DNA from: Eubacteriales bacterium | Lineage (GTDB): Bacteria > Bacillota > Clostridia > Oscillospirales > CAG-272 | DNA length: 24,811 bases | Reading direction: 5' to 3' | NCBI GenBank assembly: GCA_045576055.1 | Contig: JAZNFR010000187.1 | Location: 1-24,811, forward strand | Shown here: positions 1 to 24,811 of the stretch, piece by piece | Layout: the number at the start of each line of letters is the position of its first letter | Numbering within the stretch: the stretch's first letter is position 1 | Translations under genes and position numbers: made by a program | The notes under the pieces: generated by a model | Database searches by the model: none | What the model was told of the DNA's origin: nothing | Seen by the model: the letters and a program-made list of their open reading frames with translations, nothing else

Positions 1-311
1 ACTACTTCTCCAACAATTTCGTGCTCTTTTCCATCTGCAATATCAATCGCTTTTTCGTTTTTGGAGAACACAAATAGTGAAAAAATCATTGCAAAAGCAA
101 TAAAAAGCAAAAGAAAAGTATACTTGATTATTAGGTCAAGTATACTCTTTTTCTTAGAAATTAAATATGAAATTATTAAAGAAAGGGCAAGAACAAGGGC
201 GATTACAAAAACCACCACTCGTATAAGATTTGATACATAAAAGGAAACACCCAAGCTTATTAAAAATGCCGCACAAGCAAGTGCTAGATTTCGATACTTA
301 AACATCTCCAT
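1..311 (-). CDS. Partial CDS (N-terminus only, runs off the window): multi-TM membrane protein, possibly ComEC/Rec2 family
   Basis: Not in ORF track. Manual translation from ATG at 311: MEMFKYRNLALACAAFLISLGVSFYVSNLIRVVVFVIALVLALSLIISYLISKKKSILDLIIKYTFLLLFIAFAMIFSLFVFSKNEKAIDIADGKEHEIVGEV..., no stop; AAGGA RBS upstream; about three hydrophobic segments then a soluble stretch. ComEC is inferred only from this topology and proximity to holA. Confidence 0.5.
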   Translation of the reverse strand, partial: MEMFKYRNLALACAAFLISLGVSFYVSNLIRVVVFVIALVLALSLIISYLISKKKSILDLIIKYTFLLLFIAFAMIFSLFVFSKNEKAIDIADGKEHEIVGEV

Positions 312-321
312 AATAAGTTCC

Positions 322-900
322 TTATTTCAAATAGCCTTCAAATTCTTCTTTGGTGTAAAGGATATTGATTGCTTGAAGCATTGCGTTTGCGCTCATGTTT
401 TGGGGAAGGTCCAGCCTTTTTAGAAGCGCATCTCTTGCCTCTTTACTGTTTTCCCTACCACTAAGCCCATATCTATAAAAATCAGCCTTTGTGATTTCTT
501 CCTTTTCTTTCACAGGAGCATCGACGGAAAAGGGTTCTAAAAGCTCGATAAGTTTTTTTGAATCTATTCCCTCTACACCAAGTGCCCCTTCCTTTGACGG
601 CTCTTTTTTCCTTTTTTCCTTGCCGAAAACATAAGGGGTATATAGATTTATTATTTGGTCGGGTGAAAGTGCTGTCTTTATATGTGAGCGAATCAAGTGT
701 CCTGCCCCGTCCGAATCTGTTAAAACTATAATCTTTGACTTATCAGCCAAGCGCCTTATTAGTCCAATTTTTTCCTCATCGTTAAATATACTAAAGCCAC
801 CTGTTGTGATTACCTTTCCATCAACCAAGGAATCTAGCTTTATTTTATCGTATTTGCCCTCAACGATTATTGGGTACTTTATTTTCAGCTTCATATTCAC
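322..900 (-). CDS. rnmV: Ribonuclease M5-like protein (Toprim + DUF4093-type C-terminus)
   Basis: Toprim motifs IIVEGKYD and IVLTDSDGAG, plus LGVEG and C-terminal YRYGLSG...LLKRL as in RNase M5; GTG start overlaps the holA stop (GTGA); ATG at 894 is an alternative start. Confidence 0.8.
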   Translation of the reverse strand: MNMKLKIKYPIIVEGKYDKIKLDSLVDGKVITTGGFSIFNDEEKIGLIRRLADKSKIIVLTDSDGAGHLIRSHIKTALSPDQIINLYTPYVFGKEKRKKEPSKEGALGVEGIDSKKLIELLEPFSVDAPVKEKEEITKADFYRYGLSGRENSKEARDALLKRLDLPQNMSANAMLQAINILYTKEEFEGYLK

Positions 901-1937
901 CTACAAAACAGCGCACAAAGGGCGCTAATTAACCTCTCAACTGCAATATACGAGGTTAGATTGGATTGTGATTTCGATTTTATATCAGCCTCGTTACAAA
1001 GCTCAAGAGCACGAATTAGCTTCTTTGAGCTTTCGCCCATTACAAACTTTAGGTATTTTCCGACCTTAAATTCATGCATTTTTAGCGATTGTGAAATCTG
1101 CTTTTTATTGTTTCCTGCCTTATAAAGCGTTTCCACAAGCGCAAGCTCCGAAAAAAGACGAACTATTGATGAAAGAATTACAAATGGTGGCTCGTGTGAG
1201 GATTTTTGGCGATACAAGGTTTCAAAAACAAGTCCCTTGTTCTTTTCTAGAAGTGCGTTTGTTAGCTGAAAGTCCTCGTATTCTATTGTTTTTGCTGATA
1301 CATTATCAATATCGCTTTCTTGAATGGTGTCACCACCATTCATTTTAACGTAGCTTGATAGCTTATCAATCTCGTTTGATAAAATCCACATATCGTGTCC
1401 ACAAACGGTAACTAGCTTGTCAGAAATTGTGCCATCAGCTTTAACACCATTGTCGAAAAAATGTCTTATAACCCAAGATTTAAGTCTAGCTGGAGTTGGA
1501 AATTCAAACTCAACAGGCTTTAAATATTTGGCAAGTATTTTGTACTGCTCCGATGGGTAATCTGGAAGCCTACCAGCATTAAAGCTACCATTATCTGCTC
1601 GAATAATTAAGACAGTGTGGTCGTTTTCCTCTAGTGTTGAAAGAACATCGTCAAGCGCATCCCATACATCCTTTTTAAGAGATGTAAAATCAACGCCACG
1701 CACCTCAACAAGCTTTTTTTCTGCCATCATAGGAAACGCAGAAATCGCTTGTGAAAGAGATGCAGGGGAAAAATCCTCTGCATACAAAATTATATGGTTA
1801 AATTCGTCAAAGGTACCGTCTAAAATTTGCTTAGCCACTTCTTTTGAATAGACATATTTTAGATAGTCCTCTCCACCAAAAAACAAATATCCGTAGCGAA
1901 GATTCTTAAGCTCCGCCTTGAATTCTGCCTCTGTCAT
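897..1937 (-). CDS. holA: DNA polymerase III delta subunit
   Basis: 346 aa; YLFFGGEDYL, AFPMMAEKKLVEV, LSNEIDKL, FQLTNAL and C-terminal ADIKSK are typical of HolA. Confidence 0.9.
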   Translation of the reverse strand: MTEAEFKAELKNLRYGYLFFGGEDYLKYVYSKEVAKQILDGTFDEFNHIILYAEDFSPASLSQAISAFPMMAEKKLVEVRGVDFTSLKKDVWDALDDVLSTLEENDHTVLIIRADNGSFNAGRLPDYPSEQYKILAKYLKPVEFEFPTPARLKSWVIRHFFDNGVKADGTISDKLVTVCGHDMWILSNEIDKLSSYVKMNGGDTIQESDIDNVSAKTIEYEDFQLTNALLEKNKGLVFETLYRQKSSHEPPFVILSSIVRLFSELALVETLYKAGNNKKQISQSLKMHEFKVGKYLKFVMGESSKKLIRALELCNEADIKSKSQSNLTSYIAVERLISALCALFCR

Positions 1938-2416
1938 ACTCTTTCCACTTCCATTTTAAGTACTGTTTTTTGAGCACACGCGCCCTTGATTTCGATTAAA
2001 TATACTATTTCGATATAACCATCTGTTAAAAGTCTATTGTCAACTGATTTTGCATATATGCAAATTTCAAATGGCATAATGCCTGTGTTATAAACACAAA
2101 CGTGTCTTTTGCCCTCTTCAAAATACATAAATGATTCAAGCGCACCTGTGCGAACGAGGCTAACCTCTTTTGGGCTATTTATATCGAATTTTAATTCAGT
2201 ATAAGTGCCGTCTAACCCCTCGGCTGCTTCCTCATACTTTAATGAATATGTGTTACCATTAATAGAAACTGCGCCATAAAGTGAGGTTTCTATAATGTCG
2301 TCTGCATCCCATGGATCAAAGGTTTCTTGAATCATAAGCTCATCAGCTGCGTGCTCAAAAATTGATTTGCCCTTGTATTCGGTTTGCGAGGTCTTAATTT
2401 TTATTTTTGCGTTCAT
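1934..2416 (-). CDS. DUF1934-like beta-barrel protein
   Basis: LKYEE, VSLVRTG, FEEGKRHVCVYNTGIMPFEICI pattern resembles DUF1934; ATGA overlap with holA. Confidence 0.7.
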   Translation of the reverse strand: MNAKIKIKTSQTEYKGKSIFEHAADELMIQETFDPWDADDIIETSLYGAVSINGNTYSLKYEEAAEGLDGTYTELKFDINSPKEVSLVRTGALESFMYFEEGKRHVCVYNTGIMPFEICIYAKSVDNRLLTDGYIEIVYLIEIKGACAQKTVLKMEVERV

Positions 2417-2426
2417 TTTTTGTCCT

Positions 2427-3281
2427 TTAATTTTTGATTATGTGCTCAGGCTTTTTAACGTAAACCTTTGCGCCCTTTGAAATGCTTTCTGTGATAAATG
2501 AGTTACCACCGATAACTGCACCCTCACCAATAACTGTTTCGCCACCGAGGATTGATGCGCCCGAATAAATAGTAACATTGTCGCACACTGTTGGGTGTCT
2601 TTTAACTCCTGATAAGCTTTGTCCCTTTCTTGGAGAAAGCGCACCTAAGGTAACTCCTTGGTAAATCTTAACGTGGTTACCAATCTCTGTTGTTTCACCT
2701 ATAACTATGCCTGTACCGTGGTCAATAAAGAAATATTCGCCAATTGTTGCACCTGGGTTTATATCAATACCCGTCATTGAATGTGCATGCTCAGTCATAA
2801 TTCTTGGTACAAATGGCACACCACTCTTATAGAGCAAATTAGCCACCCTGTATACAAAAATTGCATAAAGTCCAGGGTAAGAAAATACAATTGCCTCCTT
2901 GCTTTCAGCTGCTGGGTCCCCCTCAAAGGTTGCCTCAACATCCTTCAAGAGCATATCGTGTACCTTTGGTAAATTTGCGATAAAATCGTTTGATATTTCC
3001 TTTGCTCTTTTTCCTGCGTCCTTTTTATCCTTTGCCATAAGTGCAAGCTCTATTTGCTTTTTGATTTTGAAGCTAATGGAGCTTATTCTCTCCTCGGCAA
3101 AGCTTTGAGCGCAGTGTGAGCAATCAGCAAAATAAGCAGGGAAAAATAGCCCCTGTATATCATTCAAAATTGAAATTATTTCCTTTTTATCTGGCAGCTT
3201 TAGTGAGGATGAAAAGGTTGTAACGCTTGATTTTTCATATTGCGCCACCATATCAACAGCTGCTTTTTCATTTGTTGTCAT
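2427..3281 (-). CDS. cysE: Serine O-acetyltransferase
   Basis: FEGDPAA, YPGLYAI, GIDINPGATIGEYFFIDHGTGIVIGET, IYQGVTLG, KRHPT hexapeptide motifs. Start moved from track GTG 3299 to ATG 3281, which follows AAAGGAG. Confidence 0.92.
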   Translation of the reverse strand: MTTNEKAAVDMVAQYEKSSVTTFSSSLKLPDKKEIISILNDIQGLFFPAYFADCSHCAQSFAEERISSISFKIKKQIELALMAKDKKDAGKRAKEISNDFIANLPKVHDMLLKDVEATFEGDPAAESKEAIVFSYPGLYAIFVYRVANLLYKSGVPFVPRIMTEHAHSMTGIDINPGATIGEYFFIDHGTGIVIGETTEIGNHVKIYQGVTLGALSPRKGQSLSGVKRHPTVCDNVTIYSGASILGGETVIGEGAVIGGNSFITESISKGAKVYVKKPEHIIKN

Positions 3282-3328
3282 AAAAATATCTCCTTTCACA
3301 GTAAGATATTATGTAGTTATATAAAATA

Positions 3329-3357
3329 ATGATATCACAAAGGATTTAAAATTTCAA
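3329..3357 (-). promoter_or_regulatory. sigmaA-type promoter for cysE and downstream genes
   Basis: Minus strand TTGAAA (3357-3352), 17 bp, TATCAT (3334-3329) with an extended -10 TG. Confidence 0.6.
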
Positions 3358-3378
3358 GTATAATGTTATAATAACGAG

Positions 3379-3400
3379 AAAAGAGCCGAGTGGCTCTTTT
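3379..3400 (-). terminator. Intrinsic terminator after rmuC
   Basis: AAAAGAGCC-gagt-GGCTCTTTT inverted repeat just after the rmuC stop; T-runs on both strands. Confidence 0.8.
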
Positions 3401-3406
3401 TCTTTG

Positions 3407-4789
3407 TTATTCAATTCCAAGTATTTCCTTTGCCTCGTCACCTGAGATTGTGTCAACAGTTTTTAGCTTTCTTGTCATTACATTTGTCCTTGTACCAATT
3501 AGATTTGCAAGGTCTGCATCCGCCTGCTCAATATGTTTTTTGGTCTTTGTCAATGCGTCGGCAAATGTTTCGAATTCCGTTTTAACCGCCTCTAAAAGCT
3601 TGAAAACGTCTGCGCTCTTTTTCTGAATTGCAAGTGACTTAAAGCCTTGCTTTAATGCATTAAGAAGCGCCGACAAGGTTGTAGGACCTGCCATATTTAC
3701 GTTATACTTTCTTTGACATTCTTCAAAAAGTCCAAGCTCAATAGCCTCAATATAAAGTCCCTCAGTTGGCAAGAACATAATTGCAAAATCAGTTGTGTTT
3801 GGTGGGTCTATATATTTGCCCGAGATATCCTTTGCAAAGGTAAGAACTTTCGCCCTTAGCTCCTTGCGTGCAAGCTCAAGTGCCACCTTGTCGCCCTCGT
3901 CGATTGCATCCTTGATTTTATAGTAAGATTCGAGTGGGAATTTTGAGTCAATTGGCAAATAAATATATTCGTCATCGCTTGATGGCATTTTAATTGCAAA
4001 TTCAACAGGATCGCGTGAGCCTGTCTTTGTTGCAACATTTTCCTCATACTGCTCCTTTGTTAAAATTTCACCGATAATATTGCCAAGAATAACCTCGCCA
4101 ACAATACCCTTGGTTTTAACGTTAGTAAGTACGTTTTTAAGCGAGCCAACATCGGTTGCAATTCCCTTGATTTCGCCTATTGCCTTGTTTACGTTGCCGA
4201 TTTGGGAAACAACGTTTTCAAAGGACTCCTTGAGGCGCTCATCGATAGTCTTTTGGAGCTTTTCGTCAACTGCTTTTTGAACACCGTCGAGCTTTTCACC
4301 AACGGTCTTTTGAATGCTTTCTAGCTTTTCGCTATTCTCACGGCGAAGCTCTGACAGCTTCTCTCTAACGGTCTTATCTATTAGCTCGTATTTTTCAGAC
4401 ATATTCTTTGAAAACTCATCAAACTTCTTGTTTAAGTTTTCAATTGCCTTTTCATTTTCCTCACGTGTAGCCTTTGACATTTGATTTATGGCAGCGTTTA
4501 GCTTTTCCATCATATCTATATAGTTTTTGGCATTTTGCTCATTCAAGGTGGTCATTTGCTTTTCTAGCTTTTCGATTTTTGAATTAATTTCGTTCACAAA
4601 AACCTTATTCGCGCCCTCTATTTGACCGATTTTTAGGTCGACCACGTCCTTTATTGGCGCAATATCTGCACTTGGTGCTTTTTGCTTTTTAAGTGCAATT
4701 ATTATGTAGACAGCAAGTGTACAAATGACAAGCGCAGATAGTAAAATTAAAATACCTACGATAAGTAGTACAATTTCTCCAAACGTCAT
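3407..4789 (-). CDS. rmuC: DNA recombination protein RmuC
   Basis: N-terminal TM helix, long coiled coil, KTKGIVGEVIL, LPIDSKFP, KYIDPPNTTDFAIMFLPTEGLY, GPTTLSALLN; GGAGG RBS. Confidence 0.92.
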   Translation of the reverse strand: MTFGEIVLLIVGILILLSALVICTLAVYIIIALKKQKAPSADIAPIKDVVDLKIGQIEGANKVFVNEINSKIEKLEKQMTTLNEQNAKNYIDMMEKLNAAINQMSKATREENEKAIENLNKKFDEFSKNMSEKYELIDKTVREKLSELRRENSEKLESIQKTVGEKLDGVQKAVDEKLQKTIDERLKESFENVVSQIGNVNKAIGEIKGIATDVGSLKNVLTNVKTKGIVGEVILGNIIGEILTKEQYEENVATKTGSRDPVEFAIKMPSSDDEYIYLPIDSKFPLESYYKIKDAIDEGDKVALELARKELRAKVLTFAKDISGKYIDPPNTTDFAIMFLPTEGLYIEAIELGLFEECQRKYNVNMAGPTTLSALLNALKQGFKSLAIQKKSADVFKLLEAVKTEFETFADALTKTKKHIEQADADLANLIGTRTNVMTRKLKTVDTISGDEAKEILGIE

Positions 4790-4819
4790 TTTATTTCCTC
4801 CAAAAATTCATATATGAAT

Positions 4820-4848
4820 ATTCTATCATTTTTTTGTCGCTTTTTCAA
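4820..4848 (-). promoter_or_regulatory. sigmaA-type promoter for rmuC
   Basis: Minus strand TTGAAA (4848-4843), 17 bp, TAGAAT (4825-4820) with TG motif. Confidence 0.6.
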
Positions 4849-4857
4849 GTAAAGTAT

Positions 4858-4886
4858 TTGAATTTATCATTAAGATATGGTATAAT
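4858..4886 (+). promoter_or_regulatory. sigmaA-type promoter for the rbfA operon
   Basis: TTGAAT (4858-4863), 17 bp, TATAAT (4881-4886) with an extended -10 TG. Confidence 0.75.
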
Positions 4887-4928
4887 ATTATGAGAAGTAA
4901 TGTTTTTACGACATATGAGGTGAGATTT

Positions 4929-5294
4929 ATGGCTAAATACAGAAGAAATAGAATAAATGACGCAGTAAAAGAGGAGATGGCAATGATTTTACGCGACGTT
5001 AAGGACCCTAGAATTGCTGGTGCTTTGGTTTCAATAACTGGCGCTAATGTTTCTGGGGATTTAAAGTTCGCAAAAATATACTACTCCGTTTTGGGCTCTG
5101 ACCCAAAGGAGGTTGGCAAGGCTTTAAAGAATGCAAGTGGTTTTTTCCGTTCCGAGCTTGCCAGACGTATAAATTTAAGAATCACACCTGAGCTGTTTTT
5201 TGAGCATGACTCCTCAGCCGAGTATGGTGCAAACATTTCATCAATTTTAAAAACGCTTGATATCAAGCCTGACGACGAGGAAGAAAATGATTAA
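4929..5294 (+). CDS. rbfA: 30S ribosome-binding factor A
   Basis: RRNRINDAVKEE, VKDPRI, VSGDLKFAKIYYS, LRITPELFFEHDSS; start set at ATG 4929 after GAGGTGAG. Confidence 0.95.
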   Translation: MAKYRRNRINDAVKEEMAMILRDVKDPRIAGALVSITGANVSGDLKFAKIYYSVLGSDPKEVGKALKNASGFFRSELARRINLRITPELFFEHDSSAEYGANISSILKTLDIKPDDEEEND

Positions 5295-6276
5295 GGAAAT
5301 TTCATTAAACGAGCTGGCAAGTAAACTAAAAGAGGTTAAAAAAACTCTTATTCTTTGCCATAAGAATCCCGACCCGGACACGCTTGGCAGCGCTTTTGCT
5401 CTTAAGGAAATATTAAATTTTCTCGGCTCTTATGTTGATGTTGCTTGTTGTGATAACGCGCCCAAAAAATTCGATTTTATAACAGGCGGCGCTTCGCTTG
5501 AATATAAGGAAAATGGATACGAAAGATATATCGCTATTGATGTGGCATCACCTATGCAGCTTGGTGGACTATCATACCTTGCCGAAAATGTTGATATAAC
5601 TATAGACCACCACAAAATGTGCACTCGTTTTTCTGAATATTATGAAAATTTCAAGGCATCATGCGCTGAAAATGTTTATCTTCTTGCCGAGGAGCTTGGC
5701 GTTTTAGACGAGCTACCATTACAGTTTTATAATTGTCTTTACGCTGGAATGAGCGCTGACACAGGTGGATTTAGATATTCTAATGTAACACCTGAAACTA
5801 TGTCTCTTGCATCGTTAGTTATTGCTAGAGGAATCGACCACGCAGAAATCAACCGCATTATTTTTGATTCAAAATCACTTGAGGAAATCAAGGCGCAAAA
5901 GCTTACATACGAAAAAATGCAGCTCTTTTGTGATGGCTCTCTTTCCATCATTATGTTTACAAACAAAATGAAAGAGGAAAACGGTATATCCGATGCCGAT
6001 ATTGGCGATATTGTAAATTCAGTGCGCTCTGTCGAGGGTGTTTTAGTTGCAATTTCCTTAAAGCAACAAAAGGACGAAACAAAATACGCCTTGTCCTCAC
6101 GCGCAAACGCAGATATTGATGTTTCAAGGGTTTGTGTTGAGTTTGGCGGTGGCGGACACGTCCGCGCTGCTGGTGCAACAGTAGTTGCAAGCACACCAGA
6201 TGAAGCTGTAGAAATTGTTGCTTCCAAATTTGGTGAAGCAATCGAGGAATATAAAAAGGGTTTAAAAAATGGATAA
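5287..6276 (+). CDS. nrnA: DHH/DHHA1 phosphoesterase (NrnA-type oligoribonuclease/pAp phosphatase)
   Basis: HKNPDPDTLGS, IDHH, ADTGGFRY, GGGGHVRAAG motifs; usual position between rbfA and truB; start set at ATG 5287. Confidence 0.88.
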   Translation: MIKEISLNELASKLKEVKKTLILCHKNPDPDTLGSAFALKEILNFLGSYVDVACCDNAPKKFDFITGGASLEYKENGYERYIAIDVASPMQLGGLSYLAENVDITIDHHKMCTRFSEYYENFKASCAENVYLLAEELGVLDELPLQFYNCLYAGMSADTGGFRYSNVTPETMSLASLVIARGIDHAEINRIIFDSKSLEEIKAQKLTYEKMQLFCDGSLSIIMFTNKMKEENGISDADIGDIVNSVRSVEGVLVAISLKQQKDETKYALSSRANADIDVSRVCVEFGGGGHVRAAGATVVASTPDEAVEIVASKFGEAIEEYKKGLKNG

Positions 6277-7177
6277 GGAATTATCAGGGGTAATTCTTGT
6301 CAACAAGCACAAGGGTGTTACCTCGCACGATATAGTTTTCAAGATAAGACGGCTTTATGGCACGAAAAAGGTTGGCCACACAGGTACGCTTGACCCTCTC
6401 GCCACTGGCGTTTTGCCTGTTCTTGTGGGTAGAAGCGCAAAGGCAGCCGAATATCTACTTTCTGAAAACAAGAAATATGTTGCCGAAATTATGCTTGGTA
6501 TAACAACTGATACTGAAGATATTACAGGCAATATTCTTACAAAAACAGACACTCTCCCCGACAAAAAAGCTTTTTTTGAGGCTTGCAAGAAATTCACCGG
6601 TGAGATAATGCAGGTGCCACCTATGTATAGCGCCTTAAAGATTGAGGGCAAAAAGCTTGTTGACCTCGCACGTCAAGGCATAGAGGTTGAAAGACAAGCA
6701 AGAAAAATAACAATATTCTCTATTGAGCCTGAGGTTATAAGCGAAAGTGAAGGTGTATACAAATTGACCGTTTCCTGCTCCAAGGGTACATATATTCGTA
6801 CACTTTGTGCCGATATCGGTGCACACCTTGGATGCGGTGCTACGATGAGCGAGCTTATGCGTATTGAGTCTGGTGATTTCAAGCTTGAAAACGCACATAC
6901 CATAGACGAGCTAGAAAAAATGAGCTTTGAAGAAAGAGCCAAGCTTTTATTGCCACCCGAGGAGCTTTTTAAAGACGCAGAGGCTATTTCATTTAGTGAA
7001 TTTTACACAAGACTTTTCAAAAGTGGTTGTGAAATATATCAAAAGAAAATTGGAACTAGCTTTCCTTGTGGCACGTTTTTGCGTGTTTACGAAAACGACG
7101 AATTTATCGCACTTGCCGAGGTTAAGGATTTCACCGACGGCTCAGCTATAAAATCAATAAAATTTTTCAAAATTTGA
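6269..7177 (+). CDS. truB: tRNA pseudouridine(55) synthase
   Basis: NKHKGVTSHD, KVGHTGTLDPLATGVL, QVPPMYSALK, CSKGTYIRTL. Confidence 0.96.
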   Translation: MDKELSGVILVNKHKGVTSHDIVFKIRRLYGTKKVGHTGTLDPLATGVLPVLVGRSAKAAEYLLSENKKYVAEIMLGITTDTEDITGNILTKTDTLPDKKAFFEACKKFTGEIMQVPPMYSALKIEGKKLVDLARQGIEVERQARKITIFSIEPEVISESEGVYKLTVSCSKGTYIRTLCADIGAHLGCGATMSELMRIESGDFKLENAHTIDELEKMSFEERAKLLLPPEELFKDAEAISFSEFYTRLFKSGCEIYQKKIGTSFPCGTFLRVYENDEFIALAEVKDFTDGSAIKSIKFFKI

Positions 7178-7185
7178 GGTATATT

Positions 7186-8547
7186 ATGAAAATAATCAAG
7201 AATCCCGAGCAATTCCACTGCTGGGAGCACTATGCAGCGGAGCTTCCTGTTGAATACAATCAAAGCTATGAGGAAGGACTCGACATTGAGCCATATAAGG
7301 AGCTTATTTTTAACACCCACAAGCTTCCAGATGACGAATTTAAGGAAGAGGTTGCAGATGCAATTGCAAAGCTTGTAAACGAGCTACCTATAAGAGAGGG
7401 CTATAAATATAATGAGCCATCCGACCTTGAAGGAATAAGAGCGCTTCGTAATCTTAACCTAAAAACAGCTGATTCCCCTTCTGTTTCTCTTGAAAAGAAG
7501 ATTGAGGGTGCTTGGTACGGAAGAATTGCAGGATGCTTTCTTGGGAAGCCTGTTGAGGGGCTTTGGACAAAAACCCTGACAGCACTTTTAAAATCATCAA
7601 ACAACTACCCAATGCATAGATACATTTTAAGCACTGATGTAAATAGAGATGAGCTTGCGAAAATCGGTATTCAGCCTTGGCATTTATGCTCCAACTGCTA
7701 TGCAGATAAGGTTAAATTTGCAGAGGCAGATGACGACACAAACTACACAGTTATGGCACAGCTTATGATTGACCGTCGTGGCTCAACATTCACACCTAAA
7801 AATGTGCTTGAGACCTGGATGGATTGTCAACCAAAGAATGCATATTGCACAGCTGAAAGAGTTGCATATATGAACTTTTTAAAAAGCTATGTGCCACCAT
7901 ATACTGCATATTATAAAAACCCATACAGGGAGTGGATTGGCGCGCAAATTCGTGGCGACTACTATGGATATGTTGCAAAGGATTCTGAGCAAGCTGCTGA
8001 TTTTGCTTGGCGCGACGCCTCTATTTCTCATATCAAAAATGGCATTTATGGTGAAATGTTAATTTCCGCTATGCTTGCATATGCAAAAACAAGCGAAAAT
8101 ATTTTAAATGTAATTTATGCCGGACTTGCCGAAATCCCTCAAACCTCTCGTCTTTACGAGGAGGCTATGGAAATAATTAATGGGTATCTCAATGGTGCTA
8201 CTAAGGAAGAAGCCTTTGCCTCTATCCACGCAAAATACAACAACGAGAATTCCCACGACTGGTGCCATACTATTTCAAACGCACTTATTGTTATTTCTTC
8301 ACTTCTCTATGGTGAGGGCGATTTTGGAAAATCAATTTGTATGGCTGTTGAAACAGGCTTTGATACCGACTGCAATGGTGCAACTGTTGGCTCAATTGTT
8401 GGAATGATTTATGGCATTGACAATATCGACGAGAAATGGATAAAGCCATTTAACGGAGTTTTACAAACCCAAATCCTTGGCCACGACAAATCAACAATTG
8501 ATACGCTTGTAAAGAAAACTCTTGAGCATATTGAATGGTTTAAATAA
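7186..8547 (+). CDS. ADP-ribosylglycohydrolase family protein (DraG/ARH fold)
   Basis: GAWYGRIAGCFLGKPVEG, DDDTNYT, WIGAQIRGD, SHIKNGIYG, GFDTDCNGATVGS metal-binding motifs; start set at ATG 7186 after GAGGT. Confidence 0.88.
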   Translation: MKIIKNPEQFHCWEHYAAELPVEYNQSYEEGLDIEPYKELIFNTHKLPDDEFKEEVADAIAKLVNELPIREGYKYNEPSDLEGIRALRNLNLKTADSPSVSLEKKIEGAWYGRIAGCFLGKPVEGLWTKTLTALLKSSNNYPMHRYILSTDVNRDELAKIGIQPWHLCSNCYADKVKFAEADDDTNYTVMAQLMIDRRGSTFTPKNVLETWMDCQPKNAYCTAERVAYMNFLKSYVPPYTAYYKNPYREWIGAQIRGDYYGYVAKDSEQAADFAWRDASISHIKNGIYGEMLISAMLAYAKTSENILNVIYAGLAEIPQTSRLYEEAMEIINGYLNGATKEEAFASIHAKYNNENSHDWCHTISNALIVISSLLYGEGDFGKSICMAVETGFDTDCNGATVGSIVGMIYGIDNIDEKWIKPFNGVLQTQILGHDKSTIDTLVKKTLEHIEWFK

Positions 8548-8551
8548 ACAA

Positions 8552-8575
8552 AAAAGGACACTATTGTGTCCTTTT
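8552..8575. terminator. Bidirectional intrinsic terminator between convergent genes
   Basis: AAAAGGACAC-tatt-GTGTCCTTTT; overlaps the stop of the MmcQ/YjbR gene. Confidence 0.8.
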
Positions 8576-8947
8576 ATTTTTTCTTTTTTCTTTAGGCTTA
8601 GTTAAATTATAGCTAATTTCAAGCAGCCAAGCAACAGTGTCACTATCGCACATATCAAGAGCTACTGTTAGCCAATGGATTTTATTCATATGGTATGCTC
8701 GAAAGATACCCGACTCAATACCTGCTAGAGACTCAATAATTTCAGGTGCACATTTAAAATTGACCACATCTATTATTTTGTCATCCAAAAAGCCGATCTT
8801 ATTTCTTGGTATTTTCATGGCGATAGCAAACCATTTTTTGCTCGATTGATGCCTAAAAATACCTGTTTCAAAATCCTCATCAAATGGATAATCAGCTTTT
8901 GTTCCATATGCTTCAAGCACTAGGCTTTCAAATTCATTTCTTGTCAA
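8561..8947 (-). CDS. MmcQ/YjbR family protein
   Basis: DYPF, FRHQSSKKWFA, VNFKC, AYHMNKIHWLTV, LLEISYNLT; TTG start with GAGG RBS. Confidence 0.88.
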   Translation of the reverse strand: MTRNEFESLVLEAYGTKADYPFDEDFETGIFRHQSSKKWFAIAMKIPRNKIGFLDDKIIDVVNFKCAPEIIESLAGIESGIFRAYHMNKIHWLTVALDMCDSDTVAWLLEISYNLTKPKEKRKNKRTQ

Positions 8948-9026
8948 AGTTTTTTCCTCGTATTTTCTCGCAACGAACCCTCATCTTATAAGCCAAGATG
9001 TGTAACGTTTTCTTCCTTTAATAAAT

Positions 9027-9055
9027 ATTTTACTATAACATTGGTCACTAGTCAA
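9027..9055 (-). promoter_or_regulatory. sigmaA-type promoter for the MmcQ/YjbR gene
   Basis: Minus strand TTGACT (9055-9050), 17 bp, TAAAAT (9032-9027). Confidence 0.55.
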
Positions 9056-9091
9056 GAGAGATTAATTACCCTTGCGAGCAGAATCACCTTA

Positions 9092-9567
9092 GCCTCGTGT
9101 CCGAACCCCATTCGAAGCAATGCTTTGAAGAGGTGGTCGAGAGCTCTTCCTGCGCCACAAAAAAAGGACACCATTTTTGGTGTCCTTTGTGAAAATGCAA
9201 AAGAACACAAACGAGGGATACATTTTCTTATAAAAATGCACTTCGGCAAGCCTTATGCTAGCGAGCTGACAACGGCTTTTGCCTCGTGTCCGAACCCCAT
9301 TCAAAGCAAAGCTTTGAAGAGGTGGTCGAGAGCCCTTCCTGCGCCACAAAAAAAGGACACCATTTCTGGTGTCCTTTGTAAAAATGCAAAAGAACACAAA
9401 CGAGGGATGCATTTTCTTATAAAAATGCACTTCGGCAAGCCTTATGCTAGCGAGCTGACAACGGCTTTTGCCTCGTGTCCGAACCCCATTCAAAGCAAAG
9501 CTTTGAAGAGGTGGTCGAGAGCTTTTCCTGCGCCACAAAAAAAAGACACCATTTTTGGTGTCCTTTG
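9092..9567. repeat. 189-bp tandem repeat, about 2.5 copies, directly downstream of tRNA-Ser
   Basis: Units start at 9092, 9281 and 9470 (GCCTCGTGTCCGAACCCC...); units 1 and 2 differ at 6 of 189 positions by manual comparison; the third is truncated by the tRNA. Confidence 0.95.
9537..9566 (-). terminator. Intrinsic terminator of tRNA-Ser (repeated in each 189-bp unit)
   Basis: Minus strand GGACACC-AAAAAT-GGTGTCT followed by a T-tract (8 consecutive T) right after the CCA end. Confidence 0.85.
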
Positions 9568-9654
9568 TGGCGCAGGAAGAGGGATTCGAACCCCCGTGCC
9601 GTTAGGCAAACGGTTTTCAAGACCGCCTCGTTATGACCGCTTCGATATTCCTGC
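9568..9654 (-). tRNA. tRNA-Ser, anticodon TGA
   Basis: GCAGGAA TA TCGAAGCGGTCATAACGA G GCGGT CTTGAAA ACCGT TTGCCTAACGGCAC GGGGG TTCGAAT CCCTC TTCCTGC G CCA: 87 nt, 7-bp acceptor stem, class II variable arm, G73 discriminator, encoded CCA. Confidence 0.95.
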
Positions 9655-9700
9655 GTATTTAAATACACGGTTCTCTTTGCAAAATGTCTCGTGCTTAAGT

Positions 9701-9729
9701 ATAATATCACATTTTTTTTCGTCTGTCAA
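9701..9729 (-). promoter_or_regulatory. sigmaA-type promoter for tRNA-Ser
   Basis: Minus strand TTGACA (9729-9724), 17 bp, TATTAT (9706-9701) with TG motif. Confidence 0.75.
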
Positions 9730-9953
9730 TATTTTTTTGATTTTTCTTGAAAATATTTAAAATCCCTCGTTAATTGTTAATTTTTTGTTACGAAACTTAA
9801 AATTTATTCTTAACAAATTTCGATTTTTTTGTGCCGTTGAGCCCTTTTGCCATGGGGGTTTTGCCATTTTTCTTTCGACAAAAATCGTCTTTTTATTTTC
9901 GACTATATTCTTCCTTATTATATTATTTCTTACAAAATTAACATTTAAAACCA

Positions 9954-9982
9954 TTGACTTGATATAGAAAATATGTTAAAAT
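9954..9982 (+). promoter_or_regulatory. sigmaA-type promoter for the five-gene envelope operon
   Basis: TTGACT (9954-9959), 17 bp, TAAAAT (9977-9982) with an extended -10 TG; about 120-nt leader to ATG 10109. Confidence 0.7.
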
Positions 9983-10108
9983 GAAATCGCAAAATTGCTA
10001 TAGTGCTTGGCTTTGTCGACACTTTTGAGCAATATAAAGTAGCAATGCTATTAAAATTGCACACTCTAATTAGTGTGATAACAAAAAAATCAAAGTGAGA
10101 TTGGATTT

Positions 10109-11569
10109 ATGTATCAGTTAATCATTTTTTCTGCTGTGGCACTTTTATGTCTTCTTGCTTTCTTTGTTTTTAGAAAGCGCGAGTCGAAATTTGACGTTTT
10201 TTTGAAGATTATAACTGTTCTATTTTGTGTAATAGGTTTTGTTAGATTCTTCTTGCCAGATTCCTTTGCTTTCTTGTATAACGGAGCCGTAGTTGGTGTT
10301 GGAGATAATAAGCAGCAGGTTTTTGAGCACGACTATCTACAAACTATTTTAAGATGGGGTTATTTCTCTGCTTACTCTATTCTTCCTATGGCGGTATTTT
10401 ACAAGGGACGCTTCTTTAAGAATGTGGCTTCCTATTTCACCTTGCCATTCGCGGTAGCTTCAGCTATCTACTTCAACGATTTTATGAAGTATTTCTTCGA
10501 AGATGAGCGTATGGGAACCATCAATCTACATATGAATAACGGATTAAGATATGCATTCTTTATTTTAGAGCTTGTTTTGGCAATTTCAATTCCTATCCTA
10601 GTTCAAATAAAGGATAAGCACTATTTCAATGTAAAGAGCCCACGTGAGTGGATTAGATTTGTTGCAGGTCTTATCTGCATTATTCCAATCACCATGCCAA
10701 TATACTCGTTGCAATCCTTGGTTGGCTTCGACTCACTTCGTAGACCGCCAATGTTTGGCACCTTCCATTTCTTATGGATAGGCATTACAGTGGTTGCTAT
10801 TTTGGCACTTTACTTTATGTTCCGATTCAAAACATACGAAGAGCGTCTTATGCTTTGCATGTTCTTAACACTTGTATTGTTCTTCCATTATAATTCATTC
10901 TACTTGTCTGGAATTACAATCAAGCGCTTACCATTCCAGCTTTGTAACATTGCTTGCTATTTCTACCTCGTTGCGATGGTATTTAAATTCAAAAAGATGT
11001 TCCACTTCTGCTTCCTTGCAAATATCGTTGGTACTATAATTGCGATATTTGTATTCGACGTTTCAGCAGGCTGGACCTCACTTAACACTATTCACTATAC
11101 ACTTGAGCACTCACTTGTTCTTATTGTTCCTGCTTTAGTTATGGGACTTCGTATTTTCCCACGTGTAACGCTTAGAAGCTTTAAGTACTACTTTGTTGGA
11201 TTTACAGCATTTTTCCTATTCGTCTTTATTGTAGGTACTGTTTTAAATGGCTACTCCGATGTAACTAACGAAACAGTTAACTATTTCTACATATTTGACC
11301 GAAAGATGCTTTTTGGAGAAGGTGGTTTCGTAAGATTCCTTTCCTTCTTAGAGGACTGGGAAATAAAATTTGGAAGATTCGAGATTTATCCATTAATTGC
11401 TATAACCGTTTATGCTGGATTCTCTGCCCTTTCATTCTTATTCTATCTTTTTGTCAGATTTTTATACAGATTCGAGGACGACCATTTGGAGCTTCGTCGC
11501 TCGAGTATAGAATTATACGAAAAAATTTCTCATAGAAAATCAATCCGTCCTAAGGACTATATTGATTAA
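10109..11569 (+). CDS. YwaF/TMEM164-family polytopic membrane protein with a duplicated N-terminal half
   Basis: C-terminal half has YwaF-type motifs MFGTFH (215-220), RLPFQLCNIA (C279), HYTLEH (Y330, H334) and NYFYIF; very hydrophobic throughout. Confidence 0.75.
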   Translation: MYQLIIFSAVALLCLLAFFVFRKRESKFDVFLKIITVLFCVIGFVRFFLPDSFAFLYNGAVVGVGDNKQQVFEHDYLQTILRWGYFSAYSILPMAVFYKGRFFKNVASYFTLPFAVASAIYFNDFMKYFFEDERMGTINLHMNNGLRYAFFILELVLAISIPILVQIKDKHYFNVKSPREWIRFVAGLICIIPITMPIYSLQSLVGFDSLRRPPMFGTFHFLWIGITVVAILALYFMFRFKTYEERLMLCMFLTLVLFFHYNSFYLSGITIKRLPFQLCNIACYFYLVAMVFKFKKMFHFCFLANIVGTIIAIFVFDVSAGWTSLNTIHYTLEHSLVLIVPALVMGLRIFPRVTLRSFKYYFVGFTAFFLFVFIVGTVLNGYSDVTNETVNYFYIFDRKMLFGEGGFVRFLSFLEDWEIKFGRFEIYPLIAITVYAGFSALSFLFYLFVRFLYRFEDDHLELRRSSIELYEKISHRKSIRPKDYID

Positions 11570-11583
11570 TAAAGGAGACCGCT

Positions 11584-12333
11584 ATGTCAGATACAGAAAC
11601 AAAATATTTGCTTGAGATAAAAAATCTTACAAAGCACTATGGTGAATCTAAGGTTAATGCTGTTGAGGACCTTTCAATTTCCCTAAAGGAAGGCGAAATA
11701 TACGGTTTCTTAGGTCCAAATGGTGCAGGAAAAAGTACAACAATCAAAAGCCTTGTAGGAATTTATCCTTTCCAACAGGGTGATATTCTTGTTGATGGAA
11801 TTTCTATCAAAACAAACCCACTTGAGGCGAAAAGAAAAATAGGATACGTTTCTGATAACCACGCTGTTTTCGAGCGTCTTACTGGTTATGAATACGTAAA
11901 CCATATTGCTAATCTATATAAGGTTGATCCAGCCGACGCTGAGATGCGTACAAACCGTTTGCTCGATATATTCAAGCTTCGCGCAGCATTCCATCAACCT
12001 ATCAAGAGCTACTCACATGGTATGAAGCAAAAGATTTCAGTTATCGGTGCTCTTGTGCACAACCCTAAGCTTTGGGTTCTTGACGAACCACTTACAGGTC
12101 TTGACCCACAAAGCTCATATCAGCTTAAAAAGGTTATGAAGCAGCATGCAAGAGAGGGAAACACCGTTTTCTTCAGCTCACATATTCTTGACGTTGTTGA
12201 AAACCTCTGCAATCGTTGCTGCATCATAAAAAAAGGTAAGCTACAAGGCGTTTACAATATTGCCGAGCTTAAGGCGCGAGGCGAATCCCTTGAAGAAATA
12301 TTCGTAAGCGTTATTGGTGAGGAGGATAAATGA
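11584..12333 (+). CDS. ABC transporter ATP-binding protein (ABC-2/exporter type)
   Basis: Walker A GPNGAGKST, signature YSHGMKQK, Walker B LWVLDEP, H-loop FSSH; AAAGGAG RBS. Confidence 0.95.
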   Translation: MSDTETKYLLEIKNLTKHYGESKVNAVEDLSISLKEGEIYGFLGPNGAGKSTTIKSLVGIYPFQQGDILVDGISIKTNPLEAKRKIGYVSDNHAVFERLTGYEYVNHIANLYKVDPADAEMRTNRLLDIFKLRAAFHQPIKSYSHGMKQKISVIGALVHNPKLWVLDEPLTGLDPQSSYQLKKVMKQHAREGNTVFFSSHILDVVENLCNRCCIIKKGKLQGVYNIAELKARGESLEEIFVSVIGEEDK

Positions 12334-13958
12334 GAAACGTCCTCTTGCTTTTAAAGCTTCAGCTTGATAACCAAAGCGACCTTTTAAAAACCCTTAACCC
12401 TAAAAAGATGATTCCCGCTATACTCAAAACAGTTGCTTTGCTAGTTTTAGGCATTATAGCACTCAGCTTTGCAATATCGCAAGTAACGGGAATGCGAGTT
12501 TTGGTAACCCAAGAGCTTTTGGCAATTGTTCTTCTTGCAACACAAATTGTTTCACTTGTGTTTGCAACAGGAAACATAATTAACACGCTGTATATGAGCA
12601 ATGATAATGAAATGCTCTTCTGCTTGCCTGTTACGCCAAATCAGCTTTTCATCTCTAAGATTCTTAAAATTTACATAAACGAGGTTAAGGTCAACGCAAT
12701 GATTTCCATACCACTATTCTACGTGCTTGGTTCATATGCAAAGCCAACCTTCGCTTTCGGTTATTATCTATCAATAATTCCTTTACTTATAATTATGCCT
12801 ATTACACCTATCGTTTTAGGCGCAGTTATTAGTATACCAGCTATGATTATAATTAAGTTCTTGAAAAAGCATGCCGTTCTTTCGGTTGTTGTTGTTTTCT
12901 CCTTAATTGCTTCCTTGTTAACTGCATATATGTATGTTCTCGGTAAGCTTGCACCTATTTTCACCAACATTGACTTAATGGGTGCGCAGCAGTATGATTC
13001 GTTAAGAACCATCAATAATTTTATTAATAGCTTTGGTCCAAAGATTGGTTTCTATTACCAATTATCTGGTGCTATGCTTGACTTGCGTACTTATGGATAT
13101 GTATATCCTATATTTATTGCCGCTTGCATCGTTGTTGCTGCAGCTACAATATTCTTCACAAGATATTTCTTTTTCAAGGCTGCTATGTCAAACCTTGAAA
13201 AAACGGTTAAGAAGAAGCGTGAGCGCAAATACGACACCTTCAAAAAAAGAGGAGTTGTTGCTTCCCTTTTCTTGAAAGAATTTTACTGCGTATTCCGTTC
13301 TCCTTCTGACATATTTGAATATTTCTTATTCACAATTCTTATGCCATTCATCGTATTCTCTTGCGACAAGCTTTTAGTTGGCGTTGCAATAGATATGGGT
13401 GGTACAAATATGAAGCCTGGTGCCCACCTTATGGTACTTGCTATTTTAGCTATGCTATCTAACGTTTCATCAGCTTCAGCTATTTCACGTGACGGAGGAA
13501 ACTTCTATTCCTCTAAGATTATCCCTGTAAGCTTTTACTCACAAATGTTTGTAAAGTTTTTATTTAATGCGACCTTCACTTCTATAGCACTTATAATTAC
13601 TGCTATTACGTCGTTCTTCCTATTCCCTGCTTGGGAGGTAATTCTTGGTACTATTGCAGTAATGCTAGCAGCTGCTGGTCATATTGCATACTGCATTGAT
13701 AGTGATATAAAGAACCCTACCGTTGCAACTGAAGGTAACGACCAAGCCTCTATTGTTAGTAAAACCACACCAAAGAGCCTTGTTTATGGCTTTGCGGTAG
13801 GCTTTATTATGGGATTCTTCTTAATGCTTACAGCATCTCTAGAACTTTCTGTTTTGCCGTACATCATACTCATTGTCGCAGCACTTGTTTTCTTAATTTA
13901 TAGATTAAACAACCTAATATTAAGAATCAACCTCAAGTATGACAAGATAGAAATGTAA
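12330..13958 (+). CDS. ABC exporter-type permease, two-domain, about 12-14 TM
   Basis: Related motifs in each half: LYMSNDNEMLFCLPVTPNQLFISK and AISRDGGNFYSSKIIPVSFYSQMFVK; ATGA overlap with the ATPase gene. Confidence 0.85.
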   Translation: MRNVLLLLKLQLDNQSDLLKTLNPKKMIPAILKTVALLVLGIIALSFAISQVTGMRVLVTQELLAIVLLATQIVSLVFATGNIINTLYMSNDNEMLFCLPVTPNQLFISKILKIYINEVKVNAMISIPLFYVLGSYAKPTFAFGYYLSIIPLLIIMPITPIVLGAVISIPAMIIIKFLKKHAVLSVVVVFSLIASLLTAYMYVLGKLAPIFTNIDLMGAQQYDSLRTINNFINSFGPKIGFYYQLSGAMLDLRTYGYVYPIFIAACIVVAAATIFFTRYFFFKAAMSNLEKTVKKKRERKYDTFKKRGVVASLFLKEFYCVFRSPSDIFEYFLFTILMPFIVFSCDKLLVGVAIDMGGTNMKPGAHLMVLAILAMLSNVSSASAISRDGGNFYSSKIIPVSFYSQMFVKFLFNATFTSIALIITAITSFFLFPAWEVILGTIAVMLAAAGHIAYCIDSDIKNPTVATEGNDQASIVSKTTPKSLVYGFAVGFIMGFFLMLTASLELSVLPYIILIVAALVFLIYRLNNLILRINLKYDKIEM

Positions 13959-13973
13959 TTCAAAGGATTTAAT

Positions 13974-14924
13974 ATGAAAAAAGCTTTATTGATTATACTT
14001 TTACTTTTGCCTATTATTCTTGTTGTGGTAGTTGCCGTTGCAGGATACTTCGCTGCAGAGCTTGGTCCACGTACCCCTGTTGAGTCTATTGAATTTGTCG
14101 ACAAGCGTGGCAACCCTTATACATCCGAAATTGAATTCAAGGTAGAACAAAAGGGTAAGCCTAAACAGGTTTTCGTTCGTGTCCTACCAGAAGCGGCAAA
14201 TAATAAGGCATACACTCTTACCTCTAGCGACCCTGATATTTGCTCCGTTTACACGGTTGTTGAAGATGGTCTTGAAAAGATATACATACAAGGTAATCAC
14301 TGGGGAAATACAACAATCACTGCAAAAACAAAGGAAGACAATAAGATTGCAATTCTAAATGTAAGAGTTACCGCAGATAAGCCTTTCGAGGTTAAGCTTT
14401 CACACAAAGAGGTTGAATTGATTGAAAAGTCAACCTTCCAATTAAGCGCTGACGTTGATGCGCCTGTTGCTCTTGACAAAAACGTTATTTATACATCAAG
14501 CGATGATGGAATTGTTAAGGTTGATGCAAATGGTAAGCTGACAGCTGTTAAGGAAGGAACTGCCACAATCACCGCTACAACCGTTAGTGGTGGATTAACA
14601 GACACTTGCGTCGTAACTGTAGAGAAGGGTATATTACCTATATCACTTGACTTCTCCAATCTTGATGTTGAAGTTTTTGAAACTGGTTGCATCTCTAAGC
14701 TTGCTACCTTAAATCTTCGTGAATGCCTACGCGTTCGTGAGGATGTAAATGTAAATGACGTAAAGATTGTTATAAAATCAGGCTCTAGCGCAACTATTTC
14801 AGATGACGGAGTCTTAACTTTTACCGAGTTTAATAAGGTTATAACTCTCTACGCTTATGTCGGCGATATAAACACCCCAACTCATTCATATGAATTAAGA
14901 ATGATTTATAGACCTAATGTTTAA
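13974..14924 (+). CDS. N-terminally membrane-anchored or secreted protein with bacterial Ig-like (Big_2-type) domains
   Basis: MKK plus an about 24-residue hydrophobic stretch; Big_2-like TSSDPDICSV...GNTTITAKT and YTSSDDGIVKVDANGKLTAVKEGTATITATT...CVVTV; third beta-rich C-terminal segment. Confidence 0.8.
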   Translation: MKKALLIILLLLPIILVVVVAVAGYFAAELGPRTPVESIEFVDKRGNPYTSEIEFKVEQKGKPKQVFVRVLPEAANNKAYTLTSSDPDICSVYTVVEDGLEKIYIQGNHWGNTTITAKTKEDNKIAILNVRVTADKPFEVKLSHKEVELIEKSTFQLSADVDAPVALDKNVIYTSSDDGIVKVDANGKLTAVKEGTATITATTVSGGLTDTCVVTVEKGILPISLDFSNLDVEVFETGCISKLATLNLRECLRVREDVNVNDVKIVIKSGSSATISDDGVLTFTEFNKVITLYAYVGDINTPTHSYELRMIYRPNV

Positions 14925-14987
14925 TTTGAGCTTGTGTCCTTCGAGCTTATATTAATAAATTCATTTTAATAAAACAAGGAGAAAAAA

Positions 14988-17900
14988 ATGAAAAGCACAC
15001 TAAGAAAAATTTCAATTTTTCTACTCGTTTTGATGCTATCTACTTTTTGCTTGATTGCTTGTGGTGCAAATAACATCACAACAGACACATCAACAAACAG
15101 TAGCTCTGACACCGAAACAGACTCATCCACTGCCCCTATTTTCTACGGGCTCGACCTTCGCGCAGACAAGACTAGCGCTCTTCGTCAAGACAAGATTAAT
15201 CTTCAAGCCGTTCTCGTTTACGGCGAAACCGAAGAACCTCTTTTTGAAGACGTTGAATACTACATTGTAGAAGGCGAACAACATGCAACACTTGATGGCT
15301 ATGTTCTTACTATTAAGGGCACAGCAGCTCATAACGGCATCATCAAGGTTCAAGCACGTGAAGGCGCGACCATTTCAAATATTCTTGAAATTAAGGTTTC
15401 TGTTCCAGCAACCGACCTTACAATTAGCGCAAATGGTGTTACAAACATTTTAGCTGGTCAAAACCAAATTATCAAAGCAGAAATCACACCACAAGGTGCT
15501 GAAAACAATGTTGTTTACACCATTACTGAAGGTGCAGAATATGCTGCATTTGATTCCAATGTATTAGAAGTTTCAAGTACTGCTCCAACAGGCGCTACTA
15601 TTAAGGTTAAGGCTTCCATTGGTGAGCTTGAAAGTAATGAGCTTACATTTACTGTAGGTTATCCTCTTGAGTCAATCGTTGCAACACTTGCTCCAACTAA
15701 CATCTTAGCAGGTGGCAATGCTCCTATCTCTGTTACATTGACTCCTTCTAACTCTACAAACGCTAACTACACTTGGGAATTTGTTGAAGGTGGCGACTAC
15801 GCTACTATCGTAAACAACATAGTAACTGTTAACGCTGATGCTCCTACTGGTGCTATCGTTAAATTCAAGGCTGTTTGTGGCGATGTTGAAAGCGACGTTC
15901 TATCATTTATCGTTGGTTATCCAATGAAGGACATTGATGTAACATTTGCAGCAACAAATATCGTTGCAGGCTTCAATGCTCCTATTTCAGTTACAACAAC
16001 ACCAAGCAACACTACAAGCGTTTACACTTGGGAATTTATCGAGGGTGGCGAGTATGCTACTATTGTAAATGGTATGGTAACTGTTAATGCTAACGCTCCT
16101 ACAGGTACTGTTGTTAAATTCAAGGCTGTTTGTGGCGAAATTGAAAGTAATGTATTTACATTTACTGTAGGTTATCCTATTGAATCAATCAACGCAACAT
16201 TTACAAAGCCTAACATTGAAGCAGGCGATAGCGCTTCTATTTCAGTTTCAACAACACCAAGCAACACTACAAGCGTTTACACTTGGGAATTCATCGAGGG
16301 TGGCGAGTATGCTACTATCGAAAACAACATAGTAACTGTTAACGACAACGCTCCTACAGGTGCTGTTGTTAAATTCCGTGCTGTTTGTGGAAAGATTTCA
16401 AGTAAGACATTTACATTTATTGTAGGTTATCCTCTTGAAGCTCTCAAGGTTGCTTTCTCAGCAACTAACATTATTGCAGGTGAAAGCGCTCCTATCTCTG
16501 TTACATTAACACCATCAAATGCAACAAATGGCGATTACACTTGGGAATTCATCGAGGGTGGCGATTATGCTTCTGTTATAAACGGCATGGTAACTGTTAA
16601 TGCTAACGCTCCTACAGGTACTGTTGTTAAATTCAAGGCAGTAGCTGGAAACATTTCAAGCGATGAATTATCATTCACAGTTGGATATCCTCTCTCCTCT
16701 ATTATAGCTACACTTGTTGGCTCATCCGCTAATATGGAGCCTGGCACAACTGCTCAGCTTGCAGCAAAGCTCAACCCAACTAACACAACAAATGGTGAAT
16801 ACACTTGGGAAATTATAGAAGGTAACGATTTTGTTACTCTTACAACAGCAAATGATGCAACATTAATCACAATCAAGTCCGAAACTCCTATCGGTTCAGT
16901 TGTAAAGATTGTTGCTAAGTCTACTGACGGCATGATTACAAGTAATGTTCTCACTATCGAGGTTGGTACTCCTATTGAATCTGTTGTTCTTTCTACAGAT
17001 GCACCAGCTATACTCGACCGCGATGGTACATACGAATTTACAGTGGCAGTAACACCAAACAACGCAAGTATGAATGCTCTTTCATGGATTGTTGACGAGG
17101 GTGCACAATATGCAACCTTCAAAAACGGCGTTCTCCATATTGCAAAGAACACTCCTGCAGGCACAAAGGTAACTGTTCACGTTGAAAGTGGTGAGGTAAA
17201 GAGTGACTCATTCACATTTACTGTTGGTATTCCACTTAATACTATTACACTCACATTAAATGCTACTAATGTAAACCCAGGTAGCTCCTGTGTTATCAAC
17301 TATGCTCTTGACCCAGAAAACGCTTCTGACCAAGATGTTAAATGGATTATAGAAAAGGGTGGCGAATATGCTACACTTAAAAACGGAATCTTAGCTGTTA
17401 ACGCTGATGCACCTGTTGGTGCAAAGGTAACATTCTATGCTCAAGTAGTTGATGTAAAGAGTGAACCTATCACAATTACTGTTGGTATTCCTCTTGAAGA
17501 TATCAAGATTGAGCTTAATGGTAATAAGAATGTAAACCCTGGCGCTTCCGCTCAAATCATCACTGAGTTTTTCCCAACAACTGCTACTAACCAAACAATT
17601 ACTTGGAAGTTTGTTAGTGGAGAAGAATATGCAAGCATCAGTGGTAACTTCATCACTGTTAAGGAAGGCACTCCTGTTGGAACAAAGATTAAATTCTACG
17701 CACAAATTGGTGAAATTACAAGTGATCCTATAGAAATTATCGCAGGTACTCCTCTTGAATCTATCACCATTGAGCTTGGCGAAACAAATATCAATCCTGG
17801 CGCATCTGCTCAAATCACAACTACATTCAATCCAACCAACGCTACTAACCAAACAATTACTTGGGTAGTTTCTGATGGTAAGGATTATGTAAGCATCTCT

Positions 17901-20174
17901 TCTACTGGTCTTATTACAGTTAACAAGAATGCTCCTATTGGCGAAACAGTAACATTCTATGCTATGGGTGCTGTTAAGAGTAATTCACTTACATTTACAA
18001 TAGGTGTTCCTGTTGAAGAAATCGTTATTGATACAATTAACTCCTCATCTACTATTGTTAAAGGCAACTCAGCTGCTCTCCTATTTGAAATAGGTCCTTC
18101 TGACGCAACCCAAACTACTGTAACATGGGAAATCACAGAGGGTAAGGAATTTGCTGAAATCAAGGGTAATAACCTTGTTGTAAATGCAAATGCTACAACA
18201 GGCGCTACAATTAAGGTAGTTGCTAAGGCTGGCGGAATAACAAGTAATGAGCTTACATTCACAGTTGGCGCAACTCAAGAAGAAATAAATGCTGTTAAAT
18301 ACATGCTTTCATTGAATGCAAACAACCTAACAATCGACAAATATGGTATGAAATCACCTGTTTTGATTGCTGAAGTAACAAACGCTAACTTTGAGACTGT
18401 TCTTGATGTTTCTATTGCATATGAAGTAGTTTCAGGTGGTGAATTCATTTCAATCACTCCTGACGGATTTAACTTCAGCTTCTCAGCACAAGGTCACGGT
18501 CAAGCAGTTATCAAGGTTTGGGTTGCTGGATATGAAAACACTGCTGAAACAGTTACAATTGATTCAATTGTTCCTCCAACATCAGTAGAGCTTACAGGTC
18601 CATTTGCTGAAAATCCAAAGCACGAATATTCATTCTCACTAATTGACCCAATCACAAAGGCTGAGGAATCACTTCCATTCGACGTACTACTAAAGGGAAC
18701 TGGTTCATTCTGCCAAGACGTTTTATACACATTCACAGATGAAAACGGTGTTTCCGGCGATTCTGTTGCTGTATATGCAGACGGAAAAATCACATTTAAG
18801 AAGACCGGAAAGATCAATCTTGAGGTACAATCAAATTCAGGAAGCTACACAGAGGCTCGCGTTCGTTACACCTTTGACATTAACGAGGGCTATAACGTAG
18901 AAACCTTTGAAGAATTCAGCTATGTTGTTGAACACACTAGTCATAAGGGCACACCTATTAATTTAGTTGTTCTTGATAGAGTTAAGGACTATGCTGGTTA
19001 TGATTATGGTTACGCACTTGTTCCATCAATCGCACTTGAGAACGCTCCCGCTGATCAAGAGCTCGCTCATTTACTTCGTTCTTACACAACTTACAACGGC
19101 AAGAGCATCAACATAAGAATTCAAGCTGTAAACTCCAGCTTATATGTAAATGGTAACAACACTATAATTGATGCATCTAAGGTTAAGGTATTCAACAAGC
19201 AAGAATACGATGCTTATGTTGAAGAATATGCTATTCCTGAATCTGATAGATTCTACAACTACTCTGCATTCTTATCAGTTGAGGCATGGCACAAGGACGG
19301 AATAGGAACAACCGACCCGAACGTTATTGGTCAGGATTACTTCATCAAGCTTTACGATATTGAGGTTAAGGGTAATGCGCCAATAGACTATAATCCAGCT
19401 GACCATGGTTATCCAGGCACTTCTGATAACCAAGCCTTCGTAGGTGCGTTTGGTGAAGGTATCAATATGGGTAGTCTTGCCTATAGTTGCCACTACTCAA
19501 TTGACGTTGACAACTTGACTGCTTCCGCATTCCATAATGGCTTGAAGTTCTCATCAATCGTTGGTAATGGTAATGTTTCTAACCTACATGTATACAACTG
19601 TTATTCAACTGGTATTGTTGCACGTTCAAGTATGCTAACCTTTGAAAACCTCGAAATTGGTCCTTGCGGCGCTACTGGTATAGAGCTTTCACAAGATGAC
19701 TATAACAAGGCAGGTTATAACGATAACGAAATTGCAAAGATTATCTTCAAGGGTAATGTTGAAGCATTAACTAACCTTAACAATGGTGAAACAAACTACT
19801 TTAAGAATTACTCAATCATGGGTGCTTCCGTTCCTCAAATAATCACTGGTAACACCCAACAGTACTCAGATAACCAAGTTTCACACTTCAGAAACGCAAA
19901 TGGTGAATTCATCTTCATTTGTCTATTGTTCAACAACTTCCAAACATTTGAATCAAACGGCACAATTGTTGAATATTCTGCATTTGAAGAGGGTGGCGGT
20001 ATTATAAATGCTGCAAATCTTCCAACAAGTGGAATAGACTACGAGCATCAGTTCATTATGATGGATATCTACGTTGACATCGCAGCACTTGGAGGAACTA
20101 CCAAGGTTGGTTCTGCCCTATTCTATAACCACTATTATGGAAAGGCTCCAGCAGCAACTGAAGTAGCTGAATAA
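14988..20174 (+). CDS. 1728-aa surface lipoprotein: lipobox, Ser/Thr linker, about 14 Ig-like repeats, C-terminal probable parallel beta-helix domain
   Basis: Lipobox LIAC (C25); linker TTDTSTNSSSDTETDSST; repeats ending F/I-T-V-G-x-P; head from residue about 1302 (YNVETFEEF...YVNGNNTIIDAS...NLHVYNCYSTGIV...ENLEIGPCGATGIEL); AAGGAG RBS. Confidence 0.85.
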   Translation: MKSTLRKISIFLLVLMLSTFCLIACGANNITTDTSTNSSSDTETDSSTAPIFYGLDLRADKTSALRQDKINLQAVLVYGETEEPLFEDVEYYIVEGEQHATLDGYVLTIKGTAAHNGIIKVQAREGATISNILEIKVSVPATDLTISANGVTNILAGQNQIIKAEITPQGAENNVVYTITEGAEYAAFDSNVLEVSSTAPTGATIKVKASIGELESNELTFTVGYPLESIVATLAPTNILAGGNAPISVTLTPSNSTNANYTWEFVEGGDYATIVNNIVTVNADAPTGAIVKFKAVCGDVESDVLSFIVGYPMKDIDVTFAATNIVAGFNAPISVTTTPSNTTSVYTWEFIEGGEYATIVNGMVTVNANAPTGTVVKFKAVCGEIESNVFTFTVGYPIESINATFTKPNIEAGDSASISVSTTPSNTTSVYTWEFIEGGEYATIENNIVTVNDNAPTGAVVKFRAVCGKISSKTFTFIVGYPLEALKVAFSATNIIAGESAPISVTLTPSNATNGDYTWEFIEGGDYASVINGMVTVNANAPTGTVVKFKAVAGNISSDELSFTVGYPLSSIIATLVGSSANMEPGTTAQLAAKLNPTNTTNGEYTWEIIEGNDFVTLTTANDATLITIKSETPIGSVVKIVAKSTDGMITSNVLTIEVGTPIESVVLSTDAPAILDRDGTYEFTVAVTPNNASMNALSWIVDEGAQYATFKNGVLHIAKNTPAGTKVTVHVESGEVKSDSFTFTVGIPLNTITLTLNATNVNPGSSCVINYALDPENASDQDVKWIIEKGGEYATLKNGILAVNADAPVGAKVTFYAQVVDVKSEPITITVGIPLEDIKIELNGNKNVNPGASAQIITEFFPTTATNQTITWKFVSGEEYASISGNFITVKEGTPVGTKIKFYAQIGEITSDPIEIIAGTPLESITIELGETNINPGASAQITTTFNPTNATNQTITWVVSDGKDYVSISSTGLITVNKNAPIGETVTFYAMGAVKSNSLTFTIGVPVEEIVIDTINSSSTIVKGNSAALLFEIGPSDATQTTVTWEITEGKEFAEIKGNNLVVNANATTGATIKVVAKAGGITSNELTFTVGATQEEINAVKYMLSLNANNLTIDKYGMKSPVLIAEVTNANFETVLDVSIAYEVVSGGEFISITPDGFNFSFSAQGHGQAVIKVWVAGYENTAETVTIDSIVPPTSVELTGPFAENPKHEYSFSLIDPITKAEESLPFDVLLKGTGSFCQDVLYTFTDENGVSGDSVAVYADGKITFKKTGKINLEVQSNSGSYTEARVRYTFDINEGYNVETFEEFSYVVEHTSHKGTPINLVVLDRVKDYAGYDYGYALVPSIALENAPADQELAHLLRSYTTYNGKSINIRIQAVNSSLYVNGNNTIIDASKVKVFNKQEYDAYVEEYAIPESDRFYNYSAFLSVEAWHKDGIGTTDPNVIGQDYFIKLYDIEVKGNAPIDYNPADHGYPGTSDNQAFVGAFGEGINMGSLAYSCHYSIDVDNLTASAFHNGLKFSSIVGNGNVSNLHVYNCYSTGIVARSSMLTFENLEIGPCGATGIELSQDDYNKAGYNDNEIAKIIFKGNVEALTNLNNGETNYFKNYSIMGASVPQIITGNTQQYSDNQVSHFRNANGEFIFICLLFNNFQTFESNGTIVEYSAFEEGGGIINAANLPTSGIDYEHQFIMMDIYVDIAALGGTTKVGSALFYNHYYGKAPAATEVAE
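15138..18275 (+). repeat. 12 tandem about 85-94-aa Ig-like repeats inside the large lipoprotein (two more divergent units follow to about 18890)
   Basis: Recurrent pattern P-x-N-x-T...YTWE-x-x-EG-x-x-YA...V-x-x-NAP-x-G...S-x-x-L-T-F-T-V-G-x-P. Confidence 0.9.
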
Positions 20175-20202
20175 TTTCACTATTCAACTCTTAATAAAAT
20201 GT

Positions 20203-20246
20203 GGCACGCACCATTTTGGCGCGTGCCCTTTTATTTATACTTTTTT
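20203..20246 (+). terminator. Intrinsic terminator of the five-gene operon
   Basis: GGCACGCACCA-ttt-TGGCGCGTGCC hairpin followed by CTTTTATTT and TTTTTT. Confidence 0.75.
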
Positions 20247-20247
20247 G

Positions 20248-20276
20248 TTGATAAACCGTCTTTTTTGTGTTATAAT
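20248..20276 (+). promoter_or_regulatory. sigmaA-type promoter for the HEPN/acetyltransferase pair
   Basis: TTGATA (20248-20253), 17 bp, TATAAT (20271-20276) with an extended -10 TG. Confidence 0.7.
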
Positions 20277-20314
20277 TAAAAAAATACTTACTTTAAATAC
20301 AAGGACGGGGAAAT

Positions 20315-20698
20315 ATGCTTGAAATAAACGTCAGATTTCAGGAGGAATATTTGCGTCTTGATGCTTTATGCCGTGAGTTCTTTTCCTCAAAGCGTGGTAT
20401 CAGCCTTTATATTGAGCATATGGAGGCAACCGAGCAAAGGGAATGGAAGAAAATCAGCGGTTGGGAAAGCGATTATAAGGCCTTAAGACATATGCGCCAT
20501 ATTAGGAACAAGCTAGCGCATGAGGTTGATGCCTTAAATAAGCGCCTGTGCAGTGAGCGTGAAATTTCTTGGATGAAGAATTTTTACAATAGAATAATGG
20601 ATGAAACAGACCCACTAACAAGGCTTTCAGATCTAAGAAACAGCTCTTTCTTCAAAAGACTTTGGCGTGGTATTAAAAGACTTTTCGGAGGCAAATGA
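20315..20698 (+). CDS. Small all-helical protein with a HEPN-type Rx4H motif (resembles DUF6548)
   Basis: FQEEYLRLDALC N-terminal helix, RHIRNKLAHE (R64-H69), basic amphipathic C-terminus. Confidence 0.65.
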   Translation: MLEINVRFQEEYLRLDALCREFFSSKRGISLYIEHMEATEQREWKKISGWESDYKALRHMRHIRNKLAHEVDALNKRLCSEREISWMKNFYNRIMDETDPLTRLSDLRNSSFFKRLWRGIKRLFGGK

Positions 20699-21309
20699 TG
20701 AAGGAAAACGAAAAGCTACACTCCGGCGATATTTATTATCCCAGTGGCGAGGAGATTATGAAGGAGCAGCTTGCCTGTCTTGACAAGCAATATGATTTTA
20801 ATTTAACACGCCCAACTGAGCTTGACAAACGCGAGAAAATGCTAAAGGAAATGTTTGCTGAGATTGGCAAGGGATGCTATATTGAGCCTCCTCTACACTC
20901 TAATTGGGGTGGCAACCATGTACACTTTGGCGATTTTGTTTATGCAAATTTTAATCTTACAATGGTTGACGACACGCATATTTATGTAGGGGACTACACC
21001 TTGATTGGTCCAAACGTCGTTTTGGCAACCGCAGGACACCCAATTTTGCCCGAGCTACGTGAAAAGGCGTATCAATTCAACATGCCTATTCACATCGGCA
21101 AAAACTGCTGGCTTGGTGCTGGTGTTATTGTCTTGCCTGGTGTTACAATCGGCGATAACTCTGTAATCGGTGCTGGCAGTGTTGTAACAAAGGATATTCC
21201 GTCTGGCGTTGTGGCAGTTGGAAACCCTTGCAAGGTTTTGCGTAAGATAAACGAGCACGACCGCGAATACTATTTTAAAGATAGAAAAATAGATTATAGT
21301 AAGCTATAA
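20695..21309 (+). CDS. Sugar O-acetyltransferase (Maa/LacA hexapeptide-repeat family)
   Basis: IEPPLHSNWG, NFNLTMVDD, IGPNVVLATAGHP, IGKNCWLGAGVIVLPGVTIGDNSVIGAGSVVTKDIP, GNPCKV; start is ATG 20695 or 20698. Confidence 0.92.
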   Translation: MMKENEKLHSGDIYYPSGEEIMKEQLACLDKQYDFNLTRPTELDKREKMLKEMFAEIGKGCYIEPPLHSNWGGNHVHFGDFVYANFNLTMVDDTHIYVGDYTLIGPNVVLATAGHPILPELREKAYQFNMPIHIGKNCWLGAGVIVLPGVTIGDNSVIGAGSVVTKDIPSGVVAVGNPCKVLRKINEHDREYYFKDRKIDYSKL

Positions 21310-21336
21310 AAAGAGATGGCATTATACCATCTCTTT
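21310..21336. terminator. Bidirectional intrinsic terminator
   Basis: AAAGAGATGG-cattata-CCATCTCTTT between convergent stops. Confidence 0.8.
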
Positions 21337-22182
21337 GTTTTTCTTTTTACGCTTTATTATTGTTATTGCACCAAAGGTAGCTAATCCGATTAACAAAGCT
21401 CCTCCAACGCTTGAGCCAACTATAATCCATATAAGCTGTGCTTGGCTTAGCTTATATTTATGACTACATATATCGCATTTGCCGTCCTTGTTACCATCAA
21501 TGTGATCGGCATCGTTAAATACACCATCACAGCCATCAATTGAACACGCTTGATAATGGAATTCATCTTCCACTATCCATTTTTCATCGACAACGTGGGC
21601 GCCAATCTCGCCATATACAGTGCCACACACCTGACATATCGCTCCACTTTGGCAGTTGGCAACCCCTCCAGTATGGGCAAGAGGTGCACCATATAGGACA
21701 CCACAGCGCACACAAGTGGCTTGCTTGGTGCAGGTAGCCTCTCCACCACCGTGTCCTAAAACATCGCCATATGGGACGTTACAGACCTCACAAATTGCTT
21801 GCTCCTGACATCCTGCCTGTCCACCTGTATGAGGCAACAAATCACCTTCCGTATAATCGCAGTTAAAACAGGTTTTTGGGTATGTGCAGCTTGCATTACT
21901 GAAAACGTGCTCTAGCGTCTCACCATAATAAGACTTACATTCTGAGCAAAGCGCCTTTTTTTGGCAGGTTGCAAAGGTCTCTGGCTTATGCCAGTCCTCC
22001 CTTAAAACCTCGCCACAGCAAGCGCGCACAATGTTATGCTTATAGGGATTATATTTATTATTTACGTACATTATTTCTCCTGTATGTCTGCAGGTGCTTG
22101 ATGCACTTACAGTCAAGGAAAATATAAAAGTCGAAAAAATAAGTATAAAAAATGCAATTAAAAGCTTATTTAATAATCTCAT
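21322..22182 (-). CDS. Single-pass surface protein made of Cys/His-rich repeats
   Basis: Signal peptide ending VSA, five 26-27-aa H-x6/7-C-x5-C-x2-C repeats, C-terminal TM plus KRKKKNK; start set at ATG 22182 after GGAG. Confidence 0.8.
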   Translation of the reverse strand: MRLLNKLLIAFFILIFSTFIFSLTVSASSTCRHTGEIMYVNNKYNPYKHNIVRACCGEVLREDWHKPETFATCQKKALCSECKSYYGETLEHVFSNASCTYPKTCFNCDYTEGDLLPHTGGQAGCQEQAICEVCNVPYGDVLGHGGGEATCTKQATCVRCGVLYGAPLAHTGGVANCQSGAICQVCGTVYGEIGAHVVDEKWIVEDEFHYQACSIDGCDGVFNDADHIDGNKDGKCDICSHKYKLSQAQLIWIIVGSSVGGALLIGLATFGAITIIKRKKKNKEMV

Positions 22183-22211
22183 TTGCTTCTCCAAATAAAT
22201 TTGATAAAAAT

Positions 22212-22240
22212 ATTATATCATATTTACTGTTTTTTTGCAA
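22212..22240 (-). promoter_or_regulatory. sigmaA-type promoter for the Cys/His-repeat gene
   Basis: Minus strand TTGCAA (22240-22235), 17 bp, TATAAT (22217-22212) with TG motif. Confidence 0.7.
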
Positions 22241-22242
22241 CA

Positions 22243-22269
22243 AAAAAGCCTACATAATGTAGGCTTTTT
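22243..22269 (-). terminator. Intrinsic terminator after plsY
   Basis: AAAAAGCCTACA-taa-TGTAGGCTTTTT perfect inverted repeat just past the plsY stop. Confidence 0.85.
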
Positions 22270-22272
22270 GTA

Positions 22273-22995
22273 TTATTCTTCGGTTTTTTCAGCTTCTGCC
22301 TTTGTTTCAACCGTTGCTCTTCCCTTTTTTCCAAAAAGATAGAATTTCTTTTCAGTACCGGTTAAGAGTCTTGCCACATTTTCGTGGTGACGCCAAACCA
22401 TTAAAAGAACGGATGCTGCATACAGGCATACTGTTGCTATTTCAACAGCGTTCCAAGCGCCCTCAAATGCCTCAATAGCTATAAGAAGTATAGGACATAA
22501 AAGCATTGAAACAATAGCTGAAAGTGACATATATTTTACTGTAAACAAAAGAACTAAGAATACACCAAGTGCAATAAGACCGATTCGCCAGTCCATAAAC
22601 CAAACAAGGGAAAGTGATACAAGGAAGCCCTTGCCACCCTTGAATTTGTAGTAAAGTGGATATGAATGTCCAATTACTGCAAAAAGTCCAGTCAAGGCAG
22701 CGCTGAATCTAAACGCCTCACCACTGAAATGAACCTCGTTATACCAGCCTGAAAAGAAGCTAAAGAGTGTTGCAAAGGTGCCTATTACTATTCCTGCCTT
22801 TAATAGGTCAAAAAGCAATACCCACCAAGCCCATTTGTGACCAAATGTTCTTTTAAAGTTGGTAAATCCAGCGTTTCCACTTCCACAGGTTCTTATGTCC
22901 TTTTTATAAACTAAATTAGAAATTATTATTGCTGGGTTTGCGCCACACACAAAATATGCACAGACAGCACCCATAATTAGTAAGAAAATATCCAA
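22273..22995 (-). CDS. plsY: Glycerol-3-phosphate acyltransferase (acyl-phosphate dependent)
   Basis: DIRTCGSGNAGFTN, FDLLKA, GHSYP...FKGGKG, RHHENVARLLTGTE. Confidence 0.88.
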   Translation of the reverse strand: MDIFLLIMGAVCAYFVCGANPAIIISNLVYKKDIRTCGSGNAGFTNFKRTFGHKWAWWVLLFDLLKAGIVIGTFATLFSFFSGWYNEVHFSGEAFRFSAALTGLFAVIGHSYPLYYKFKGGKGFLVSLSLVWFMDWRIGLIALGVFLVLLFTVKYMSLSAIVSMLLCPILLIAIEAFEGAWNAVEIATVCLYAASVLLMVWRHHENVARLLTGTEKKFYLFGKKGRATVETKAEAEKTEE

Positions 22996-23005
22996 ATTAT
23001 ACCTC

Positions 23006-24646
23006 TTATTCCGCTACTATTATATAGCTATATATCTGTTGTCCACCATTAATGAAATATACCTCTGCGCGAGGGTAGTTCTTTGATACATATCCTTCGA
23101 TTGCATCACATTCCTCGTCAGTTGAATCTTCACCTCTTATAACTATACAAATCTCATGCTCCTTGAGATTTAATTGGTCTATTGTTTTTAGTGTCGCATC
23201 TAAGCGATTCTTCGCACAGGACAAAATGTTTTTGCCCATAAAGCCGATATAATCGCCTATTTCTACTGTTATTTCATCAAACTCAGCATTTCTTACACAC
23301 TGAGAAATCTCAGCAGTTAAAACGCCGTCCATAGCCGATTCGCAAGCGTCTGCCATTTCGTCAATATCGCCACTTTCCATATCAAGCATAGAAAGTGCCG
23401 CATATCCGTCGCCTATCGTTTTGCTATTGATAACGCGAATCTCTGATTTTTTATAAAGGCTAGCAGCTGTTTGTGCCGCTAAAATGATATTAGAGTTGTT
23501 TGGGAAAACCAAAATCTTTTCAGCGTGTGCCTCGTCAAATGCCTTTATAAAGTCCTCAGTTGATGGGTTCATGCTTTGTCCACCATCGACAATAATGTTT
23601 GCACCCATTTCAAGGAACGCTTCCTTAATACCTTCTCCATTTGCAACCGCAACTATACCAAGAGGCGCAAGCTCCCTGTCAACGTGAGTAACAATTTCCT
23701 CATCATCTGCCATTGTGGTGTTGTTGTGTTGCAAGGACATATTTTCAATTTTTATCTTCAAAAATTCACCAAAGCCCTGACAAAAGGAAAGAACCTTATC
23801 TGGTGTCATTGTGTGAACGTGAATTTTTACAATTGTGCCATTTTTAACAGCAACAATAGAATCGCCTATTGTTTCAAGATATGAAATAATAGTTGAAACA
23901 TTAAAATTCTCTATATCTGTTTTTGCGTTTTGCAAACGAAGTAGAAGCTCTGTACAGTAGCCAAATTCCAAAACGCTATTTTCATCAAACGCATCGAGGT
24001 TAAGCTCCTCTACCTTTGCTTCTGTTTTTTTCTTTTCAAAGCTTTCGCCATCAAGTGCGCGCTTCATACCCTTAACTATATAAATCAAGCCAGCTCCACC
24101 AGAGTCAACGACACCAGCCTTTTTAAGAACTGGGAGCAAATCAGGTGTGTGAATCAATGATTCCTCTGCTGATTTTATAAAATAGTCGAAAAACTCTGCA
24201 GGGGTTTTAGCGCCCATATCAGCTGCCTTTTGTGTTGCTTCGCGCATAACCGTTAGAATTGTGCCCTCTGTCGGCTTGAAAACCGATTTATAAGCCGATT
24301 CTACGCCACTTTTAAAGGCGTTTACAAGATCTTCAACGTCTGCCTCGTGCACGCCCTCAAGTCCCTTTGCAATGCCCGCAAAGAACTGAGAAAGAATAAC
24401 ACCAGAGTTACCTCTTGCATTTAACAGCATAGCCTCAGCTATACGGGTTGATTCTTTTCCTAAATCAGGCTCACCATCGTCAACATTTGCGCCACCCTCA
24501 ATGGTTTGAAGCATATTTGTACCTGTATCGCCATCAGGTATTGGGAAAACGTTTAAATCATCAACCTCGTCTGAGTGTGAGCCAAGCACAGAAGCGCCGC
24601 CCGCAATCATTTGAGAGTATATTTGACCGTCAATTTTCTTTTCCAT
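23006..24646 (-). CDS. fakA: DAK2-domain fatty acid kinase catalytic subunit (FakA/YloV)
   Basis: LNVFPIPDGDTGTNM, ARGNSGVILSQ, GVVDSGGAGL, YCTE, KIHVHT, GGQSMNPSTEDF, LPNN-like FPNNSN, GGQQIYSY. Confidence 0.88.
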   Translation of the reverse strand: MEKKIDGQIYSQMIAGGASVLGSHSDEVDDLNVFPIPDGDTGTNMLQTIEGGANVDDGEPDLGKESTRIAEAMLLNARGNSGVILSQFFAGIAKGLEGVHEADVEDLVNAFKSGVESAYKSVFKPTEGTILTVMREATQKAADMGAKTPAEFFDYFIKSAEESLIHTPDLLPVLKKAGVVDSGGAGLIYIVKGMKRALDGESFEKKKTEAKVEELNLDAFDENSVLEFGYCTELLLRLQNAKTDIENFNVSTIISYLETIGDSIVAVKNGTIVKIHVHTMTPDKVLSFCQGFGEFLKIKIENMSLQHNNTTMADDEEIVTHVDRELAPLGIVAVANGEGIKEAFLEMGANIIVDGGQSMNPSTEDFIKAFDEAHAEKILVFPNNSNIILAAQTAASLYKKSEIRVINSKTIGDGYAALSMLDMESGDIDEMADACESAMDGVLTAEISQCVRNAEFDEITVEIGDYIGFMGKNILSCAKNRLDATLKTIDQLNLKEHEICIVIRGEDSTDEECDAIEGYVSKNYPRAEVYFINGGQQIYSYIIVAE

Positions 24647-24811
24647 TATTCTTCTCCAACTCTATATGTAACCTCTTTACCAAATGCGGCAAGAGCCATA
24701 GCATCAGGACCTATTGTACCACCGATAATTGGTCCTATGTAGCTTACGTAGATGTCCTTGCAAGGAATAGCAGCCTTGACCATAGCCTTAAGCTCCTCAA
24801 CCTCTTCGTTT
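24646..24811 (-). CDS. Partial CDS (C-terminus only): DegV/FakB family fatty-acid-binding protein
   Basis: Not in ORF track. Manual translation NEEVEELKAMVKAAIPCKDIYVSYIGPIIGGTIGPDAMALAAFGKEVTYRVGEE*; resembles the DegV C-terminal GP-x-IG-x-x-x-GP strand; TAATG overlap with the fakA start. Confidence 0.7.
   Translation of the reverse strand, partial: NEEVEELKAMVKAAIPCKDIYVSYIGPIIGGTIGPDAMALAAFGKEVTYRVGEE

Follow-up and report, generated by a model that had tools for sequence, protein, structure and literature searches.

What brings a repeat of several copies, each with its own terminator, directly behind a bacterial tRNA gene? The question is raised by a tandem array next to tRNA-Ser(UGA) in a window of 24,811 nucleotides, the whole stretch of DNA that was analysed here (contig JAZNFR010000187.1 of assembly GCA_045576055.1, an Eubacteriales bacterium). 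The tails of tRNA genes are classic landing sites of prophages and islands, and here they carry tiny, protein-less, strongly folded modules. An earlier note on this DNA had described a 189-bp array with inverted copies of the tRNA 3' end and stacked terminators, and had proposed a tRNA-associated repeat or small-RNA family, or a non-autonomous element that targets tRNA ends.

The tandem array behind tRNA-Ser(UGA)

The array was recovered by Tandem Repeats Finder at 9092-9568 with a period of 189, 2.5 copies and 96% matches, and its parts are listed in Table 1. Between the units 9092-9280 and 9281-9469 we counted 6 differences (9114, 9121, 9145, 9177, 9191 and 9220), as described before; the units of the array differ mutually at 6-11 positions, and the two full module copies in the window are 97% alike. 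The array extends to about 9011, where a fourth, degenerate core occupies 9011-9091. The last 14 nt of tRNA-Ser(UGA), CTCTTCCTGCGCCA, are matched on the plus strand at 9144-9157 (14/14), 9333-9346 (13/14) and 9522-9535 (13/14). Since the tRNA gene itself lies on the minus strand, these pieces are inverted copies, exactly as the earlier note had it. The T loop and the 3' end of this tRNA are the template for all arms in the array. The stacked terminators are likewise real: three terminator-like hairpins with T tracts are found on the tRNA strand only, and terminator 1, the stretch 9522-9536 and the tRNA end together make up one long palindrome.

Among the hairpins named earlier, TTCAAAGC/GCTTTGAA (P_a) and TGCATTTT/AAAATGCA (P_d) are present, as is the T-arm-like GGGGTTCGGA. 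The third pairing, CGAGG/CCTCG, is not the conserved one; throughout the family, CACGAGGCAA pairs with TTGCCGAAGTG (helix P_b). Swaps to G-U pairs between the units, which had also been pointed out, are too small in number to be informative. The 189-bp unit holds as a local tandem amplification and not as the unit of the family, whose modules measure about 135-190 nt and are free of meaningful ORFs. Two ORFs that span the repeats and the tRNA, 9041-9760 (plus strand) and 9089-9538 (minus strand), gave no Pfam match above cut-off and were therefore treated as spurious. In a consensus scan no promoter-like site was found inside the units, each of which is flanked by terminators. Among public sequencing runs, RNA sets contained no more than small shares of the sequence. 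When two metatranscriptome and two metagenome runs were compared with the array, only the conserved tRNA was covered; apart from it, two short contigs of relatives' DNA matched at 9388-9598 and 9180-9330.

Table 1. Features of the array and its surroundings, in the order of transcription of the tRNA gene.
Feature	Position	Strand	Evidence
tRNA-Ser promoter, TTGACA-17-TATTAT with TG	9701-9729	-	consensus scan, 11/12
tRNA-Ser(UGA), intact	9568-9654	-	ARAGORN; Rfam tRNA, 53.9 bits
Terminator 1, hairpin and T tract, directly 3' of the tRNA	9541-9566	-	
Module copy nearest the tRNA	9393-9528	-	R1, 122.4 bits
Nearest copy, inverted arm	9522-9536	-	
Nearest copy, degenerate inverted T arm	9508-9522	-	
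Nearest copy, P_a	9489-9507	-	motif coordinates
Nearest copy, GGGGTTCG	9480-9488	-	motif coordinates
Nearest copy, core with P_b/P_c	9429-9479	-	
Nearest copy, 27-nt hairpin block	9439-9465	-	
Nearest copy, P_d	9409-9428	-	
Nearest copy, direct T-stem copy ATCCCTC	9402-9408	-	
Terminator 2, duplicate of terminator 1	9352-9377	-	
Second module copy	9204-9339	-	R1, 122.2 bits; core 99% identical to nearest copy
Second copy, arm	9333-9347	-	
Second copy, P_a	9300-9318	-	
Second copy, GGGGTTCG	9291-9299	-	
Second copy, core	9240-9290	-	
Second copy, 27-nt block	9250-9276	-	
Second copy, P_d	9220-9239	-	
Second copy, ATCCCTC	9213-9219	-	
Terminator 3	9163-9188	-	
Distal, oldest module copy	9011-9150	-	R1, 27.7 bits, E 6e-4
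Distal copy, arm, intact (14/14)	9144-9158	-	
Distal copy, P_a, intact	9111-9129	-	
Distal copy, GGGGTTCG, intact	9102-9110	-	
Distal copy, degenerate core, merging into yjbR promoter region	9070-9094	-	
Promoter of next gene, TTGACT-17-TAAAAT, distal limit of array	9027-9055	-	
Next gene, YjbR family	8561-8947	-	

Architecture and junctions of the module

Read in the direction of the tRNA, a module consists of its own intrinsic terminator, the tail of the local tRNA in inverted form, the P_a hairpin, the motif GGGT(T/G)CG, the core, the P_d hairpin and a direct tRNA copy. The inverted arm reproduces the end of the neighbouring gene (acceptor strand and T arm). The core measures 75-100 nt and forms three helices with an almost invariant hairpin tip, AG-CTYG-CT. 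Lodged in the T loop, it makes up the conserved part of the family unit together with the P_a hairpin, and P_d is variable. The direct copy runs from about nt 59 of the T loop and, in fresh copies, continues through CCA and a second terminator.

Whether the antisense piece matches the local tRNA had been left as a question, and it can be answered with yes for both arms, which match the local tRNA and not other tRNAs. Antisense runs of at least 12 nt were found in 12/75 local pairs against 1/750 non-local ones, direct runs of at least 10 nt in 26/75 against 5/750. In relatives such direct runs, 10-20 nt in length, are present in 26/75 units and in some cases come with CCA and a terminator; the direct fragment in the window is only 7 nt long. 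Terminal inverted repeats common to all copies are absent, both arms tracking the local tRNA and not a family consensus. Within the T(T/G)CG junction, T and C are each found in 110/110 copies and G in 107/110, and the motif is kept even behind tRNA-Tyr, whose own loop is TCCG. The start of the direct copy falls on tRNA nt 57-61 in 52/79 units and most commonly on nt 59. At the junctions TTCG and AT no short direct duplication was seen, neither of a target site nor of an overlap region. In geometry alone the module would suit a folded single-strand attachment site: to both sides of the core, the inverted arm could pair with the uninterrupted target.

Distribution of the family

A covariance model, R1, was built on the conserved part of the unit. 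It gave 9 matches in the own genome and about 400 in the genus, in 48/50 genomes and with up to 17 per genome; no match was obtained in 150 other genomes of the order (7 sister genera and 143 others) or in 150 genomes of the class. A scan for the exact core across 185,579 species genomes returned 62 stretches, all from MAGs of Clostridia/Eubacteriales/Oscillospiraceae of the ruminant hindgut. The element does follow many other tRNA genes, as the earlier note had asked, in the own genome and in relatives; copies were found behind 13 tRNA species and the tmRNA. For 107/162 distinct matches a tRNA or tmRNA lies upstream on the same strand, and first units begin at a median of 45 nt past it. Most of the seemingly orphan copies are preceded by a CCA-ending tRNA remnant, several of these remnants being attR copies of prophages. 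Further tandem arrays of the family occur in independent assemblies (L007, L038, L054, L059, L062, L083 and L087). Many module copies sit at contig ends.

No description of such modules was found in the literature. In Rfam 15 only the tRNA itself reaches the gathering score in the window; at E up to 10 the region 9000-9700 gave only chance matches, all of them sub-threshold, and the other tRNA-linked inserts of the own genome were blank as well. BLAST against phages and plasmids gave no match to the module, and the sole match on a viral contig is the host flank of a provirus. The family is apparently undescribed and confined to one genus of uncultured gut Clostridia.

Fold and covariation

A search for covariation, which had been suggested as a check, gave a strong signal, with 18/22 and 20/22 pairs compensatory. 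Pairing amounts to 91.6% and 91.9%, against 72-75% in shuffled and 28-46% in slid controls, and P_d forms a hairpin in 95% of the copies against 52% of the shuffles. The conserved nucleotides are held in loops and junctions (AAA, GU/UAA, CUYG). Folding is better on the tRNA-sense strand in 70 copies against 39, with a mean advantage of 1.8 kcal/mol, and the core helices contain 70 G-U against 42 A-C appositions when one invariant U-G pair is left out. Single-sequence folding gave weak z-scores (-1.67 and -1.24). The idea that a T-stem closes the core was dropped, since such a stem forms in 32% of the own sequences and in 27% with swapped 5' strands, which is no excess over chance. Likenesses between the core and group II intron domain V, K-turns, hammerhead or other small ribozymes, cre/parS/dif sites, RCR origins (CTTG^ATA) and a 9-nt stretch of 16S rRNA were also dropped as unsupported.

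Across species the terminators beside core and P_a are scrambled while the fold of core and P_a persists. For this reason the compensatory changes that keep this fold suggest that selection is still at work, for which a dead insertion would have no use. The conserved structure could equally be one of single-stranded DNA. Because the module recurs behind tRNAs, its arms match the local gene, its helices covary and Rfam is blank, two of the readings offered at the outset hold side by side: the family is a repeat associated with tRNAs, and it is a non-autonomous element linked to their ends.

Orientation, gain and decay

In L076, L094, L056 and L022 tRNA-Ser has the same core on its 5' side, in antisense orientation to the tRNA. 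These copies sit in a scaffold of inverted and direct copies of the tRNA 5' end with 12 nt of its flank, at the site GCTTCG^ATATTCC, which is empty in the window; in relatives with a 5' module the same tRNA-Ser promoter is located beyond the inserted module. Orientation follows the target motif rather than transcription. The small-RNA reading has lost ground here, as the units are without a promoter and walled off by terminators, and antisense copies in tRNA-Ser leaders contradict it.

One precise presence/absence event was found: L075 has 138 extra nt, bordered exactly by GGTTC(G) on one side and, on the other, by the first base of the older core in L032, with only 1 nt shared at the breakpoints. 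As to the other large indels between orthologous loci, 2/3 are explained by plain unequal recombination. Mismatches in the inverted arm are distributed as 26 G-U against 25 A-C, without any RNA-strand signal; the arm is therefore a decaying copy, subject to neutral decay, and not a conserved functional feature. Cores beside different tRNA species are at most 86% alike, compared with 92-99% for tandem or orthologous copies, so that most copies look vertically inherited.

Comparison with known systems

Integration into the T loop of tRNA and tmRNA genes leaves partial duplications (attL/attR), which are stacked in the tycheposon islands of Prochlorococcus (bioRxiv 10.1101/2020.12.28.424599). Like attL/attR remnants and CIMEs, the modules lie on the 3' side of a tRNA or tmRNA, keep the gene intact, carry a direct tail copy starting at the crossover sublocation in the T loop, contain no integrase and stack with the older units farther from the gene. 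Unlike them, they are gene-less units of 135-190 bp, share one folded core among at least 13 tRNA species, add an inverted target copy and a conserved hairpin, lack a duplicated overlap region and have their core also at a tRNA 5' end, where it occupies a T-loop-like motif of the antisense strand; their content is not traceable to a known integrase-bearing element of the same site.

The attC sites of integrons are folded single-stranded attachment sites. A folded single-stranded hairpin is also formed by attP(+) of CTXphi, where it is used by XerCD (PMC4246890). The modules resemble both, since two inverted target-like stretches can pair and imitate a double-stranded target with the reacting point at a bulge, and since structure is conserved above sequence. 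Such integration is irreversible, and tandem copies are usual with it. The modules differ in having no linked single-stranded replicon, Rep protein or recombinase, and in their target, which is the T loop and not dif or attI; a single-stranded form is hypothetical here. The inverted arm cannot simply be imported, because it matches each local tRNA.

At tyrT of E. coli (rtT RNA), 178-bp repeats are present in 3.14 copies, each with a 3' fragment of tRNA-Tyr. Like it, the array lies directly behind a tRNA, has a period of nearly the same length, close to 180 bp, and carries a piece of the tRNA 3' end in every unit. The comparison with tyrT, drawn already in the earlier note, applies only to relatives with a full direct copy of the tRNA end, in which the fragment is direct and complete too. 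Unlike tyrT, which is a single locus, the modules have hundreds of members behind many tRNAs and are not a purely local duplication; they have an inverted arm, a folded core at the T-loop position and a terminator per unit, and the short direct fragment in the window differs as well.

REP/BIME, Correia, BOX and RUP elements and MITEs are gene-less, hairpin-rich, multi-copy, intergenic and genus-restricted repeats, and the modules agree with them in all of these points. Unlike these repeats, they show no shared terminal inverted repeats, their arms copying the local target, and neither a target-site duplication nor an autonomous partner IS with matching ends was found. To IS200/IS605 elements they are similar in the fixed short left flank T(T/G)CG, the absence of target duplication, the hairpins at the two ends (P_b/core and P_d) and the ability of a new copy to land at the flank of an old one. 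They depart from all of these by their near-exclusive location at tRNA-like gene ends, and no Y1 (HUH) transposase with matching end hairpins was found. A Y1 transposase (PF01797) occurs in 23/50 genomes and is absent from several module-rich ones (G028, G001, G003 and G021); it was rejected as a partner on account of this mismatched distribution and of the lack of matching element ends.

Mimicry of tRNA is known from the tRNA-like domain of tmRNA, YrlA/Y RNAs and viral tRNA-like structures. The modules recall these by the acceptor-like helix with CCA in fresh copies and by the retained motif T(T/G)CG-N-A, and they show compensatory structure as a structured-RNA gene does. Unlike tRNA mimics, they have no Rfam match to any of them, no promoter of their own or fixed orientation to one, a T loop broken by 75-100 nt and an unconserved acceptor arm.

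Origin of the modules

An artefact of assembly, or a repeat that arose by chance, is hardly conceivable as the source of the array. The genome is a fragmented MAG (320 contigs, 71% complete), and public contigs did not span the array, so that the copy number of 2.5 stands without independent confirmation; against this, the units differ from each other, many independent assemblies have tandem arrays of the same family, and a module that recurs about 400 times in the genus takes the array beyond chance. Passive scars carry more weight and still appear quite unlikely to us. Integrase-carrying elements (prophages, islands) would have integrated and excised repeatedly at the tRNA T loop and left attL/attR remnants; the core would be the surviving arm of one widespread, CIME-like element family, and the inverted arm would stem from palindrome-driven template switching. 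The start of the direct tail copies in the T loop fits such a history. The same tRNA tails are used by prophages of the genus with tyrosine integrases, whose integration leaves direct copies beginning in the T loop, and in the own genome unrelated inserts at Arg-CCG (contig C84), Asn (C118) and Ser-GCT (C105) are bounded by a direct tRNA-end copy. However, an integrase family uses one or a few tRNA species, whereas one core stands behind 13 tRNA species and the tmRNA; we know of no integrase system that keeps one core behind at least 13 different tRNAs. The junctions, with TTCG on the left and AT on the right only, show no duplicated overlap region. The phage arms beside attL/attR are unlike the core, and the prophage ends at tRNA-Ser(GGA) and tRNA-Pro, which have no likeness to it, are blank with R1. 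Compensatory changes that keep a hairpin would be unexpected for arm sites in double-stranded form. A phage-borne origin was rejected, as the integrase-proximal attL regions have neither the module nor the inverted arm.

The main rival to insertion is a structured non-coding RNA family expressed by read-through from the tRNA promoter, with the array as three gene copies, which we regard as possible but not probable. The 5' arm would pair with the 3' copy of the tRNA tail to give an acceptor/T-stem-like minihelix ending in CCA, from which P_a and the core would emerge at T-loop nt 58-60. Processed by tRNA enzymes, the product would mimic a tRNA, act as a sponge or bind protein. This reading gains from the four to five helices with their strong covariation, the frequency of the P_d hairpin, the confinement of conserved nucleotides to loops and junctions, the better fold of the tRNA-sense strand and the G-U excess in the core helices. 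Fresh units terminate as tRNA tail, CCA and terminator, and T(T/G)CG-N-A retains the T-loop motif with the insert at nt 59-60, which bulge out in the tRNA structure. On the other hand, no unit has a promoter-like site and a strong terminator stands ahead of each, so that units 2 and 3 would be nearly silent. The copies at the 5' end of tRNA-Ser, conserved in at least four species, are oriented antisense to the one promoter in evidence. The decay of the acceptor-like arm is neutral, the 3' acceptor strand is wholly missing in the window, the T-stem that would close the core is not above chance, and Rfam is blank.

Most likely the array records a process of site-directed insertion and is not a small-RNA gene of the ordinary kind. 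We give about an even chance to the explanation that it is a module without genes, inserted in a site-directed manner and multiplied in the window by duplication in tandem. The conserved part would have entered through a site-directed DNA reaction at the T-loop-like TTCG^A(A/T)T, presumably driven by an enzyme and perhaps with single-stranded DNA as the reacting form, after which the tRNA is intact and its tail is present a second time in displaced, interrupted form. The local target would supply the sequence of the arms upon entry or shortly afterwards, the arms would then be free to decay, later material would join at the same TTCG^ junction, and arrays may also expand and contract via unequal recombination between units. 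In the window, one module behind tRNA-Ser(UGA) was probably duplicated in tandem recently, which would give two full copies and a partial one joined to the tail of the tRNA itself, beside an old copy that has degenerated. In favour of insertion stand the range and position of the family, the local match of its arms, the constant junctions, the orientation by target motif, the presence/absence event, the neutral decay of the arm, the lack of promoters in units flanked by terminators, and the prophages of the genus that use the same tails. Counting against insertion, no recent transposition between tRNA species was seen at >=88% identity, no enzyme is tied to the family, the phage attL regions are without the module, and no longer or autonomous element with the module's ends was found, every R1 match being a full-length module. 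We also know of no mechanism that produces direct, inverted and again direct copies with a conserved hairpin where the order turns for the second time.

A stronger version of the insertion reading is doubtful: the modules may be working members of an undescribed class of gene-less mobile modules, which integrate as folded nucleic acid at the tRNA or tmRNA T loop and at look-alike motifs. Pairing across the junction, the target-complementary inverted arm would serve as splint or guide, or else imitate the target in its double-stranded form, and the gene tail would be rebuilt on entry. If the modules are mobile, they would offer a targeting principle (T-loop motif and target-complementary arm) together with an enzyme yet to be found, and would explain why MAG assemblies break at tRNA loci. 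If they are RNAs, they would form a new tRNA-tail-derived family with 10-17 paralogues per genome. Either way, they provide a ready marker for an uncultured ruminant-gut genus and a caution to annotators who take partial tRNA copies for simple att scars.

The array behind tRNA-Ser(UGA)

The array of the window is the simple part of the picture: one module, a conserved folded unit without protein genes behind a tRNA gene, has been recently amplified in tandem, and its oldest copy, the one farthest from the tRNA, is decaying. Tandem Repeats Finder places the 189-bp units, which are 96% alike, downstream of tRNA-Ser(UGA) (see table). As the earlier note had described, there are six differences between units 1 and 2, and the + strand carries three antisense copies of the tRNA's final 14 nt (14/14, 13/14 and 13/14 matches). 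Three terminator-like hairpins with T tracts lie on the tRNA strand only. The array runs beyond the extent given in the earlier note (9092-9578) and includes a fourth, degenerate core adjoining the promoter of the next gene (YjbR family). No promoter-like site was found inside the units, and no family support for two ORFs crossing the array. The source MAG is fragmented (1.58 Mb in 320 contigs, 71% complete), the window being its contig C187.

Features with coordinates in the window and at other loci
Sequence	Position	Strand	Feature
Window	4890-8547	+	Tight row of rbfA, DHH/DHHA1 protein, truB and ADP-ribosylglycohydrolase-family genes, just upstream of the array region
Window	9011-9091		Degenerate fourth core
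Window	9092-9568		189-bp unit, 2.5 copies
Window	9568-9654	-	tRNA-Ser(UGA)
Window	9729-9701	-	tRNA-Ser promoter TTGACA-17-TATTAT
Window	14988-20174	+	ORF of 1728-aa surface-type protein
Window	15768-16639		255-bp tandem repeat inside this ORF, 3.4 copies, 77% alike
C171 (L114)	11693-11940		Type B insert
G071, contig C11	82169-82501		Site of the 261-aa Y1-like ORF
L057	964-1149		Small palindromic repeat

Elsewhere in the window, the 255-bp repeat codes for Big_2 Ig-like domains. The preceding 316-aa ORF has Big_2 domains too and is itself preceded by an ABC ATPase/permease pair and a TMEM164-family membrane protein.

A family of modules behind tRNA genes

Whether the unit follows other tRNA genes, a question left to BLAST in the earlier note, is answered by its pieces in 30/36 same-genus genomes, adjoining tRNA genes of many kinds (one unit as query). 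With R1, a covariance model of the conserved part, nine copies were found at seven loci of the genome holding the window and about 400 in 48/50 genomes of the genus, with a maximum of 17 per genome. R1 matched nothing in seven sister genera together with 143 further genomes from the order, and nothing in a class-wide sample of 150 genomes. When one genome for each of 185,579 species was scanned for exact matches to the 25-nt heart of the core, 62 stretches were obtained, all in hindgut MAGs (goat, deer and other animals) labelled as Clostridia, Eubacteriales or Oscillospiraceae. The Rfam cmscan proposed earlier matched no known family, and phage and plasmid collections held no match to the module.

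A tRNA or tmRNA lies on the same strand within 1.5 kb upstream of 107 of the 162 distinct copies, comprising 66 first units (median distance 45 nt) and 41 tandem units further along. The tRNAs are those for Arg (ACG, CCT), Gln (CTG, TTG), Glu (CTC, TTC), Ser (TGA, GGA, GCT, CGA), Leu (GAG), Met (CAT) and Tyr (GTA). Both tRNA-Pro genes of the window's own genome (C224, L110; C293, L113) are followed by R1-like modules with a variant hairpin (GGGAGCTCGCTCAC-type); R1 does not report these at E 0.001, so the family is wider than the R1 counts.

Most copies without an intact tRNA are preceded by a CCA-ending remnant, and several such remnants are attR copies made by prophages. The single viral-contig match (L095) shows a provirus whose far end carries a tyrosine integrase and whose near end abuts a tRNA-Ser(GGA) tail copy, followed by the terminator and then the module. 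In ten genomes this integrase family adjoins tRNA-Ser(GGA), Pro, Leu and His, and neither module nor inverted arm lies between tRNA and integrase. Integrases crossing over in these tRNA tails are thus active in the genus, but their phages do not include the module. The prophages (L095, L096-L106) form a family of about 37 kb whose tyrosine integrase (358 aa) is convergent with tRNA-Ser(GGA), Pro(TGG), Leu(CAG) or His; they carry TAGTCACAAAA-type arm repeats at both ends, and their attR copy begins in the T loop.

Fold and anatomy of the module

R1 was made after a structure of four helices had been written on an alignment of 35 copies (A1): P_a, P_b (a long-range stem in two parts), P_c and a hairpin with a CTYG loop. 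In A1, 91.6% of cells are paired, compared with 74.9% in shuffled and 28-39% in slid alignments, and 18/22 pairs show changes on both sides. For 83 further copies (A3), whose alignment was fitted to the model and therefore favours the structure, the values are 91.9% and 71.8% (shuffled), with both-sided changes in 20/22 pairs. P_d, a fifth and variable hairpin, forms in 95% of copies and in 52% of shuffles.

Read in the tRNA direction, a first unit consists of the tRNA tail including CCA, a terminator whose stem often extends into that tail, an inverted tail copy (acceptor strand and, after it, an inverted T arm that is degenerate, consensus GATTCGAMC), hairpin P_a, 4-5 nt resembling a T stem and then T(T/G)CG, the core, hairpin P_d and a direct tRNA copy. 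The direct copy starts at nt 57-61 in 52/79 units, most commonly at nt 59, so that the core occupies the place of A58 to nt 60 in the T loop. In fresh modules it extends through acceptor strand and CCA to a second and different terminator, and in older ones, including those of the window, it is reduced to the T-stem strand ATCCCTC. The arms, i.e. the inverted and direct copies, track the local tRNA: long antisense runs occurred in 12/75 local and 1/750 non-local comparisons, and long direct runs in 26/75 and 5/750. T(T/G)CG is nearly invariant (T and C in 110/110 copies, G in 107/110) and is kept even behind tRNA-Tyr, whose own loop is TCCG; this left flank hence belongs to the conserved module.

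Copies at tRNA-Ser 5' ends

The key observation for the mechanism is that four loci (L076, L094, L056, L022) in at least four species carry the core on the 5' side of tRNA-Ser, on the antisense strand. The scaffold is built like that of the other modules with the tRNA-Ser 5' end as its source: from the real gene end, the sequence turns as a perfect palindrome 12 nt into the flank and goes on with an inverted copy, then P_a and a split direct copy. The core splits this copy at GCTTCG^ATATTCC, which resembles the T-loop GGTTCG^A(A/T)TCC. Orientation thus goes with a DNA motif and not with transcription, and the arms, as they include non-tRNA flank, must be copied from local DNA. The tRNA-Ser promoter of these genomes lies beyond the module, whose antisense strand is therefore part of the tRNA-Ser leader. 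In the window, the corresponding site is empty.

Element or RNA

We take the module as an insertion element that carries no gene, or as what remains of such an element. The conserved part (P_a, T(T/G)CG, core, P_d) would have been lodged at a T-loop-type motif, with arms templated on the target. To either side of the core, the inverted arm complements the uninterrupted target, so that a single strand would give a duplex copy of the tRNA gene tail, from which the core would bulge at the junction, with the terminator and P_a as two tips. This geometry is suggestive: the predicted single-strand fold recalls the folded attP(+) of CTXphi, whose integration is irreversible and dependent on tandem copies (PMC4246890). 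Y1 transposase genes occur in just 23/50 genomes of the genus. In one genome (G071), an ORF of 261 aa whose Y1 transposase domain is weak (61 bits) is located about 1.1 kb past a three-unit R1 array, a proximity that may be due to chance; ORFs of this class occur in eight genomes of the genus. No mechanism known to us yields a direct, an inverted and again a direct copy in a row while placing a conserved hairpin at the second turn.

Alternatively, the module could be a structured RNA, as the fold itself and the conserved loop nucleotides would suggest. A modest excess of G-U over A-C in the core helices (70 vs 42) points the same way, as does the slightly higher stability of the sense strand (70 copies vs 39, mean 1.8 kcal/mol), a comparison whose p-value is overstated since the copies are related. 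However, the units have a strong terminator before each and no internal promoter, and antisense copies lie in tRNA-Ser leaders. The acceptor-like arm decays (G-U 26 vs A-C 25), and a closing T-stem found no support, which also counts against an RNA. Every helix could form equally in single-stranded DNA. We leave this explanation about a quarter of the probability because the fold is still conserved across species, which hints at a present function.

Turnover of the modules

Core identity is at most 86% behind different tRNA species and 92-99% for tandem and orthologous copies; this comparison revealed no recent jump between tRNA species, and most copies look vertically inherited. Behind tRNA-Arg(ACG), the first-position subfamily differs between species. 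Two large indels between orthologous loci fall within repeats and so suggest unequal recombination. A further indel, between L075 and L032, does not, and it is the best sign that a precise event took place at the TTCG^ junction: the 138 nt that L075 has in excess lie exactly between GGTTC(G) and the first base of the L032 core, and the breakpoints share a single base. The comparison also shows that newer material is nearer the tRNA.

Other inserts and repeats beside the modules

A type B insert of about 110 nt, unrelated to R1 and starting with GTAGCCGTTAAAAAACC, was seen at L114, L009, L020 and L094. It lies between tRNA and R1 module, where it takes the T-loop position in a partial copy of tRNA-Arg(ACG) or tRNA-Ser, has its own terminator, ends with a full direct tRNA-tail copy and has no match in Rfam. 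The window's own genome holds other inserts after tRNA-Arg(CCG), Asn, Ser(GCT) and Glu(CTC) (C84, L109; C118, L111; C105, L112; C316, L115), which are 110-350 nt long, bounded by a direct tRNA-tail copy (12-23 nt) and without match in Rfam; they look like further module families. Two short, hairpin-forming GC-rich repeats, GGGACGTCGAGGCGCC..CCCCTACA and AATCCCTCCGTC...CCTCCCTTT.CAAAGGAGGC, lie beside modules on C51, C316 and C171 of the same genome and at L011 and L075. The genomes of L057, L020, L032 and L085 contain scattered copies of a small palindromic repeat (GGGGTCCTCAAAA ... TTTTGGGGTTC), which at L057 and L085 is inserted in the tip of the R1 core hairpin.

Follow-up and report, generated by a model that had tools for sequence, protein, structure and literature searches.

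A five-gene cassette joining a YwaF/TMEM164-type protein, a predicted type V ABC transporter and a beta-helix lipoprotein: a candidate envelope machine

The window (the whole stretch of DNA analysed here, 24,811 nucleotides) carries five adjacent genes, g1 to g5, which together encode a YwaF/TMEM164-type membrane protein, an ABC transporter, an anchored Ig-like protein and a long lipoprotein. Do these genes belong to one system, and if so, on what would that system act? The reading we prefer, at a probability of about 0.5, is that they specify one envelope machine, a split-gene member of an undescribed cassette class, in which a type V ABC transporter and an acyl-transfer module would operate with a lipoprotein as their partner or client. 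Bacterial YwaF/TMEM164 proteins have no experimentally characterised function in the literature searched, and the genomic link to an ABC transporter and a lipoprotein, together with a fusion found in a sister family, gives a testable hypothesis for bacterial YwaF function.

Gene anatomy and conservation of the locus

An ORF check of the window confirmed the gene layout described in the first-pass annotation: five co-directional genes on the + strand, spanning 10109-20174 and separated by 14, -4, 15 and 63 bp (g1/g2, g2/g3, g3/g4 and g4/g5, respectively). Pfam matches are found for all of them, namely PF14808 TMEM164 (g1), ABC_tran (g2), PF16949 ABC_tran_2 (g3) and Big_2 (g4 and g5). The features are as follows.

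9568-9654, - strand: tRNA-Ser(UGA), left landmark of the presence/absence site; outside the module
9954-9982, + strand: promoter-like site, TTGACT, 17 nt, TAAAAT, extended TG; consensus match only
10109-11569, + strand: g1, 486 aa; double YwaF/TMEM164-type membrane protein
11584-12333, + strand: g2, 249 aa; ABC ATPase of the DrrA/ABC-2 partner type
12330-13958, + strand: g3, 542 aa; permease with ~12 TM helices; its first 4 bp overlap the end of g2
13974-14924, + strand: g4, 316 aa; single-pass protein with three Ig-like domains
14988-20174, + strand: g5, 1728 aa; lipoprotein with Ig stalk and beta-helix head
14988-15062, + strand: g5 signal peptide and lipobox, L-I-A-C with Cys25
15063-18857, + strand: g5 stalk, a Ser/Thr-rich linker followed by ~13-15 Ig-like (Big_2-type) repeats
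18858-20174, + strand: g5 head, C-terminal, right-handed parallel beta-helix by model, ~430 aa
20203-20227, + strand: intrinsic terminator hairpin and T-rich tract

The single promoter proposed earlier at 9954-9982 corresponds to a site matching 10 of 12 consensus positions, and promoter-like sites are about equally frequent in the region (44) and in shuffled sequence (38 expected). All five genes are preceded by a Shine-Dalgarno-like motif, which is weak for g1. A hairpin scan agrees with the proposal of one terminator behind the cassette and none inside it: no internal hairpin of -9 kcal/mol or lower with a U-tract was detected in 10109-20174, and the hairpin at 20203-20227 has a fold energy of -17.7 kcal/mol and is followed by CTTTTATTTATACTTTTTT. 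A search of sequencing runs with the cluster and with g2 listed no RNA run, and parts of the locus sequence are present in two DNA gut-metagenome runs only.

The first-pass annotation regarded the genes as a single dedicated unit and suggested scoring the conservation of their neighbourhood. The genes co-occur strictly: g1-g2-g3-g4-g5 is found in the same order and on the same strand in 52 of 56 informative loci (those from other species with a g1 relative of at least 33% identity and sufficient flank). Three loci (L023, L058 and L060) have a g1-like gene without the other four. There is no sixth conserved neighbour, as any other flanking family is common to at most 6 of 55 loci. A reciprocal check started from the g5 beta-helix: its remotest relatives, P0384 and P0385, turned out to reside in the same cassette. 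Since it is conserved across loci the grouping is not due to chance; synteny, the lack of shared flanks and the reciprocal check together rule out a coincidental neighbourhood.

The site next to the tRNA-Ser gene shows the cassette to be either present or absent. In a close congener (G015, whose ADP-ribosylglycohydrolase is 83% identical to that of the window) the tRNA-Ser gene is followed by 380 bp and then a DUF6548 gene, with no cassette between. The window and a second genome, G016, have a 10-kb block at this tRNA-Ser/DUF6548 position. The AT-rich intergenic DNA at the site has diverged too far for sharp insertion junctions or att-like repeats to be delimited. In the G016 lineage a GH2 gene follows g5. 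The cassette occurs in many uncultured Clostridia of animal guts and in some genomes that carry the label Bacilli or Acholeplasma-like, and its distribution among relatives is patchy. Judged by gene content and order, the five genes are gained or lost as a block and form one dedicated envelope unit.

The membrane components and their fused relatives

A larger family is found in which g1 and g2 are parts of one polypeptide. The 757-aa protein P0391 is collinear with g1 (residues 4-487 against g1 3-481, E 4e-26) and its C-terminal part is 52% identical to g2 (E 2e-87). A search with P0391 yields 2720 proteins at E <=0.001, and the best 120 of these 2720 matches to this single query, which make up our fused sample, all combine PF14808 with PF00005. 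The point at which the window's genes are split is the linker that joins both parts in P0391. Separate g1 and g2 ORFs are found in every one of the 52 complete split-type loci (here with 14 bp between them), and the cassette is therefore treated as a variant within the cassette class. When 41 genomes of the window's own order were searched with P0391, only matches of NBD length were obtained. A quick NBD tree places all sampled fused NBDs in one clade, apart from the split NBDs (SH-aLRT 100), which fits a single fusion or fission event, in either direction.

Four fused contexts were sampled, and each contains the fusion, a 12-TM permease, a single-pass protein of 138-158 aa and a lipoprotein. 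The parts and their order correspond to those of the split form: the double YwaF/TMEM164 module has the same His/Cys/His residues, the permease matches PF16949/PF09847 and the anchor, a possible counterpart of g4, starts with MxKK and a TM helix. The anchor has one Ig-like domain, against three in g4; comparison of g4 with one fused-cassette anchor profile gives only E 4e-4 (34% probability, 115 columns), while the two agree in their place in the cassette, in topology and in N-terminal motif. A conserved lipobox is found in the fused-cassette lipoproteins, of which three out of four have Flg_new stalk repeats where g5 has Big_2; two of these three also have weak matches to Pfam Beta_helix and Pectate_lyase_5, and the remaining two of the four lipoproteins have no beta-helix Pfam match. 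The g5 beta-helix has only marginal profile similarity to one fused lipoprotein.

On these alignments the window cassette is the split-gene form of a larger family with g1 and g2 in a single polypeptide. The earlier statement that no named system has such a composition holds for the literature searched, where none was found either named or published; the composition is nonetheless not unique, given the larger fused family. As g1 and g2 are fused in the sister family, g1 probably belongs to the transporter itself instead of acting as a separate enzyme upstream of it. The split and fused forms together provide a natural fusion-based argument that g1 and g2 interact, and the split form, with separate genes for enzyme and ATPase, is convenient for dissecting their coupling.

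The g1 protein scores 56.5 bits against PF14808 (cut-off 25, E 3.5e-15) and 49.5 bits against NCBIfam TIGR02206, under the 75-bit cut-off of the latter, so it is a divergent YwaF relative; by profile score it is within the Pfam family and outside the narrower NCBIfam subfamily. H220, C279 and H334 lie in its C-terminal half, which forms a complete unit; no family match was obtained for the N-terminal half. C279 (in the motif LPFQLCN) and H334 (in TLEH) are invariant in 25 g1 orthologues, and all three residues are invariant across both forms when 6 split and 20 fused proteins are aligned. A Cys/His dyad is described for TMEM164 (C123/H181 in the human protein; bioRxiv 10.1101/2022.07.06.498872), to which the g1 residues correspond, and in g1 the Cys nucleophile and the His are likewise on separate helices. 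With a match above the cut-off and an intact dyad, the earlier naming of g1 as a TMEM164/YwaF-like enzyme is supported. The g1-g2 fusion implies that the C-terminus of g1 must be cytoplasmic; combined with hydropathy and positive-inside loops this places H220, C279 and H334 at the outer ends of their helices, and C279/H334 are hence predicted to sit at the outer membrane face.

The ATPase g2 is the most conserved of the five proteins (59-93% identity to its orthologues). Its best NCBIfam match is drrA (201 bits, below the cut-off of that model), and models of lantibiotic-protection and PSM-export ATPases are also matched below their cut-offs. The permease g3 scores 28.7 bits against PF16949 (cut-off 25.7) and has ~12 TM helices with short loops only. 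Its AlphaFold2 model (pLDDT 78.9) shows an internal pseudo-dimer with a type V (ABC-2) fold. Type V TMDs occupy all of the first 14 places among the VIA matches, at Z 11.7-15.0 (among others NosY 15.0, ABCH 14.8, ABCA4 14.7, ABCG2 14.3, CcmB 13.1 and PmtCD 11.7), against Z <=8 for unrelated rows, and CcmB (rank 1) and NosY are the top Foldseek matches. The model of g3 thus shares its fold with type V ABC permeases that handle lipids, and g2 and g3 model as an exporter-type, type V (ABCA/ABCG/NosY-like; ABC-2) ABC system, in line with the exporter-type assignment made at first.

The fourth gene was described as an Ig anchor, which agrees with its single TM helix and Big_2 match. Residues M1, K2, K3, L9, L12 and P13 of this N-terminal helix are invariant in 37 orthologues, and protein length is near constant (301-321 aa). 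The first-pass annotation suggested modelling permease, ATPase and anchor together; for the permease and anchor, a complex prediction brings g4 residues 1-30 into contact with g3 helices at ipSAE 0.53 (best control 0.00). In calibration, 58 of 80 solved complexes scored this high, as did 2 of 110 mismatched pairs, though values of 0.60 or below among the passing pairs came from only 7 solved complexes and both passing mismatches. The prediction therefore weakly supports packing of the g4 TM helix on g3.

The lipoprotein and the possible role of the machine

The description of g5 as an Ig-stalk/beta-helix lipoprotein is borne out by its lipobox, Big_2 repeats and structural model. The lipobox is found by pattern in 50 of 55 orthologues; in the other five the gene start is misassigned, either upstream or internal. 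Orthologues measure 745-2089 aa as a whole and their stalks differ in length between species, from ~4 to ~18 domains, so that no constant working distance is retained. The beta-helix head is always C-terminal. A fusion of g4 and g5 in other genomes, which had been suggested as a check, occurs in none of the 52 complete loci; at L085 the g5 equivalent appears as two ORFs (734 and 825 aa).

For the head itself no Pfam match, and hence no Pfam lyase or hydrolase family, was found in the Pfam search, and a sequence search of the PDB gave no match. The AlphaFold2 model (pLDDT 90.7) is a right-handed parallel beta-helix. Foldseek against the PDB gave weak matches only (E ~0.01), and the fold became recognisable only once VIA-align was used, which found beta-helix lyases, epimerases, tailspikes, the SRRP adhesin and NosD at Z 13-17. 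Polysaccharide lyases and GH28-type enzymes thus have the fold in common with the head, without a family profile match. The profile of the head matches 196 clusters only among 1.84 billion proteins; on this count the head family is a small family of its own without Pfam match. Most conserved positions are structural Gly and Asn. The more notable polar residues (in domain numbering) are E276 (97% identical and always Asp or Glu), Y314 (invariant) and Y427 (97%), and D105 and H397 are also conserved. No recognisable lyase or hydrolase motif is retained. As a surface protein, such a beta-helix lipoprotein may play a part in interactions with the host or with glycans.

From the gene anatomy, co-inheritance, g1-g2 fusion, folds and conserved dyad we infer how the machine might operate. 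A type V ABC transporter would be built from a pair of g2 ATPase subunits and the 12-TM, pseudo-dimeric g3, with g1 as an integral partner whose Cys279/His334 site would open to the outer leaflet. The g4 protein would dock on g3 via its conserved TM helix, and g5 would be the extracytoplasmic partner. ATP hydrolysis by g2 would then drive g3 to flip or present a lipid, acyl donor or acceptor, after which the g1 Cys would take the acyl group as a thioester and hand it on at the outer face. The most likely acceptor would be g5 itself, at its lipid-anchored N-terminus, or else some lipid or glycolipid that g5 requires; LhaT, discussed below, offers a precedent. The lipobox and the beta-helix are invariant in both cassette forms, and the lipoprotein is therefore as plausible a client as it is a processing enzyme. 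General lipoprotein acylation needs no dedicated client, and the invariance of the beta-helix suggests an activity of the head itself, which a client model leaves unexplained.

A more specific version, which we hold tentatively and think rather unlikely, is that the cassette is an ATP-powered pathway that remodels the acyl anchor of its own g5 lipoprotein, and as such a functional analogue of Lnt-LolCDE made from unrelated parts. The role of the ABC transporter would be to bring an acyl donor carried on a lipid to the outer leaflet, or else to extract the client, and the attached ATGY-family Cys/His enzyme would acylate the g5 N-terminus. If true, this pathway would give bacterial YwaF its first function and show how outer-face acyl transfer is energised.

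The first-pass annotation proposed another model, in which a lipid or lipid-linked glycan would be acylated or remodelled, exported, and bound or processed at a distance from the membrane. Put in terms of the genes, g1 would modify a free lipid or lipid-linked glycan, the ABC system would export it, and the g5 head would bind or enzymatically process this product or another polysaccharide; the purpose of the system would then lie in the product and not in the lipoprotein. This seems possible, if on balance doubtful. Lipids or lipid-linked polymers are the usual substrates of type V ABC permeases, and the beta-helix, retained in both cassette forms, is the fold of polysaccharide lyases, epimerases and depolymerases (VexL, and alginate epimerases in polymer-export systems); the GH2 gene of the G016 lineage would fit as well. 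However, no glycosyltransferase, polymerase or lipid-synthesis gene is conserved beside the cassette, and the variable stalk (no fixed working distance), the mostly structural conserved positions and the head's lack of a Pfam lyase or hydrolase family argue against it. For processing at a distance from the membrane in particular, we found nothing in support.

It might also be argued that the cassette is a mechanotransducing platform comparable to NosDFY(L), CcmABCD-E or FtsEX, in which ATP hydrolysis alters the conformation of g4 and g5 outside the membrane and so loads, releases or activates the beta-helix protein, and g1 is mainly a membrane scaffold. The structural matches of g3 to NosY and CcmB, whose partners are non-ABC membrane proteins and anchored periplasmic clients, point in this direction, as do the beta-helix of NosD itself (Z 13.6 to the g5 head) and the tethering of g1 to the NBD in the fused family. 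Nonetheless, invariance of the g1 Cys and His over wide divergence argues for catalysis rather than a scaffold, the NosD match is not better than those to generic beta-helices, and the head is at the end of a variable stalk and not on the permease. Altogether we consider this reading improbable. Self-protection, in which an antimicrobial peptide or lipid-active toxin would be expelled or sequestered by the ABC-2 exporter and the lipoprotein in a LanFEG/LanI-like manner while g1 repairs or remodels damaged lipid, is very improbable: the patchy distribution resembles that of accessory genes, and both the lantibiotic-protection/PSM-export matches of g2 and the PmtCD match of g3 are compatible with it, but the ATPase matches reflect generic ABC-2 similarity, no bacteriocin, regulator or two-component gene is conserved nearby, and a beta-helix lipoprotein of 750-2100 aa is unlike the small LanI, so that membership of the lantibiotic-immunity systems was rejected.

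Comparison with known systems

Among known systems, NosDFY(L) (PDB 7o0y, 7znq), which serves nitrous oxide reductase maturation, has an ABC-2 permease, a DrrA-like ATPase, the NosD beta-helix and the NosL lipoprotein. NosY is a 6-TM homodimer, whereas g3 is a fused 12-TM protein. NosD docks on NosY and matches NosD/CASH (PF05048), whereas the g5 head has no Pfam match and a long stalk. The Nos system is without an acyltransferase, and nosZ and copper genes are absent from the window. Membership was rejected on the lack of a Pfam match, the ordinary Z score to NosD and the absence of nos genes from the window; the relation is one of analogy. CcmABCD(E) (PDB 7f02, 8ce1) is likewise an ABC-2 complex, in which the non-ABC polytopic CcmC and the single-pass CcmD associate with the NBD dimer and the membrane-anchored client CcmE is loaded covalently and then released, but it performs haem chemistry, has no beta-helix, and CcmC has no homology to g1.

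The same logic is seen in Lnt and LolCDE of diderms, where N-acylation of a lipoprotein precedes its extraction by an ABC system; they combine a Cys-thioester acyltransferase at the outer face of the inner membrane, an ABC system and a lipoprotein client. Lnt, however, is a nitrilase-fold enzyme unrelated to g1, and LolCE are type VII permeases with large periplasmic domains. With ~12 TM helices, short loops and low Z scores (LolE 6.6, MacB 6.8), g3 was rejected as a member of the LolCDE/MacB type VII group, whose permeases have 4 TM helices. We found no sign of lipoprotein trafficking away from the membrane in the hosts (labelled Clostridia, Bacilli or Acholeplasma-like).

The acyl-transfer role of g1 is predicted, on the basis of family and dyad, from the ATGY superfamily of membrane acyl transferases and hydrolases (TMEM164/YwaF/LhaT); g1 differs in being a tandem double unit of ~480 aa that is ABC-coupled. 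LhaT (YpjA), a member of this superfamily, acts at the outer face, where it N-acetylates lipoproteins with a donor borne on a lipid, and the flippase for that acetyl donor was not identified in the study concerned (PMC12345273). LhaT is of a different branch (DUF1405) from g1, and no link between it and an ABC system is known. An acyltransferase coupled directly to an ABC motor, as we propose for the present cassette, would be a candidate answer to the question of outer-face acyl supply.

The five-gene unit and its conservation

The source MAG is from the gut (1.58 Mb, 71% complete), and the 24.8-kb window is one entire contig. The first-pass annotation described five co-directional, closely spaced genes with a promoter-like site, a 3' terminator and no internal one; these ORFs and signals were all re-found:

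9954-9982, + strand: sigma-70-like site with extended -10 (consensus match)
10109-11569, + strand: g1, 486 aa, PF14808 TMEM164 at residues 215-398
11584-12333, + strand: g2, 249 aa, ABC ATPase; nearest models drrA/GldA-type, scores below their cut-offs
12330-13958, + strand: g3, 542 aa, PF16949 permease
13974-14924, + strand: g4, 316 aa, a single N-terminal TM helix followed by Big_2 domains
14988-20174, + strand: g5, 1728 aa, lipobox LIAC (Cys25), Ser/Thr-rich linker, ~13-15 Ig-like repeats, C-terminal 430 aa without assigned family
20203-20227, + strand: terminator hairpin with T-rich tail, -17.7 kcal/mol, 3' of g5

The intergenic gaps from g1 to g5 are 14, -4, 15 and 63 bp, each gene is preceded by a Shine-Dalgarno-like motif (5/5), and a scan of the cluster found no strong hairpin with a U-tract inside it. 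The N-terminal 214 residues of g1 have no family match.

An alignment of g1 orthologues was scanned against one genome per species, and six-frame ORFs of the resulting 79 loci were searched with the five window proteins (BLAST). Loci were considered informative with a g1 relative of at least 33% identity (62 loci) and at least 3.6 kb downstream (56 of the 62). The proposed operon depended on homologues of the five genes being found together, and they are: g2, g3, g4 and g5 follow g1 in identical order and strand at 52 of the 56 loci. At L050 the sequence stops before g5, and at L023, L058 and L060 (3/56) a g1-like gene stands alone, without cassette partners. The six loci with short flanks contain the expected genes as far as the contig end. 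Because the order is kept while no flanking gene family is common to more than six of 55 cassette loci, the conserved unit is exactly five genes, in varying contexts; the window's flanking genes recur solely in the lineage of G016, a relative's genome.

A reciprocal search agrees with this g1-based synteny. Searched against 1.84 billion representatives, a profile built from 36 g5 head domains (the C-terminal ~430 aa) matched just 196 clusters, the domain being C-terminal in every case. The most distant matches looked up (proteins P0384 and P0385) lie downstream of TMEM164, ABC ATPase, PF16949/12TM and anchor genes.

Among g1 paralogues below 33% identity the other cassette genes are missing, with L077 as sole exception. 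A double-YwaF subfamily (~30% identical to g1; L061-L076) lacks the ABC and lipoprotein genes; at L069 (9219-11437) such a distant paralogue directly follows a single-domain YwaF gene, among housekeeping genes (ribosomal protein L9, ProS).

Presence and absence at tRNA-Ser

In a sample of 24 congeners the cassette was found in G016 only. G015 is a close relative (ADP-ribosylglycohydrolase 83% identical) with the order ADP-ribosylglycohydrolase, small ORF, tRNA-Ser, 380 bp and DUF6548, without the cassette; the window and G016 have a 10-kb block between tRNA-Ser and DUF6548. These gene orders indicate that the cassette is gained or lost as one block.

Downstream of tRNA-Ser(UGA) (9568-9654), three terminator-like hairpins form a tandem array with 189-bp spacing (window 9163-9566, - strand), its unit being AAAGGACACC...GGTGTCCTTT plus a T-run; an ORF predicted to span it (9041-9760) is probably not a real gene. 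In G015 and G016 a conserved element of ~120 nt containing ...GAATTCGCTTCGTATGTC.AACGAAAGCCGTTGTCTGCTTGCAAGCAAAAGGCTCGTTG... adjoins tRNA-Ser beyond its 5' end (L082 7780-7920 and L083 5140-5290); the window is without it, and ARAGORN did not call it as a tRNA. In the G016 lineage a glycoside hydrolase family 2 gene, absent from the window, lies between the g5 orthologue (1289 aa) and DUF6548 (L001 18821-20533). At window 20315-21309 the genes for DUF6548 (127 aa) and for a Mac/hexapeptide acetyltransferase share 4 bp; this pair recurs in G016 and, judged by position, G015, as flanking genes outside the cassette.

Fused relatives and the g1 active site

At L085 (1226-19792), in another genome, a split cassette with separate g1 and g2 genes is followed back to back by one in which both are fused. 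The first large gene of the latter encodes P0391 (757 aa), a double YwaF module plus ABC ATPase domain (NBD), collinear with g1 (E 4e-26) and g2 (52% identity, E 2e-87). Searching with P0391 gave 2720 proteins at E <= 0.001; the 120 matches listed all combine PF14808 and PF00005, are mostly ~700-830 aa long and are named just 'YwaF family protein' or 'ABC-2 type ATP-binding protein'. The four fused contexts sampled (L085, L087, L088, L089) share the order fusion, 12-TM permease, single-pass protein and lipoprotein, often with a small polytopic protein first. The single-pass protein (138-158 aa) has the MxKK-TM start of g4, and the lipoproteins (700 to >1260 aa) carry Flg_new repeats in three of four cases, two of these also with weak Pfam beta-helix matches (Beta_helix, Pectate_lyase_5). 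This makes the window cluster the split-gene form of a broader cassette class; no fused form in the window's own order was found among 41 genomes searched.

In a quick maximum-likelihood tree the sampled fused NBDs form one clade (SH-aLRT 100), and split and fused NBDs together stand apart from generic ABC NBDs (SH-aLRT 96). A single event, fusion or fission, would suffice to explain this tree. That the sister family has both parts in one polypeptide argues that g1 acts in physical contact with the ATPase, and the linker of the fusion has its counterpart in a conserved, cytoplasmic g1 tail (around D457).

Without exception, 25 g1 orthologues and the split and fused proteins aligned keep H220, C279 (within LPFQLCN) and H334. 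The invariant Cys/His match the dyad described for human TMEM164 and its ATGY superfamily (bioRxiv 10.1101/2022.07.06.498872). Since the fused form joins the NBD at the g1 C-terminus, this end must be cytoplasmic; with K/R-rich loops alternately inside, each of the three residues would lie at the outer end of its helix.

In the split cassette of L085, the g5 equivalent comes as two separate reading frames, one for a Big_2 lipoprotein of 734 aa and one for a beta-helix protein of 825 aa (GTG start); either a genuine split or a frameshift could account for this. Stand-alone ABC ATPases sharing 39-48% identity with NBDs of the cassette type (E 1e-59 to 1e-68, well above generic ABC matches) occur at G030:C12:5868-6581, G040:C21:6146-6835 and in ~15 more genomes of the same order, all without g1, and may represent a related ABC-2 system lacking the YwaF module.

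Structural models and proposed function

The AlphaFold2 model of g3 (pLDDT 78.9, ~12 helices) has CcmB and NosY as best Foldseek matches. Its second half resembles type V ABC permeases (Z 15.0 for NosY, 14.8 for ABCH, 14.3 for ABCG2, 13.1 for CcmB, 11.7 for PmtCD), and ABCA4 spans both halves (384 aligned residues, Z 14.7); scores for unrelated folds begin at about Z 8. Orthologues of g4 are constant in length with invariant residues in the TM helix, which in the predicted complex packs on g3 helices (ipSAE 0.53 against 0.00 for controls; weak support). The g5 head is modelled as a right-handed parallel beta-helix (pLDDT 90.7) and matches alginate epimerases and lyases, tailspike depolymerases, pectinases, the L. 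reuteri SRRP adhesin, NosD and VexL at Z 13-17, with no one family standing out. Its conserved positions are chiefly Gly and Asn; among polar residues E276, Y314 and Y427 are conserved best, followed by D105 and H397.

What the analysis shows is the composition of the cassette, its joint inheritance, the g1-g2 fusion, the folds and the conserved dyad. As a mechanism, we propose that flipping or presentation of a lipid, driven by the ABC system, would be coupled to acyl transfer through a Cys-thioester at the outer leaflet. Every cassette, split or fused, has its own lipoprotein, even the adjacent pair in L085; for this reason a lipoprotein anchor, or a lipid it needs, as putative acceptor is ranked slightly above the first-pass suggestion of an exported product processed or bound away from the membrane. 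A NosDFY/Ccm-like mechanotransducer is possible, as is a role in immunity or efflux.

Summarizing, the cassette is of interest since its function is testable, and the window contributes a split-gene variant, a beta-helix family of its own and a block indel at tRNA-Ser. No published description of such a system was found in the literature searched. The closest functional precedent, from a different branch of the g1 superfamily, is LhaT/YpjA, which N-acetylates diacyl-lipoproteins extracellularly with acetyl-heptaprenylglycerol as donor, for which that study identifies no flippase (PMC12345273). As a class, the window cassette belongs with the accessorised type V ABC envelope machines.
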